Shown here: positions 1 through 11,681 of the stretch, piece after piece | How the letters are laid out: each line of letters starts with the position of its first letter | How positions within the stretch are numbered: the stretch's first letter is position 1 | UHGV virus genome: UHGV-0168755 | Direction: 5' to 3' (one strand) | Origin: a virus | DNA: 11,681 bases | Notes under the pieces: generated by a model | Database searches by the model: none | Seen by the model: only the letters and a program-made list of their open reading frames with translations | What the model was told of the DNA's origin: nothing | Program-made: the position numbers and the translations under genes

Positions 1-50
1 TACGAGATGTCTTAGGGTCTCGTGGGCTCGGAGATGTGTATAAGAGACAG
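1..50. other. Illumina Nextera adapter (i7 index plus transposase mosaic end); library artefact, not biological
   Basis: Sequence TACGAGAT-GTCTTAGG-GTCTCGTGGGCTCGG-AGATGTGTATAAGAGACAG matches the Nextera read-2 adapter with the 19-nt Tn5 mosaic end; its exact reverse complement is at the 3' end of the window. Confidence 0.95.
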
Positions 51-591
51 GTAACTGTCCTGACACGTTATAACGGCGGAAGATCCAGTTTAACAGGTCG
101 ATGACCTGTTTCGCACGAAGTGCATTTTCTTCGTACGACAACTGTTCGATACCATCCAGCGTATAGTCGATCATCTGGTACATCTGCCGTTCACCGACTT
201 CGGAAATGATATCGGCTTGTTGGCGAATCATTTCTGTTTCTTCGGTAAGCGACGGTTGACCTTCAACGTGCTGAAGTGAGCGACCGGTATTGAGCAAAGG
301 CGGGATCGTAAAGAGCAGTTTTGAATTATCCGAATCCGAAACAATCTGTAACGGAACGAAAGCGCTCCCTACATAATCCGTCCAGGTATCTTCGTTAAAC
401 GTGCCATCCAACATCCCCGACAATAACGGTAAACCTTGTCGACGGAACATCGATTCAGTAAACACGCTACACACACCCTGGCCCTGTTTAAGCATCTCTT
501 CCATTTCAAGAAGTTTTTCAAACTCAAACTTAGCACGGCCAGAAAGTTCTTCAATGGGTACCCCATTAAATTTTCCCGGTTCTTGATCCAT
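51..591 (-). CDS. hypothetical protein, partial (start at ATG 589-591, C-terminus runs off the insert into the adapter)
   Basis: Own translation of the minus strand gives an open frame MDQEPGKFNGVPIEELSGRAKFEFEKLLEMEEMLKQGQG... with no stop before the adapter. GAGGA-like RBS upstream; the ATG lies 2 nt after the TGA of the upstream gene (594-596). Not in the ORF track because it has no in-window stop. Confidence 0.55.
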
Positions 592-593
592 CC

Positions 594-977
594 TTACTCA
601 TCCTCAATGACTGATGATTCGGTTTCAACATAACGTTCTACATCGTACCACACCCCACCCGACATAACGCGTGCTTGGATGATGATACGGTAACGTACAT
701 CGGTATCCGGTAAATATTCCCAGGTTGTTTCTACTTCAACCCCTTCAGGAAAAACATGTTCGTAAAGCGTGGTTAAGTCTGTTTTCACCCGATTGGCTAA
801 GCCGTCGGGATCTTGAGCAAACATTTGCTTTGCTTTTGCAAGCGACCGCACATTACCTTGATAAATTTGCGATTGGCTATACCCTGCTTCCGTGTAATGG
901 TTCATCATTTCACGAATACGTTCACGGGGTGTTTTTGCCCAGCCGCGTGTAGAAACCGTGCCTACTGCTATCGCCAT
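594..977 (-). CDS. hypothetical protein (127 aa)
   Basis: ATG start at 975-977 preceded by AGGAG with 6-nt spacer; sits just downstream of an intrinsic terminator; stop tightly coupled to the next gene. Confidence 0.6.
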   Translation of the reverse strand: MAIAVGTVSTRGWAKTPRERIREMMNHYTEAGYSQSQIYQGNVRSLAKAKQMFAQDPDGLANRVKTDLTTLYEHVFPEGVEVETTWEYLPDTDVRYRIIIQARVMSGGVWYDVERYVETESSVIEDE

Positions 978-1016
978 TCTCTACTCCTATCACATTGATA
1001 GTTGCCGCTGTAATTA

Positions 1017-1052
1017 AGAAAAAAGAAGGGGGTGCCCAATCCCCTTCTTTTC
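1017..1052 (-). terminator. intrinsic (rho-independent) terminator, possibly bidirectional
   Basis: About 9-bp GC-rich stem AAGAAGGGG/CCCCTTCTT (1023-1049) followed on the minus strand by TTTTTTCTTAATT; also followed by TTTTCG on the plus strand. Lies between the stop of the 195-aa gene (1055) and the start of the 127-aa gene (977). Confidence 0.6.
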
Positions 1053-1054
1053 GA

Positions 1055-1642
1055 TTAGCACGAAGCGCCGAGTTCAGAGCACGGATCTTCGTCTTCCCAA
1101 TCAAAACTCCGCATACGTGCCCAGTTGATTTGCATGTCAACCTGCTCTACGCGTGTGAGTTTATTGGATCGATCTTCGTTGGATACCCAGTTCCAAATAC
1201 GATCTTCATCGTACTCGTTGGACATACCCGACGTTACTTCACGGAAGTTATCGTCCGTATGCATATACGCCGAACCACGGAAGTTATCGATTTTCGAATA
1301 CCCGTTCTCGTAACCGGTCGCCATGTTGTTATTGTACAATTGTCGATATTCAGGCAACGCCATTAGCAACGGCTGTAAGGTTGCGTTTGCAAACTGGAAT
1401 TGCCCAATCTTCTCCAATTGACGTACAACATCAGTCGCATCGCTATGTTGTACTTTGCGTGCGGCTGCATACATCTCACGGAAACGCTCTAATGAAATTA
1501 ACTCATTACATTTTCGTTTAACGCTTTCGATCATGTCGGGAGCAAAGGCGTTAATATCGAAATTGTCTCTGAAATAGCGATACATCCCACTATTTTCAGT
1601 TTGTCGTGTCCAGATGGTCCCGCCTAAGTTCCACATGCCCAT
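1055..1642 (-). CDS. hypothetical protein (195 aa), acidic C-terminus; last gene of the beta' transcription unit
   Basis: ATG at 1640-1642 lies 3 nt after tandem stops TAA-TGA (1646-1651) that end the beta' exon-2 frame; followed by the terminator at 1017-1052. I see no beta' motifs in it. Confidence 0.55.
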   Translation of the reverse strand: MGMWNLGGTIWTRQTENSGMYRYFRDNFDINAFAPDMIESVKRKCNELISLERFREMYAAARKVQHSDATDVVRQLEKIGQFQFANATLQPLLMALPEYRQLYNNNMATGYENGYSKIDNFRGSAYMHTDDNFREVTSGMSNEYDEDRIWNWVSNEDRSNKLTRVEQVDMQINWARMRSFDWEDEDPCSELGASC

Positions 1643-1648
1643 GTTTCA

Positions 1649-1900
1649 TTACCCCGCCATTAAAACTAGTTCTGAGTCAAGCGCGATACCTGCTTCCAGA
1701 TCTTCTTCAGTATCCTGGAAGAAACGGTTTATGTTGCTGATGTTCTCGTTATGGAGAATCATACAGCTCGAAACCTCATCCACGTTCGTGCTTGACATAA
1801 AGCCGTTATCTGGGCGATAAGCCATGCCCAGTTCCATTTCAATCTGGTCGATTGCTAATCTGCATTGTAACTGGTCGCCATCAAAATCCTGTATGTCCAC
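1649..1900 (-). CDS. multisubunit RNA polymerase beta'-like N-terminal subunit, exon 2 (catalytic DFDGDQ segment); 3' splice site within about 1895-1925
   Basis: Translation ...DIQDFDGDQLQCRLAIDQ...PDNG... contains the universal beta' Mg-binding motif (N)ADFDGD (codons at 1874-1888). The ORF-track start is a GTG that is probably internal to the spliced reading frame. Ends with tandem stops TAA TGA. Confidence 0.7.
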   Translation of the reverse strand: MDIQDFDGDQLQCRLAIDQIEMELGMAYRPDNGFMSSTNVDEVSSCMILHNENISNINRFFQDTEEDLEAGIALDSELVLMAG

Positions 1901-2262
1901 TCCAATCCTTTTGGAGCAGGTGTGCTAAGACACCCTCCCATGCTTTCACATGGGCACAGACTATATCATAACCGTAGGTAACATTACCCGTAGGTCTCCC
2001 CCACTTCGCCGCTAAACTAAGCAGCTACTCTACTCGGTTTTACCCTTTCGATAGTCGTTGAACGATTTTCACCGCTGCTGATTATCCATTATCACGACCC
2101 TTAGCATTATTGGTTAGCATAGGTCATCTTACAAATTATTTCTGACTTTCGTCACCCTATCGGGATCGTAAGCTTTAGGAGTTACCAGCAATTCAGGGGA
2201 TACGCACTAGAGGTTTCCCGTCTAGTGGGCCAACATTTAGCATTTGGTGCTTTGATGACACG
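1898..2262 (-). ncRNA. group I self-splicing intron (ORF-less, about 330-400 nt) interrupting the beta' gene; boundaries approximate
   Basis: Read on the minus-strand sense: P4/P5 region GACGGGAAACCUCUAGUGCGUAUCCCCUG (2194-2223), R/P7 5' strand GUUCAACGACUAUC (2050-2063), S/P7 3' strand AUGAUAUAGUCUG (1957-1969), P9 hairpin GCCCAUG-UGAAAG-CAUGGG (1937-1955), then two small hairpins before candidate terminal G at 1898-1900. Beta' homology stops before this and resumes at DFDGD after it. Confidence 0.7.
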
Positions 2263-3606
2263 ATCAGAAATACGCAGAGAACATTGTGTTACATCTGTCA
2301 GTACCGATGCAATAAACAACGTCTGAATAGAAAGCTGAACCAATGTTGGGTTACGTAGAACTTCCAACATTAAACCGAATCCACCGGGGGATTCTTTAAT
2401 CAGCTCATTAATAATTTCATGTACCAACGGTACATACTGCATTGCCGCAAATGCAATGATACGTTCGCACTGCCGTGGTGTATAATCACGACGACCCAGC
2501 TTGTTCTCAATGTGAACGCTCGCCAACGGAACCAACCAACGCCAAGGCGCAATCACTTTCAACGCATCGTGAGGTTCAGAGATAGGAGAGATAGTCACAC
2601 GTCCGCCCCACGGTACGTGTGTTGACCCGAGTTTTGCCCGATAGAACCCAGGTTTACCTTCCATCACTTCCTGACGATGGTCAATATAGAAATACGCAAG
2701 TTGACGATTCGCTTTGATTGCGCGACGAATAATAAATCGCGGATCGATACGACGTGCATTCGTGTACAGCAACGCCACATTTTTTACTGCGTCGATAGCG
2801 CTGGTGTATACGGGATCGATAAAGATACCCTGTCGACGTTCCTCCGTAACGATCAGTTTCGACGAAATAATCGGAAGATGCCTTGGAAAGAATGTGAACG
2901 ATTGCTCTTGAAAGAACTCACGCCATTCTAAGCGTACACGCTCACTCTCATAACGGTTATTTTTCGTTGGTGGATAAATCTCCTTCCAAACTTCCGGGGA
3001 CGTGAGGATATTAAAGACGGTTCGATGATGGTCGATAAAGTTTCGAATACCGCGTTCGAATCCGTGCTCAATGAGTATTCTTTTCACTACCCGAGCTCGT
3101 GTCCCTTCGTCCTTTTCTGGTCGATAGTACGGATCGATTAGCCATAGAAGCAAATCAGAACCGCGCTCTACCGTCACCTTGTTACGATTGAACTTTTTCA
3201 GCTTAGAACCAAAGAAAGCATTGAAGAGAGACCAAAAACGTGGATTGATAAAGTTGCCCATCTCATCGGGAGCACGTAACCAAACTTCGGACGTAATCCG
3301 GTGTTCAGAAACAACGTGTCCACAGTGCGGGCAACGTAGCCCAAGATTGTAACGATGGGTAATAGGTGATTCGCAGGTCAAACTGCAAATAGGAGCCGAG
3401 TTGAGTGTCTCATCAACGATTCGGTTTTGAAGTATCTGGTTAATCATCTCTGACGCTTCGATGGTATCCATCGTTACAGCAACGTCATTGATAATAATCG
3501 GCGGTTTGTAGCCTTTTTCCTCCGCTTCTTGTATACAGTCACGTAACATTTTATCGTGACTAATTAATCGCCCTGAAATCCCGTAATATTCTAGTTTATG
3601 TTCCAC
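2182..3606 (-). CDS. multisubunit RNA polymerase beta'-like N-terminal subunit, exon 1 (ORF as called; the last roughly 20-35 codons before the TAA at 2182 are probably intron read-through)
   Basis: GTG start at 3604-3606 with GAGGA 6 nt upstream. Zinc finger CSLTC-x13-CPHCGHVV (compare E. coli CxC-x12-CEKCGVEV), GGRVTISPI (compare GRSVITVGP) and LRNPTLVQLSIQ (compare NRAPTLHRLGIQ), in the same order as bacterial beta'. Confidence 0.8.
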   Translation of the reverse strand: MEHKLEYYGISGRLISHDKMLRDCIQEAEEKGYKPPIIINDVAVTMDTIEASEMINQILQNRIVDETLNSAPICSLTCESPITHRYNLGLRCPHCGHVVSEHRITSEVWLRAPDEMGNFINPRFWSLFNAFFGSKLKKFNRNKVTVERGSDLLLWLIDPYYRPEKDEGTRARVVKRILIEHGFERGIRNFIDHHRTVFNILTSPEVWKEIYPPTKNNRYESERVRLEWREFFQEQSFTFFPRHLPIISSKLIVTEERRQGIFIDPVYTSAIDAVKNVALLYTNARRIDPRFIIRRAIKANRQLAYFYIDHRQEVMEGKPGFYRAKLGSTHVPWGGRVTISPISEPHDALKVIAPWRWLVPLASVHIENKLGRRDYTPRQCERIIAFAAMQYVPLVHEIINELIKESPGGFGLMLEVLRNPTLVQLSIQTLFIASVLTDVTQCSLRISDRVIKAPNAKCWPTRRETSSAYPLNCW

Positions 3607-3619
3607 GCCGAATCCTCAA

Positions 3620-3662
3620 CAAAAAAAGAGAGGGAAGGGACAGGGGGTTTTCCCCTGTCCCT
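3620..3662 (-). terminator. candidate intrinsic terminator/attenuator between the 615-aa gene and the beta' gene
   Basis: 10-11 bp stem GGGACAGGGG/CCCCTGTCCC (3637-3661) with 5-nt loop, followed on the minus strand by UUCCCUCUCUUUUUUUG. The U-run starts about 9 nt after the stem, so the call is moderate. It abuts the beta' RBS. Confidence 0.45.
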
Positions 3663-3690
3663 CAACTACTGCTTACTACTTACCAACTTA

Positions 3691-5538
3691 TCAGAAAGTC
3701 GGACGCCAGTCAGTTGCAGCGAAGGACATACCGAAATCGCTACCAAATGCGTTCGGGCCGCTACCAGACAGTGCGAAGTTCTCATTACCCGTGTTAACAA
3801 ACACAGAGTGAGTGAGGCTGTTCGCTGCGGTAACACCGTTCACCTGGAAGTTGCAGTTTTCGGTGATGTATTCCACCAGTGCTTTACCGAACATCGGGTT
3901 GATTGCCAGATCAGACGCTTCGCCAGTTACCTGCGGCTGTTTGCTACCGAACATGGACGCAGCCATTTTCAGCAGGTACAGACGCTGGTCACGCGCATTC
4001 AGATAGCGGTGAGAGTAGGACTGTGCACTAATGTAGTCGATCGCATCGCGCTGGTTGTCGCCCACTTTAGTCAGAGCGGAAACCAAGTCCATATCCTGGA
4101 AGCTACGTTTCTGGCTGTTGCTGAAATACTGACCAGAGATGGTCGGGCAACCGGCGATAACAACATGTTTGCACTCAAAGTTGTTGACATTTCCCAGCAT
4201 CGCTTTGAAGCGGGTGCTGAACTTAGTCGCGCCGTTGCTGGCCATGTTATCCAGGATGTTGAACAGGGTATACAGTGCGTTGGTGTTACCCATCCCGATT
4301 TCGCTCAGGAGAGTAGACAGACCACCAATACCGTTACCTGCACGATGGTTCACCACCAGTGCCGCAGTCGGATTAGCGAAAGTATCCAGGCATTTCTCGA
4401 TAACTTCACGGTTACCGTCGATTTTGCTCAGGTCAGGTTTTTCGCTGCCCCATTCTACATACTCCAGAACGCGGGAGAAGCGGCGATCGGTTTTGTTCAG
4501 CGACTGCATGAAACGTTCACGCCATCCGCCGATAGTGGCGATTTGTGCGAACGCGGCCAGTTCAATCAGCTGACGTTCGATAGGTGCCATTGCCCCAGAG
4601 GATTGAGAATCCATCAGAGAAACAACCACTTCGGCTTCCAGCTGACGCAGGTCCTGAGTACCGTTGGTCAGAGTTTGCGGTTTACCTTTATGGCGGAGGT
4701 TGATGTAACCAACACCTGCAACGCTCGGATAATTCTGGAGGCGTTCAGAAGAGAACAGCGTCGGGTTATTATCGTTATTGCCGGTGCGGGAATGGTCAAC
4801 CACAACCATCAGGTCAGCACGTTGTGCAGAACCGTTAACGTCAGTTACAGAACCTTCTTCAACGACACTGACTTGTGCAGTGAAGCGATCAGAGCGGGTC
4901 ATTTTCAGGTAGCCCAGGTAGCCGGAATGACGACCGAAGATACCCAGTGCAATCTGGCCCATGAGCTGGTTAGCCCATTCTTCGTTCATGGTTTTACCCA
5001 GTTCCGGTACGCAGTTCATTACCATGAACTGTACGCTCGGCAGATTGTGCTGAGTTGCAATCTGGTTAGTGATGTTGTTCATCACACCTTCTTGACTGAA
5101 CAGCTGTGCCAGGGTGTAGTAGTTTTCTTTACCGTTGATTTCGTAGAAACGGATGGATTGGCCGTGTTCGAAGAACAGGATACCGTAGAGCCATTCGTTA
5201 TGGTTATCACCAGACGGACCAGCCACATATGCAGCAGAACCCATTTCAGAGTTGATGCCGTCAATGACGCCCCAACGGAAGTTACGCAGGTAGGTGTTCT
5301 TCTCTGCCATCTTCTCAATCAGACTGGTGAACTGAGAAGCAGTGGACACAAAGGACATATACCCAAAAGCTTTATCGAAGGTGGAAATGTTTTTAGACAT
5401 TCCACCAAAAGCGTTGGCCGCATTGGTGTTATCCATAGTAGGAGCTCCCGCACCGCCGAAAGACGGAATTGGATCTGCGGCGGAACCAGCAGCACCAGTC
5501 ACAACGTCGTTTTGATTGTCAATAAACTCTTTAGCCAT
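3691..5538 (-). CDS. highly expressed 615-aa protein; candidate phage-nucleus shell protein (chimallin), alternatively a major virion structural protein
   Basis: ATG start with AAGGA RBS. Codon usage is visibly shifted to E. coli-type optimal codons (CTG, CGT, GGT, ACC, AAC, GAA) compared with neighbours. Gly/Ala-rich flexible N-terminal segment. Lies immediately upstream of, and co-oriented with, the beta' N-terminal subunit gene. Identity is inferred from size and position, not from recognised sequence. Confidence 0.7.
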   Translation of the reverse strand: MAKEFIDNQNDVVTGAAGSAADPIPSFGGAGAPTMDNTNAANAFGGMSKNISTFDKAFGYMSFVSTASQFTSLIEKMAEKNTYLRNFRWGVIDGINSEMGSAAYVAGPSGDNHNEWLYGILFFEHGQSIRFYEINGKENYYTLAQLFSQEGVMNNITNQIATQHNLPSVQFMVMNCVPELGKTMNEEWANQLMGQIALGIFGRHSGYLGYLKMTRSDRFTAQVSVVEEGSVTDVNGSAQRADLMVVVDHSRTGNNDNNPTLFSSERLQNYPSVAGVGYINLRHKGKPQTLTNGTQDLRQLEAEVVVSLMDSQSSGAMAPIERQLIELAAFAQIATIGGWRERFMQSLNKTDRRFSRVLEYVEWGSEKPDLSKIDGNREVIEKCLDTFANPTAALVVNHRAGNGIGGLSTLLSEIGMGNTNALYTLFNILDNMASNGATKFSTRFKAMLGNVNNFECKHVVIAGCPTISGQYFSNSQKRSFQDMDLVSALTKVGDNQRDAIDYISAQSYSHRYLNARDQRLYLLKMAASMFGSKQPQVTGEASDLAINPMFGKALVEYITENCNFQVNGVTAANSLTHSVFVNTGNENFALSGSGPNAFGSDFGMSFAATDWRPTF

Positions 5539-5582
5539 TTTACTTAATCCTTATAAGGTTTAATACAATTGTAGTGTTGGTT

Positions 5583-5612
5583 CACGTAGATAATATCTAG
5601 CTAAGATATTTT
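5583..5612. promoter_or_regulatory. copy 1 of a duplicated 30-bp motif CACGTAGATAATATCTAGCTAAGATATTTT in the divergent intergenic region; candidate promoter/operator
   Basis: Direct repeat with copy 2 (about 26 of 30 identical, 80 bp apart); contains internal inverted repeat ATATCT-N5-AGATAT; lies 45 nt upstream of the 615-aa gene start. Confidence 0.45.
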
Positions 5613-5662
5613 GGAATACACGTAAAACACACATAGCTTAAAATGATTAACTACCGAACCAT

Positions 5663-5693
5663 CACATAGATAATATCATTCTCAGATATTTTT
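5663..5693. promoter_or_regulatory. copy 2 of the duplicated motif CACATAGATAATATCATTCTCAGATATTTTT
   Basis: Same motif as 5583-5612 with inverted half-sites ATATC/GATAT; about 55 nt upstream of the plus-strand gene start at 5747. Confidence 0.45.
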
Positions 5694-5746
5694 CAATGTG
5701 AGTTAGACTGTGACCGTTTCCTATGTGTAACCCCAAGGAGTAAGTC

Positions 5747-6808
5747 ATGTTCAGTCAAGCCGAGTTAAACCAAGCAGCCATAAAGGGTAAATTCGAAGAC
5801 CCTTCCGCTATACAATTGGTCAGTGCCGTAAAAAATAATAATCAGCGCATTCGCAACTATTTAGAGTCCATTCAAACCCGTGTTGTGTCGGGTCATCTGG
5901 TACTCAAAATTTTAGCGGCTATCGGATATGCGGGTGAACCCAGCTACGAAGAGATCGAGTGGGCATGTCGTCGCAAGCTTTCCGATATCGGTAATGCGCT
6001 ACACCTAACTTCTGTGGGGGAGTACGGTCAAGTTTTCAACGGGATCTTTATCGAAGGGCAAGATGAAATTATTTCACTCGTCGCTCGTCCCGTCAATCCT
6101 GAACTGTCTTTTCGTGACTATACACCCGCGGTTTATCTTTATCACGAGTACACGAATCTTAACTGGGGTCTCGGGAACGGCAAACCCCGAGGCATCAGCA
6201 TTATTGAAATCAATCTGGTTGCACTGCTTTGGCAGTACGTTCTTGCAGAACAGTATTACCGAACACAACCCGAACCGATTAACCGTGTTGTTTACGCGCA
6301 ACGTCACATCATTTACCGGATGCTGCCTAGCTACATGAATATCGCTTTTTTAAATATTCATCGCGCTATCGCAGCAGGTAAAGAAGTCGAACCCGAAACA
6401 CCACTTCGTGTTATCCCCACACCGCCATTACGTGAACTTTCAATTAAACACGCAACGCAAGTTTGTAAAGCCCTCCGTGCAGGTAAACCTTTACCTGGGG
6501 TAGTCATGGCACACATTCCCCAGTTCTTTGTTGATCCGACACACCCAACCACCGCGTTAGACCGTATCCTTTTTAAGGACCCCGGTTCAACCATTCAGGG
6601 TAGTTGGCACCGAAACATCGTGAACTGGTATTGGGCGTTGTTCTGCTTACAGTTCGATAACTCGAGCATGAGCAAATACAAATCCAATCTGATGGTACGT
6701 ATAGCCCGATTCGAAGATGCGAAGATACTGGAGAAACTTACACGTTCGGCGAGAAACTATTACCGACACGAGTTAATTTTGCCATTATACCACGCATTAG
6801 AAAATTAA
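5747..6808 (+). CDS. hypothetical protein (353 aa); the only plus-strand gene, monocistronic
   Basis: ATG with AAGGAG RBS at 5735-5740 (6-nt spacer); TAA stop followed by a short hairpin (6815-6829) and a strong terminator (6862-6898). No motif I recognise. Confidence 0.8.
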   Translation: MFSQAELNQAAIKGKFEDPSAIQLVSAVKNNNQRIRNYLESIQTRVVSGHLVLKILAAIGYAGEPSYEEIEWACRRKLSDIGNALHLTSVGEYGQVFNGIFIEGQDEIISLVARPVNPELSFRDYTPAVYLYHEYTNLNWGLGNGKPRGISIIEINLVALLWQYVLAEQYYRTQPEPINRVVYAQRHIIYRMLPSYMNIAFLNIHRAIAAGKEVEPETPLRVIPTPPLRELSIKHATQVCKALRAGKPLPGVVMAHIPQFFVDPTHPTTALDRILFKDPGSTIQGSWHRNIVNWYWALFCLQFDNSSMSKYKSNLMVRIARFEDAKILEKLTRSARNYYRHELILPLYHALEN

Positions 6809-6861
6809 GACTTACTCTCCCCCGGAGAGGACTCTTTCGAATCCTCATATAATAGAGTTAA

Positions 6862-6898
6862 AACGTTGCACTTCGGTGCAACGTTTACTTTCTTTTTA
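6862..6898 (+). terminator. intrinsic terminator between convergent genes, probably bidirectional
   Basis: Perfect 10-bp palindromic stem AACGTTGCAC-TTCG-GTGCAACGTT (6862-6885) followed by TACTTTCTTTTTA on the plus strand; on the minus strand the same stem is followed by TTAACTC. Confidence 0.7.
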
Positions 6899-7040
6899 CC
6901 GTAATTCGTATCCCATGACAAAAACATTCTGTCCGGTTACGTGTGCTAACCACCCGTTTAACGGATCGTCGTAATAGATTTCAAAACTGACAACGGGCTT
7001 TAGTCGGAACCAACGTTCGTTACACGGGATCGAATTAATC

Positions 7041-9353
7041 TCACTCGTCGTCAAAAGCCTCTTCTTCATCATCGTCTTCTTCGTCGTCACCTGCCCTCTC
7101 TGATTTCTTAACGTATTGTACTTCTGCTAATTCCTTGTACAGTTCGTCTTCTTCCTCGACTTTATCGTAGAAATCCGATAACAGTCTCATCCTGTTCTTA
7201 TCCATCATGAACACACCTAAGCATTCCAGAATGTGATAGTAAGGTTCAACTGTAGAGAAAGCCGTGCGACGAATGTCCGCGATAGCGATCAGTTCTTTAG
7301 GAATACCGTAGTTTTCCACCAAATGTTCTGGCAGAATCAACGTTTTGTATTTACGGTAGTTCGTCTCTTCAAACCACGCCGCTGCACCGTTTTTGATAAT
7401 CGGATCTTCTATACTGTCAACCCATTCTTTAATCTTCGTTTTGTTTTCCAACGTTACCGGAAGTTTCACAGCATCGTACGGCGGTTCTTCCAAGTAACCA
7501 AACTTCGGACCAAAGATAGCATTATACATTCGGTGATAGTGATAGTTCTTTTCGTCCTTCTCGTTATAAGCTGCACGCTCTTTAATGTTTGTCGTTTTCA
7601 GATACCCTGGATTACCGGAACGAATGGAATCCATAATCGTGTGCTCGATTTGCGCAACCTTTTCCAGTAATGGAATGATTTCAATTTGGTCACCGCGACC
7701 AACAACCTCACACAACCCCTTAATGGTATTCTTAAACTCCTTCATGATAATCGGCGGAATATTCGACGTACGTAAAGACACGCCTTTTACTTCCAACTCG
7801 GGATCTTTCTTCAACTGACCTTCCTGGCCGGTAATCAATGAGAAGTAGTGTTTTGCTTTGGTAGTTAAGGCAAATGAATCGAACTTAAATTCATTTTTCA
7901 TCGCATAAAGGAATAAACGCTCTTTTGCCACACCGATATTTGCAGACATACTCGCCATCAAATGACGTAAGTGTTGTGTAGCAATATAAATCATTGCATT
8001 GGAAACACGAGTCGCTACTTCACCGTAATGTTTACCGGTGTACCAGATTGCCCACCACTGTGCGGTCATCATGGTAGAGTCAGTATCAGATACCACACCA
8101 ACACGACGAACCACATCTGGCATTCTAGCGATATTAATCGGTAGGTTTTTTGTCGTGAGAATATTACGAATCAGTAACGCGTATTTACCGATTGTTTTCT
8201 GCAAGAACACCGCAGAACGAATCAGCTCTTTATAACCTTCTTGCTGATCCCACGGCAAGGGCTTTTTATTACCGTCAAGTTTCTTAACGTCGCTGAACGC
8301 TTTACCCATCGGTACCACGTCAGTGCGGAACTGTGAGATAATAATCTGCATATCGCCGTCGATGGTCTTCTCAGCAGCAGACCAATCCTCATCACTCCAA
8401 CCGTCGGTATCGACTCGCACTTCAGGAGTAATTAACGCGCCAATAAAATCACGCATGAATTTGTCGTTGTACTTCGCCAGGTGGAAAAAGTCACCCATGT
8501 ATACAAACGCTGCACGCGTTAACGGCGAAACATTACTAACATAATGCTCAACGAACTCCATCCCTTCTTCATTCTTAAAGTAGAAGTCTGCGGAGTAATG
8601 GATAACATCCATTACTTCTTCTACGGTCGGATAATGAAGTTCGTACGTCTCCATACATTTCTTAAAGCTGTTCCAATCGGTTAAAGTACCGATAGATAAG
8701 AAATGATCGATAATTCGTGATGGGGTATCGTAATGACGGTTGCCACCTAACAAACGCTCGTTGCCCGCATTGCCAAACGAGGTTGCAGTACGGCAGGTGG
8801 ACGTCAGCACAGAGTGCGAAGACTGGTTGAAGATAATGGTATACGGAGAAGAGAATGCGCCCGACATCCCGTTGTTCAGTGTCTTAACCGCGTTCTGTTC
8901 GTTCTTTTTGTTGATCTTTAATACTTCATTACCAGCAGCAGCAGCGGCAAACATCTCTTTCTTTACCGCAGCACGTTTCGCTACGTTGGCTGCTGTGAAT
9001 TCCGACAGCTTAGAACGTTTGATGTGTTCTGGAATATAAAAAGTTAACGAAGGTGCAGAGATGATCTGTTTATCAATAACGGTTTTAAATAGCTTATCAA
9101 CAGTTGTATATTTTTCCTCACGATCGCCCGTTTTCTGGTTACGCACCCACATCTTACACACGGGGGACTCGGTGGATAACTCACCGCCCGGTGCAACAAG
9201 TGCATCGACTTCTTGACGGCAAAACTCTAAAGGATATTTTTGTGCTGTCACGTTATGAATGTATAACGCAACCTGTTCACGGTAGGCATCGTTGATATCA
9301 ATATCGCGATGGTATTCGTCTACCGATAAACGAAAAGGAGAATTGTATTCCAC
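7041..9353 (-). CDS. hypothetical 770-aa protein with polyacidic C-terminus (DDEEDDDEEEAFDDE); function unknown
   Basis: GTG start at 9351-9353 with GAGG 6 nt upstream; first gene after the terminator at 9408-9446. Contains VVSDTDS and ALLIRNILT segments that loosely resemble DNA polymerase family B motifs C and B, but no convincing catalytic motif A. Confidence 0.75.
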   Translation of the reverse strand: MEYNSPFRLSVDEYHRDIDINDAYREQVALYIHNVTAQKYPLEFCRQEVDALVAPGGELSTESPVCKMWVRNQKTGDREEKYTTVDKLFKTVIDKQIISAPSLTFYIPEHIKRSKLSEFTAANVAKRAAVKKEMFAAAAAGNEVLKINKKNEQNAVKTLNNGMSGAFSSPYTIIFNQSSHSVLTSTCRTATSFGNAGNERLLGGNRHYDTPSRIIDHFLSIGTLTDWNSFKKCMETYELHYPTVEEVMDVIHYSADFYFKNEEGMEFVEHYVSNVSPLTRAAFVYMGDFFHLAKYNDKFMRDFIGALITPEVRVDTDGWSDEDWSAAEKTIDGDMQIIISQFRTDVVPMGKAFSDVKKLDGNKKPLPWDQQEGYKELIRSAVFLQKTIGKYALLIRNILTTKNLPINIARMPDVVRRVGVVSDTDSTMMTAQWWAIWYTGKHYGEVATRVSNAMIYIATQHLRHLMASMSANIGVAKERLFLYAMKNEFKFDSFALTTKAKHYFSLITGQEGQLKKDPELEVKGVSLRTSNIPPIIMKEFKNTIKGLCEVVGRGDQIEIIPLLEKVAQIEHTIMDSIRSGNPGYLKTTNIKERAAYNEKDEKNYHYHRMYNAIFGPKFGYLEEPPYDAVKLPVTLENKTKIKEWVDSIEDPIIKNGAAAWFEETNYRKYKTLILPEHLVENYGIPKELIAIADIRRTAFSTVEPYYHILECLGVFMMDKNRMRLLSDFYDKVEEEDELYKELAEVQYVKKSERAGDDEEDDDEEEAFDDE

Positions 9354-9407
9354 AGCTGACCTCTAAAAAGGCAGTTTAACTCGGCTATAAGGAGGGCGGG
9401 TAACGTG

Positions 9408-9446
9408 AAAAAAAAAAGAAAAAAAAAACCCTCTCCGAAGAGAGGG
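9408..9446 (-). terminator. strong intrinsic terminator ending the upstream four-gene operon
   Basis: 7-bp stem CCCTCTC-CGAA-GAGAGGG (9429-9446) followed immediately on the minus strand by a run of about 20 U (plus-strand A-run 9408-9428). Confidence 0.8.
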
Positions 9447-9454
9447 CATTCCGA

Positions 9455-9868
9455 TTAACCTGCGGCGTTTTCAATGATTTCGATTTCCACATCATTAAAG
9501 CCGCGCGCTGCCAACGCAGCTTCCAGATCTTCTTTCTCTTGTTTGTTGTCAAGCTGCACAACAAAACGAGCCGTCAAACTGGTAATTACTCTTACTTCAC
9601 GTACCCACGCATCTGCCGCAACGCCCACTTTACCCGTAGAATCACGGAACAACATGTAGTTGTACGCCGTAAGATCATTCGTCGGTTGCCCTACCAGCGA
9701 CGAATAAATGTTCTTCTGGATAGCAGCCAGATCTTCGCCTGCGGTTTTTGCGAATTCGTAACCGACTTTCGACGCGAGTACACGAACTCGCGTTTCGTTG
9801 CCTTTCAATGGGGTATCGTAAACAATGTTTACAATAGACCCTGGTTCAATGCTACTAAAATCAAACAT
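9455..9868 (-). CDS. hypothetical protein (137 aa from ATG 9866-9868; the ORF track starts 2 codons earlier at a GTG)
   Basis: GAGGAG RBS 5 nt upstream of the ATG; start overlaps the TGA of the upstream gene in ATGTTTGA (translational coupling); followed by the strong terminator. Confidence 0.7.
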   Translation of the reverse strand: MFDFSSIEPGSIVNIVYDTPLKGNETRVRVLASKVGYEFAKTAGEDLAAIQKNIYSSLVGQPTNDLTAYNYMLFRDSTGKVGVAADAWVREVRVITSLTARFVVQLDNKQEKEDLEAALAARGFNDVEIEIIENAAG

Positions 9869-10475
9869 TGTCACTCCTCAACATTGTGATGTCCAGATGG
9901 AACGTAACGTAAACACCCGAAACGGTACCTAAGTTGTCGTGTAACGATAAGTTTAAACACAAGCTCTCAATACCGCTTTTGTGCGCGGTACGAAAGAGCT
10001 GGATAGCGGGTAGACAATCGTTCTCGTAAATCTCGAGAATACTATCACGAAGAATTTCTATCGCGTGTTCACGCAACACATCCCAAGAAGACCCGCCTTG
10101 TATTTTACACAACTCATAGATTTCCAGAAGGGGTCGCATATCCTCAATCATGTCTTCCGTATAACTGGTTTCCATCATTGAGTTAAATTCCCACTGCCGG
10201 TATTCAGCATTTAACCGTTTCAGGTAACTGTCTAACTCTTTCAGTTCCCTTTTATTGCCAGGAAAGCTACACGCTTCCGATAGCTCACTGATCGCGGTAT
10301 TGATATATCGCGTTGCTTCATCCGTCGTCTCTATCGTTGTAGGAAAAGGCACTCGCATACAGCGAAAGCGCATTAGGGTTCTTACTAACTTATCTTTGTA
10401 GAAATCGCCATCCGTGGCGTATTCCAGTAACCCTAAGTTCGGACGGATGAAATGATCACCCCGTACTTTGTACAT
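9861..10475 (-). CDS. hypothetical protein (204 aa)
   Basis: ATG at 10473-10475 directly abuts the TGA of the upstream gene (10476-10478); AGAGG RBS 5 nt upstream. Confidence 0.7.
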   Translation of the reverse strand: MYKVRGDHFIRPNLGLLEYATDGDFYKDKLVRTLMRFRCMRVPFPTTIETTDEATRYINTAISELSEACSFPGNKRELKELDSYLKRLNAEYRQWEFNSMMETSYTEDMIEDMRPLLEIYELCKIQGGSSWDVLREHAIEILRDSILEIYENDCLPAIQLFRTAHKSGIESLCLNLSLHDNLGTVSGVYVTFHLDITMLRSDNV

Positions 10476-10928
10476 TCAAACCTCTATGCAAATAAATCCA
10501 CTCCCAATCTCATTCATAAACAAAGATACTTTAGTTTTCTTCGATCCTTTTTCAGGCGTTAACCCGGACTGACACCAGAGTGTTTCCACCAGATTACGGA
10601 TACGAAAATAGTCCACATCCTTTTCTATTTCAAACTGCAACAAAGAATGGGAGAATATGCGAACTTCATCGACTGGGAACAGTTGTGCTAATTGCGTGAA
10701 AATAAATTGGTGATTGGGTGGGATGAACGTCAGAAACGTTTCACCCTCACCCAAACGACGTACCACCGAACGTACGGATTCCTCTGCATACTTCGCCAGG
10801 AACCAGTACGCTATGTGTGGTGCTACCGAACCAATATCCGCATTGTCAACCCGTGAATGTAAACGCTCCGGGAGATACACTTCCGAAATTTCCATAAACA
10901 GTTTCATTGCAGACCAACACCAAATCAT
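10476..10928 (-). CDS. hypothetical protein (about 150 aa); start uncertain, overlaps the upstream gene by 50-98 nt or is joined to it by a frameshift
   Basis: ORF-track start at 10943 is a TTG. In-frame ATGs at 10926-10928 (GGGGA upstream), 10907 and 10895 all lie inside the 3' end of ORF 10846-11352. Confidence 0.5.
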   Translation of the reverse strand: MIWCWSAMKLFMEISEVYLPERLHSRVDNADIGSVAPHIAYWFLAKYAEESVRSVVRRLGEGETFLTFIPPNHQFIFTQLAQLFPVDEVRIFSHSLLQFEIEKDVDYFRIRNLVETLWCQSGLTPEKGSKKTKVSLFMNEIGSGFICIEV

Positions 10929-11352
10929 TGAACGTTTCCCCAATCCAACGTGTCAAAGGACCAGGAAACATAGAATTAATCAACGCAGCTAATCCTGTCT
11001 GCGTCACGAGTTCGTTTTGCAGTATCTCCGCCGCATGGCAAATCGCTACCATGTGGTTATTCTCATCCCCTACTGTGGAGAGAAACGTGATACTTTCTAC
11101 AGTTACGCCAGGGATCGTATTTTCGTCGTATGCGGTGACGGTAACCAGCTCTTTTAGCAGCTCAGGGTTACGTGCCTTCGCTGCGATAATGTACGCAGTA
11201 CCAAAGTCTTCATAGAGTCTACGGACATCGTGCTCGTAGACGTCTAAACGACCTGCTTCTAAAACGTCTACCAATACGTCCCGTACTGCTTCGTAGAATC
11301 GGGTTCTGCCGTAATTTTGTACCTCTTGTGCGACGTAATAGACATACTGCAT
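10846..11352 (-). CDS. hypothetical protein (168 aa)
   Basis: ATG at 11350-11352 overlaps the TAA of the upstream partial gene (TAATG arrangement). Confidence 0.65.
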   Translation of the reverse strand: MQYVYYVAQEVQNYGRTRFYEAVRDVLVDVLEAGRLDVYEHDVRRLYEDFGTAYIIAAKARNPELLKELVTVTAYDENTIPGVTVESITFLSTVGDENNHMVAICHAAEILQNELVTQTGLAALINSMFPGPLTRWIGETFNDLVLVCNETVYGNFGSVSPGAFTFTG

Positions 11353-11634
11353 TATAAGACCTTCCCAGCCAGGTTACCCAGCAACAGTTCTACAATCGTT
11401 TGCATATTCGGCGTCAGTTGTTGTAACAAAGCCGGTTCTTCGTATTCTGGGTACTTTACTTGCTCGTACCTTACCAGAAACTCTACCGCACCTGGCTTTT
11501 GTGCACAATAACGCGCACCTATCCACTGGCCGTATCGTGTAAACCAATACGGCTCTGTCGACACCGCCACCACAAAACTCTTCGCCACCTCCTGTGTCGA
11601 TTTTATATATTCCATTGCACGTTCACCATCTAAC
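11352..11634 (-). CDS. hypothetical protein, 5'-partial or starting at ATG about 11613-11615; the ORF-track N-terminus MGSEMCIRDR is adapter-encoded
   Basis: The frame is open from the insert edge. The first 10 codons of the track ORF are translated from the adapter CTGTCTCTTATACACATCTCCGAGCCCAC. A candidate real start, ATG (MEYIKSTQ...), has a weak GGTGA upstream. Confidence 0.5.
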
Positions 11635-11681
11635 CTGTCTCTTATACACATCTCCGAGCCCACGAGACCCTAAGACATCTC
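11635..11681. other. Illumina Nextera adapter (mosaic end CTGTCTCTTATACACATCT + CCGAGCCCACGAGAC + index CCTAAGAC + ATCTC); library artefact
   Basis: Exact reverse complement of positions 1-50; canonical adapter sequence. Position may be off by 1 nt. Confidence 0.95.

What the first reader, a model, noticed from the sequence alone, without database searches (positions are those of the whole stretch)
1898..2262. ORF-less group I intron splitting the RNA polymerase beta' gene just before the catalytic DFDGD motif
Beta' homology runs through ...LRNPTLVQLSIQ... in ORF 2182-3606, breaks, and resumes about 300-370 nt downstream at DIQDFDGDQ in ORF 1649-1900. The intervening sequence carries the conserved group I core in the right order on the minus-strand sense: a P4/P5 segment (2194-2223), R element GUUCAACGACUAUC (2050-2063), S element AUGAUAUAGUCUG (1957-1969, P7 pairing GACUAU/AUAGUC), a P9 hairpin (1937-1955) and two short hairpins before a candidate terminal G near 1898-1900. 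From memory the layout resembles the phage T4 td intron. The P4 segment lies inside the called ORF, so the last roughly 20-35 codons of ORF 2182-3606 are likely intron read-through and the true exon 1 ends near 2230-2300. No homing endonuclease ORF is present. I could not fix the exact splice sites by eye; one length-conserving reconstruction is ...SLRISDR joined to DIQDFDGDQ... A ribozyme sitting in the active-site region of a viral RNAP subunit would make polymerase production depend on splicing.
Basis: partly seen in the sequence, partly recalled or inferred. Interest (0 to 1): 0.85.

Follow-up and report, generated by a model that had tools for sequence, protein, structure and literature searches.

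The report
Group I intron in phage RNA polymerase gene
A 350-base self-splicing-type (group I) intron with no gene of its own interrupts a jumbo phage's RNA polymerase gene one codon boundary before the catalytic DFDGD motif; the intron is real, but it is a further example of something already documented in phiKZ-like phages.

Summary
Rfam's group I intron model matches window 2248..1937 (-) at 56.6 bits against a threshold of 50 (E 1.9e-12).

Intron-less close relatives fix the intron exactly at 2238..1889 (-), 350 nt. Exon 1 is 3606..2239 and exon 2 is 1888..1649. The spliced product is 535 aa and reads ...RVIKAPNA|DFDGDQL, not SLRISDR|DIQDFDGDQ.

On six related introns, a P1-P9.2 structure including the P3/P7 pseudoknot is 97% paired. 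It has 37 pairs with compensatory changes, against 3-7 in slid controls.

The longest stop-free stretch inside the intron is 45 codons. Relatives in Salmonella phage SaP7, Proteus phage 7 and Klebsiella phage phiKp_32 carry an HNH/NUMOD endonuclease ORF in the P1 loop.

The intron looks recently mobile. It is 98% identical between two metagenomic phages whose exons are only 75% identical. Each of those lineages has an intron-less sister, and one pair shows a co-conversion-like tract at the insertion site.

Introns in phiKZ gp55 and in other jumbo-phage RNA polymerase genes are already published, so this is a new member of a known kind. Splicing itself was not tested.

The parts
2239..3606 (-). 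Exon 1 of the gp55-like gene (non-virion RNA polymerase beta' N-terminal subunit). GTG start at 3606. 456 codons, ending ...RVIKAPNA (GCU at 2241..2239).
   Evidence: (phrog_2987 RNA polymerase beta subunit, E 2.7e-164). The end is fixed by the intron-less alleles L015, L017 and L005.
1889..2238 (-). Group I intron, 350 nt, without an ORF. It begins AAAUGUUGGCCC and ends GGACAUACAG (omega G = 1889).
   Evidence: RF00028 at 56.6 bits. Exact insertion relative to intron-less relatives. Covariation. No ORF.
1649..1888 (-). Exon 2: 79 codons, DFDGDQLQCRLAID...LVLMAG, plus the stop at 1651..1649.
2229..2241 (-). P1 hairpin GCU|AA-AUG-UUGGC. Pairs are G2241-C2229, C2240-G2230, the U2239.G2231 wobble at the 5' splice site, A2238-U2232 and A2237-U2233.
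   Evidence: Read from the sequence. The pair next to the wobble is C-G here and G-C in the Seoulvirus introns (helix 1). Inner pairs co-vary: AA/UU here, UC/GA in EC001 (by eye).
2205..2227 (-). P2 hairpin CACUAGACGG-GAAA-CCUCUAGUG.
   Evidence: helix 2: 9 pairs, 3 with compensatory changes, 100% paired.
2195..2200 (-). P3 5' strand UCCCCU. It pairs with 2002..1997 (GGGGGA).
   Evidence: helix 3: 3 of 6 pairs compensatory..
2076..2190 (-). P4 (2190..2185 with 2081..2076) enclosing P5 (2180..2178 with 2087..2085) and a branched P5 extension. The extension is stem 2172..2166/2134..2128, a GAAA-capped stem 2154..2143, and stem 2127..2121/2100..2094.
   Evidence: helices 4-10 (the P5 extension stem has 6 of 7 pairs compensatory)..
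2182..2184 (-). First in-frame stop (UAA) met by ribosomes reading from exon 1 into the intron (intron nt 55-57, in J4/5). An unspliced message gives a 474-aa product without DFDGD.
2062..2075 (-). P6 (GCG...CGU).
   Evidence: helix 11 (invariant, so uninformative)..
2052..2056 (-). P7 5' strand GACUA, inside the R element 2063..2050. It pairs with UAGUC at 1963..1959.
   Evidence: alignment. helix 12: one compensatory U-A to C-G change in SaP7, 100% paired.
2008..2051 (-). Region between P7 and P3'. It holds a probable P7.1 (UCG...CGA around 2051..2034) and P7.2 (2025..2020 with 2013..2008).
   Evidence: P7.2: helix 13, 5 of 6 pairs compensatory. P7.1 is read by eye only, because the alignment is gapped there.
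1997..2002 (-). P3 3' strand GGGGGA.
1971..1995 (-). P8 hairpin (ACC/GGU plus GGGUA/UACCU).
   Evidence: helices 14-15 (5 pairs compensatory)..
1959..1963 (-). P7 3' strand UAGUC, inside the S element 1969..1957.
1937..1954 (-). P9 hairpin CCCAUGU-GAAA-GCAUGGG.
   Evidence: helix 17 (5 of 7 pairs compensatory)..
1899..1936 (-). P9.1 (1936..1918) and P9.2 (1917..1899) hairpins.
   Evidence: helices 18-19..
1889..1892 (-). 3' end ACAG. ACA (1892..1890) can pair with UGU (1958..1956) as P9.0. G1889 is the terminal omega G.
   Evidence: helix 16 (nearly invariant). Junction.

Best explanation
Window 2238..1889 (minus strand) is a 350-nt group I intron of the IA type, with P7.1/P7.2 and P9.0-P9.2. 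It carries no endonuclease gene. [quoted passage not shown]

Inferred mechanism, by the standard group I pathway:
1. The pre-mRNA folds.
2. A free guanosine attacks after U2239, which is held in a U.G wobble with G2231 in a short P1.
3. The freed exon 1 3'-OH attacks after the terminal G1889.
4. The ligated mRNA encodes a 535-aa subunit reading ...VIKAPNADFDGDQL.

A message that is not spliced is translated only to a stop at 2184..2182. That yields a 474-aa protein without the catalytic aspartates, so active polymerase depends on splicing.

The intron is a mobile or recently mobile element. It has no endonuclease of its own, so it must spread by recombination between co-infecting phages. This may be helped by HNH/NUMOD nicking endonucleases encoded in the P1 loop of sister introns.

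Shown here: the intron's identity, its exact boundaries, conservation of its structure, the identity of the host gene, presence/absence polymorphism, and discordant divergence of intron and exons. Inferred: actual self-splicing, its timing, and the route of transfer.
For: Intron identity: RF00028 hit above gathering (56.6 bits, E 1.9e-12). The same family is hit in relatives at 52-76 bits.

Boundaries: intron-less alleles read ...GCGCCTAACGCT|GATTTCGATGGC (L015, 97% aa identity), and likewise in L017 and SPN3US. This leaves exactly 2238..1889 as the insertion. It starts after a U and ends in G. It is in frame on both sides.

Host gene: the spliced protein aligns without a gap through KAPNADFDGDQL of phiKZ gp55 (7OGP_A, E 2e-39). 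It is colinear over 100% of its length with the uninterrupted genes of Erwinia phages phiEaH2 and Asesino.

Structure: 93 pairs are 97.3% paired. 37 pairs carry compensatory changes, against 14.7+-2.5 in shuffles and 3-7 in slid controls. RNAalifold independently found 36 of 90 pairs compensatory.

ORFs: none in the intron. Sister introns carry HNH/NUMOD ORFs in the P1 loop.

Mobility:
- The L013 and L014 introns are 98% identical while their exons are 75% identical.
- The intron-less sisters L015 and L017 are 95.5% and 98.5% identical to them in exon 1.
- L014/L017 differences cluster at -16..-4 and +3..+39 of the insertion site.
Against: No transcript or biochemical data exist for this sequence.

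ONT-cappable-seq of phiKZ did not detect splicing of the predicted phiKZ introns under the conditions used (PMC10914365). However, the solved phiKZ polymerase contains the fused PHIKZ055 + PHIKZ056.1 chain.

P1 has only three exon base pairs, and I found no convincing P10.

The MFE z-score of the intron alone is modest (-2.35).

Some GenBank records annotate the two exons as separate genes, for example EC001 'beta subunit 1' and 'beta subunit 2'.
Confidence: 0.9

Rival explanations
1. The intron core is a decayed relic that no longer splices. The gene is then expressed as two polypeptides: a 474-aa beta' N fragment and an 83-aa DFDGD fragment started at GTG 1900. These would assemble like the other split subunits of jumbo-phage polymerases.
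For: Jumbo-phage beta and beta' are naturally split into several polypeptides (PMC7598289). Some GenBank annotators called two genes in the Seoulvirus homologues. ORF 1649-1900 does have a GTG start.
Against: Every core helix is intact and kept by compensatory changes. The U.G wobble and the terminal G are present. The insertion is exact to the base relative to intron-less alleles. GTG 1900 lies inside P9.2, and its only Shine-Dalgarno-like GGAG abuts it directly. The V-D-I-Q residues it would add are absent from all uninterrupted homologues. The 18 read-through codons have no homologue either.
Confidence: 0.04
2. It is a true group I intron, but it does not splice by itself. Efficient splicing would need a phage or host protein (chaperone or maturase-like help), or the ribosome-free setting of a phage nucleus. 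If so, splicing would act as a regulated checkpoint for polymerase production rather than a neutral event.
For: P1 is very short and no P10 was found. Published work links T4 intron splicing in vivo to translation and growth state (Sandegren and Sjoberg 2007, listed in PMC10914365). The closest relatives by this gene include Erwinia phage Asesino, which is reported as nucleus-forming (title cited in PMC12908238).
Against: Nothing in the sequence requires a cofactor, and the core is complete. No maturase-like ORF is present. I could not show that the upstream 615-aa gene is a nuclear-shell protein.
Confidence: 0.15
3. The Rfam match is a chance resemblance, and the break in the reading frame is a sequencing or assembly artefact.
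For: None found.
Against: The Rfam E-value is 1.9e-12. The same 350-nt insertion occurs at the same base in two independent metagenomic contigs, and related introns occur at the same base in more than 10 GenBank phages.
Confidence: 0.01

Closest known systems
phiKZ gp55 intron (PHIKZ055 / HNH endonuclease PHIKZ056 / PHIKZ056.1)
   Same: It is in the same gene (non-virion RNA polymerase beta' N subunit) and the same motif. It matches RF00028 at 75.6 bits. The mature protein is the fused chain seen in PDB 7OGP. It has been predicted since 2002 (PMC10914365, PMC11512511).
   Different: The insertion point is 3 nt upstream (KAPN|ADFDGD). It carries a 334-aa HNH/NUMOD ORF. Its 3' half is td-like (CUGCAUGG(C/U)GACAUGCAG), unlike the window intron. 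Only about 110 nt of the window intron find it by blastn, at 73% identity.
Introns at the same base in Seoulvirus (SPN3US-like) phages: EC001, JN03, SPLA3, SPLA5c, 1252 and Lh1B (356 nt, no ORF); SaP7 and Proteus phage 7 (1404 nt with an HNH ORF)
   Same: The insertion site is identical (Ala/Gly codon | GAT of DFDGD). The architecture is the same, at 72-73% nucleotide identity. SPN3US itself and the SPFM phages are intron-less, so the intron is polymorphic there too.
   Different: The host lineage differs (host protein 67% identical). The P1, P6, P7.1 and P9.2 details differ. In SaP7 and Proteus phage 7 the P1 loop holds a 288-aa HNH/NUMOD1 ORF. These records annotate two genes or hypothetical proteins, not an intron.
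PhiPA3 gp210 intron in the virion RNA polymerase beta gene (Birkholz et al. 2024, PMC11620839)
   Same: It is a group I intron at conserved catalytic-region aspartates of a jumbo-phage RNA polymerase subunit. It belongs to the same ecological setting of competition between co-infecting phages.
   Different: It is in a different gene (virion polymerase beta subunit). It carries an active nicking HNH endonuclease, which the window intron lacks.
T4 td intron (subgroup IA2, I-TevI in P6)
   Same: It is a phage group I intron in an essential gene with IA-type peripheral helices. It shares core strings: GAUAUAGUCUG, CGACUAUC and the ACGGG(G/A)AACCUCU P2 loop.
   Different: No similarity beyond those short core strings (best 11 nt). 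The td ORF is GIY-YIG and sits in P6. Here there is no ORF, and relatives place an HNH ORF in P1. The window intron has a large branched P5 extension.

Membership tests
Group I intron (Rfam RF00028) | Conserved catalytic core P3-P8 with the P/Q/R/S sequence elements, scoring above the curated threshold | tested here: met
   56.6 bits against gathering 50, E 1.9e-12, full-length model match.
Group I intron (Rfam RF00028) | Helices supported by compensatory substitutions, including the P3/P7 pseudoknot | tested here: met
   97.3% of cells paired. 37 of 93 pairs have changes on both sides, against 3-7 in slid controls and 0/500 shuffles reaching the observed value. P3 has 3 compensatory pairs and P7 has 1. 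Only six sequences were used, three of them close, and part of the structure was derived from this alignment.
Group I intron (Rfam RF00028) | 5' splice site after a U that forms a U.G wobble in P1 with an internal guide sequence | tested here: met
   U2239.G2231, flanked by C2240-G2230 and G2241-C2229. The neighbouring pair switches C-G to G-C in Seoulvirus introns. SPN3US, which is intron-less, has GGA at this codon where the intron-bearing Seoulvirus alleles have GGT.
Group I intron (Rfam RF00028) | Intron ends in a G (omega G), and exon ligation restores the host reading frame exactly | tested here: met
   G1889. Removing 2238..1889 reproduces the sequence of the intron-less alleles base for base and gives KAPNADFDGDQL as in phiKZ gp55.
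Group I intron (Rfam RF00028) | Guanosine-dependent self-splicing of the transcript | not testable with these tools
   Needs in vitro transcription with a GTP assay, or RNA from infected cells.
Subgroup IA (T4 td / nrdB type) | Extra helices P7.1 and P7.2 between P7 and P3', and P9.0/P9.1/P9.2 at the 3' end | tested here: inconclusive
   P7.2 (5 of 6 pairs compensatory), P9.1 and P9.2 are supported. P7.1 and P9.0 are read by eye or are invariant. Assignment to IA rests on my knowledge of the Michel-Westhof scheme, not on a subgroup-specific model.
Subgroup IA (T4 td / nrdB type) | Specific sequence relationship to the T4 td intron | tested here: not met
   blastn-short of the window intron against the two non-ORF parts of td finds only core strings of 7-13 nt, best E 0.017.
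Mobile (homing) group I intron | Intron-encoded homing endonuclease | tested here: not met
   The longest stop-free stretch in the intron is 45 codons and the P1 loop is 3 nt. Sister introns do carry HNH/NUMOD ORFs.
Mobile (homing) group I intron | Presence/absence polymorphism among close relatives and an intron phylogeny discordant with the host gene | tested here: met
   L013(+)/L015(-) are 95.5% identical in exon 1 and L014(+)/L017(-) are 98.5% identical. The L013/L014 introns are 98% identical while their exons are 75% identical. Substitutions cluster around the site.
phiKZ gp55-type beta' N subunit of jumbo-phage non-virion RNA polymerase | Sequence homology across the subunit, including the Zn-ribbon cysteines and the NADFDGD loop at the C-terminal end | tested here: met
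   7OGP_A at E 2.1e-39 over residues 70-498. AR9 beta' 7S00_d at E 9e-7. phrog_2987 at E 2.7e-164. Pfam gives nothing significant.

The most novel reading that the evidence does not exclude
The ORF-less intron is not just a leftover. It may be an endonuclease-free mobile element that moves between jumbo-phage lineages only 75% identical in this gene. It may persist because occupying the NA|DFDGD site destroys the target of HNH nicking endonucleases carried by sister introns in competing phages. On that reading it acts as an immunity allele in phage-phage interference of the PhiPA3 gp210 type.

The NADFDGD codons would then be a contested hot spot. Four distinct insertion points lie within 15 nt across chimalliviruses: N|A in phiKZ, A|D here, D|F in a Vibrio phage, and G|D in Klebsiella and Raoultella phages. 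The last leaves a 12-nt micro-exon, and the element there is not recognised by Rfam.
Probability: 0.3. Interest if true: 0.55.

Novelty: new member of a known kind. Interest (0 to 1): 0.3.

Why it matters
For annotation: the two ORFs 2182-3606 and 1649-1900 should be joined as 3606..2239 + 1888..1649 into one 535-aa catalytic subunit. Several GenBank Seoulvirus records with the same split need the same correction.

For biology: it adds a clean natural series at one site of an essential polymerase gene. The series runs from intron-less alleles, through an intron without an ORF, to an intron with an HNH ORF in P1. Sequence evidence points to recent horizontal transfer of the ORF-less form. After the PhiPA3 gp210 work, such series are useful for asking whether introns in jumbo-phage polymerase genes serve as weapons or as shields.

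It does not reveal a new kind of element or mechanism.

Tried and rejected
1. Intron-less alleles and phiKZ gp55 show VIKAPNA|DFDGDQ.
2. A specific relationship to the T4 td intron is rejected. Only short core strings match.
3. P10: I looked by eye for pairing between the start of exon 2 (GAUUUU) and the nucleotides 5' of the guide sequence. I found only weak pairings that are not conserved, so none is claimed.
4. The RNAalifold pairs 17-45, 18-44 and 307-310/377-380 were dropped. They conflict with P1 and P7, which fit the known group I topology and co-vary.
5. I tried to show that the upstream 615-aa gene (3691-5538, minus strand) is the nuclear-shell protein, as synteny with phiKZ gp54 and Vibrio phage 2 TSL-2019 suggests. 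There was no PDB sequence hit, no Pfam hit, and BLASTP E 0.29 and 4.1 against partial sequences of the two annotated shell proteins. This is left open.
6. A covariance model of the whole family was not built. The 392-column alignment is far beyond the size for which calibration is accepted.
7. Rfam on the second insertion of the Raoultella phage gene found nothing, even at E<=1.
8. The large protein-database searches, structure prediction and fold search were not used. Identity of the host gene was already settled by the PDB, PHROG and tblastn results.

Full report
**Observation**

Reading the minus strand of 1500-3700 shows ORF 3606..2182, whose product ends ...LRNPTLVQLSIQTLFIASVLTDVTQCSLRISDRVIKAPNAKCWPTRRETSSAYPLNCW*. 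It also shows ORF 1900..1649, which begins VDIQDFDGDQLQ. A scan of the whole window against Rfam at gathering thresholds gives a single hit. It is RF00028 (group I intron) at 2248..1937 on the minus strand, at 56.6 bits against a threshold of 50, E 1.9e-12, covering the full model.

**Host gene**

After in-silico splicing, the 535-aa protein matches chain A of the phiKZ non-virion RNA polymerase structure. That chain is 7OGP_A, named 'PHIKZ055 ... PHIKZ056.1', with E 2.1e-39. The alignment runs without a gap through lkAPNADFDGDQL. The protein also matches the AR9 beta' subunit (7S00_d, E 9e-7). PHROGs assigns it to phrog_2987, 'RNA polymerase beta subunit', at E 2.7e-164. Pfam sees nothing significant. 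tblastn finds homologues in 279 phage records, all jumbo phages of Pseudomonas, Erwinia, Salmonella, Vibrio and similar hosts. The best are Erwinia phages phiEaH2, Stratton and Asesino at 68% identity. In those phages the gene is uninterrupted and colinear over 100% of the query. The window therefore comes from an uncatalogued phiKZ-like jumbo phage. A divergent family B DNA polymerase (PF20286, E 6e-280) lies at 9353..7041.

**Exact boundaries**

A scan of IMG/VR returned four relatives besides phiEaH2. Two carry a 350-nt insertion: L013 at 97% aa identity and L014 at 83%. Two do not: L015 at 97% and L017 at 82%. The intron-less alleles read ...ATCAAAGCGCCTAACGCT|GATTTCGATGGCGACCAG. The window reads ...ATCAAAGCACCAAATGCT[AAATGTTGG...GGACATACAG]GATTTTGATGGCGACCAG.

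This fixes the parts as follows:
- The intron is 2238..1889, with no alternative register.
- Exon 1 is 3606..2239 (456 codons).
- Exon 2 is 1888..1652, plus the stop codon.
- Both junctions fall on codon boundaries.
- The intron follows a U and ends in G, as group I chemistry requires.

V-D-I-Q is encoded by the 3' strand of P9.2 and the intron tail.

**Structure**

I aligned six related introns: the window, L013, L014, Escherichia phage EC001, Raoultella phage VB_ZK_P1, and the 3' part of the Salmonella phage SaP7 intron.

RNAalifold predicted 90 pairs, 36 of them with compensatory changes. I removed the pairs that conflict with group I topology and added P1, P7 (a pseudoknot with P3) and P9.0. 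I then counted the resulting structure of 93 pairs:
- 97.3% of cells are paired, against 36-46% when partners are slid by 1-3 columns.
- 37 pairs have changes on both sides, against 3-7 in the slid controls and 14.7+-2.5 in shuffles. None of 500 shuffles reached the observed value.

Two caveats apply. There are only six sequences, three of them close. Most of the structure was also derived from this same alignment.

Window coordinates of each helix are and in the parts list. P1 is a minimal hairpin, GCU|AA-AUG-UUGGC, with only three exon pairs. The pair next to the U.G wobble switches from C-G (window) to G-C (Seoulvirus). The two intron-side pairs switch from AA/UU to UC/GA in EC001. A well-supported P7.2, P9.1 and P9.2, together with a probable P7.1, point to subgroup IA. 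That assignment rests on my knowledge of the classification.

Direct comparison with the T4 td intron found only generic core strings of 7-13 nt. The intron alone folds with a modest z-score of -2.35.

**No ORF here, but ORFs in sister introns**

The longest stop-free stretch in the intron is 45 codons. The SaP7 and Proteus phage 7 introns are 1404 nt. They hold a 288-aa ORF with HNH_3 and NUMOD1 domains (phrog_59, HNH endonuclease, E 8e-28). That ORF lies in the loop of an extended P1, whose stem is UAUUCUGCU/AGCAGAAUA. Klebsiella phage phiKp_32 has a 339-aa HNH ORF in the same place, flanked by the stem AAGAAGUGAGAG/CUCUCACUUCUU. The window intron is the minimal form of this family.

**Distribution and prior knowledge**

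blastn with the intron finds 67 phage records, and 10 of them hold at least 80% of it.

Within Seoulvirus the same base is found in three states:
- Empty in SPN3US and the SPFM phages, which read ...AATGGA|GATTTC.
- Occupied by a 356-nt ORF-less intron in EC001, JN03, SPLA3, SPLA5c, 1252 and Lh1B.
- Occupied by the ORF-bearing form in SaP7 and Proteus phage 7.

GenBank annotates these as two 'beta subunit' genes or as hypothetical proteins, not as an intron.

In phiKZ itself the gene is PHIKZ055 + HNH endonuclease PHIKZ056 + PHIKZ056.1. It has an RF00028 hit of 75.6 bits. The insertion there is 3 nt upstream (CCUAAU|...G|GCUGAUUUU). In Vibrio phage 2 TSL-2019 a related intron sits 3 nt downstream, after GAU.

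The literature already records several of these elements:
- Predicted introns and endonucleases at phiKZ gp55/56, gp72 and gp179/180 (PMC10914365; PMC11512511).
- Introns in vRNAP subunits of phiKZ and 201phi2-1 (PMC5105663).
- The experimentally dissected PhiPA3 gp210 intron endonuclease (PMC11620839).

This finding is therefore a new member of a known kind.

**Evidence of recent mobility**

The L013 and L014 introns are 98.0% identical, while their exons are 75% identical. The window intron is 93% identical to both. The window's exons are 93.5% identical to L013 and 75% identical to L014. Each intron-bearing contig has a near-identical intron-less sister: L013/L015 at 95.5% and L014/L017 at 98.5% in exon 1.

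Between L014 and L017, 5 of the 21 exon-1 differences lie in the last 16 nt. In exon 2, 6 of the 8 differences lie in the first 39 nt. All sit at codon third positions except +32, which changes Arg to Leu, and several match the intron-bearing lineages. This is the pattern expected from co-conversion of flanking markers when an intron is acquired by recombination. How an intron without an endonuclease achieves this is inferred, not shown. Candidates are an endonuclease supplied in trans, plain recombination in mixed infections, or reverse splicing.

**Consequence for the phage**

Ribosomes entering an unspliced message stop at UAA 2184..2182, in J4/5, after 18 intron-encoded codons. The product lacks the three aspartates that hold the catalytic Mg2+. 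An independent start for exon 2 is unlikely. GTG 1900 lies inside P9.2 with a GGAG directly abutting it, and it would add VDIQ, which no homologue has. Active non-virion polymerase therefore depends on splicing. This is an inference from the sequence. Whether splicing is regulated is unknown.

**Verdict**

The element is real (confidence 0.9) but not novel in kind, and I score interest at 0.3. The most novel reading still open is that ORF-less introns at this contested site spread horizontally and shield the polymerase gene from competitors' homing endonucleases (probability about 0.3).

Noticed in passing
L008 2862-3190 (Raoultella phage VB_ZK_P1) and L007 2859-3187 (Klebsiella phage phiKp_32): In these relatives the first intron is followed by a 12-nt micro-exon (GATTTTGACGGT = DFDG). 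A second insertion of about 309 nt follows, before GATACCATG (D-T-M...). This second element starts after a U and ends in G. It folds with z = -4.09. It has partial relatives in unannotated stretches of Aeromonas jumbo phages and an Exiguobacterium phage. It gets no Rfam hit even at E<=1. It may be a divergent intron class missed by RF00028.
   Followed up: partly
L012 738-958 (Pseudomonas phage PaZh_1, phiKZ-like): This phiKZ-like genome has an additional group I intron (RF00028 at 48.9 bits, just under gathering). It splits the same gene at FHRN|PTLQRG, inside the conserved RNPTL motif, besides the intron at the DFDGD site.
   Followed up: partly
L014 vs L017, within -16..+39 nt of the insertion site: The intron-plus and intron-minus sister contigs are 98.5% identical in exon 1. 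Their differences pile up right at the intron site (positions -16, -13, -10, -7, -4, +3, +6, +9, +18, +32, +39). This looks like a co-conversion tract.
   Followed up: yes
window 3598-5547 (+) vs 3691-5538 (-): A 649-aa ORF on the plus strand is an antisense shadow of the real 615-aa minus-strand gene (phrog_8316, E 2e-232). That gene sits where phiKZ and a Vibrio phage have the nuclear-shell gene. I could not demonstrate homology to shell proteins by sequence.
   Followed up: partly
window 3635-3663 (-): A strong terminator-like hairpin lies between the upstream 615-aa gene and the polymerase gene. It is GAGGGACAGGGG-AAAAC-CCCCTGTCCCTT (12 pairs) followed by a T-rich tail. It suggests separate or attenuated transcription units.
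   Followed up: no
window intron nt 176-214 (window 2063..2025): The P7-P7.1 stretch (GUUCAACGACUAUCGAAAGGGUAAAACCGAGUAG...) is 95% identical over about 39 nt to sequences next to HNH/NUMOD genes in RB49/JSE-like T-even phages, and 95% over 37 nt to an Acinetobacter phage. This hints at shared intron modules across unrelated phage groups.
   Followed up: no
L006 (Enterobacteria phage SEGD1) 1501-3068: The SEGD1 homologue matches in two tblastn pieces over a span 1 nt shorter than in SPN3US, and it has no annotated CDS. This is probably a frameshift or sequencing error in that record rather than an intron.
   Followed up: no

What the first reader, a model, noticed from the sequence alone, without database searches (positions are those of the whole stretch)
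1649..3606. Highly divergent, split multisubunit RNAP beta' N-terminal subunit (phage non-virion/virion RNAP type)
The encoded protein keeps the beta' zinc finger, the GR..I and NPTL..L.IQ segments and the DFDGDQ catalytic loop, but is otherwise very diverged from bacterial beta'. It terminates with tandem stops TAA-TGA only about 80 residues after DFDGD, so it is an N-terminal beta' fragment of roughly 530 aa after splicing. Multisubunit RNAPs built from separately encoded beta/beta' fragments are known from phiKZ-like jumbo phages. I see no beta' motifs (bridge helix, trigger loop) in the downstream ORFs 1055-1642 and 594-977, so the C-terminal beta' part is presumably encoded elsewhere.
Basis: partly seen in the sequence, partly recalled or inferred. 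Interest (0 to 1): 0.6.

Follow-up and report, generated by a model that had tools for sequence, protein, structure and literature searches.

The report
Jumbo-phage RNA polymerase beta-prime fragment, intron-split
This is the N-terminal catalytic piece of a giant phage's own multisubunit RNA polymerase (the counterpart of phiKZ gp55). Its gene is interrupted by a self-splicing intron right before the active-site DFDGD motif. It is a well-known kind of gene in a little-described Salmonella jumbo phage.

Summary
The minus-strand gene 3606..1649 has exon 1 (3606..2239), a 350-nt group I intron (2238..1889; Rfam RF00028 above its gathering score) and exon 2 (1888..1649). Splicing gives a 535-aa protein.

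Phage contigs 97% identical at the DNA level lack exactly these 350 nt. They encode a 535-aa, 99%-identical protein with ...APNADFDGDQ... uninterrupted.

The protein matches PHROG 2987 collinearly across both exons. Its best solved relative is phiKZ gp55, the beta' N-terminal subunit of the non-virion RNA polymerase (E 2e-39 alone, 7e-128 as a family profile). AR9 non-virion beta', cyanobacterial gamma and bacterial beta' follow. A structure model gives the same ranking.

The zinc ribbon, GR..I, RNPTL..L.IQ and NADFDGDQ motifs are conserved family-wide and collinear with bacterial beta'.

Context also fits the non-virion enzyme. A diverged chimallin gene lies upstream. Near-identical contigs and SPN3US carry gp65/66/68/70, beta and gp74-like beta'-C genes downstream.

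It is a new member of a known kind, of modest interest. The intron sits in a recurrent insertion hot spot within the catalytic-loop codons.

The parts
2239..3606 (-). Exon 1 of the beta' N-terminal subunit gene: GTG start, codons 1-456, ending ...V-I-K-A-P-N-A (GCT).
   Evidence: ORF list. PHROG 2987 profile positions 1-417. The boundary is fixed by intron-less alleles.
1889..2238 (-). Group I self-splicing intron, 350 nt, without an ORF. The exon 1 frame runs 18 codons into it, to a TAA at 2184..2182. The last intron base is G (omega-G, 1889).
   Evidence: Rfam RF00028: 56.6 bits against a gathering score of 50, E 1.9e-12, full model 1-253. It is absent as a clean 350-nt block from 97%-identical contigs L009-L012. 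43 of 88 predicted pairs show compensatory changes among 5 related introns.
1649..1888 (-). Exon 2: codons 457-535, starting GAT TTT GAT GGC GAC CAG (DFDGDQ), plus the TAA stop. A second stop, TGA, follows at 1648..1646.
   Evidence: PHROG 2987 profile positions 418-477.
2229..2241 (-). Proposed P1 hairpin that defines the 5' splice site: GCU|AA - AUG - UUGGC, with the exon's last U paired to G.
   Evidence: Read from the sequence. The homologous hairpin in phage EC001 is GGU|UC-GAAAA-GAGCC. In the Vibrio phage 2 TSL-2019 intron the exon's GAU pairs with GUC. The guide sequence therefore co-varies with the exon. Inference; not tested biochemically.
3322..3387 (-). Codons for the Cys4 zinc ribbon (C74, C78, C92, C95) of the clamp region.
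   Evidence: Conservation in the family alignment. It aligns weakly with the S. aureus beta' zinc ribbon, residues 60-85.
2590..2604 (-). Codons G335-R-V-T-I339, the 'GR..I' segment that corresponds to bacterial beta' ...SGRSVI...
   Evidence: R336 and I339 are invariant. The segment aligns with S. aureus beta' 'YSGRSVIA'.
2323..2355 (-). Codons R418-N-P-T-L-V-Q-L-S-I-Q428, corresponding to bacterial beta' NRAPTLHRLGIQ.
   Evidence: R418, N419, P420 and L422 are invariant. The alignment with S. aureus beta' is.
1874..2244 (-). The catalytic loop N455-A456 | D457-F-D-G-D461, split by the intron between A456 (2241..2239) and D457 (1888..1886).
   Evidence: KAPNADFDGDQL is identical in phiKZ gp55.
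3613..3617 (-). Ribosome-binding site GAGGA, 6 nt upstream of the GTG start.
   Evidence: Sequence read.
3621..3663 (-). Terminator-like hairpin (12 pairs, 8 of them G-C) followed by a T run, between the upstream chimallin-like gene and this gene.
   Evidence: sequence.

Best explanation
The gene encodes the N-terminal beta' subunit of a phiKZ-type non-virion multisubunit RNA polymerase (the gp55 orthologue). The phage is a nucleus-forming (Chimalliviridae, SPN3US/phiEaH2-like) jumbo phage associated with Salmonella.

The protein supplies the clamp with its zinc ribbon. It also supplies the beta' double-psi beta-barrel, whose NADFDGD loop holds the catalytic magnesium. By analogy with phiKZ, it works only when assembled with separately encoded partners: a gp74-like beta' C-terminal subunit (bridge helix, trigger loop), beta-like subunits, and a gp68-like fifth subunit.

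The mRNA must first lose a 350-nt group I intron that lies between codons A456 and D457. Unspliced message would give a 474-aa product that ends in the intron and lacks the catalytic aspartates.

Shown here: homology, fold, motif conservation, exact intron boundaries and synteny.
Inferred: self-splicing in vivo, subunit assembly, middle/late-gene transcription and non-virion status.
For: Protein identity:
- PHROG 2987 'RNA polymerase beta subunit' matches collinearly over both exons.
- PDB by sequence: phiKZ gp55 at E 2.1e-39 over residues 70-498, including an identical KAPNADFDGDQL; next is AR9 non-virion beta'.
- Family profile against PDB: gp55 7.3e-128, AR9 1e-36, bacterial beta' and cyanobacterial gamma about 1e-19 to 1e-21.
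- AlphaFold model of the 99%-identical P0001 (pLDDT 83): Foldseek ranks the phiKZ non-virion polymerase chain A first (E 1.5e-30), then AR9, cyanobacterial gamma and bacterial beta'.
- Conserved motifs.

Non-virion assignment by synteny:
- The upstream 615-aa gene has the chimallin fold. The top 9 PDB hits are all chimallin/PhuN (E 1e-21 to 3e-17); the next hit is at E 0.16. This mirrors phiKZ gp54-gp55.
- Downstream in the near-identical contig L009 lie homologues of phiKZ gp65, gp66, gp68 and gp70, then a beta-like 745-aa gene.
- In SPN3US a gp74 homologue (E 9e-39) follows.
- Subunit roles in phiKZ are taken from PMC8287921.

Intron: Rfam above its gathering score, clean absence from 97%-identical alleles, an intron-less 535-aa protein and covariation.
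Against: - No expression, splicing or proteomic data exist for this phage.
- Pfam's RpoC-type model PF00623 is below its curated threshold on this sequence (20 against 25.3 bits).
- The N-terminal roughly 290 residues match bacterial beta' by sequence only weakly, at the zinc ribbon.
- No virion-type subunit was compared directly (no phiKZ or SPN3US virion paralogue was fetched). The non-virion assignment rests on best hits and gene order.
- A long-read transcriptome of phiKZ did not detect splicing of its own predicted introns, including the one in gp55 (PMC10914365). The solved gp55 chain is nevertheless named as the fusion of PHIKZ055 and PHIKZ056.1.
Confidence: 0.93

Rival explanations
1. 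It is the beta' N-terminal subunit of the virion-packaged RNA polymerase (phiKZ gp178-type paralogue), not of the non-virion enzyme.
For: Both jumbo-phage polymerases have beta' split after the double-psi beta-barrel, so length and motifs alone do not distinguish them (review PMC7598289).
Against: The best solved matches, by sequence and by fold, are the non-virion subunits of phiKZ and AR9. Gene order matches the phiKZ gp50-gp74 non-virion block, with chimallin immediately upstream. tblastn found a single place per genome in almost all of 288 phage records, so the second paralogue is too distant to be confused with it.
Confidence: 0.03
2. The 350-nt insert is not spliced and the gene is a disrupted pseudogene, or encodes two separate polypeptides of 474 and 83 aa, as several database records annotate it.
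For: Public records annotate the two exons as separate genes, for example EC001 'beta subunit 1' and 'beta subunit 2'. The ONT transcriptome of phiKZ did not see splicing of its predicted introns.
Against: - The insert meets the Rfam group I gathering score over the full model and shows compensatory base-pair changes.
- It has U before the 5' site and G as its last base.
- Its removal restores the frame exactly to the sequence of intron-less alleles.
- The split would separate N-A from DFDGD inside one strand-loop of an essential catalytic domain.
- The same intron-containing allele is found in a 223-kb contig and in a second metagenome.
Confidence: 0.03
3. The beta' motifs are isolated chance matches in an unrelated protein.
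For: Pfam gives no hit on the separate exons.
Against: Full-length collinear homology to gp55 at E 7e-128 and to bacterial beta' at about 1e-20. The fold search agrees.
Confidence: 0.005

Closest known systems
phiKZ gp55 (PHIKZ055 + PHIKZ056.1), beta' N-terminal subunit of the non-virion RNA polymerase (PDB 7OGP/7OGR/8QUE)
   Same: Full-length collinear homology, Cys4 zinc ribbon, RNPTL and KAPNADFDGDQL motifs. It ends shortly after the double-psi beta-barrel. A chimallin gene lies immediately upstream. The gene is interrupted by a group I intron in the catalytic-loop codons.
   Different: Foldseek reports 24% identity. The second zinc-ribbon Cys is spaced CxxxC here and CxC in phiKZ. The phiKZ intron sits 3 nt upstream (N|A rather than A|D) and carries the HNH endonuclease gene gp56; the intron here is 350 nt and has no ORF.
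SPN3US ACQ60_gp243 / Erwinia phage phiEaH2 'RNA polymerase beta subunit' (PHROG 2987)
   Same: 67-68% identical, same length, same neighbours on both sides.
   Different: SPN3US and phiEaH2 have no intron. SPN3US-species phages EC001, JN03, SPLA3 and Proteus phage 7 carry a related intron (about 72% identical) at the same codon boundary.
Cyanobacterial RNA polymerase gamma subunit (RpoC1) and bacterial beta' residues about 60-500
   Same: Same domain content: zinc ribbon, clamp, double-psi beta-barrel with NADFDGD. A natural split occurs at a similar place (PMC7598289).
   Different: 13-18% identity in the Foldseek alignments to gamma and bacterial beta'. The phage enzyme has no alpha or omega partners and uses a gp68-type fifth subunit (PMC8287921).
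Phage group I introns of the T4 td / T-even type (Rfam RF00028)
   Same: Core helices; U.G at the 5' splice site and a terminal G. Short, highly similar core segments match T-even-like phages. The insertion lies in active-site codons of an essential gene.
   Different: No homing-endonuclease ORF in this copy. The host gene is an RNA polymerase subunit rather than a nucleotide-metabolism or DNA polymerase gene.

Membership tests
phiKZ-type non-virion RNAP beta' N-terminal subunit (gp55 family, PHROG 2987) | Full-length collinear sequence homology to gp55 and family members | tested here: met
   PHROG 2987 at E 7e-142 and 2e-14 on consecutive profile positions. gp55 at E 2e-39 alone and 7e-128 as a profile, covering chain residues 20-495 of 508.
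phiKZ-type non-virion RNAP beta' N-terminal subunit (gp55 family, PHROG 2987) | Polypeptide ends shortly after the double-psi beta-barrel, with bridge helix and trigger loop on a separate gp74-like protein | tested here: met
   The protein ends 74 residues after DFDGD. Downstream window ORFs have no RNAP hits. In SPN3US the gp74 homologue lies about 12 kb downstream (E 9e-39). The partner gene was not seen for this exact phage, because the window and the fetched flanks end before it.
phiKZ-type non-virion RNAP beta' N-terminal subunit (gp55 family, PHROG 2987) | Gene order of the non-virion block: chimallin upstream; gp65/66/68/70 and beta-like genes downstream | tested here: met
   Chimallin fold for the upstream 615-aa protein. 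Homologues of gp65, gp66, gp68 and gp70, plus a 745-aa beta-like gene with a faint Rpb2_6 hit, lie in the 97%-identical contig L009.
phiKZ-type non-virion RNAP beta' N-terminal subunit (gp55 family, PHROG 2987) | Absent from virions; assembles with four other subunits into an active enzyme | not testable with these tools
   Needs virion proteomics and enzyme purification.
Multisubunit RNAP beta' (RpoC/Rpb1) superfamily | Double-psi beta-barrel with the invariant NADFDGD magnesium-binding loop, preceded by the GR..I and NRAPTL segments in order | tested here: met
   Profile against PDB: E. coli beta' 329-494, T. thermophilus 605-772, E about 1e-19 to 4e-21. Residue-level alignment to S. aureus beta'. 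Invariant columns.
Multisubunit RNAP beta' (RpoC/Rpb1) superfamily | Pfam RNA_pol_Rpb1_2 (PF00623) at its curated threshold | tested here: not met
   20.0 bits against a cut-off of 25.3, E 8.8e-4, residues 418-465 of the spliced protein. Several family members do carry a precomputed PF00623 hit. This reflects divergence, not absence of homology.
Multisubunit RNAP beta' (RpoC/Rpb1) superfamily | N-terminal Cys4 zinc ribbon | tested here: met
   C74, C92 and C95 in 39/39 sequences; the second Cys at position 76 or 78 in 39/39. Metal binding itself was not tested.
Group I intron (Rfam RF00028) | Covariance-model match at the gathering score | tested here: met
   56.6 bits against 50, model positions 1-253 of 253. 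Related introns score 52-69 bits.
Group I intron (Rfam RF00028) | Precise boundaries: U before the 5' splice site, paired with G in P1; terminal G; removal restores the reading frame | tested here: met
   GCU|AAAUG...ACAG|GAU. Intron-less alleles lack exactly 1889..2238. The intron-less protein P0001 has 535 aa.
Group I intron (Rfam RF00028) | Secondary structure supported by compensatory changes | tested here: met
   RNAalifold on 5 introns: 88 pairs, 43 with changes on both sides. This is a small sample of related sequences.
Group I intron (Rfam RF00028) | Self-splicing activity | not testable with these tools
   Needs in vitro transcription with GTP and magnesium, or RT-PCR.
Mobile (homing) group I intron | Intron-encoded homing endonuclease | tested here: not met
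   No ORF of 40 aa or more lies within 1889..2238 apart from the exon 1 read-through. The related intron of Proteus phage 7 carries a 286-aa ORF with an HNH-type signature, judged by eye, in the P1 loop.
Virion RNAP beta' N-terminal subunit (phiKZ gp178 type) | Closest relatives and gene neighbourhood are those of the virion enzyme | tested here: not met
   The closest solved relatives are non-virion subunits, and the neighbourhood is the gp50-gp74 block. No direct comparison with gp178 was made.

The most novel reading that the evidence does not exclude
The 15 nt that encode N-A-D-F-D-G-D of the non-virion beta' subunit may be a recurrent intron battleground in jumbo phages.

Four different intervening-sequence insertion points occur within these codons: N|A in phiKZ; A|D here and in the SPN3US-type, Proteus and Raoultella phages; D|F in Vibrio phage 2 TSL-2019; and G|D as a second, unclassified insert in Klebsiella phiKp_32 and Raoultella VB_ZK_P1, which leaves a 12-nt mini-exon.

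Intron-plus and intron-minus alleles also coexist within one 97%-identical Salmonella phage lineage. The ORF-less intron here could do more than ride along. It could block the target site of intron endonucleases from co-infecting phages, as in the PhiPA3 gp210 competition system. It could also gate production of the non-virion polymerase.
Probability: 0.15. Interest if true: 0.55.

Novelty: new member of a known kind. Interest (0 to 1): 0.22.

Why it matters
It places this anonymous 11.7-kb metagenome contig in the nucleus-forming jumbo phages. It also gives a correct gene model: one 535-aa catalytic subunit, where public annotation has a truncated 474-aa protein plus an 83-aa 'hypothetical protein'.

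The biology of split phage RNA polymerases is already established. The practical value is therefore corrected annotation and an example of intron presence/absence polymorphism at a polymerase active site. That polymorphism could be used to study intron homing and competition among Salmonella jumbo phages.

Tried and rejected
- Pfam on the two exon products separately gave no RNAP hit. On the spliced protein it gave only a sub-threshold PF00623 hit. I therefore relied on PHROGs, PDB profile searches and fold comparison.
- My first guess at the splice sites was a 5' site after AAU, or a 3' site after GUG giving ...APN-DIQDFDGD. I rejected it once PHROG positions, phiKZ gp55, P0001 and the intron-less DNA alleles all required GCU|...CAG|GAU.
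- Rfam's own alignment of P1 pairs poorly. I proposed a different 5-bp hairpin from comparison with EC001, the Raoultella phage VB_ZK_P1 and the Vibrio phage.
- The 615-aa neighbour showed no similarity to phiKZ gp54 by BLASTP. Neither the sequence nor its profile hit any PDB chain. Only the fold search identified it as chimallin.
- The downstream 195-aa and 127-aa ORFs gave no informative similarity to the phiKZ gp57-gp64 region. They remain conserved hypotheticals (PHROGs 3254 and 3294).
- The second intervening sequence in the Raoultella phage gave no Rfam hit at E 0.1 or better.
- The SPFM1 record (L007) looked scrambled around this gene and was dropped.
Full report
**Anatomy.** The minus strand carries an ORF 3606..2182 (474 aa, GTG start) and an ORF 1900..1649 (83 aa), separated by about 280 nt. 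A GAGGA lies 6 nt upstream of the GTG. A strong terminator-like hairpin (3663..3635, then a T run) closes the preceding gene.

Rfam finds one family above its gathering score in the whole window: a group I intron at 2248..1937 on the minus strand (56.6 bits against 50, E 1.9e-12, full-length model).

**Splice sites.** PHROG 2987 ('RNA polymerase beta subunit') matches exon 1 residues 8-456 on profile positions 1-417. It matches exon 2 residues 5-64 on positions 418-477. The junction must therefore read ...APNA|DFDGDQ.... This corresponds to GCU|AAAUG...ACAG|GAU: a U before the 5' site, a terminal G, a 350-nt intron (2238..1889) and a 535-aa product.

Three independent checks agree:
- phiKZ gp55 reads KAPNADFDGDQL at this place.
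- A database protein, P0001, is 535 aa long and 99% identical, and is uninterrupted there.
- Four contigs carrying P0001 align to the window at about 97% DNA identity, with one clean gap of exactly 1889..2238.

The exon 1 frame continues 18 codons into the intron before a TAA. Unspliced message would therefore give a product without the catalytic aspartates.

**The intron as RNA.** Related introns occur at the same codon boundary in several phages:
- SPN3US-species phages EC001, JN03 and SPLA3, at about 72% identity. SPN3US itself lacks the intron and reads ...MANG|DFDGD.
- Proteus phage 7 and SaP7. The Proteus phage 7 copy carries a 286-aa ORF with an HNH-type signature (judged by eye) in the P1 loop.
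- Klebsiella phiKp_32 and Raoultella VB_ZK_P1.

All score above the Rfam threshold. An RNAalifold consensus of five of them has 88 pairs, 43 with compensatory changes.

The proposed P1 hairpin is GCU|AA-AUG-UUGGC here and GGU|UC-GAAAA-GAGCC in EC001. In the Vibrio phage, exon GAU pairs with GUC. The guide sequence therefore tracks the exon's last three bases.

Intron-plus alleles carry U at the last exon position where the intron-less SPN3US has A. The window differs from its intron-less relatives by a cluster of mostly synonymous changes right next to the insertion (2254, 2251, 2245 | 1886, 1883). That is 5 changes in about 22 nt, against a background of about 2.6%. This is what co-conversion during homing, or selection for P1/P10 pairing, would leave.

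**The protein.**
- By sequence, the best solved relative is phiKZ gp55, the beta' N-terminal subunit of the non-virion polymerase (E 2.1e-39). AR9 non-virion beta' follows.
- A profile of 38 family members gives gp55 7.3e-128, AR9 1e-36, then more than 100 bacterial beta' chains and the cyanobacterial gamma subunit at about 1e-19 to 4e-21. It aligns to E. coli beta' 329-494.
- The residue-level alignment to S. aureus beta' shows the zinc ribbon...SGRSVI......NRAPTLHRLGIQ... and NADFDGDQ in the same order as here.
- In the family alignment, C74, C92, C95, R336, I339, R418-N-P, L422, N455, D457, D459 and G460 are invariant. The second zinc-ribbon cysteine is always present, at one of two positions.
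- An AlphaFold model of P0001 (pLDDT 83) retrieves the phiKZ non-virion polymerase chain A (E 1.5e-30), AR9, cyanobacterial gamma and bacterial beta'.
- Pfam's PF00623 is only sub-threshold.

**Virion or non-virion.** The gene order in the window is: divergent family-B DNA polymerase, a 353-aa gene on the other strand, a 615-aa gene, this gene, then 195-aa and 127-aa genes. It equals that of SPN3US and parallels phiKZ gp50-gp55.

The 615-aa protein has no detectable sequence similarity to phiKZ gp54 or to any PDB chain. Its model nevertheless matches only chimallin/PhuN structures: nine hits at E 1e-21 to 3e-17, with the next hit at 0.16. Laughlin et al. reported a very diverged chimallin in SPN3US (PMC9365700).

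Downstream in the 97%-identical contig lie homologues of phiKZ gp65, gp66, gp68 (the fifth subunit) and gp70, then a 745-aa beta-like gene. In SPN3US the next gene is a gp74 homologue (E 9e-39), the beta' C-terminal half. phiKZ subunit composition and roles are from PMC8287921. The shared split site after the double-psi beta-barrel is from PMC7598289. I conclude that this is the non-virion enzyme's subunit.

**Provenance.** The window is a whole SPAdes contig (ENA ERZ1026973 NODE_425) with Nextera adapter at both ends. The intron-plus allele is 100% identical in a second metagenome. It is 99.4% identical in a 223-kb contig of a bacterial isolate assembly. Intron-less alleles sit in Salmonella enterica assemblies. 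This fits the reported persistence of Seoul-like jumbo phages in bacterial isolates (bioRxiv 10.1101/2024.12.31.630880).

**What is known.** Split beta/beta' subunits of jumbo-phage polymerases, and group I introns in their genes, are established. Examples are phiKZ gp56/gp72/gp179 and PhiPA3 gp210. In phiKZ the gp55 intron lies 3 nt upstream of the site used here and carries an HNH gene. The finding is therefore a correct identification of an ordinary member of a known family.

The one aspect I did not find described is the density of insertion points within the NADFDGD codons. There are four sites across phages, and a 12-nt mini-exon in the Klebsiella and Raoultella phages. The second insert there has no Rfam match, and I did not survey this systematically.

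Noticed in passing
window 1-50 and 11632-11681: Both ends of the window are inverted copies of an Illumina Nextera adapter/index primer (…GTCTCGTGGGCTCGGAGATGTGTATAAGAGACAG). They match unrelated phage records. They also create the artefactual start 'MGSEMCIRDR' of ORF 11352..11663. The window is an entire assembly contig (NODE_425_length_11681).
   Followed up: yes
window 3691-5538 (-): The 615-aa 'hypothetical' protein just upstream is a very diverged chimallin (phage-nucleus shell protein). Sequence searches find nothing, but its AlphaFold model matches only chimallin/PhuN structures (E 1e-21 to 3e-17, TM about 0.6-0.7). Its SPN3US orthologue is YP_009153316.1 (locus tag ACQ60_gp244). A preprint cites a different accession (YP_009153538) as the SPN3US chimallin. 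I did not resolve the discrepancy.
   Followed up: partly
window 3598-5547 (+): A 649-aa ORF runs antisense across the whole chimallin gene. The minus-strand ORF has strong homologues (PHROG 8316, E 2e-232). The plus-strand ORF was never searched, so I presume it is a shadow ORF.
   Followed up: partly
window 2245-2254 and 1883-1886: Substitutions relative to 97%-identical intron-less alleles cluster immediately either side of the intron (CCA AAT GCT|GAT TTT against CCT AAT GCT|GAC TTC). This is suggestive of a co-conversion tract or of selection for P1/P10 pairing.
   Followed up: partly
L005 (Klebsiella phage phiKp_32) and L006 (Raoultella phage VB_ZK_P1), L006 2162-2485: In these phages the same gene has two intervening sequences in the catalytic loop. 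One is a group I intron at NA|DFDG. The other is an insert of about 312 nt after DFDG|D. Between them lies a 12-nt mini-exon, GATTTTGACGGT. The second insert starts after U and ends in G but has no Rfam match at E 0.1 or better.
   Followed up: partly
L004 (Proteus phage 7) 741-2144: The homologous intron is 1404 nt long. It carries a 286-aa ORF with an HNH-type signature (judged by eye, not searched) between the 5' splice site and the guide sequence (P1 loop). The record annotates exon 1 as 'RNA polymerase alpha subunit' and the rest as hypothetical proteins.
   Followed up: partly
L003 (phiKZ) 9186-10560; L008 (Vibrio phage 2 TSL-2019) 1758-2149: Introns in the same gene use neighbouring but different sites: N|A in phiKZ (with HNH gp56) and D|F in the Vibrio phage. 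In the Vibrio phage the inferred guide sequence matches its own exon end.
   Followed up: partly
L002 (phage EC001) 2986-4937; P0001 in Salmonella assemblies: Public annotation splits the intron-containing gene into 'beta subunit 1' and 'beta subunit 2'. It labels the intron-less 535-aa protein in Salmonella enterica assemblies 'hypothetical protein'.
   Followed up: no
window 7041-9353 (-): A 770-aa divergent family-B DNA polymerase (Pfam PF20286, E 6e-280). This is the most conserved gene of the window at the DNA level (about 75% to SPN3US-type phages).
   Followed up: no
window 1055-1642 (-) and 594-977 (-): The two genes downstream of the polymerase subunit are conserved hypotheticals (PHROGs 3254 and 3294) with no RNAP motifs. 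The 127-aa protein has a weak match (E 0.001) to the phiKZ gp62 region.
   Followed up: partly

What the first reader, a model, noticed from the sequence alone, without database searches (positions are those of the whole stretch)
3606..3662. Terminator hairpin abutting the beta' ribosome-binding site: possible read-through/attenuation coupling
The GC-rich hairpin and pyrimidine/U-rich tract that follow the highly expressed 615-aa gene end only about 15 nt before the beta' GTG start, and the U-tract overlaps the region just upstream of its GAGGA RBS. There is no room for an independent promoter between them. The beta' subunit may therefore be expressed from terminator read-through at a much lower level, setting the stoichiometry between an abundant protein and the polymerase.
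Basis: inference. Interest (0 to 1): 0.4.

Follow-up and report, generated by a model that had tools for sequence, protein, structure and literature searches.

The report
Terminator hairpin between chimallin and polymerase genes
In a giant "nucleus-forming" phage, a conserved RNA hairpin with a run of U sits between the gene for the abundant nuclear-shell protein and a gene for the phage's own RNA polymerase; it is one of dozens of such terminators in these genomes and probably lets only some transcripts read on into the polymerase gene.

Summary
On the minus strand, a 12-bp GC-rich hairpin (3663..3635, -24 kcal/mol) is followed by CCCTCTC, T7 (3627..3621), GTT, GAGGA and the GTG start at 3606.

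The 615-aa gene encodes chimallin, the phage-nucleus shell protein. The next gene encodes the N-terminal beta' part of the non-virion RNA polymerase (phiKZ gp55 homologue).

The hairpin shows strong covariation in 15 distinct sequences from SPN3US-like phages. A hairpin plus T-run sits at the same junction in phiKZ, Goslar, PCH45, Noxifer, pTD1, Eowyn and Ea35-70.

Two tandem early-promoter motifs lie upstream of chimallin. None lies between chimallin and beta'N. In SPN3US the next such motif comes 8 genes later. Read-through is therefore the best-supported way to express beta'N, as already proposed for 201phi2-1 gp107.

The "U-tract abutting the RBS" is not a special coupling device. Hairpin, then a 5-10-nt pyrimidine spacer, then T6-8 is the usual terminator layout in SPN3US (about 89 hairpins) and in phiKZ, including between convergent genes.

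No transcript data exist for this phage, so partial termination and the expression ratio are inferred. Verdict: an ordinary, conserved phage attenuator-type terminator and a new member of a known kind.

A group I intron splits beta'N at NADFDGD.

The parts
5658..5691 (-). Distal early-promoter-like motif P1 (AAATATCTGAGAATGATATTATCTATGTGATGGT) upstream of chimallin
   Evidence: It scores 25.9 bits with a PWM built only from 20 non-chimallin SPN3US sites. The tandem pair is conserved upstream of chimallin in all 18 loci. The motif family occurs 22 times in SPN3US, always on the + strand and upstream of genes. It fits the published description of jumbo-phage early promoters as an AT-rich block near -10 (PMC7598289).
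5578..5611 (-). Proximal early-promoter-like motif P2 (AAATATCTTAGCTAGATATTATCTACGTGAACCA), about 40 nt before the chimallin ATG
   Evidence: 34.8 bits with the independent PWM. It forms a direct repeat with P1 at 80-nt spacing.
3691..5538 (-). Chimallin (ChmA/PhuN, phage-nucleus shell protein), 615 aa
   Evidence: The AlphaFold model (pLDDT 74, pTM 0.79) has only chimallin/PhuN structures among its significant Foldseek matches (the 9 with E <= 0.001: E 2e-20 to 4e-17, prob 1.0, TM 0.58-0.72; next hit E = 0.07). It matches phrog_8316 (E = 1.7e-232). Homologues carry precomputed PF25677 Chimallin_Phikzvirus hits. Synteny with phiKZ gp54-gp55 is conserved.
3635..3663 (-). Terminator-type hairpin: 12-bp stem (11 Watson-Crick pairs plus 1 G-U) with loop AAAAC, -24.0 kcal/mol
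   Evidence: Covariation in 15 relatives: 91% of cells paired, 8 of 12 pairs with changes on both sides, score 0.544 against 0.296 in shuffles (0 of 500 reach it) and 0.12-0.23 with slid partners.
3628..3634 (-). C-rich spacer CCCTCTC between the stem and the T-run
   Evidence: Read directly from the sequence. The CCCTC core is conserved in most SPN3US-like relatives. It pairs only weakly and inconsistently with the upstream flank.
3621..3627 (-). T7 run (U-tract), preceded by C and followed by G
   Evidence: Invariant in all 18 SPN3US-like loci. Its 7-nt offset from the stem equals the median offset of T>=5 runs after strong intergenic hairpins in SPN3US. The same layout occurs at convergent gene ends and in phiKZ.
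3613..3617 (-). Shine-Dalgarno GAGGA of beta'N, 6 nt before the GTG
   Evidence: Read from the sequence. GAGG or GGAG is conserved at this position in all relatives.
2239..3606 (-). Exon 1 of the non-virion RNA polymerase beta'-N subunit (phiKZ gp55 / SPN3US gp23 homologue), GTG start
   Evidence: PDB 7ogp_A (PHIKZ055), E = 5.6e-33. phrog_2987 'RNA polymerase beta subunit', E = 7e-142. 69% identity to SPN3US gp23.
1889..2238 (-). Group I intron interrupting beta'N inside the codons of the catalytic NADFDGD motif
   Evidence: Rfam RF00028: 56.6 bits (gathering score 50), E = 1.9e-12, at 1937..2248. Exon 1 ends in ...AATGCT and the intron ends in ...ACAG. Joining the exons gives ...KAPNADFDGDQ... 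and a 535-aa protein colinear with SPN3US gp23.
1649..1888 (-). Exon 2 of beta'N
   Evidence: tblastn with SPN3US gp23 residues 442-528. The spliced reading frame has a single terminal stop.

Best explanation
The element is a terminator of the type used throughout nucleus-forming jumbo phages (Chimalliviridae): a stable GC-rich RNA hairpin, a short pyrimidine spacer and a U7 run. It sits inside an early operon.

Proposed mechanism:
1. Transcription starts at two tandem early promoters upstream of chimallin. By analogy with phiKZ, the injected virion RNA polymerase carries it out.
2. A large share of transcripts end at, or are trimmed back to, the hairpin. This yields abundant, 3'-protected chimallin mRNA.
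3. The remaining transcripts read through into the beta'N gene of the non-virion polymerase and the genes after it (the gp24-gp29 equivalents, including SbcD).
4. The step-down in RNA, together with the weaker GTG start of beta'N, gives much chimallin and little polymerase subunit.

Shown here: the hairpin, its covariation, its conservation across the family, the absence of the early-promoter motif downstream, and the generic nature of the layout.
Inferred: that the 3' ends form here, that termination is partial, and which polymerase is acting.
For: - Hairpin strength and rarity in shuffles.
- Covariation.
- Identical architecture in 17 SPN3US-like loci.
- A hairpin plus T-run at the chimallin/beta'N junction in phiKZ, Ea35-70, Goslar, PCH45, Noxifer, pTD1 and Eowyn.
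- Early-promoter motif found only upstream of chimallin in the window and in all loci.
- In SPN3US the next such motif is at 23801, before gp30.
- No hidden conserved element in the chimallin 3' coding region.
- The layout matches the genome-wide terminator population of SPN3US and of phiKZ.
- Literature: 133 mapped termination sites in phiKZ, defined by a read drop of at least 20%, most of the predicted intrinsic ones sharing a hairpin motif, and PHIKZ054 transcribed in many transcription units (PMC10914365). 201phi2-1 gp107 has no promoter of its own (PMC11512511). [quoted passage not shown] Gp55 accumulates with early kinetics (PMC10612078).
Against: - There are no transcript 3'-end or coverage data for this phage or for any SPN3US-like phage.
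- The U-run is separated from the stem by 7 C-rich bases. By the rules for bacterial polymerase this would be a poor terminator, and the rules for the phage polymerases are unknown.
- Middle and late promoters of these phages have little or no recognisable motif (phiKZ late: TATG only), so a promoter for beta'N cannot be excluded by sequence.
- In 201phi2-1 no read spanning the upstream early promoter through to gp107 was recovered.
Confidence: 0.6

Rival explanations
1. The hairpin is mainly an mRNA-stability or processing element. The polymerase mostly transcribes through it. The polycistronic RNA is then cut in the single-stranded U-rich stretch, for example by host RNase E. The hairpin blocks 3'-exonucleases, so the chimallin segment outlives the beta'N segment. 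This is the classical intercistronic-hairpin mechanism of puf, malEFG/REP and pap.
For: The stem is very stable and covaries. The proximal tail is C-rich rather than U-rich, which is unfavourable for canonical termination. A single-stranded U7 lies just downstream. This mechanism would produce the same abundance difference.
Against: The T6-8 run is invariant and belongs to the same layout at convergent gene ends, where real termination is needed. Homologous hairpin motifs in phiKZ and 201phi2-1 coincide with termination sites mapped by ONT-cappable-seq, and eight 201phi2-1 terminators chosen for >99% termination efficiency, covering several motifs, terminated in reporter assays. The two mechanisms are not mutually exclusive.
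Confidence: 0.2
2. The hairpin is an efficient, full terminator. Beta'N is transcribed from its own promoter of an unrecognised class (middle or late type), embedded in the last part of the chimallin gene or in the intergenic region.
For: Middle and late promoters of phiKZ-like phages have almost no sequence signature (PMC7598289), so their absence cannot be shown by motif search. In 201phi2-1 other nvRNAP subunit genes use middle or late promoters. phiKZ has a 394-nt gap between gp54 and gp55 that could hold a promoter.
Against: Apart from the hairpin, T7 and SD, the 84-nt intergenic region has no conserved block, and its 5' part varies. There is no TATG in it. Synonymous sites at the chimallin 3' end show no excess conservation. 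In phiKZ the hairpin-T7 lies downstream of the long gap, immediately before gp55, so any promoter in the gap would still have to read through it. No promoter was found for 201phi2-1 gp107.
Confidence: 0.1
3. The conserved CCCTC...T7...GAGG stretch controls translation of beta'N. Either CCUC pairs with the Shine-Dalgarno GAGG to damp initiation, or the U7 acts as an S1-binding enhancer. In this view the hairpin only insulates the ribosome-binding site.
For: CCUC and GAGG are complementary, and the MFE folds of the window and several relatives pair them. The T7 always lies 3-9 nt upstream of the SD (3-5 nt in 15 of the 18 loci).
Against: A 4-bp helix closing a 10-12-nt loop has negligible stability. 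The pairing is not conserved in the Derbicusvirus group. The same C-T7-G tail follows hairpins where no gene start follows, so the T-run is explained without reference to translation.
Confidence: 0.07

Closest known systems
Intrinsic-type terminators of phiKZ and 201phi2-1 mapped by ONT-cappable-seq (PMC10914365, PMC11512511)
   Same: A GC-rich hairpin with a tetraloop-type loop and a T-rich tail, found in intergenic regions and often between co-directional genes. These sites define overlapping transcription units with read-through. phiKZ itself has such a hairpin (AGCGGCTCC-TTCG-GGGGCCGCT, then TATATCTCC, T7, GTT) directly before gp55.
   Different: The published phiKZ motif has TTAT right after the stem. 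Here the tail is CCCTCTC followed by T7. The stem sequence is unrelated. No 3'-end mapping exists for this phage or its SPN3US-like relatives.
rplL-rpoB attenuator of the E. coli rplKAJL-rpoBC operon (my own knowledge, not tested here)
   Same: A partial terminator inside an operon separates a very abundant protein gene from RNA polymerase subunit genes. The polymerase genes are expressed by read-through at a lower level.
   Different: Analogy only. The host, the polymerase, the sequence and the evolutionary origin all differ. The E. coli element has experimentally measured read-through; this one does not.
201phi2-1 gp105 (chimallin) / gp107 (beta') arrangement (PMC11512511)
   Same: The homologous beta' gene has no promoter of its own, and an early promoter lies about 3 kb upstream. 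The authors propose basal expression from the upstream promoter.
   Different: In that study no read spanning the whole distance was recovered. Here the evidence comes only from sequence and comparison.
Intercistronic stabiliser hairpins (Rhodobacter puf, E. coli malE-malF REP) (my own knowledge)
   Same: A stable hairpin at the 3' end of the more abundant upstream cistron in a polycistronic unit.
   Different: Those elements need no U-run and act after transcription. Here a conserved T7 run accompanies the hairpin, as in terminators.

Membership tests
Canonical bacterial rho-independent terminator | GC-rich stem-loop shortly after a stop codon | tested here: met
   12-bp stem with 8 G-C pairs, -24 kcal/mol, starting 27 nt after the TGA.
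Canonical bacterial rho-independent terminator | U-tract of about 7-9 nt starting within 0-2 nt of the stem | tested here: not met
   The bases after the stem are CCCTCTC, and the T7 starts at +8. The scan passes it only because its window of 8 starts at +2 and so takes in the first T of the run.
Canonical bacterial rho-independent terminator | Transcript 3' ends map to the U-tract | not testable with these tools
   No RNA data are available for this phage.
Chimalliviridae (phiKZ-like / SPN3US-like) phage terminator population | Stable intergenic hairpin after a gene, followed by a T-rich tail whose T-run is displaced about 5-10 nt from the stem | tested here: met
   SPN3US has 89 such post-gene hairpins. 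T frequency peaks at +8 to +11, and the median offset of T>=5 runs is 7, the same as here. phiKZ shows the same layout.
Chimalliviridae (phiKZ-like / SPN3US-like) phage terminator population | Published phiKZ motif: stem followed by YTTATKYYGT | tested here: not met
   There is no TTAT after the stem in the window. Some SPN3US terminators carry CTTTTATTTT tails, but this one does not.
Chimalliviridae (phiKZ-like / SPN3US-like) phage terminator population | Structure maintained by selection (compensatory changes) | tested here: met
   8 of 12 pairs have changes on both sides. No shuffle of 500 reaches the observed score, and the slid-partner controls are far lower.
Internal operon attenuator (partial terminator) | No promoter between the terminator and the downstream gene | tested here: inconclusive
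   The early-promoter motif is absent and no hidden conserved element was found. Promoters without a known motif cannot be excluded.
Internal operon attenuator (partial terminator) | Measured partial read-through | not testable with these tools
   This needs RNA-seq, Term-seq or reporter assays.
Chimallin (ChmA/PhuN) for the 615-aa protein | Chimallin fold | tested here: met
   The only significant Foldseek PDB hits (the 9 with E <= 0.001) are all chimallin/PhuN, E down to 2e-20, TM 0.58-0.72. Sequence-only PDB searches found nothing.
nvRNAP beta'-N (phiKZ gp55) | Sequence homology to gp55 and presence of the NADFDGD catalytic motif | tested here: met
   7ogp_A, E = 5.6e-33. NADFDGD is restored after removing the intron.
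Group I intron (RF00028) | Score above the Rfam gathering threshold, plus U at the 5' splice site, G at the intron 3' end, and an in-frame exon junction | tested here: met
   56.6 bits against a threshold of 50. Boundaries ...GCT|AAATG... and ...ACAG|GAT. The spliced ORF is colinear with SPN3US gp23.

The most novel reading that the evidence does not exclude
The hairpin / 5-10-nt spacer / U6-8 layout could be a terminator class specific to the multisubunit RNA polymerases of nucleus-forming jumbo phages, with a hairpin-to-U-tract geometry unlike that of bacterial polymerase. It is seen here, in about 89 SPN3US sites and in phiKZ. The copy conserved family-wide between chimallin and beta'N could then be a tuned, possibly polymerase-specific or antiterminator-controlled attenuator. 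For example, the virion and non-virion polymerases might read it differently. That would link production of the nuclear shell to production of the polymerase that must later be imported into it.
Probability: 0.12. Interest if true: 0.55.

Novelty: new member of a known kind. Interest (0 to 1): 0.27.

Why it matters
[quoted passage not shown] The non-virion polymerase is needed in far smaller amounts but equally early. A terminator conserved between the two genes across the family offers a simple, testable explanation for that ratio. It also gives a handle (hairpin deletion or U-run mutation) for perturbing the ratio in phage engineering.

More practically, the analysis yields candidate regulatory parts for SPN3US-like phages, none of which was found described for this clade in the papers searched here. 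These are an early-promoter consensus (AAAwwTTnCAGATAGATATTATCTnnGTGA, 22 sites in SPN3US) and a terminator layout. Neither changes how phage operons are understood.

Tried and rejected
- Sequence-only searches of the 615-aa protein against the PDB (single sequence and a 16-sequence profile) and against the local Pfam copy found nothing. Only fold comparison identified it.
- I tested whether the spacer pairs with the upstream flank, which would put the T7 directly at the base of a longer stem. The pairing is weak and inconsistent across the 18 loci, so I rejected this.
- I tested for a hidden promoter or RNA element in the chimallin 3' end, using synonymous-codon identity in 115 pairs below 60% amino-acid identity. 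There is no local excess: 0.56-0.68 against 0.60 overall.
- The megablast hit confined to 3707-4001 looked like possible non-coding conservation. No excess synonymous conservation was found in that stretch, so I did not pursue it as a non-coding element; overall codon identity is high (0.60).
- A GTAGT motif upstream of hairpins looked enriched in SPN3US (9 of 73 against a 2.5% background). In four of the five sites I checked it is a TAG or tandem-stop context, so I did not pursue it.
- Rfam found no family for the hairpin region. The CRISPR-DR30 hit at 6811-6843 (E = 0.59) is a chance match.
- The supplementary tables of the phiKZ and 201phi2-1 transcriptome papers, which would list a termination site after PHIKZ054 or gp105, are not held.
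- MAFFT placed the window's hairpin one column out of register because its loop has 5 nt rather than 4. I left it that way, so the covariation figures are conservative for that row.

Full report
**What is there.** All relevant genes lie on the minus strand. The 615-aa ORF (3691..5538) ends in TGA at 3693..3691. An 84-nt intergenic region follows. Read 5'->3' on the minus strand it contains:
- a 27-nt spacer rich in out-of-frame stop codons;
- a hairpin: GAGGGACAGGGG (3663..3652), loop AAAAC, CCCCTGTCCCTT (3646..3635);
- CCCTCTC (3634..3628);
- T7 (3627..3621);
- GTT, then GAGGA (3617..3613), TTCGGC, and GTG at 3606.

The hairpin is the most stable perfect hairpin in the window, at -24.0 kcal/mol. 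Only 5 of 200 dinucleotide shuffles of the whole strand produced any hairpin of -20 or better. The generic scan lists it first.

**What the genes are.** The 615-aa protein has no sequence match in the PDB or in the local Pfam copy. An AlphaFold model built on 16 homologues (pLDDT 74, pTM 0.79) has only chimallin/PhuN structures from 201phi2-1, Goslar and phiPA3 among its significant Foldseek matches. These are the 9 matches with E <= 0.001 (E = 2e-20 to 4e-17, probability 1.0, TM 0.58-0.72); the next hit has E = 0.07. Some homologues carry the precomputed Pfam family PF25677 Chimallin_Phikzvirus.

The downstream gene is the N-terminal beta' fragment of the non-virion RNA polymerase. It matches phiKZ gp55 in PDB 7ogp (E = 5.6e-33) and is 69% identical to SPN3US gp23.

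The nearest isolates are SPN3US-like phages of Salmonella and Erwinia, at about 50% chimallin identity. Two IMG/VR contigs of 220-225 kb are 99% identical. [quoted passage not shown]

**Conservation of the element.** I extracted the chimallin/beta'N intergenic region from 17 further loci spanning Seoulvirus, Erskinevirus, Machinavirus, Wellingtonvirus, Derbicusvirus and unnamed metagenomic lineages. Every one has the same order: stop, variable spacer, 8-12-bp GC hairpin, pyrimidine spacer, an invariant T7, G or C, SD, start.

The stems differ in sequence. Between close relatives there are clean compensatory changes:
- SPN3US GGACGGGGGC/GCCTCCGTCC versus STsAS GGACAGGGGC/GCCTCTGTCC;
- Wellington GCAGGGG/CCCCTGC versus L017 GCGGGGG/CCCCCGC;
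- Phobos GGGGGAGG/CCTCCCCC versus CR5 GGGAGAGG/CCTCTCCC.

On a 15-sequence alignment, 91.4% of cells form pairs and 8 of 12 pairs show changes on both sides. The covariation score is 0.544, against 0.296 +/- 0.027 in shuffles (0 of 500 reach it) and 0.12-0.23 when the partners are slid.

The arrangement extends across the family. phiKZ has AGCGGCTCC-TTCG-GGGGCCGCT, then TATATCTCC, T7 and GTT; the T7GTT ends 32 nt before the gp55 ATG. Ea35-70, Goslar, PCH45, Noxifer, pTD1 and Eowyn all have a strong hairpin plus T-run between the annotated nuclear shell protein and the beta' gene. RSL2 and D3 have the hairpin directly after chimallin, with small ORFs inserted before beta'N.

**Promoters.** Upstream of chimallin, every locus carries two tandem copies, 77-93 nt apart, of a motif with the consensus AAAwwTTACAGnnnGATATTATCnnnGTGA. 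A PWM built from it finds 22 sites in the complete SPN3US genome. All are on the + strand, and each lies a few tens of nt (up to about 230 nt) upstream of a + strand gene start. This fits the published description of jumbo-phage early promoters as a conserved AT-rich block near -10, recognised by the virion polymerase (PMC7598289).

A second PWM, built only from the 20 non-chimallin SPN3US sites, hits the minus strand of the window at exactly two places: 5691..5658 (25.9 bits) and 5611..5578 (34.8 bits). Its best score anywhere in 3607..4300 is -10 bits.

In SPN3US the next site after the chimallin pair is at 23801, before gp30. On this evidence gp22-gp29 share the chimallin promoters. Synonymous-codon identity along chimallin shows no local rise at the 3' end that would betray an embedded element. 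This matches the experimental picture in 201phi2-1. There no promoter was detected for the beta' gene gp107, and a motif search placed an early promoter about 3 kb upstream (PMC11512511).

**Is the closeness of the U-run to the RBS special?** No. I took the whole SPN3US genome and listed the stable hairpins that follow genes. There are 89 with dG <= -11:
- 45 between co-directional genes with no early promoter after them;
- 9 followed by an early promoter;
- 35 at convergent gene ends.

After the 73 strongest stems, T frequency is only 0.38-0.49 at +1 to +3, where C is enriched. It rises to 0.68-0.75 at +8 to +11. Among the 44 of these with a T>=5 run, the median offset of the run is 7 nt, exactly as in the chimallin element. 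The same C-T6-8-G tail follows hairpins at convergent gene ends where no start codon follows, for example at SPN3US 6418, 41184, 160009, 202323 and 226217. phiKZ shows the same displaced T-runs.

The T7 is therefore part of the terminator. Its position next to the SD reflects compact gene packing. The candidate CCUC:GAGG pairing is too weak and too inconsistently conserved to carry weight.

**Most likely mechanism.** Early transcription starts at the two tandem promoters. By analogy with phiKZ, the virion polymerase carries it out. Many transcripts end at, or are trimmed back to, the hairpin, which gives abundant and protected chimallin mRNA. The rest read through into beta'N and the following genes. 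The GTG start of beta'N lowers its yield further.

The anatomy, the covariation, the conservation and the absence of an early-promoter motif are shown. Formation of 3' ends at this site, partial efficiency and the identity of the polymerase are inferred. I put this at about 0.6.

The rivals are:
- a mainly post-transcriptional stabiliser or processing role (0.2; compatible with the main reading);
- a full terminator with an unrecognised promoter for beta'N (0.1);
- translational control through the CCCTC/T7/SD stretch (0.07).

**Comparison with what is known.** This belongs to the hairpin terminators mapped in phiKZ (133 sites) and 201phi2-1 (132 sites), which define overlapping transcription units with read-through. 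PHIKZ054 itself is reported in many transcription units (PMC10914365). It lacks the phiKZ 'TTAT' tail motif and fails the canonical bacterial rule of an adjacent U-tract. It does meet the layout that I measured for its own clade. Functionally it resembles the E. coli rplL-rpoB attenuator (my own knowledge), but only by analogy.

**Verdict.** A real, selected and family-wide conserved element of an ordinary kind. The 'coupling' emphasis is not supported.

**Side findings.**
- The beta'N gene is split by a 350-nt group I intron (2238..1889; Rfam 56.6 bits), inserted inside the codons of the catalytic NADFDGD motif. Splicing restores ...KAPNADFDGDQ... and gives a 535-aa protein. phiKZ and Goslar have introns at a comparable position.
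- Both ends of the window are inverted copies of an Illumina Nextera adapter.

Noticed in passing
window 1889-2238 (- strand); exons 3606..2239 and 1888..1649: A group I intron (Rfam RF00028, 56.6 bits) splits the nvRNAP beta'-N gene exactly inside the catalytic NADFDGD motif. This explains the truncated 474-aa ORF and the orphan 83-aa ORF. Splicing gives a 535-aa protein. The 71%-identical relative L013 shows the same split. phiKZ (gp55/gp56/gp56.1) and Goslar have introns with HNH genes at a similar place; this intron carries no endonuclease ORF.
   Followed up: yes
window 4-52 and 11633-11681: The two ends of the window are perfect 49-nt inverted copies of an Illumina Nextera adapter (…GTCTCGTGGGCTCGGAGATGTGTATAAGAGACAG…). 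The window is therefore a whole contig with untrimmed adapters. The N-terminus 'MGSEMCIRDRL' of ORF 11352..11663 is an artefact.
   Followed up: partly
window 5578-5611 and 5658-5691 (- strand); SPN3US (L020-L024) 22 sites: A tandem pair of conserved motifs (consensus AAAwwTTnCAGATAGATATTATCTnnGTGA) lies upstream of chimallin in every relative. The family has 22 members in SPN3US, all on the + strand and upstream of genes, including the nvRNAP gene gp34. It is probably the early (virion-polymerase) promoter of SPN3US-like phages. The core is nearly palindromic and gives weak hits on the opposite strand facing the divergent 353-aa gene.
   Followed up: partly
SPN3US whole genome (L020-L024); phiKZ L025: After strong intergenic hairpins, the T-run is displaced. 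T frequency is 0.38-0.49 at +1 to +3 and peaks at 0.68-0.75 at +8 to +11, with a median run offset of 7 nt. This differs from the adjacent U-tract of canonical bacterial terminators and holds at convergent gene ends too. Bidirectional hairpins often carry a CTTTTATTTT-type tail on one strand and a spacer plus T7-G tail on the other.
   Followed up: partly
window 9428-9447 (- strand) and following T10CT10: A canonical strong terminator (GCCCTCTC-TTCG-GAGAGGGT followed by T10-C-T10) lies between the SH3DP gene and the divergent family-B DNA polymerase gene. Both genes run in the same direction, and no early-promoter motif follows. SPN3US has the same junction at 11458.
   Followed up: no
window 1021-1051 and about 985-1015 (- strand): A terminator hairpin follows the 195-aa gene (GAAGGGG-ATTGGGCA-CCCCTTC followed by TTTTTTCTT). 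After it comes TTACAG-12 nt-ATGTGA, a degenerate version of the early-promoter motif, just before the 127-aa gene.
   Followed up: no
window 6811-6843 and 6861-6886: Two hairpins lie between the convergent 353-aa gene (+) and the DNA polymerase gene (-). The first is CTCTCCCCCGGAGAG, which gives a weak chance Rfam CRISPR-DR30 hit (E = 0.59). The second is AAACGTTGCAC-TTCG-GTGCAACGTTT, a likely bidirectional terminator.
   Followed up: no
L025 (phiKZ) 17530-17860: The phiKZ gp54-gp55 gap is 394 nt. The hairpin-T7 sits at its very end, and the preceding roughly 330 nt is non-coding, contains further hairpins and remains unexplained. The SPN3US-like phages have only 70-90 nt at this junction.
   Followed up: no
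SPN3US JN641803 gp22 (15768-17621) versus literature: Laughlin et al. 2022 (PMC9365700) name 'gp244' as the SPN3US chimallin homologue. In the GenBank record SPN3US_0244 is a 240-aa protein, described elsewhere as a vRNAP beta' C-terminal fragment (PMC7598289). By sequence and fold, the chimallin homologue is the gp22 family. This is probably a numbering difference; I did not resolve it.
   Followed up: partly
intergenic region 3664-3690 (- strand) and relatives: An (A)GTAGT(T)AGG-like motif with several out-of-frame stop codons is conserved just 5' of the hairpin in most SPN3US-like relatives, but not in Derbicusvirus. Its function is unknown. A genome-wide enrichment of GTAGT upstream of hairpins mostly reflects TAG and tandem-stop contexts.
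   Followed up: partly

Follow-up and report, generated by a model that had tools for sequence, protein, structure and literature searches.

The window analysed here (the whole stretch of 11,681 nucleotides from the virus genome UHGV-0168755) carries, next to the gene of an RNA polymerase subunit, a 615-aa gene whose codons differ conspicuously from those of its neighbours. The question is what such a gene would do in a phage. From synteny, size and expression, the preliminary description had proposed chimallin, the shell protein of the phage nucleus, and had named a major capsid or tail sheath protein as the main alternative. Our analysis supports the chimallin call by full-length orthology, predicted fold, profile-profile homology and bridging proteins, and we consider, with a probability of about 0.93, that the product of the gene is ChmA (chimallin), of which the nuclear shell of a ~225-kb SPN3US/Asesino-like chimallivirus chiefly consists.

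The 615-aa gene and its codon usage

3691..5538, minus strand: chmA, 615-aa ATG open reading frame with a predicted core at residues ~65-573 and flexible tails at residues 1-64 and 574-615

The ATG start of chmA agrees with the homologues, whose N-termini read MAKEF or MVK. The product matches phrog_8316 (E 1.7e-232) and, by tblastn, 62 jumbo-phage records, each with a single copy and all with a query coverage of at least 80%, and relatives are contained in 20 protein clusters. The best phage matches share ~50% identity over 91-99% of the length and come from Asesino, SPN3US (SPN3US_0022) and many Seoulvirus relatives, phiEaH2 and Stratton, the closest in tblastn being gp39 of Erwinia phage Asesino (gp039, ANZ48052.1; 50% identity over 99% of the length). 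The orthologue is called "hypothetical protein" in 62 of the 62 related phage records.

Over the same bases, the plus strand has an uninterrupted 649-aa ORF with an ATG (3598-5547), of which the 615-aa frame might be merely the shadow. All homology (the PHROG, the 62 phage records and the protein clusters) and the confident fold described below go with the minus-strand product, whereas the plus-strand translation is rich in Cys, His and Arg and of low complexity. Moreover, Asesino chmA has two TTA/CTA/TCA codons, so that the open state of the antisense frame is not conserved. The plus-strand frame is open because chmA, in the same codon register, is free of TTA, CTA and TCA, which are the reverse complements of the three stop codons. 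It is therefore rejected as a shadow ORF of chmA, and the chance that it is the true gene is negligible.

The absence of these codons is one aspect of an extreme bias in chmA: were they as common as in the window's nine other genes, chmA would have 21 of them (P ~3e-10). The codon adaptation index (CAI, E. coli weights) of chmA is 0.60, as compared with 0.22-0.38 in these nine genes. The weights are those of Sharp and Li (1987), and the claim of bias rests also on the reference-free Nc (36.1 in chmA vs 46-57 in the other genes) and on raw codon counts, which are CTG in 37 of 44 Leu codons, CGT or CGC in 26 of 26 Arg codons, AAC in 43 of 53 Asn codons, TTC in 28 of 35 Phe codons, and no ATA. 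The strong codon bias stated in the preliminary description is thus correct, chmA having the highest CAI and the lowest Nc in the window, and among the 23 genes on a 21.8-kb contig from this phage it again shows the strongest bias. Similar values are found for the orthologous chmA of SPN3US (CAI 0.66, Nc 34) and Asesino (CAI 0.66, Nc 33.5).

Gene neighbourhood

1649..3606, minus strand: gene of the N-terminal subunit of nvRNAP beta', join(3606..2239, 1888..1649), 535 aa, phrog_2987
5747..6808, plus strand: 353-aa gene, divergent from chmA, orthologue of SPN3US_0021 and Asesino gp38, phrog_3938 (E 3.5e-124)

SPN3US gp13-25 and Asesino gp30-42 share the gene order found around chmA, which runs from a SH3DP protein and the divergent family-B DNA polymerase whose partner it is, both upstream, to the divergently transcribed 353-aa gene, chmA, nvRNAP beta' (69% identity to SPN3US_0023) and two small conserved genes. 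The 353-aa gene, which shares a 208-nt intergenic region with chmA, had no Pfam match and its PHROG is one of unknown function. In the record of phiKZ, gp55 ("RNA polymerase beta subunit") comes immediately after gp54 ("nuclear shell protein"). This confirms the synteny on which the preliminary description had relied, as the RNAP beta' gene also lies downstream of chmA in the window.

Apart from the question of chmA, we noticed that the nvRNAP beta' gene is split within its NADFDGD motif by a group I intron of 350 nt (1889-2238). Exon 1 (3606-2239) ends with ...IKAPNA and exon 2 (1888-1649) begins with DFDGDQ... in a different frame; joined, they match the intron-less protein at 534 of 536 positions, and the catalytic NADFDGD motif is restored. 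Three contigs of the same phage (L008-L010) lack exactly these 350 nt and encode an uninterrupted 535-aa protein. The Rfam model RF00028 matches at 1937-2248 with 56.6 bits (gathering score 50), and the last base is T in the 5' exon and G in the intron, which fits group I introns. The longest ORF in the intron is at most 45 aa. At the same RNAP site, Proteus phage 7 has a larger insertion that encodes an HNH/NUMOD1 endonuclease, and related introns occur in RNAP genes of other chimalliviruses.

Orthologues with experimental data

In Asesino, a ring of GFP-gp039 encloses the phage DNA, by which gp039 is ChmA, and gp040 is nvRNAP beta'1 (PMC11724907). Asesino gp039 is like our protein not only in sequence but also in setting: it lies between the divergent 353-aa gene on the upstream side and nvRNAP beta'1 on the downstream side, and the tandem upstream motif and the terminator hairpin (see below) as well as the extreme codon bias are also present in Asesino. 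On the other hand, half of the residues are changed, the sequence of the N-terminal tail is not conserved, the host is Erwinia instead of E. coli, Shigella and Salmonella, and the RNAP neighbour is annotated as a single uninterrupted 533-aa CDS, while the copy in the window is split by the intron.

In SPN3US, "gp244" was named as a diverged homologue of chimallin that is 10% identical to the 201phi2-1 protein (Laughlin et al., 2022, PMC9365700). In RefSeq, ACQ60_gp244 and SPN3US_0022 are one CDS at 15768-17621 (YP_009153316.1), and it is this gene that the 615-aa protein matches. As a side note on nomenclature, the gp22/gp244 numbering has led one preprint to give a 240-aa virion protein as the chimallin of SPN3US. 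SPN3US gp22 (SPN3US_0022) is similar to our protein in its ~50% identity over 96% of the length and its identical synteny, and it is linked to a square lattice in lysates, in which tetragonal protein sheets have been observed (Heymann et al., 2020, PMC7552025). SPN3US differs in belonging to another genus-level lineage, with DNA ~75% identical even in the polymerase gene, and in having no intron in the RNAP gene.

These data also bear on the idea that the gene encodes a major virion protein, namely an HK97-fold capsid or a tail sheath protein, for which high expression and optimised codons would be expected as well. Only the size and the strong codon bias speak for this idea. No HK97-fold or sheath match was found by sequence or by fold, and the sheath gene of SPN3US is located elsewhere in the SPN3US genome. 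Moreover, the preliminary description had expected a chimallin to be absent from virions, and the data on the orthologue agree with this: gp22 is plentiful in infected cells but barely seen, if at all, in capsid preparations (Heymann et al., 2020, PMC7552025). A capsid or sheath protein is thus refuted for practical purposes, and hardly any weight should be given to it beside ChmA.

Predicted structure

The AlphaFold2 model, computed from a shallow alignment of the family (A1; 16 sequences, Neff 2.5), has a mean pLDDT of 74, a pTM of 0.79 and a well-defined core at residues 65-573. When this model was compared with the PDB by Foldseek, ranks 1-9 were all chimallins (E 2e-20 to 4e-17, TM 0.58-0.72) from 201phi2-1 (7SQQ/R/S and 8IGG), Goslar (7SQT/U/V) and phiPA3 (PhuN, 8FNE), and rank 10, the first after them, had an E of 0.07. 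The predicted core shows the two-domain fold of chimallin with an alpha/beta N-terminal domain and a GNAT-like C-terminal domain, and among known structures the predicted fold fits those of chimallins only. The tRNA-acetylating GNAT toxins AtaT and TacT give partial matches of 120-140 residues, which are neither a family assignment nor a sign of catalysis.

Both tails, residues 1-64 and 574-615, have pLDDT below 50. A flexible Gly/Ala-rich N-terminal tail had been suggested before, and this holds: 19 of the residues 1-64 (30%) are Gly or Ala and this segment is predicted to be disordered. At its end lies a conserved FDxAFG motif (residues 54-59), in which A57 and F58 are nearly invariant. In the C-terminal tail, residues ~577-594 follow the pattern LF.NnGgE.F.LSG.G, where F580, G592 and G594 are invariant and N582, F588 and S591 near-invariant, and a further motif is found near residue 600. 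Residues 564-597 align to the CTS1 region of the phiKZ family by hhalign. In the chimallin of 201phi2-1, the NTS (48-61) joins protomers into tetramers, CTS1 (590-611) and CTS2 (622-631), which sit on flexible linkers, join tetramers into a pliable square lattice, and assembly is lost when they are deleted. The tail layout of the 615-aa protein is that of the 201phi2-1 chimallin, and by analogy its tail segments would dock on neighbouring protomers.

Relation to the phiKZ-type chimallins

The phiKZ-type chimallins, which include those of known structure, namely phiKZ gp54, 201phi2-1 gp105, phiPA3 gp53 (PhuN) and Goslar chimallin (PF25677; PDB 7SQQ-7SQV, 8IGG, 8FNE), share 14-16% identity with the 615-aa protein. 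Their tails also have other sequences than its own, and the lattice contacts may therefore not be alike in every detail. In the Pfam search, neither the 615-aa protein nor seven relatives matched PF25677 (Chimallin_Phikzvirus) even at E <= 10, while phiKZ gp54 scores 1122 bits on this model (gathering threshold 27 bits). A precomputed PF25677 tag on several homologues could not be reproduced by hmmscan and was set aside as evidence. Among PDB sequences, no chimallin was matched by phmmer, nor by the profile of the 16-sequence family at E up to 10, and this family profile gave an E of only 0.03 against the single sequence of phiKZ gp54.

On the other hand, homology to chimallin, which the preliminary description had proposed to examine with phiKZ gp54 among the references, is evident at the level of profiles. 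In addition to the 50% identity to Asesino gp039, hhalign of the family profile (A1) against 24 relatives of phiKZ gp54 (A2) gave a probability of 90.4% and an E of 1.4e-6, with 490 collinear columns that span residues ~64-597 and include the CTS1 region. An exhaustive HMMER search with A1 over 1.84 billion representatives retrieved just 27 clusters, two of which (P0092 and P0094) also exceed the PF25677 cut-off, at 35 and 39 bits. These two bridge the 615-aa family and the chimallin group of Pfam. The link to chimallin was thus reached by orthologue searches, profile-profile comparison and fold comparison only. The 615-aa protein should not be filed under PF25677, because the present model does not reach the SPN3US/Asesino clade.

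The distance from the phiKZ-type proteins may raise the view that our protein is a diverged paralogue of chimallin fold with another role, be it as a minor part of the shell or as an enzyme or toxin of GNAT origin, and that the shell of this lineage is made by a different protein. The 14-16% identity, the failure of Pfam recognition and the GNAT-like C-terminal domain are compatible with this view. It is opposed by the single copy per genome in all 62 related phages, by the position adjoining nvRNAP beta', which is the same place as that of phiKZ gp54, and by the Asesino orthologue, which itself makes the ring around the phage DNA. Abundance and codon bias also fit a bulk structural protein. 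A paralogue with another role is therefore quite improbable, if somewhat less so than the shadow ORF or the virion protein, and ChmA itself is the reading that we adopt.

Putative signals for expression

5662..5692, minus strand: the 31-nt repeat in its upstream copy, AAAATATCTGAGAATGATATTATCTATGTGA, a putative early promoter of the phage (distal)
5582..5612, minus strand: downstream copy of the 31-nt repeat, AAAATATCTTAGCTAGATATTATCTACGTGA, putative proximal early promoter, ending 43 nt before the ATG
5548..5552, minus strand: Shine-Dalgarno sequence AAGGA, 9 nt upstream of the ATG at 5538, read from the sequence
3621..3663, minus strand: intrinsic-terminator-like hairpin with T-run between chmA and the RNAP gene

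The duplicated motif, the Shine-Dalgarno sequence and the downstream hairpin had all been pointed out in the preliminary description, and each of them is present at the positions listed. The two direct repeats of 31 nt upstream of chmA had no counterpart in 200 shuffles (0 matches). Their core, (T/A)GATATTAT(C/T)...GTGA, occurs in two copies upstream of chmA in the window phage, in SPN3US and in Asesino, and also once each, in sense orientation and in intergenic regions, upstream of other genes (L006:2061, L001:14991 and L002:15069). Jumbo phages that encode RNA polymerases have an AT-rich, phage-specific motif of ~10 nt near -10 of their early promoters, which is used by the virion RNAP (PMC7598289). 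A scan for sigma-70 promoters upstream of chmA gave nothing above chance, and a promoter for the host RNAP was rejected in favour of the phage-specific motif. Because the motif is conserved, early motifs of jumbo phages are AT-rich and ~10 nt long, and no sigma-70 promoter was detected, the duplicated motif is best read as two putative tandem early promoters of the phage.

The hairpin downstream of chmA has a G+C-rich stem of 12 bp and a loop of 5 nt (3663-3635) and is followed by CCCTCTCTTTTTTTG; its energy is -27 kcal/mol (z = -3.8). In SPN3US and Asesino, a hairpin with a T-run is kept at the equivalent position with changed stem bases, the one in SPN3US being missed by the consensus terminator scan and found by reading the sequence. 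Putative tandem promoters, host-optimal codons, a Shine-Dalgarno sequence and a dedicated terminator-like hairpin together suggest that chmA is a monocistronic and very highly expressed early gene, whose timing and transcript ends we infer from these signals.

Proposed role in infection

According to these features, early in infection chmA would be transcribed as a single-gene unit from the two tandem copies of the motif (core AGATATTATCT..GTGA), probably by the virion RNA polymerase after its injection, and the hairpin with its T-run would stop transcription ahead of the RNAP gene. The host-optimal codons and the good Shine-Dalgarno sequence would allow very high translation. Protomers may then form tetramers, in which the N-terminal segment around FDxAFG (54-59) docks on the neighbour, and the C-terminal segments (~577-594 and the motif near 600) may link the tetramers into a flexible square lattice. 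Such a lattice would enclose the replicating phage DNA together with nvRNAP and keep out host nucleases.

Distribution and significance

E. coli, Shigella and Salmonella are the hosts of the phage carrying chmA, an uncultured jumbo phage of the SPN3US/Asesino type. Contigs from metagenomes and from isolates match the window at 98.7-99.6% identity, and NCBI already lists the identical protein under E. coli, where it is called hypothetical (EPD5645443.1). The members of the 90% cluster come from assemblies of Shigella flexneri, Shigella sonnei, Salmonella enterica and E. coli with contigs of 224-228 kb, and the named members from bacterial assemblies listed in the protein cluster are also labelled "hypothetical protein". 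Relatives at 77% nucleotide identity, 222 kb in size, have been deposited under E. coli and Enterobacter ludwigii as "plasmids". "Seoul-like" persistent jumbo phages have been reported in bacterial assemblies (bioRxiv 10.1101/2024.12.31.630880), and the occurrence of the window in such assemblies fits these phages.

The nearest isolate phages in the collection are at ~50% identity in ChmA, 69% in nvRNAP beta' and ~75% (nucleotide) in the DNA polymerase, and ChmA is 71% identical to its nearest sister cluster. The gene is therefore an unannotated addition to a known family: an orthologue in a known type of phage, with neither an altered mechanism nor a new system. A bolder picture would be a distinct, uncultured genus-level lineage of Seoul-like phages that persists as episome-like contigs of ~225 kb in E. 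coli, Shigella and Salmonella isolates from clinical and food sources, and in which a shell with diverged tails makes other lattice contacts and the double promoter tunes nucleus formation in non-lytic carriage, but we regard this as speculative and rather unlikely.

The value of the result is practical: an annotation gap is closed, the gene is as expected for such a phage, and no new biology is claimed. Because the curated Pfam model misses this clade and its proteins are labelled "hypothetical", nucleus-forming phages of enterobacteria are easily overlooked in surveys of genomes and metagenomes. Once ChmA is recognised, a contig can be assigned to a chimallivirus, a phage that replicates behind a shield against defences directed at DNA, and this bears both on phage therapy and on the persistence that has been reported for such phages in bacterial isolates.

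Genes and signals around the chimallin gene

The chimallin gene chmA and a 353-aa gene are divergently oriented in the window phage, SPN3US and Asesino alike, and have a putatively promoter-bearing intergenic region in common. Two copies of the motif (T/A)GATATTATCT..GTGA, which contains the inverted repeat AATATCT...AGATATT, are conserved upstream of chmA in three related phages, where the motif also precedes a few other genes. In this group of phages, the motif probably represents the consensus of early promoters.

5747-6808, plus strand: conserved 353-aa gene (phrog_3938), whose product has no match in Pfam
5582-5612 and 5662-5692: motif copies in the window
L006:2061; L001:6795, 6888, 14991; L002:6850, 6942, 15069: motif copies in further sequences, of which L006:2061, L001:14991 and L002:15069 precede genes other than chmA
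L006:17639-18283, outside the window: gene for a 214-aa protein (orthologues SPN3US_0029 and Asesino gp46)
3598-5547, plus strand: 649-aa antisense "shadow" ORF, in the same codon register as chmA and covering the entire gene

With CAI values of 0.47-0.55, the gene for the 214-aa protein ranks second in codon optimization at this locus in each of the three phages. Its product, which also found no match in Pfam, may be a further abundant early protein. The shadow ORF stays open because chmA contains no TTA, CTA or TCA codons, and it carries a risk of false gene calls.

An intron in the nvRNAP beta' gene

The catalytic motif of nvRNAP beta', encoded downstream of chmA, is split by a group I intron precisely at NA / DFDGD, with boundaries set by intron-less alleles on three contigs of the same phage (L008-L010).

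1889-2238, minus strand: group I intron, scoring 56.6 bits against Rfam RF00028
join(3606..2239, 1888..1649), minus strand: two exons of the nvRNAP beta' gene, bounded according to the intron-less alleles

Gene callers report two ORFs (474 aa and 83 aa), while the predicted spliced product has 535 aa. The 350-nt intron of the window is ORF-less. Proteus phage 7 carries a bigger insertion at the identical site (L005 3867-4727) with an HNH/NUMOD1 homing-endonuclease ORF inside it. Other Seoulvirus phages, Photobacterium phage PDCC-1 and PhiPA3 have related intron sequences in their RNAP beta genes. The pattern suggests a family of mobile introns that targets chimallivirus RNAP genes.

Numbering of SPN3US chimallin and occurrence in bacterial assemblies

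The SPN3US chimallin named "gp244" by Laughlin (PMC9365700) is RefSeq ACQ60_gp244, namely SPN3US_0022, which the papers by Thomas and Heymann call gp22. In a 2025 preprint it is given as YP_009153538, but the protein under that accession, ACQ60_gp022, is a structural component of the virion with 240 aa. The mix-up concerns two loci:

L011 (SPN3US, NC_027402.1) 15024-15746
L004 2444-4297

Among protein cluster members, exact ChmA and near-identical proteins occur in isolate assemblies of E. coli, Shigella and Salmonella, on contigs of 224-228 kb. Moreover, 222-kb "plasmids" in the databases (NZ_CP173450.1 and NZ_CP134650.1) are relatives at 77% nucleotide identity. These occurrences would fit jumbo phages of this kind being carried persistently in cultures.

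What the first reader, a model, noticed from the sequence alone, without database searches (positions are those of the whole stretch)
5539..5746. Duplicated 30-bp palindrome-containing motif in the divergent intergenic region
Two direct copies, CACGTAGATAATATCTAGCTAAGATATTTT (5583-5612) and CACATAGATAATATCATTCTCAGATATTTTT (5663-5693), share about 26 of 30 positions and sit 80 bp apart between the divergently transcribed 615-aa gene and the 353-aa plus-strand gene. Each contains inverted half-sites ATATC(T)...(A)GATAT. This looks like a pair of phage promoters or operator sites for a dimeric regulator, possibly driving the highly expressed gene.
Basis: seen in the sequence. Interest (0 to 1): 0.5.

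Follow-up and report, generated by a model that had tools for sequence, protein, structure and literature searches.

The report
Tandem early promoters for chimallin gene
The repeated 30-bp motif is two copies of the standard early-gene promoter of phiKZ-like giant phages, pointing leftwards at the gene for the phage-nucleus shell protein; it is real and conserved, but it is a known kind of signal.

Summary
The repeat is real: two direct copies at 5583-5612 and 5663-5692, 25/30 identical, 80 bp apart, never seen in shuffles. It is not an operator, and it does not point at the 353-aa gene. Read on the minus strand, both copies match the published early-promoter consensus of phiKZ-related jumbo phages (OBP/N1M2: AWWWWWTTTYARRYAKATATTATYWWADTG) with 3 and 5 mismatches over 33 nt. 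In the related complete genome of Salmonella phage SPN3US, that consensus finds 23 sites. All 23 lie on the gene-sense strand, 21 are intergenic (P=1.6e-23), and the median distance to a start codon is 52 nt. The same phage in IMG/VR has further co-oriented copies outside the window. The 615-aa gene downstream is a diverged chimallin, the phage-nucleus shell protein (Foldseek E=2e-20 to solved chimallins). It is followed by a PHIKZ055-type non-virion RNA polymerase subunit, as in phiKZ. The proximal plus distal promoter pair is conserved upstream of chimallin in 12 relatives from five genera. The ATATC...GATAT dyad occurs in only 4 of 25 family members. The 353-aa gene is a PHIKZ052 homologue and has its own conserved TATG box. 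Verdict: a new member of a known promoter class, of low to moderate interest. Early timing, vRNAP dependence and start sites are inferred by homology, not measured.

The parts
5583..5615 (-). P1, the proximal early-type promoter. Sense sequence: TCCAAAATATCTTAGCTAGATATTATCTACGTG. It has an A-tract, a TTTYARR-like element, the core and a downstream ..GTG.
   Evidence: 3 mismatches to the 33-nt OBP early-promoter consensus. 3 mismatches over 30 nt with 0/200 shuffles matching. SPN3US-derived matrix score 43.4 bits. Orthologous copy present in 12 relatives.
5663..5695 (-). P2, the distal early-type promoter. Sense sequence: TGAAAAATATCTGAGAATGATATTATCTATGTG.
   Evidence: 5 mismatches to the OBP consensus. 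Matrix score 31.5 bits. Orthologous copy present in 12 relatives, 124-134 nt from the chimallin start codon.
5589..5597 (-). P1 core, GATATTATC (equivalent to phiKZ TATATTAC). By homology it should be centred near -10.
   Evidence: The -10 placement comes from the review PMC7598289 and is inferred here.
5669..5677 (-). P2 core, GATATTATC.
5581..5585 (-). Predicted P1 transcription start, at the conserved G that ends the consensus (complement of C5583). The 5' UTR would be about 45 nt.
   Evidence: Inference from the consensus register. Not measured.
5661..5665 (-). Predicted P2 transcription start (complement of C5663). The 5' UTR would be about 125 nt and would contain P1.
   Evidence: Inference, as for P1.
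3691..5538 (-). Diverged chimallin (ChmA/PhuN) gene, 615 aa, encoding the phage-nucleus shell protein. This is the gene the pair drives. Its Shine-Dalgarno sequence AAGGA is at 5548-5552.
   Evidence: AlphaFold2 model with pLDDT 74 and pTM 0.79. The top 9 Foldseek PDB hits are all chimallin/PhuN, E 2e-20 to 4e-17, TM 0.58-0.72; the next hit has E 0.07. It is 50% identical to SPN3US ACQ60_gp244, which Laughlin 2022 calls a diverged chimallin.
2182..3606 (-). Non-virion RNA polymerase subunit (PHIKZ055 homologue), next gene in the same direction. It is probably co-transcribed.
   Evidence: phmmer hit to PDB 7ogp_A (PHIKZ055), E=5.6e-33. phrog_2987. Same gene order as phiKZ gp54-gp55. Co-transcription is inferred.
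5747..6808 (+). Divergent 353-aa gene, a PHIKZ052 homologue. It is not driven by P1 or P2.
   Evidence: BLASTP to PHIKZ052 gives E=9e-8 (23% identity over 133 aa), with similar length and the same position and opposite strand relative to chimallin. phrog_3938, unknown function.
5720..5727 (+). Conserved CCTATGTG box (TATG at 5722-5725), 22-25 nt upstream of the 353-aa start codon. It is a candidate non-virion-RNAP (phiKZ late/middle-like) start site for that gene.
   Evidence: The block ACATAGGAA is invariant in the 7-phage alignment, and a TATG at the same distance is present in six more distant relatives. phiKZ late promoters are T-3 A T G+1. TATG and TTTAC-N15-TATG are enriched upstream of SPN3US genes. 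Its function here is inferred.

Best explanation
The two repeats are tandem copies of the phage's own early-class promoter. This is the class that phiKZ-like jumbo phages (Chimalliviridae) use for transcription by the RNA polymerase carried in the virion. Both copies are oriented on the window's minus strand. Each has an A/T tract, a TTTYARR-like element, the core (K)ATATTAT(C) expected about 10 nt upstream of the start, and a downstream ..GTG where transcription should begin. The predicted starts are near 5583 for P1 (5' UTR about 45 nt) and near 5663 for P2 (5' UTR about 125 nt). Together they drive the 615-aa chimallin gene, which encodes the phage-nucleus shell protein, and probably the adjacent non-virion RNA polymerase subunit gene. 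Both products are needed immediately after infection. The 353-aa gene on the other side is a PHIKZ052 homologue and has its own conserved TATG-type start-site box. Shown here: the sequence match to the published consensus, the orientation, the genome-wide association with gene starts in a relative, conservation of the pair, and the identity of the flanking genes. Inferred by homology: early timing, dependence on the virion polymerase, and the exact start sites.
For: (1) Published consensus. Lewis et al. 2020 (PMC7058600, Table 2) list predicted early promoters as OBP BSHAWWWWWTTTYARRYAKATATTATYWWADTG, N1M2, 201phi2-1 ...TATATTACDWHDGTG, EL, and phiKZ TATATTAC. The minus strand of the window matches the OBP consensus at exactly the two repeat positions, with 3 and 5 mismatches over 33 nt and no other hit on either strand. 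The tool scan gives 1 hit at 3 mismatches or fewer, against 0 in 200 shuffles. (2) Genome-wide test in SPN3US using that independent consensus: 23 hits, all 23 on the strand of the downstream gene, and 21/23 with the core intergenic although only 6.4% of the genome is intergenic (binomial P=1.6e-23). The median gap to the next start codon is 52 nt. None of the first downstream genes is annotated as a virion protein. They include chimallin and RNA polymerase subunit genes that, by coordinates, are not among the five virion subunits and so are read as non-virion. (3) Same phage: in 22 kb of two IMG/VR contigs whose chimallin is 99% identical, there are 5 matrix hits, all on the sense strand, and three lie outside the window. 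(4) Conservation: the P1 and P2 pair is found upstream of chimallin in all 12 relatives examined, which belong to Seoulvirus, Erskinevirus, Machinavirus, Wellingtonvirus and Derbicusvirus. The distances to the ATG are 41-51 nt and 128-134 nt in those relatives and 44 and 124 nt here. (5) phiKZ control: AAAAAATTTGAGATTTATATTACTAAATTG lies on the sense strand 65 nt upstream of PHIKZ054, the nuclear shell protein gene. Wicke 2020 mapped a primary start site with the early motif for that gene. (6) Flanking genes: chimallin fold and a PHIKZ055 homologue.
Against: There are no transcript 5' ends for this phage or any SPN3US-like phage, so the start sites, timing and polymerase are inferred. The core GATA(T/A)TATC is itself palindromic, so the orientation rests on the flanks and on the genome-wide statistics. 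The OBP and N1M2 consensus sequences are themselves bioinformatic predictions; only the phiKZ, 201phi2-1 and AR9 motifs have start-site mapping behind them. Two of the 23 SPN3US sites lie inside annotated genes. Why two copies are kept, and whether both fire, is unknown. Only about 22 kb of this phage's roughly 220-kb genome was scanned.
Confidence: 0.82

Rival explanations
1. The motif works in the plus-strand orientation. On this view it acts as one or two promoters for the 353-aa gene.
For: The core GATAATATC is a 9-bp palindrome, so the core alone can be read either way. Copy 2 ends 54 nt upstream of the 353-aa start codon. In SPN3US, 6 of the 23 sites sit at divergent junctions where a gene also lies on the other side. 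Wellington gives a weak reverse-strand matrix hit of 10.2 bits at P2.
Against: 17 of the 23 SPN3US sites have no gene on the other side. Requiring all 23 to sit on the 12.5% minority gene strand has a probability of about 1e-21. Plus-strand matrix scores in the window are below 4 bits. The asymmetric flanks match the published sense-strand consensus only on the minus strand. The 353-aa gene has its own conserved TATG box.
Confidence: 0.05
2. The repeats are operator sites for a dimeric DNA-binding regulator that recognises the inverted half-sites ATATC(T)...(A)GATAT. Such sites might overlap the promoters.
For: Both window copies contain a 6-7-bp inverted repeat, and the P1 core region TAGATATTATCTA is a 13-bp palindrome. 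SPN3US encodes an HTH protein downstream of one such site.
Against: The dyad ATATC N3-9 GATAT is present in only 4 of 25 family members. Several members (TATATATTACYT type) have no dyad at all. The half-site is not conserved in the orthologous P1 of SPN3US or in either copy of phiEaH2. All copies share one orientation, which a symmetric operator does not require. The conserved part is about 33 nt and asymmetric.
Confidence: 0.05
3. The repeats are host sigma-70 promoters, with the -10-like hexamers GATAAT or TATTAT, used before the phage polymerases take over.
For: One sigma-70-like match on the plus strand: TTAACT N16 GATAAT, 9/12, at 5647-5674.
Against: One match equals the shuffle expectation of 1.1. 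The -35-like hexamer is not conserved in SPN3US or phiEaH2. Conservation extends far beyond the two hexamers. phiKZ-type phages transcribe independently of the host polymerase (reviewed in PMC7598289).
Confidence: 0.03
4. The element has no role in transcription. On this view it is a set of iterons at a replication origin, a packaging signal, or a small RNA or hairpin element.
For: It consists of direct repeats in an AT-rich (39-41% GC) divergent intergenic region next to replication genes.
Against: About 23 dispersed copies sit upstream of genes across a related genome. There is no Rfam match and no terminator-like hairpin. The copies are 80-93 bp apart and occur as only two per locus.
Confidence: 0.02

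Closest known systems
Predicted early promoters of Pseudomonas phage OBP and Klebsiella phage N1M2 (Cornelissen 2012; Lewis 2020, PMC7058600)
   Same: The architecture and sequence are nearly the same: A/T tract, TTTYARR, YAKATATTATY, WWADTG. P1 matches 30/33 and P2 28/33 positions of the OBP consensus. Both families have tens of copies per genome, upstream of non-structural operons that include RNA polymerase subunit genes.
   Different: The phage lineage is different (SPN3US-like enterobacterial phage). In this clade the spacer just before the core is usually AGATAG or ...TAG. The OBP and N1M2 motifs are predictions without start-site mapping.
phiKZ early promoters (TATATTAC; Ceyssens 2014, Wicke 2020), including the one upstream of PHIKZ054
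   Same: The core ATATTA is the same, with a W-rich tract and TTTGAG upstream and ..TTG/GTG downstream. It has the same place in the genome, on the sense strand upstream of the nuclear shell gene, which is followed by the gp55-type polymerase subunit. phiKZ gp54 also has two start sites. The phiKZ promoters are experimentally early and used by the virion polymerase.
   Different: In phiKZ the second gp54 start site carries a middle-type motif, whereas here both copies are early-type. phiKZ has an extra gene (gp53) between gp52 and gp54. Sequence identity of P1 to the phiKZ gp54 promoter is 19/30.
201phi2-1 early promoters (ONT-cappable-seq, PMC11512511)
   Same: An AT-rich motif about 10 bp upstream of mapped start sites, with conservation around -10, -20 and -30. 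The consensus is ...TTTRARR.BTATATTACDWHDGTG.
   Different: Only six were mapped there, all upstream of hypothetical genes, and no early promoter was found next to every polymerase subunit gene.
AR9 early promoters and N4 virion-polymerase promoters
   Same: Both are promoters for a polymerase delivered with the DNA that serve the first wave of genes.
   Different: AR9 has its own consensus on uracil-containing DNA. N4 virion polymerase recognises a DNA hairpin, whereas here the dyad is not conserved and no hairpin is required.

Membership tests
phiKZ-like (Chimalliviridae) early / virion-RNAP promoters | Sequence: an AT-rich core (K)ATATTA(Y), flanked by an upstream W-tract plus TTTYARR and a downstream WWADTG | tested here: met
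   P1 has 3 and P2 has 5 mismatches over the 33-nt OBP consensus, on the minus strand only. 0 of 200 shuffles match. The phiKZ gp54 promoter aligns in the same register.
phiKZ-like (Chimalliviridae) early / virion-RNAP promoters | Many copies per genome, intergenic, co-oriented with and shortly upstream of operons | tested here: met
   SPN3US: 23 sites, 23/23 co-oriented, 21/23 intergenic (P=1.6e-23), median 52 nt to the start codon. Same phage: 5 co-oriented sites in 22 kb. The full genome of this phage was not scanned.
phiKZ-like (Chimalliviridae) early / virion-RNAP promoters | The phage encodes multisubunit virion and non-virion RNA polymerases | tested here: inconclusive
   A non-virion subunit (PHIKZ055 homologue) is in the window. 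Virion subunits are outside the window. Relatives carry several RNAP beta-subunit genes, and SPN3US virion subunits are documented in the literature.
phiKZ-like (Chimalliviridae) early / virion-RNAP promoters | Serves early, non-structural genes | tested here: met
   The downstream genes here are chimallin and a non-virion RNAP subunit. None of the first genes downstream of the 23 SPN3US sites is annotated as a virion protein. 'Early' itself is inferred from gene function and homology.
phiKZ-like (Chimalliviridae) early / virion-RNAP promoters | Transcription starts about 7-10 nt downstream of the core, within minutes of infection, independent of host RNAP | not testable with these tools
   No transcriptome is available for this phage, and none was found for SPN3US-like phages.
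Palindromic operator for a dimeric regulator | Dyad symmetry conserved among copies and orthologues | tested here: not met
   ATATC N3-9 GATAT occurs in 4 of 25 copies, and several copies have no inverted repeat of 4 bp or more. The half-site is not conserved in SPN3US P1 or in phiEaH2.
Palindromic operator for a dimeric regulator | Function does not depend on orientation | tested here: not met
   All 23 SPN3US copies, and all 5 copies in this phage, have the same orientation relative to the downstream gene.
Bacterial sigma-70 promoter | -35 and -10 hexamers at 16-18 nt spacing, above chance and conserved | tested here: not met
   One 9/12 match against 1.1 expected. The -35-like hexamer is not conserved in relatives.
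Chimallin (ChmA/PhuN) - for the 615-aa gene product | Chimallin fold over most of the chain, with disordered N- and C-terminal segments | tested here: met
   Foldseek: the top 9 PDB hits are all chimallin (7sqq, 7sqt, 8fne and others), E 2e-20 to 4e-17, TM 0.58-0.72, 541-598 aligned columns. Residues 1-64 and 574-615 have low confidence. Sequence-only searches fail, in line with the 10% identity reported for the SPN3US homologue.

The most novel reading that the evidence does not exclude
The conserved pair may be more than simple redundancy. A fixed proximal/distal pair of early promoters, about 45 and 125 nt from the chimallin start codon, has been kept across at least five genera. In this lineage it appears to have been homogenised by gene conversion. 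P2's upstream A-tract overlaps, back to back, the T-rich upstream part of the TATG-type promoter of the divergent PHIKZ052-like gene. This could form a temporal switch: very early firing by the virion polymerase boosts shell-protein output, and the module later hands over to, or interferes with, non-virion polymerase transcription in both directions. This would resemble the early-plus-middle start sites of phiKZ gp54.
Probability: 0.2. Interest if true: 0.4.

Novelty: new member of a known kind. Interest (0 to 1): 0.22.

Why it matters
It assigns direction and a target gene to a conspicuous repeat. The pair drives the chimallin and non-virion polymerase genes, the first things a nucleus-forming phage must make. 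It also gives a ready consensus (about 23 sites in SPN3US) for annotating early operons in SPN3US-like phages and metagenomic relatives, for which the text searches of the held literature found no promoter map. The strictly conserved double promoter upstream of chimallin is a small, testable point about how the supply of shell protein is secured. No new mechanism or class of element is implied.

Tried and rejected
(1) Scanning IMG/VR for further copies in this phage. I used 22-kb loci around the chimallin gene instead.
(2) Sequence-only identification of the 615-aa protein. phmmer against PDB, Pfam and a 16-sequence profile against PDB all found nothing. Structure prediction plus Foldseek settled it. 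Some homologues carry a precomputed PF25677 hit, but the local Pfam copy did not reproduce it.
(3) A literature search for the motif as a text string found only unrelated primers. Ceyssens 2014 and Cornelissen 2012 are not held. No SPN3US transcriptome or time course was found.
(4) I first read the SPN3US copies as sitting on the 'wrong' strand, 16 minus versus 1 plus for ATAATATC, and considered antisense promoters. I rejected this once the reverse complement matched the published sense-strand consensus and sat 25-93 nt upstream of plus-strand genes.
(5) Hairpin or terminator, known RNA family, and sigma-70 promoter readings were all negative or at chance level.
(6) A strict TTTAC-N15-TATG (middle-like) motif was not found in the window. 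The TATG box upstream of the 353-aa gene therefore remains only a lead.

Full report
OBSERVATION. The sequence is as described. CACGTAGATAATATCTAGCTAAGATATTTT lies at 5583-5612 and CACATAGATAATATCATTCTCAGATATTTT at 5663-5692. The two copies are 25/30 identical. The repeat finder extends them to 36 nt (5582-5617 / 5662-5697) at 81% identity, 80 bp apart. A degenerate pattern covering both copies matches nowhere else in the window, and none of 200 dinucleotide shuffles gave any match. The exact 9-mer GATAATATC occurs only at these two places. The region is the 208-bp spacer between a 615-aa minus-strand gene (3691-5538) and the only plus-strand gene of the window (5747-6808, 353 aa). Its GC content is 39-41%, against about 45-52% in the flanks.

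WHAT THE WINDOW IS. The window is a fragment of a jumbo phage related to Salmonella phage SPN3US and the Erwinia Erskinevirus phages, at about 75% DNA identity in the best-conserved genes. It encodes a DNA polymerase and an RNA polymerase beta-type subunit. Both ends of the window carry a 49-nt Nextera adapter as a perfect inverted repeat (I1), which is an assembly artefact. Two IMG/VR contigs of 220,786 and 225,000 bp encode a 99% identical 615-aa protein and represent the same phage.

CONSERVATION. Both copies are conserved in SPN3US and phiEaH2. An alignment of the spacer from seven phages shows two conserved blocks around an invariant GATATTAT.

ORIENTATION AND IDENTITY. In the complete SPN3US genome (fetched), ATAATATC occurs 16 times on the minus strand and once on the plus strand, although 231 of 264 genes are on the plus strand. 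Read as the reverse complement, the copies sit a few tens of nt upstream of plus-strand genes.

Lewis et al. 2020 (PMC7058600, Table 2) list the predicted early promoters of phiKZ-related phages. They were derived from the 100 bp upstream of each ORF:
- OBP: BSHAWWWWWTTTYARRYAKATATTATYWWADTG
- N1M2: TBYAWWWWWTTTCARRYAKATATTATYWAAGTGWA
- 201phi2-1: ...TTTRARR.BTATATTACDWHDGTG
- EL: WTTTYAAACCTACATTATY
- phiKZ: TATATTAC

The reverse complement of window copy 1, TCCAAAATATCTTAGCTAGATATTATCTACGTG, differs from the 33-nt OBP consensus at 3 positions, and copy 2 differs at 5. There are no other hits with 6 mismatches or fewer on either strand of the window. The tool's own scan gives one hit with 3 mismatches or fewer, against none in 200 shuffles.

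GENOME-WIDE TEST. I used the published OBP consensus as a query that is independent of this window. SPN3US has 23 hits with 6 mismatches or fewer, all on the plus strand. The core is intergenic in 21 of the 23, although only 6.4% of the genome is intergenic (binomial P=1.6e-23). The median distance from the last consensus base to the next plus-strand start codon is 52 nt, with a range of 25-260. The opposite reading, in which the motif drives minus-strand genes, would need all 23 sites to fall on the 12.5% minority gene strand, and 17 of them would have no gene to drive.

The first downstream genes are hypothetical proteins, an HTH protein, a transglycosylase, the chimallin homologue, and RNA polymerase subunit genes (29014-33356) that, by their coordinates, are not among the five virion subunits and so are read as non-virion. 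None is annotated as a virion protein. A subset of sites carries TATATATTAC, which is the phiKZ core itself.

A position weight matrix built only from these SPN3US sites scores the two window copies at 43.4 and 31.5 bits on the minus strand. The third-best site scores 3.9 bits, and the maximum in 300 dinucleotide shuffles was 15.7. In 22 kb of the same phage (L134, L135) there are five hits, all on the chimallin-sense strand. Three lie outside the window. Two of these are in intergenic spacers upstream of genes (positions corresponding to SPN3US sites 7377 and 23797). One weaker hit lies inside a gene, at the position matching the SPN3US intragenic site 25213.

FLANKING GENES. Sequence searches do not identify the 615-aa protein. 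An AlphaFold2 model (pLDDT 74, pTM 0.79) matches only chimallin/PhuN structures in the PDB. These are 201phi2-1, Goslar and phiPA3, with E 2e-20 to 4e-17 and TM 0.58-0.72; the next hit has E 0.07. Its SPN3US homologue (50% identity) is the 617-aa RefSeq ACQ60_gp244. I take this to be the 'diverged chimallin homologue (gp244)' of Laughlin et al. 2022. The identification by locus tag and size is my inference.

The next gene (2182-3606) is a homologue of PHIKZ055, a subunit of the phiKZ non-virion RNA polymerase (PDB 7ogp_A, E=5.6e-33). The 353-aa protein is weakly but specifically similar to PHIKZ052 (E=9e-8 in a pairwise comparison). The phiKZ record notes PHIKZ052 as a structural head protein. 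The order DNA polymerase ... gp52 (opposite strand) ... shell protein - gp55 is the same in phiKZ.

In phiKZ the sequence AAAAAATTTGAGATTTATATTACTAAATTG lies on the sense strand 65 nt upstream of the shell gene. Wicke et al. 2020 mapped a primary start site with the early motif and a secondary one with the middle motif for PHIKZ054.

THE PAIR IS OLD. I examined twelve relatives: SPN3US, SPAsTU, pEa_SNUABM_29, phiEaH2, Asesino, the IMG/VR strain, Huxley, ChrisDB, Wellington, Phobos, CR5 and EarlPhillipIV. Chimallin identity to the window protein falls as low as 38%. In every one, the spacer upstream of chimallin holds exactly two sense-strand hits. One is 41-51 nt from the start codon and the other 128-134 nt. 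In the window the distances are 44 and 124 nt.

The two copies are more alike in this phage (29/36; 33/36 in strain L134) than in relatives (23-27/36). In L134 the spacer of P2 is identical to that of P1. The 80-bp spacing, against 91-93 bp in close relatives, reflects the absence here of a small hairpin (AAGC GACG GCTT) that those relatives carry between the promoters.

THE PALINDROME. The dyad ATATC N3-9 GATAT is present in 4 of 25 family members, and several members have no inverted repeat at all. It arises where the W-rich upstream element happens to read AATATC. The core GATATTATC is a palindrome in one subtype, but the TATATATTACYT subtype and the phiKZ core are not palindromic. No terminator-like hairpin, no Rfam family, and no above-chance sigma-70 match is present.

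MECHANISM. By homology with phiKZ and 201phi2-1, the AT-rich core lies about 10 nt upstream of mapped early start sites and the virion polymerase is responsible. On that basis P1 and P2 should be recognised by the polymerase injected with the DNA. Initiation should occur near the conserved G that ends the consensus, at window minus-strand positions 5583 and 5663. The resulting chimallin mRNAs would have 5' UTRs of about 45 and 125 nt and probably continue into the polymerase subunit gene. The sequence match, orientation, distribution, conservation and gene identities are shown here. Timing, polymerase and start sites are inferred.

THE OTHER GENE. Upstream of the 353-aa gene the block GACTGTGAC...TTCCTATGTG is conserved. 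A TATG 21-25 nt before the start codon is present in all relatives, including Derbicusvirus. phiKZ late promoters consist of TATG with the G as the start. In SPN3US, TATG-containing words are enriched 3-4-fold upstream of genes. The composite TTTAC-N15-TATG occurs 16 times, 15 of them on the plus strand and 11 intergenic. This resembles the phiKZ middle motif, which is TAC(T) about 22 nt upstream of the start. The window has only a loose version, TTAGAC-N13-TATG, so this remains a lead and not a finding.

VERDICT. It is a new member of a known promoter class. The conserved duplication upstream of chimallin is a modest new detail.

Noticed in passing
window 4-52 and 11633-11681: A perfect 49-nt inverted repeat at the two ends of the window contains the Nextera transposase adapter (CTGTCTCTTATACACATCT...). 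It also hits many unrelated phage records at their ends. This is an untrimmed-adapter assembly artefact, not phage termini.
   Followed up: partly
window 5720-5727 (+); SPN3US L007-L011: A conserved CCTATGTG box (TATG at 5722-5725) lies 22-25 nt upstream of the 353-aa gene in all 13 phages. In SPN3US a second motif class, AAWTTTAC-N15-TATG, occurs 16 times (15 on the plus strand, 11 intergenic), often next to an early-type site. It is probably the middle/late promoter class of the non-virion polymerase in this clade.
   Followed up: partly
window 5630-5636 (minus strand reads CTATGTG): A TATGTG between P2 and P1, in the chimallin-sense direction, is invariant in the 7-phage alignment and present in 9 of 13 phages overall. 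It may be a third, TATG-type start for chimallin, like the secondary middle-type start of phiKZ gp54.
   Followed up: partly
L001 (SPN3US) about 2945-2965 and the equivalent in phiEaH2, Asesino, SPAsTU, pEa29, Huxley, Wellington, ChrisDB: A small hairpin, (R)AAGC-GACG-GCTT(Y), sits between the two promoters in these relatives. There is one apparent compensatory change (TAAGC..GCTTA versus CAAGC..GCTTG). It is absent from the window's phage, which accounts for the 80-bp versus 91-93-bp spacing. Its function is unknown.
   Followed up: partly
window 5663-5695 versus L134 9839-9888 and L135 9839-9888: Strains of the same phage differ in the P2 spacer: GAGAATG here, GAGAAAG in L135, and TAGCTAG in L134, the last being identical to P1. 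This suggests gene conversion between the two promoter copies.
   Followed up: partly
window 3598-5547 (+): A 649-aa open reading frame runs antisense across the whole chimallin gene. The minus-strand frame is the real gene (PHROG hit and chimallin fold), so this looks like a shadow ORF. Its length is nonetheless unusual.
   Followed up: no
window 2182-9353; L142 (phiKZ 40.5-49.2 kb): The gene order is conserved between this phage and phiKZ despite near-zero sequence identity of chimallin. The order is DNA polymerase, a PHIKZ052-like gene on the opposite strand, chimallin, then a PHIKZ055-type polymerase subunit. The 353-aa protein is therefore probably a virion (head) protein.
   Followed up: partly
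SPN3US 25213-25245 (inside ACQ60_gp236) and L134 19761-19810: An early-type promoter copy lies inside a coding sequence, about 260 nt upstream of the next gene. It is conserved in position between SPN3US and the window's phage, so it is likely a functional internal promoter.
   Followed up: partly
SPN3US 72473-72703: There is a second tandem pair of early-type sites, 198 bp apart with a TTTAC-N15-TATG site between them. It sits in the 333-bp spacer just downstream of the major head protein gene and upstream of ACQ60_gp190.
   Followed up: no

What the first reader, a model, noticed from the sequence alone, without database searches (positions are those of the whole stretch)
7041..9353. 770-aa protein with a polyacidic C-terminal tail and degenerate polymerase-like motifs
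The protein ends in DDEEDDDEEEAFDDE, an acidic tail with an aromatic residue of the kind that mediates protein-protein contacts in phage replication proteins (SSB-type and helicase tails). Internally it contains GVVSDTDS (reminiscent of family B DNA polymerase motif C YGDTDS), ALLIRNILT (weakly like motif B LLINSLYG) and SSPYTII (weakly like motif A SLYPSII, but lacking the catalytic Asp). It could be a diverged or inactivated polymerase-like protein, or the resemblance may be chance.
Basis: partly seen in the sequence, partly recalled or inferred. Interest (0 to 1): 0.4.

Follow-up and report, generated by a model that had tools for sequence, protein, structure and literature searches.

The report
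Polymerase half of split phage replicase
This gene encodes the polymerase-domain subunit of the two-piece family B DNA polymerase that phiKZ-like giant phages use to copy their genomes; the enzyme family is already described, so the finding is real but ordinary.

Summary
The 770-aa ORF (7041..9353, minus strand) and its acidic tail are real. The protein matches Pfam PF20286 "divergent family B DNA polymerase" over its full length (E=5.7e-280). It is the ortholog of SPN3US gp18 (80% identity) and phiKZ gp50 (35%). The conserved SH3-domain gene (PF20287) lies just upstream.

Its motifs A and B are misassigned. The true motif B is K157-x3-N161-x2-S164-G165. "SSPYTII" lies just after motif B, and "ALLIRNILT" lies in a lineage-specific helical insert.

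The protein has no conserved motif A and no exonuclease domain. Both are carried by a separate 593-aa subunit, the ortholog of phiKZ gp82 and SPN3US gp44. That subunit has invariant ExoI-III motifs and D-x-D-L-T-x-A-Y-P. In phages whose polymerase subunit is 93-96% identical to this one, it is encoded about 27 kb away on the opposite strand.

The enzyme is therefore split, not inactivated. The residues for nucleotide binding and catalysis are invariant, and dN/dS is about 0.02-0.035. This split polymerase has been in the literature since 2012.

The acidic tail is specific to the SPN3US/Erwinia-phage clade, is predicted to be disordered, and its aromatic residue is not conserved.

Verdict: a new member of a known kind, low interest.

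The parts
7041..9353 (-). Gene for the polymerase-domain (C-terminal) subunit of a split family B DNA polymerase. 770 aa. Ortholog of SPN3US gp18 (YP_009153312.1) and phiKZ gp50.
   Evidence: Pfam PF20286 at 930.9 bits, covering residues 11-729 against profile positions 3-705 of 705. PHROG 2927 'DNA polymerase' at 1034.6 bits. 35% identity to phiKZ gp50, E=7e-147. 80% identity to the SPN3US gene. AF2 model pLDDT 88.5. Foldseek top hits are all family B polymerases.
8850..9011 (-). Fingers domain: two long antiparallel helices, residues 115-168. Carries R127 and K131, equivalent to RB69 R482 and K486.
   Evidence: AF2 helices 115-139 and 143-168. The family profile aligns to the yeast Rev3 fingers, E=0.004. 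hhalign against a T4-like profile aligns KRAAVKKEMF with QRKDWKKKMF. R127 and K131 are invariant, 148/148.
8859..8885 (-). True motif B: K157-T-L-N-N161-G-M-S164-G165, the variant of KxxxNSxYG.
   Evidence: Aligned to T4 KILINSLYG and to Rev3 KLLANVTYG. K157, N161, S164 and G165 are invariant, 148/148.
8109..8741 (-).
   Evidence: AF2 predicts eleven helices between residues 211 and 399, mostly at pLDDT above 90. No counterpart was found in the T4-like profile. Described for the family by Iyer et al. 2021.
8466..8501 (-). Invariant motif Y285-x-G-D288-x-x-H-x-x-K-Y-N296 inside the insert. Function unknown.
   Evidence: D288 is conserved in 145/148 and N296 in 146/148 representatives. pLDDT is 97-98 in this region.
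8076..8099 (-). Motif C: G-V-V-S-D423-T-D425-S, with the catalytic metal-binding aspartates in a beta-hairpin.
   Evidence: D423, T424, D425 and S426 are invariant, 148/148. AF2 strands at 420-422 and 427-429. The motif lies collinearly between the aligned fingers and the KxY segment.
7818..7853 (-). K501-H-Y503 ... E511-G512, equivalent to RB69 K706-R-Y708 ... E716-G717 (the primer-terminus-contacting KKRY region of the palm).
   Evidence: The profile aligns residues 482-531 to RB69 706-755. hhalign against the T4-like profile gives E=0.002. K501, Y503 and E511 are invariant.
7170..7766 (-). Thumb region, residues about 530-728.
   Evidence: Position after the KxY motif. The mixed helix/strand model is confident. 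Pfam PF20286 coverage runs to residue 729.
7044..7169 (-). Clade-specific acidic C-terminal extension, residues 729-770. 22 D/E and 5 K/R. Ends in DDEEDDDEEEAFDDE.
   Evidence: pLDDT is below 50 for residues 758-770. The extension is present only in relatives at about 65% identity or more, and absent in phiKZ gp50 and most of the family. dN/dS is 0.07-0.08.
9455..9874 (-). Upstream gene for the small SH3-fold protein associated with these polymerases (139 aa). Counterpart of phiKZ gp49.
   Evidence: Pfam PF20287 SH3DP at E=3.2e-30. phiKZ gp49 matches the same family at E=5.4e-37. The same gene order is found in phiKZ, SPN3US and Huxley.
9428..9447 (-). Terminator-like GC hairpin followed by a T-run, between the SH3 gene and the polymerase gene.
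   Evidence: Consensus scan only. Function not shown.

Best explanation
The ORF encodes the polymerase-domain subunit of the two-subunit (split) family B replicative DNA polymerase of phiKZ-related jumbo phages. This window comes from an SPN3US-like member of that group.

This polypeptide supplies four parts. The fingers carry the residues that bind the dNTP triphosphate (R127, K131, K157, N161). The part of the palm with motif C carries D423 and D425. The K501-x-Y503/E511 element contacts the primer terminus. The thumb makes up the rest. It also carries a long helical insert found only in this family.

It lacks the N-terminal domain, the 3'-5' exonuclease and a conserved motif A. Those lie on a second protein of about 593 aa, the ortholog of phiKZ gp82 and SPN3US gp44. 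That protein is encoded about 27 kb away on the opposite strand in close relatives.

Inferred: the partner's C-terminal strand, with invariant D-x-D-L-T-x-A-Y-P, docks into this subunit's palm. That would complete the two-metal active site and give a composite catalytic centre.

Shown: family membership, fold, the location and conservation of the motifs, co-occurrence of the two genes, and purifying selection. Inferred: physical association of the two subunits, donation of motif A in trans, and any role of the SH3 protein. A role for the acidic tail as an electrostatic tether is also only inferred.
For: - Family membership: full-length Pfam PF20286 and PHROG 2927 matches. The ortholog SPN3US YP_009153312.1 is the exemplar of the 'divergent family B polymerase' in Iyer et al. 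2021.
- Fold: AF2 model at pLDDT 88.5 and pTM 0.83. All top Foldseek PDB hits are family B polymerases.
- Collinear profile alignments to the Rev3 fingers and motif B, to RB69 706-755, and to the T4-like R/K helix and motif B.
- R127, K131, K157, N161, D423, D425, K501, Y503 and E511 are invariant in 148 diverse representatives.
- No conserved acidic residue exists at the N-terminus: D19 is D in 62 and N in 56 of 148.
- Partner family: ExoI D150-x-E152, ExoII N260..D264, ExoIII Y393..D397 and D504-x-D506..Y511-P512 are conserved in 73-74 of 74 sequences (N260 in 73, the others in all 74).
- The partner profile hits RB69 gp43 at E=2.2e-6, collinearly through residues 404-430, which hold motif A. 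The partner model matches RB69 gp43 by Foldseek at E=2e-13.
- In the partner's AF2 model, the motif A segment (464-530) has pLDDT below 50 while residues 1-460 are above 90. This fits a segment that folds only in the complex.
- Co-occurrence: the polymerase subunit is found in 302 phage records and the partner in 291, with identical counts for each major host genus.
- All 12 IMG/VR contigs that carry the partner also carry the polymerase subunit. This includes four whose polymerase subunit is 93-96% identical to the window's, with about 27 kb between the genes.
- Literature: SPN3US gp18 and gp44 are a 'split subunit DNA polymerase', first identified in phage OBP. Antisense knock-down of phiKZ 049, 050 and 082 impairs plaque formation. 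The RAY homolog localises to the phage nucleus.
- dN/dS is 0.02-0.035.
Against: - No biochemical or structural data exist for any member; phmmer found no PDB relative.
- The motif A segment of the partner-versus-RB69 alignment is not significant on its own (score about 0 bits). It rests on collinearity and invariance.
- I had no model coordinates and no multimer prediction, so docking of the partner's strand next to D423/D425 is inference.
- The partner gene is not in this 11.7-kb contig. Its presence in this very phage is inferred from relatives 93-96% identical.
- This clade's protein does have D17, D19 and Y24 in the same register as motif A. A local contribution from these residues cannot be fully excluded.
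- The invariant D288 is unexplained.
Confidence: 0.87

Rival explanations
1. The 770-aa protein is a self-sufficient polymerase. It would use its own N-terminal D17/D19 (or D288) as the first-strand metal ligand. The gp82/gp44-type protein would then be only a separately encoded proofreading exonuclease that associates with it. This is the reading implied by Iyer et al. 2021.
For: - Iyer et al. describe the exonuclease as a standalone protein encoded elsewhere and do not mention motif A.
- In this window the N-terminus reads R-D17-I-D19-x4-Y24. This is in register with the partner's D504-x-D506-x4-Y511 in hhalign's best local alignment.
- D288 is nearly invariant.
Against: - D17 and D19 are not conserved across the family. 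D19 is D in 62, N in 56 and S in 7 of 148; D17 is D in 84 of 148. That is implausible for an essential catalytic ligand of the only replicase.
- The hhalign match is not significant, E=0.03-0.11.
- D288 lies between two helices in an all-helical insert, not at the end of a palm strand.
- The partner carries an invariant D-x-D-L-T-x-A-Y-P that aligns collinearly with RB69 motif A. That segment is predicted disordered when the partner is modelled alone.
Confidence: 0.09
2. The protein is an inactivated polymerase-like relic (a pseudo-enzyme) kept for a structural or regulatory role.
For: The canonical motif A and the exonuclease domain are absent from this polypeptide. Motif B deviates from the consensus: S164 replaces Tyr, and the motif reads NN instead of NS.
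Against: - All remaining catalytic and substrate-binding residues are invariant in 148 representatives.
- dN/dS is 0.02-0.035.
- Literature on related phages describes this divergent enzyme as the typifying DNA polymerase of the group and a core gene; I did not search for a second polymerase.
- Knock-down of the phiKZ ortholog impairs plaque formation.
- The missing parts are supplied by a strictly co-occurring partner.
Confidence: 0.03
3. The polymerase resemblance is chance, and the protein is something unrelated such as a virion structural protein.
Against: - Pfam E=5.7e-280.
- Foldseek probability 1.0 to family B polymerases.
- The SPN3US orthologs gp18 and gp44 were not detected in virions.
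Confidence: 0.01

Closest known systems
SPN3US gp18 / phiKZ gp50 / OBP-type 'divergent family B DNA polymerase' (Pfam PF20286). This is the C-terminal subunit of the split polymerase of phiKZ-related phages.
   Same: Full-length homology: 80% identity to SPN3US gp18 and 35% to phiKZ gp50. The same motifs are present (K-x3-N-x2-SG, SDTDS, KHY), along with the same helical insert, the same upstream SH3DP gene, and the same neighbourhood (a gp52-like gene, then a 615-aa ORF, then the RNA polymerase beta'-like gene).
   Different: It carries a 42-residue acidic C-terminal extension that phiKZ gp50 and most family members lack. In sequence it is a distinct lineage, at most 81% identical to any GenBank phage.
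T4-like split gp43A/gp43B DNA polymerases (for example Acinetobacter phage Ac42 and related phages).
   Same: A family B replicase divided into two polypeptides. The break falls between motif A and motif B. gp43A is about 502 aa and covers about 56% of T4 gp43, so it holds the exonuclease and motif A, as the gp82/gp44-type partner does here.
   Different: I did not check the gene arrangement of the T4-like split halves; from memory they are adjacent genes. They remain easily recognisable by Pfam PF00136/PF03104. Here the halves lie about 27 kb apart on opposite strands. They are also so diverged that Pfam does not recognise the exonuclease half of phiKZ. The helical insert is absent in T4-like enzymes.
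RB69/T4 gp43 (canonical single-chain family B replicase).
   Same: Palm, fingers and thumb fold. Equivalents of R482, K486, K560, N564, D621, D623, K706, Y708 and E716 are present.
   Different: No N-terminal domain, exonuclease or motif A in this chain. It has a 210-aa helical insert before motif C. Ser replaces the motif B Tyr. There is no hydrophobic clamp-binding C-terminus. According to Iyer et al., these phages lack a classical sliding clamp.
Acidic C-terminal tails of T7 gp2.5 (single-strand binding protein), T7 gp4 (helicase-primase) and E. coli SSB. This comparison is from my own knowledge.
   Same: A disordered, strongly acidic C-terminus on a replication protein, plausibly an electrostatic handle for protein-protein contact.
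   Different: In those systems the tail is on the SSB or helicase, contacts the polymerase, and ends in an essential aromatic residue. Here the tail is on the polymerase. Phe767 is fourth from the end and is not conserved: it is Val in a 99%-identical protein and absent in most relatives that have a tail.

Membership tests
PF20286 divDNApol (phiKZ gp50 / SPN3US gp18 type polymerase subunit) | Full-length match to the family profile above the curated threshold. | tested here: met
   930.9 bits against a cut-off of 25.7. Residues 11-729 match profile positions 3-705 of 705.
PF20286 divDNApol | D-x-D (DTD) metal-binding motif in the palm beta-hairpin. | tested here: met
   S-D423-T-D425-S is invariant in 148 representatives. 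The hairpin strands are at 420-422 and 427-429.
PF20286 divDNApol | Long multi-helical insert immediately N-terminal to the motif C strand. | tested here: met
   Eleven predicted helices between residues 211 and 399. The feature is as described.
PF20286 divDNApol | No fused 3'-5' exonuclease domain. | tested here: met
   No PF03104 hit. Residues 94-189 already align to the region just before and within the fingers of canonical PolB.
PF20286 divDNApol | Conserved upstream SH3-fold gene (PF20287). | tested here: met
   The ORF at 9455..9874 (minus strand) matches PF20287 at E=3.2e-30.
Split phiKZ-type family B polymerase (two-subunit enzyme) | A separate gene in the same genome encoding the N-terminal domain, ExoI-III and motif A. 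| tested here: inconclusive
   The partner is not on this 11.7-kb contig. It is present about 27 kb away in IMG/VR contigs whose polymerase subunit is 93-96% identical. It occurs in 291 phage records against 302 for the polymerase subunit. Its motifs are invariant.
Split phiKZ-type family B polymerase | Physical association of the two subunits and DNA polymerase activity. | not testable with these tools
   No multimer prediction or model coordinates were available, and there is no biochemistry in the literature I searched.
Canonical family B DNA polymerase (PF00136 + PF03104, single chain) | Motif A (DxxSLYPS) with an invariant Asp. | tested here: not met
No conserved acidic residue lies N-terminal to the fingers. 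D19 is D in 62 and N in 56 of 148.
Canonical family B DNA polymerase | Motif B (KxxxNSxYG). | tested here: met
   The variant K157-TLN-N161-GM-S164-G165 aligns to T4 and to Rev3 and is invariant.
Canonical family B DNA polymerase | Motif C (YGDTDS). | tested here: met
   V-S-D-T-D-S at residues 421-426.
Canonical family B DNA polymerase | Exonuclease motifs ExoI, ExoII and ExoIII in the same chain. | tested here: not met
   Absent from this chain. They are found in the partner family.
Canonical family B DNA polymerase | Pfam PF00136 match above the gathering threshold. | tested here: not met
   19.9 bits against a cut-off of 23, covering residues 94-189 only.
T7-type acidic C-terminal interaction tail | A conserved aromatic residue at the extreme C-terminus. 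| tested here: not met
   The tail ends ...AFDDE. The Phe is replaced by Val in P0001 (99% identical) and is absent in P0002-P0009.

The most novel reading that the evidence does not exclude
The family's nearly invariant Y285-x-G-D288-x-x-H-x-x-K-Y-N296 motif, in the 210-aa helical insert, could be a second functional site with no counterpart in any characterised polymerase. It might act in primer synthesis or primer hand-off, since Iyer et al. note these phages lack a recognisable primase. It might instead dock the trans-acting motif A strand or stand in for a sliding clamp. In the same spirit, the degenerate N-terminal D-x-D-x4-Y, which mirrors the partner's motif A, could be a relic showing that the split arose by duplication and complementary decay rather than by simple fission.
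Probability: 0.1. Interest if true: 0.6.

Novelty: new member of a known kind. Interest (0 to 1): 0.15.

Why it matters
For annotation, this ORF should be named 'DNA polymerase, family B, polymerase-domain subunit (split enzyme)'. It is not a degenerate polymerase. The contig belongs to an SPN3US-like jumbo phage related to phiKZ.

More generally, the phiKZ-type replicase has not been characterised biochemically or structurally. Three features could be tested by experiment:
- The predicted composite active site, with motif A on one polypeptide and motifs B and C on another, the two genes lying about 27 kb apart.
- The conserved D288 motif.
- The clade-specific acidic tail.

None of these is a new discovery about the kind of system.

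Tried and rejected
1. phmmer of the protein against PDB found nothing. Comparison of the A1 profile with a single T4 gp43 sequence found only the KxY segment. Global hhalign against a T4-like profile failed. Local mode gave the fingers and KxY alignments.
2. Motif A at D17/D19 was considered on topology and on the D-to-Y spacing. It was rejected because those positions are not conserved in 148 representatives.
3. D288 as a permuted motif A (hydrophobic run, then D-x-x-H-L) was considered. It was rejected as a canonical motif A because AF2 places it between two helices in an all-helical insert. Its function is left unexplained.
4. A split intein or trans-splicing joining the two halves was rejected by inspection. 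The 'HN' at residues 33-34 is not conserved and is followed by Val. The partner's C-terminus is conserved palm sequence, not intein blocks.
5. Homology between this protein's N-terminus and the partner's C-terminus gave hhalign E=0.03-0.11, in register but not significant.
6. I tried to show that the 615-aa neighbour is chimallin. BLASTP against phiKZ gp54 gave E=0.41. A 6-sequence profile against PDB gave no hit. hhalign gave E=0.015 at probability 3%. This is not demonstrated.
7. I tried to find both subunits on one Logan or NCBI contig by exact look-up, without success. The question was resolved with IMG/VR.
8. NCBIfam gave no meaningful hit for either subunit.
9. The Cornelissen 2012 paper is not held. 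It is cited through Thomas et al. and Ali et al..
Full report
**The observation.** The window has a 2,313-nt ORF on the minus strand at 7041..9353. It starts with GTG and encodes 770 aa. An AGAGG ribosome-binding site lies upstream. The quoted peptides are all present: GVVSDTDS at residues 419-426, ALLIRNILT at 392-400, SSPYTII at 168-174, and the C-terminal DDEEDDDEEEAFDDE at 756-770. The window is the ENA metagenome contig ERZ1026973 NODE_425. Exactly the same 770-aa product is called on five other public contigs. The acidic run has 13 D/E in 15 residues; no shuffle out of 20,000 reaches that.

**What the protein is.** It matches Pfam PF20286, 'Divergent Family B DNA polymerase', end to end. 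The score is 930.9 bits, E=5.7e-280, with residues 11-729 against profile positions 3-705 of 705. It also gives a weak, sub-threshold match to PF00136 over residues 94-189. PHROG 2927, 'DNA polymerase', matches at 1034.6 bits.

The ORF immediately upstream (9455..9874, minus strand) is PF20287, 'SH3 fold domain associated with phage DNA polymerases' (E=3.2e-30).

tblastn finds homologs in 302 phage records, all jumbo phages related to phiKZ. The best are Salmonella SPN3US-like phages at 81% identity and Erwinia phages at about 75%. Identity to phiKZ gp50 is 35% over the full length (E=7e-147).

The SPN3US ortholog, YP_009153312.1, is the exemplar Iyer et al. [quoted passage not shown] They listed four features: a DXD motif in the palm hairpin, a long helical insert before the second palm strand, no fused exonuclease, and an upstream SH3 gene.

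A profile search of 1.84 billion cluster representatives finds 696 members at E≤1e-30.

**Structure and motifs.** An AF2 model built on 55 homologs is confident (pLDDT 88.5, pTM 0.83). Its best Foldseek matches in the PDB are all family B polymerases: RB69 and T4 gp43, Pol alpha and E. coli Pol II. Probability is 1.0; TM-scores are low because of domain movements and the insert.

Profile alignments place the parts collinearly:
- Residues about 94-175 align to the fingers of yeast Rev3, including motif B.
- K126-R127..K131 aligns to T4 Q-R-K..K, the equivalents of RB69 R482 and K486. K157-TLN-N161-GM-S164-G165 aligns to K-ILI-N-SL-Y-G, which is motif B.
- K501-H-Y503..E511-G512 aligns to RB69 K706-R-Y708..E716-G717.
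- S-D423-T-D425-S lies between these elements, in a predicted hairpin.

In 148 representatives that are less than 50% identical to each other, the following are invariant: R127, K131, K157, N161, S164, G165, D423, T424, D425, S426, K501, Y503 and E511.

Its 'motif A' (SSPYTII) is the stretch just after motif B. Its 'motif B' (ALLIRNILT) is the last helix of the family-specific insert, which spans residues 205-415.

**Where motif A and the exonuclease are.** No acidic residue N-terminal to the fingers is conserved. D19 is D in 62 and N in 56 of 148; D17 is D in 84 of 148.

phiKZ gp82, annotated 'DNA polymerase' and matching PHROG 3011, contains GDIET, WNISFD and YNIID. Near its C-terminus it has ADLDIVSTYPNV.

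In 74 homologs of that protein, D150-x-E152 (ExoI), D264 (ExoII), Y393..D397 (ExoIII) and D504-x-D506-..-Y511-P512 are invariant, and N260 (ExoII) is conserved in 73 of 74. The family profile hits RB69 gp43 at E=2.2e-6 in three collinear pieces. The last piece aligns 'vaDaDvtqaYPs..N.skeT' with RB69 404-430 'MSFDLTSLYPS..N.SPET'. That piece is not significant by itself.

An AF2 model of the SPN3US-clade partner (P0390) matches RB69 gp43 by Foldseek at E=2e-13. The model is confident for residues 1-460, but pLDDT falls below 50 for residues 464-530, which hold motif A. This is what one expects of a strand that folds only against the other subunit.

The partner occurs in 291 phage records, with the same count for each major host genus as the polymerase subunit. 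All 12 IMG/VR contigs that carry the partner also carry the polymerase subunit. Four of them have a polymerase subunit 93-96% identical to the window's. In UViG_3300045988_113438, for example, the polymerase gene is at 9.7-12.0 kb and the partner at 39.3-41.1 kb on the other strand.

The literature already describes this. [quoted passage not shown]

**Function.** The enzyme is split rather than dead.
- dN/dS against relatives with unsaturated dS is 0.02-0.035.
- The polymerase is a core gene of chimallin-encoding phages, and the RAY homolog localises to the phage nucleus (PMC10299810).
- Antisense knock-down of phiKZ 049 (SH3 protein), 050 (this subunit) and 082 (the partner) impairs plaque formation (PMC12571901).

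The most likely mechanism is that the partner's motif A strand completes this subunit's palm, so the two-metal centre is assembled from two polypeptides. This step is inferred. I had no model coordinates and no multimer prediction.

**The acidic tail.** Residues 729-770 hold 22 D/E and 5 K/R. Residues 758-770 are predicted to be disordered. Comparable tails occur only in relatives at about 65% identity or more, that is, the SPN3US, Erwinia-phage and allied metagenomic lineages. phiKZ gp50 and most of the family end at the conserved ...SD[FY]Y.

The tail is under purifying selection, though weaker than the core (dN/dS 0.07-0.08). What is conserved is its acidity and an internal Y-[VI]-x-K-x-E-R, not the Phe. 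That Phe is Val in a protein 99% identical.

An electrostatic tether to another replisome component, or a DNA-mimicking autoinhibitory tail, are both plausible. Both are untested.

**Unexplained features.**
- The motif Y285-x-G-D288-x-x-H-x-x-K-Y-N296 in the helical insert is nearly invariant. It has no counterpart in canonical PolB.
- This clade's N-terminal R-D-I-D-x4-Y mirrors the partner's motif A in register. The match is not significant (E=0.03-0.11).

**Context.** Gene order matches phiKZ 049-055 and Erwinia phage Huxley. On the minus strand it runs: SH3 gene, polymerase gene, a gp52-like gene on the opposite strand (E=9e-8), a 615-aa ORF, then the RNA polymerase beta'-like gene. The 615-aa ORF occupies the position of chimallin (gp54), but I could not show homology.

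**Verdict.** It is partly wrong on the assignment of motifs A and B, on 'inactivated', and on the aromatic tail motif. This is a new member of an already described family. Interest is low.

Noticed in passing
window 1889..2238 (minus strand); flanking exons 2239..3606 and 1649..1888: A 350-nt group I intron with no ORF interrupts the RNA polymerase beta'-like gene (PHROG 2987). The Rfam RF00028 match is 56.6 bits against a gathering score of 50, E=1.9e-12. The intron sits exactly inside the catalytic motif, between NA and DFDGD. The 5' exon ends in T and the intron ends in G. Contigs encoding the identical polymerase protein carry an intron-less allele (535 aa reading ...KAPNADFDGDQ...); that allele's RNA polymerase gene region is 99.5% identical to the window's. 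The intron is therefore polymorphic in this phage population. phiKZ has an HNH endonuclease gene at the equivalent place.
   Followed up: yes
window 1..50 and 11635..11681: Both contig ends are Illumina Nextera adapter sequence, present as inverted copies (...GTCTCGTGGGCTCGGAGATGTGTATAAGAGACAG, with i7 index GTCTTAGG). The N-terminus 'MGSEMCIRDR' of the ORF at 11352..11663 (minus strand) is translated adapter and is an assembly artefact.
   Followed up: partly
window 3691..5538 (minus strand): This 615-aa ORF (PHROG 8316, unknown function) occupies the position of the phiKZ nuclear-shell protein ChmA (gp54), between the gp52-like gene and the RNA polymerase beta'-like gene. No significant similarity to phiKZ gp54 or to any PDB chain was found: BLASTP E=0.41, profile against PDB no hit, hhalign E=0.015. 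It is only 50% identical to its SPN3US homolog, against 80% for the polymerase.
   Followed up: partly
window 7041..9353 product and its partner; public clusters of P0001 and P0390: Near-identical copies of both polymerase subunits occur in hundreds of public sequences (cluster sizes 733 and 467). Many lie on contigs of about 220-226 kb inside assemblies labelled Salmonella enterica, E. coli or Shigella. An uncharacterised jumbo phage of about 224 kb therefore seems to travel with enterobacterial isolates, as a carrier state or pseudolysogeny, or as contamination.
   Followed up: no
window 8466..8501 (minus strand; residues 285-296): The motif YxGD288xxHxxKYN296, inside the helical insert of the polymerase subunit, is nearly invariant across 148 diverse family representatives. 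No function is known and canonical PolB has no counterpart.
   Followed up: partly
window 9282..9308 (minus strand; residues 16-24): The N-terminal R-D-I-D-I-N-D-A-Y mirrors, in register, the partner subunit's invariant motif A (A-D-A-D-L-T-Q-A-Y-P). The match is not significant (hhalign E=0.03-0.11), and the Asp positions vary across the family. It may be a relic of an overlap between the two halves.
   Followed up: partly
window 6896..7090 (minus strand): A 64-aa ORF overlaps the last 50 nt of the polymerase gene. Gene callers report it on some related contigs (63 aa in L018). It shows no similarity to the small gene that overlaps the polymerase 3' end in Erwinia phage Huxley.
   Followed up: partly
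window 6861..6886 (plus strand) and 6811..6843: A perfect 11-bp-stem hairpin followed by a T-run lies between the convergent 353-aa gene and the polymerase gene. It is probably a bidirectional terminator. A nearby weak, sub-threshold Rfam 'CRISPR-DR30' match (24.6 bits against 50) is most likely a chance match or just another hairpin.
   Followed up: no
window 5747..6808 (plus strand): This 353-aa ORF on the opposite strand is a distant homolog of phiKZ gp52, annotated 'structural head protein' (BLASTP E=9e-8; PHROG 3938).
   Followed up: partly

What the first reader, a model, noticed from the sequence alone, without database searches (positions are those of the whole stretch)
10846..10943. 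Unusually long overlap between two co-directional ORFs: candidate frameshift or assembly indel
ORF 10846-11352 (frame A) and ORF 10476-10943 (frame B, +1 relative to A) overlap by up to 98 nt. The first non-overlapping start codon in frame B is a GTG about 58 codons in. Either the downstream gene starts inside the upstream gene (ATG at 10926-10928 with GGGGA upstream), or the two are one roughly 300-aa protein joined by a +1 shift, or there is a 1-nt indel error. All other junctions in this operon are tight overlaps of 1-8 nt, which makes this one stand out.
Basis: seen in the sequence. Interest (0 to 1): 0.35.

Follow-up and report, generated by a model that had tools for sequence, protein, structure and literature searches.

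The report
Ordinary 62-nt overlap of two phage genes
Two neighbouring genes of unknown function in a jumbo phage really do overlap, by 62 bases rather than 98, and related phages show this is an ordinary overlap and not a frameshift, a fused gene or a sequencing error.

Summary
The two ORFs are real, lie on the minus strand, and overlap by up to 98 nt as described. The biologically supported overlap is 62 nt (10846-10907).

- **Start codon.** The downstream gene starts at ATG 10907-10905. This ATG is invariant in every homologue examined. In three near-identical strains it is cut off from the gene by an in-frame TAG.
- **No assembly error.** The exact 168-aa upstream protein is indexed in 107 blocks of public assemblies.
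- **No fusion.** Every homologue examined has two separate genes in the same order. No roughly 300-aa fused protein turned up among 1.84 billion representative proteins.
- **No frameshift signal.** The frame relation is not conserved (+1 in most lineages, +2 with an ATGA junction in SPN3US), and the junction has no unusual RNA structure.
- **How the overlap arises.** The upstream ORF runs past the downstream ATG in another frame until it meets a stop. This gives lineage-specific tails of 1-24 aa and overlaps of 4-62 nt.
- **Which frame is under selection.** The four substitutions in the overlap against the closest relatives are all silent in the downstream gene and all change the upstream tail.
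- **Chance expectation.** Random synonymous recoding gives an overlap of 62 nt or more 32% of the time.

Verdict: an ordinary, real overlap. Low interest.

The parts
10846..11352 (-). Upstream gene, 168 aa, function unknown (PHROG 8126). The conserved core ends at Cys148 (codon 10911-10909). Codons 149-168 are a lineage-specific tail, followed by stop TGA 10848-10846.
   Evidence: phrog_8126 E=1.7e-38. tblastn hits in 45 jumbo phages. The exact protein is indexed in 107 assembly blocks. Alignment with 99/85/63% relatives, all 168 aa.
10476..10907 (-). Downstream gene, 143 aa, function unknown (PHROG 9694). Start ATG 10907-10905, stop TGA 10478-10476.
   Evidence: phrog_9694 aligns profile positions 1-144/144 to residues 13-155 of the long ORF. 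M1 is invariant in the 7-sequence alignment. ATG is the start in all 17 IMG/VR loci. Gene callers in public assemblies aa in 7 of the 8 contigs listed and 139 aa in the other.
10846..10907 (-). The true overlap, 62 nt. It is read as the downstream N-terminus (MKLFMEISEVYLPERLHSRV) and, one base out of phase, as the upstream tail (NETVYGNFGSVSPGAFTFTG plus stop).
   Evidence: Identical in 8 strain-level contigs. Same length in L008/L009 and in L010-L012.
10908..10943 (-). Spurious 5' extension of the downstream ORF (TTG 10943 and ATG 10928). It is open in this window by chance and is not coding in this frame. It does code for conserved residues of the upstream protein.
   Evidence: A G->A change at the equivalent of window 10921 is silent in the upstream frame (TTG>TTA) and gives TGG>TAG in the downstream frame in L027, L029 and L030. 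ATG 10928 is AGC in L005/L006. The downstream frame is closed 2-3 codons before the ATG in Asesino, phiEaH2 and L010-L012.
10909..10923 (-). Codons for the conserved L-V-L-V-C end of the upstream protein core. It contains GGTG 11-14 nt before the downstream ATG, the only Shine-Dalgarno-like element and a weak one.
   Evidence: Sequence. The other genes in the string have GAGG-type sites 5-8 nt upstream. The motif becomes AGTG in L027/L029/L030, so any role as a ribosome binding site is inference only.

Best explanation
These are two separate, co-directional genes of a roughly 225-kb jumbo phage related to the SPN3US, Erskinevirus, Wellingtonvirus and Machinavirus groups. They overlap by 62 nt.

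The downstream gene initiates at the family-invariant ATG 10907-10905. That ATG sits immediately after the last conserved residue (Cys148) of the upstream protein. Here, as in all sampled lineages except SPN3US, the ATG is one base out of phase with the upstream frame, so no stop is read at the junction. SPN3US has TGC GAA TGA, giving an ATGA junction. This window has TGC AAT GAA.

Ribosomes translating the upstream gene therefore continue through the first 20 codons of the downstream gene in the other frame, until the first chance stop (TGA 10848-10846). This adds an unconserved 20-aa tail.

- **Shown:** the gene boundaries, that the sequence is correct, the conservation of the two-gene architecture, and that selection in the overlap follows the downstream frame.
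- **Inferred:** the downstream gene is translated by independent internal initiation, helped by upstream-gene ribosomes keeping the site unfolded and using at most a weak GGTG site. The tail has no function of its own.
For: 1. Homologues always have two genes in the same order, with overlaps of 4 (SPN3US), 17, 26, 35, 41 and 62 nt. The ATG is invariant. The phase is +1 everywhere except SPN3US.
2. The upstream tails after the conserved Cys are 1-24 aa long and unrelated apart from what the downstream frame forces.
3. Window against L008/L009: 4 substitutions in the overlap, all synonymous in the downstream frame and all non-synonymous in the upstream tail.
4. A strain-level SNP puts TAG in the downstream frame between ATG 10928 and ATG 10907 while being silent upstream.
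5. The exact upstream protein is indexed in 107 assembly blocks. The six contigs listed are 50-228 kb and come from six different samples. Close clusters at 99, 85 and 63% identity are all 168 aa and stand for 10, 54 and 129 member sequences.
6. No fused homologue exists: 17 hits in 1.84e9 representatives, with family members of 140-214 aa, two short fragments, and one 2070-aa entry with no aligned stretch.
7. Synonymous-recoding simulation: P(overlap >= 62) = 0.32.
8. The junction RNA folds no better than shuffled sequence, z = 0.14.
Against: - There is no expression or proteomic data for either protein, so the start codon is assigned by comparative evidence only.
- The downstream ATG lacks the GAGG-type ribosome binding site seen at neighbouring genes, so how efficiently it initiates is unknown.
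- The sister clade L010-L012 (downstream protein 64% identical) keeps the upstream stop at exactly the same codon, although as TAA instead of TGA. Its tail is 9/20 identical. This leaves room for some constraint on tail length.
- The 4-substitution count is small.
Confidence: 0.9

Rival explanations
1. The overlap is real as described, but the 20-aa upstream tail is itself functional, or the overlap is selected as a device to couple or set the ratio of the two proteins.
For: - The +1 overlap arrangement is kept in all sampled lineages except SPN3US.
- The clade that is 63% identical in the upstream protein (64% in the downstream one) keeps the same stop position with a different stop codon, and 9/20 tail residues.
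- There are no SNPs in the 62-nt overlap among 8 strain contigs, against 28 variable sites in 877 nt.
Against: - Tail length (1-24 aa) and sequence are not conserved across the family, and SPN3US manages with one residue.
- All 4 substitutions against the closest relatives change the tail and spare the downstream protein.
- Residual tail similarity falls where the downstream N-terminus (MEISEV / MEVSEV) is conserved.
- Zero SNPs in 62 nt is about what is expected (roughly 2) and also follows from double coding.
- Chance gives this overlap length 32% of the time.
Confidence: 0.08
2. In this particular phage the downstream gene starts at ATG 10928-10926 behind the GGGGA motif. This would give a 150-aa protein and an 83-nt overlap.
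For: - The ATG is in frame.
- GGGGA lies 8 nt upstream, a better purine-rich site than anything before ATG 10907.
Against: - Strains with a 100% identical upstream protein have TAG between this ATG and the gene (L027, L029, L030).
- The codon is AGC in L005/L006.
- Other lineages have stops 2-3 codons before the conserved ATG.
- GGGGA is explained by the conserved Gly-Glu codons of the upstream protein.
- The PHROG profile starts at M13.
Confidence: 0.04
3. Programmed +1 ribosomal frameshifting in the overlap fuses the two ORFs into a roughly 290-aa protein, alongside or instead of the separate products.
For: - The two ORFs are co-directional and +1 apart, with a 62-nt window in which a shift could occur.
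- An A-AAT-TTC heptamer is present, but it would direct a -1 shift into the third frame, not into the downstream frame (read directly).
Against: - The downstream gene has its own invariant ATG.
- The required shift would be +1 in most lineages but -1 in SPN3US.
- There is no prfB-like CUU-UGA or other conserved shift site at the junctions printed.
- There is no stimulatory structure, z = 0.14.
- There are no fused homologues.
Confidence: 0.02
4. A 1-nt assembly or sequencing indel split one gene or artificially extended the upstream ORF.
For: The contig is a short-read assembly with untrimmed adapters at both ends, so its quality might be doubted.
Against: - The identical 168-aa protein is indexed in 107 blocks. 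The six contigs listed come from six different samples and three other sources: NCBI, ENA and Logan.
- The junction is nucleotide-identical in 8 contigs.
- The same frame, and the same stop position, is found in relatives at 85% and 63% identity.
Confidence: 0.01

Closest known systems
holD/rimI co-directional overlap in Enterobacteria (Palleja, Harrington & Bork 2008, PMC2478687)
   Same: A real co-directional overlap conserved across a group, with lineage-specific length. It is 32 bp in E. coli and up to 56 bp in Salmonella and Yersinia. The C-terminus of one protein and the N-terminus of the next are read from the same DNA.
   Different: - Here the overlap reaches 62 nt. That is just above the 60-bp limit beyond which that survey found no genuine co-directional overlap in 338 cellular genomes.
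- The genes are phage genes of unknown function.
- The upstream tail is not conserved in sequence across the family.
Category iii of Palleja et al. [quoted passage not shown]
   Same: Compared with SPN3US gp14, which ends one residue after the conserved Cys at an ATGA junction, the upstream gene here is extended at its 3' end. A 1-nt phase difference removes the in-frame stop.
   Different: In that paper the category denotes sequencing or annotation errors. Here the extension is a true, inherited feature of the genome, reproduced in many independent assemblies and shared by sister clades.
ATGA / TAATG translationally coupled junctions
   Same: The SPN3US orthologues use ATGA. The neighbouring junction in this window, 11352, is TAATG. 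The same operon logic of tightly packed co-directional genes applies.
   Different: At this junction the upstream stop lies 62 nt downstream of the start. Classic termination-reinitiation at an adjacent codon therefore cannot operate, and initiation must be internal.
Programmed +1 frameshift genes (prfB; phage tail-chaperone G/GT-type frameshifts are -1)
   Same: Two co-directional, out-of-phase ORFs that overlap.
   Different: The downstream ORF has its own conserved ATG. There is no conserved shift site, no structure, no conserved phase and no fused homologues.

Membership tests
Genuine co-directional overlapping gene pair | Each ORF has homologues that exist as separate proteins | tested here: met
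   PHROG 8126 and 9694. Both found by tblastn in 45 and 42 phage records, and annotated as two separate genes in the four records inspected.
Genuine co-directional overlapping gene pair | The sequence of the overlap is reproducible in independent data | tested here: met
   The exact protein is indexed in 107 blocks. The junction is identical in 8 contigs from different samples.
Genuine co-directional overlapping gene pair | The downstream start codon inside the upstream ORF is conserved in relatives | tested here: met
   ATG is invariant in 17 IMG/VR loci and 4 GenBank phages. It lies inside the upstream ORF in all but the SPN3US lineage, which has ATGA.
Genuine co-directional overlapping gene pair | Both proteins are made from the predicted boundaries | not testable with these tools
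   No proteomic or ribosome-profiling data. SPN3US papers searched do not mention gp14 or gp15.
Programmed ribosomal frameshift fusion | The same frame relation, and so the same shift direction, is conserved among homologues | tested here: not met
   +1 in most lineages, +2 in SPN3US.
Programmed ribosomal frameshift fusion | The downstream ORF lacks an independent conserved start codon | tested here: not met
   Invariant ATG at the N-terminus of all homologues.
Programmed ribosomal frameshift fusion | A conserved slippery or shift-prone site and a stimulatory RNA structure | tested here: not met
   Fold z = 0.14. No shared shift motif was seen by eye in the junctions printed. No formal motif search was run.
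Split gene caused by an indel (assembly error or pseudogene) | Homologues encode one continuous protein covering both ORFs | tested here: not met
   Family members among the 17 hits in 1.84e9 representatives are 140-214 aa. None is near 300 aa. There are two genes in every genome inspected.
ATGA-type termination-reinitiation junction | The upstream stop overlaps or abuts the downstream start | tested here: not met
   The stop is 62 nt downstream of the start in the window. The feature is met only in the SPN3US orthologues.

The most novel reading that the evidence does not exclude
The out-of-phase arrangement is kept in all sampled lineages but SPN3US. It could be a selected device. One version is that translation of the upstream gene through the first 20 codons of the downstream gene regulates downstream initiation, by occlusion or unfolding, and so sets the ratio of two proteins that work together. 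Another is that the overprinted 20-aa tail has acquired a function in this clade. The stop position is kept, as TGA or TAA, across clades that are 63% identical in the upstream protein.
Probability: 0.08. Interest if true: 0.3.

Novelty: already known. Interest (0 to 1): 0.08.

Why it matters
Mostly as a clean negative. There is no recoding event, no fused gene and no sequence error here.

Two practical points follow:
- The longest-ORF rule overstates the overlap (98 nt against 62 nt). The correct start, ATG 10907, can be fixed from a strain-level stop-creating SNP and from family conservation.
- This is a well-verified example of a real co-directional overlap slightly longer than 60 nt. In cellular genomes that class was reported to consist only of annotation errors (PMC2478687). 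Automatic rules that discard such overlaps would wrongly trim one of these phage genes.

Tried and rejected
- **Megablast against GenBank phages.** The region 9800-11681 matched only the Nextera adapter at the contig end. There is no close cultured relative.
- **Pfam.** Nothing for either protein, so function stays unknown.
- **AlphaFold2 of the upstream protein.** Mean pLDDT was 38.7 and pTM 0.29, which is unusable. No fold search was run, and the low confidence of the tail says nothing.
- **PDB sequence search with the neighbouring 615-aa protein.** No hit.
- **Literature on SPN3US.** No mention of gp14 or gp15, so there is no proteomic evidence from the model relative.
- **RNA folding of the junction.** No structure beyond the shuffled expectation.
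- **Comparison with the clade 64% identical in the downstream protein.** There were 17 differences, 8 silent in the downstream frame and 5 silent in the upstream tail. This is too saturated and too small to discriminate. Only the comparison with the closest relatives was informative.
- **ATG 10895 (M17 of the long ORF) as the start.** Considered and rejected, because that Met is not conserved (Leu or Phe in other lineages). One public gene call does use it (L027, 139 aa).

Full report
**Observation**

The window carries a string of minus-strand genes. The two ORFs in the finding are 11352->10846 (168 aa, ATG) and 10943->10476 (155 aa from a TTG under the longest-ORF rule). They share 10846-10943, which is 98 nt, and the second is +1 relative to the first. 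The other junctions in the string are tight: a 1-nt TAATG overlap, a 0-nt gap, an 8- or 14-nt overlap, then a 101-nt gap before the DNA polymerase gene.

**What the genes are**

Both are conserved hypothetical proteins of jumbo phages. The upstream one matches PHROG 8126 (E = 1.7e-38) and the downstream one PHROG 9694 (E = 7.4e-42). Neither has a Pfam match.

The neighbours on the same strand are a 204-aa protein, an SH3DP protein (PF20287) and a divergent DNA polymerase (PHROG 2927; PF20286 in the public gene calls). Further along are a 615-aa protein and an RNA polymerase beta-subunit-like protein.

tblastn finds both proteins side by side in 42-45 GenBank jumbo phages of Salmonella, Erwinia, Escherichia and Proteus, at 26-48% identity. 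These include SPN3US (Seoulvirus), Asesino and phiEaH2 (Erskinevirus), Wellington and ChrisDB.

**Where the downstream gene starts**

- The PHROG profile (positions 1-144 of 144) aligns to residues 13-155 of the long ORF. The tblastn alignments to the SPN3US group also begin at residue 13.
- Residue 13 is ATG 10907-10905. In a 7-sequence alignment this Met is invariant. In all 17 related IMG/VR loci the match begins with ATG.
- In Asesino, phiEaH2 and the L010-L012 clade the downstream frame is closed by a stop only 2-3 codons before that ATG, so nothing further upstream can be used.
- Most directly, three contigs whose upstream protein is 100% identical to the window's (L027, L029, L030) carry a G->A change at the equivalent of window 10921. 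It is silent in the upstream frame (TTG>TTA) and turns TGG into TAG in the downstream frame, between ATG 10928 and ATG 10907.

So 10908-10943 is not coding in the downstream frame, and the real overlap is 62 nt (10846-10907). Public gene callers reach the same 168-aa and 143-aa pair in seven of the eight contigs listed.

**Is it an assembly error?**

No. The exact 168-aa upstream protein is indexed in 107 blocks of public assemblies. The six contigs listed are 50-228 kb and come from six different samples held by NCBI, ENA and Logan. The junction is nucleotide-identical in eight of these contigs. Clusters at 99, 85 and 63% identity are all exactly 168 aa and stand for 10, 54 and 129 member sequences.

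**Is it one gene read through a frameshift?**

There is no support for this.

- Every homologous genome examined has two genes in this order.
- A full HMMER scan of 1.84 billion representative proteins with the upstream protein found 17 hits. Family members are 140-214 aa. The rest are two fragments of 65 and 68 aa and a 2070-aa entry with no aligned stretch. Nothing is near 300 aa.
- The phase between the genes is not conserved. The downstream start is at +1 in all sampled lineages except SPN3US, where it is at +2 with a classic ATGA junction. A conserved programmed shift would need opposite directions in different lineages.
- The 151-nt junction RNA folds no better than shuffled sequence (z = 0.14).
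- No prfB-like motif is seen at any of the junctions printed.

**How the overlap arises**

The upstream proteins share a C-terminal core ending in (V/L)-V-x-C. The downstream ATG follows within one or two codons.

- SPN3US reads TGC GAA TGA, so the stop overlaps the ATG.
- The window reads TGC AAT GAA ACT. The same ATGA letters are there, but the upstream frame is one base off and the TGA is not read.

The upstream ORF then continues in the alternative frame of the downstream N-terminus until a stop happens to occur. The resulting tails are:

| Lineage | Tail after the conserved Cys |
|---|---|
| SPN3US | 1 aa |
| Machinavirus group | 6 aa |
| L018 | 8 aa |
| Wellington and phiEaH2 groups | 11 aa |
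| Asesino | 13 aa |
| This window and its two sister clades | 20 aa |
| One representative (P0004) | 24 aa |

The corresponding overlaps are 4, 17, 26, 35, 41 and 62 nt. No DNA was available for P0004, so its overlap was not measured. The tails resemble one another only where the downstream N-terminus (M-K-L-Y/F...) forces it.

**Which frame is under selection**

Against L008/L009 there are four substitutions inside the overlap. All four are synonymous in the downstream frame and all four change the upstream tail. The number is small, but the direction is clear: the downstream protein is the constrained reading and the tail drifts.

Against the clade 64% identical in the downstream protein, the comparison is saturated. 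Of 17 differences, 8 are silent downstream and 5 are silent in the tail. That clade does keep the stop at the same codon, as TAA instead of TGA. This is the one observation that leaves some room for constraint on tail length.

**Is 62 nt more than chance gives?**

I held the downstream protein fixed and redrew synonymous codons from the window's own usage 100,000 times. The first stop in the upstream frame gave an overlap of 62 nt or more in 32% of trials. The commonest outcomes were 23-41 nt. Given the phase, the length is unremarkable.

**Mechanism (inferred)**

Ribosomes on the upstream gene read through the downstream start and terminate 62 nt beyond it, so adjacent termination-reinitiation as at ATGA cannot apply. 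The downstream gene must be initiated internally at ATG 10907.

The neighbouring genes have GAGG-type sites 5-8 nt upstream. This start has only GGTG at -14 to -11. That GGTG lies within the Val/Leu codons of the upstream core, and it is AGTG in some strains. Initiation is therefore probably weak, or helped by upstream translation keeping the site open. This step is not shown.

**Comparison with what is known**

Palleja et al. (PMC2478687) found no genuine co-directional overlap of 60 bp or more in 338 prokaryotic genomes. The longest real one they found was holD/rimI, at 32-56 bp with genus-specific length.

The present pair behaves like holD/rimI. It is conserved as an overlap, with lineage-specific length. 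It corresponds to their category of 3' extension of the upstream gene, except that here the extension is a true inherited feature and not an error. It is slightly over their 60-bp limit, in a phage.

**Verdict**

This is a real but ordinary overlap, correctly 62 nt. It is not a frameshift, a fusion or an indel. Interest is low.

Noticed in passing
window 1-50 and 11635-11681: Both ends of the window are untrimmed Illumina Nextera adapter (AGATGTGTATAAGAGACAG / CTGTCTCTTATACACATCT...CCGAGCCCACGAGAC plus index CCTAAGAC plus ATCTC). Identity to the related contig L026 stops exactly at 11634. Megablast of the region matched dozens of unrelated GenBank phage records only through this adapter, so those records also carry adapter contamination.
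   Followed up: yes
window 11352-11663 (-): The 103-aa GTG ORF at the contig end is a truncated gene. Its first residues (MGSEMCIRDR) are translated adapter. Related contigs call a 169-aa protein here (PHROG 8024 profile positions 77-168 matched).
   Followed up: partly
window 3598-5547 (+) versus 3691-5538 (-): A 649-aa stop-free ORF lies antisense to the 615-aa gene. Only the minus-strand product has homologues (PHROG 8316, E = 1.7e-232), so the plus-strand ORF looks like an unusually long shadow ORF.
   Followed up: no
window 9855-9874 (-): The SH3DP gene probably starts at ATG 9868 (GAGGAG 6 nt upstream; public calls give 137 aa) and not at the GTG 9874 listed by the longest-ORF rule. This makes its overlap with the preceding gene 8 nt, not 14.
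   Followed up: partly
L003 (Erwinia phage Wellington MH426724.1) 2030-2070: The GenBank start of Wellington gp25 (a TTG, protein beginning LADIY) looks too far downstream. The family-conserved ATG (MRMYLSLADIY) lies 18 nt upstream, giving a 35-nt overlap with gp24 instead of the annotated 17 nt.
   Followed up: partly
L025-L032 (public contigs carrying the identical upstream protein): This phage, or very close strains, is widespread in public data. The exact protein is indexed in 107 blocks, with contigs of 225-228 kb that are probably near-complete genomes. Two of these are inside NCBI assemblies (GCA_958332565.1, GCA_014613015.1). I did not determine what organisms those assemblies are labelled as.
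   Followed up: no
window 7041-9353 (-), C-terminus: The divergent DNA polymerase (PHROG 2927 / PF20286) ends in a strongly acidic tail (...AGDDEEDDDEEEAFDDE) that lies beyond the PHROG profile match (residues 1-729).
   Followed up: no
window 10846-10907 and L025-L032: Among 8 strain-level contigs there are 28 variable sites in the 877 nt spanning both genes, and none in the 62-nt overlap. This is consistent with double coding, but about 2 were expected, so it is not significant.
   Followed up: partly
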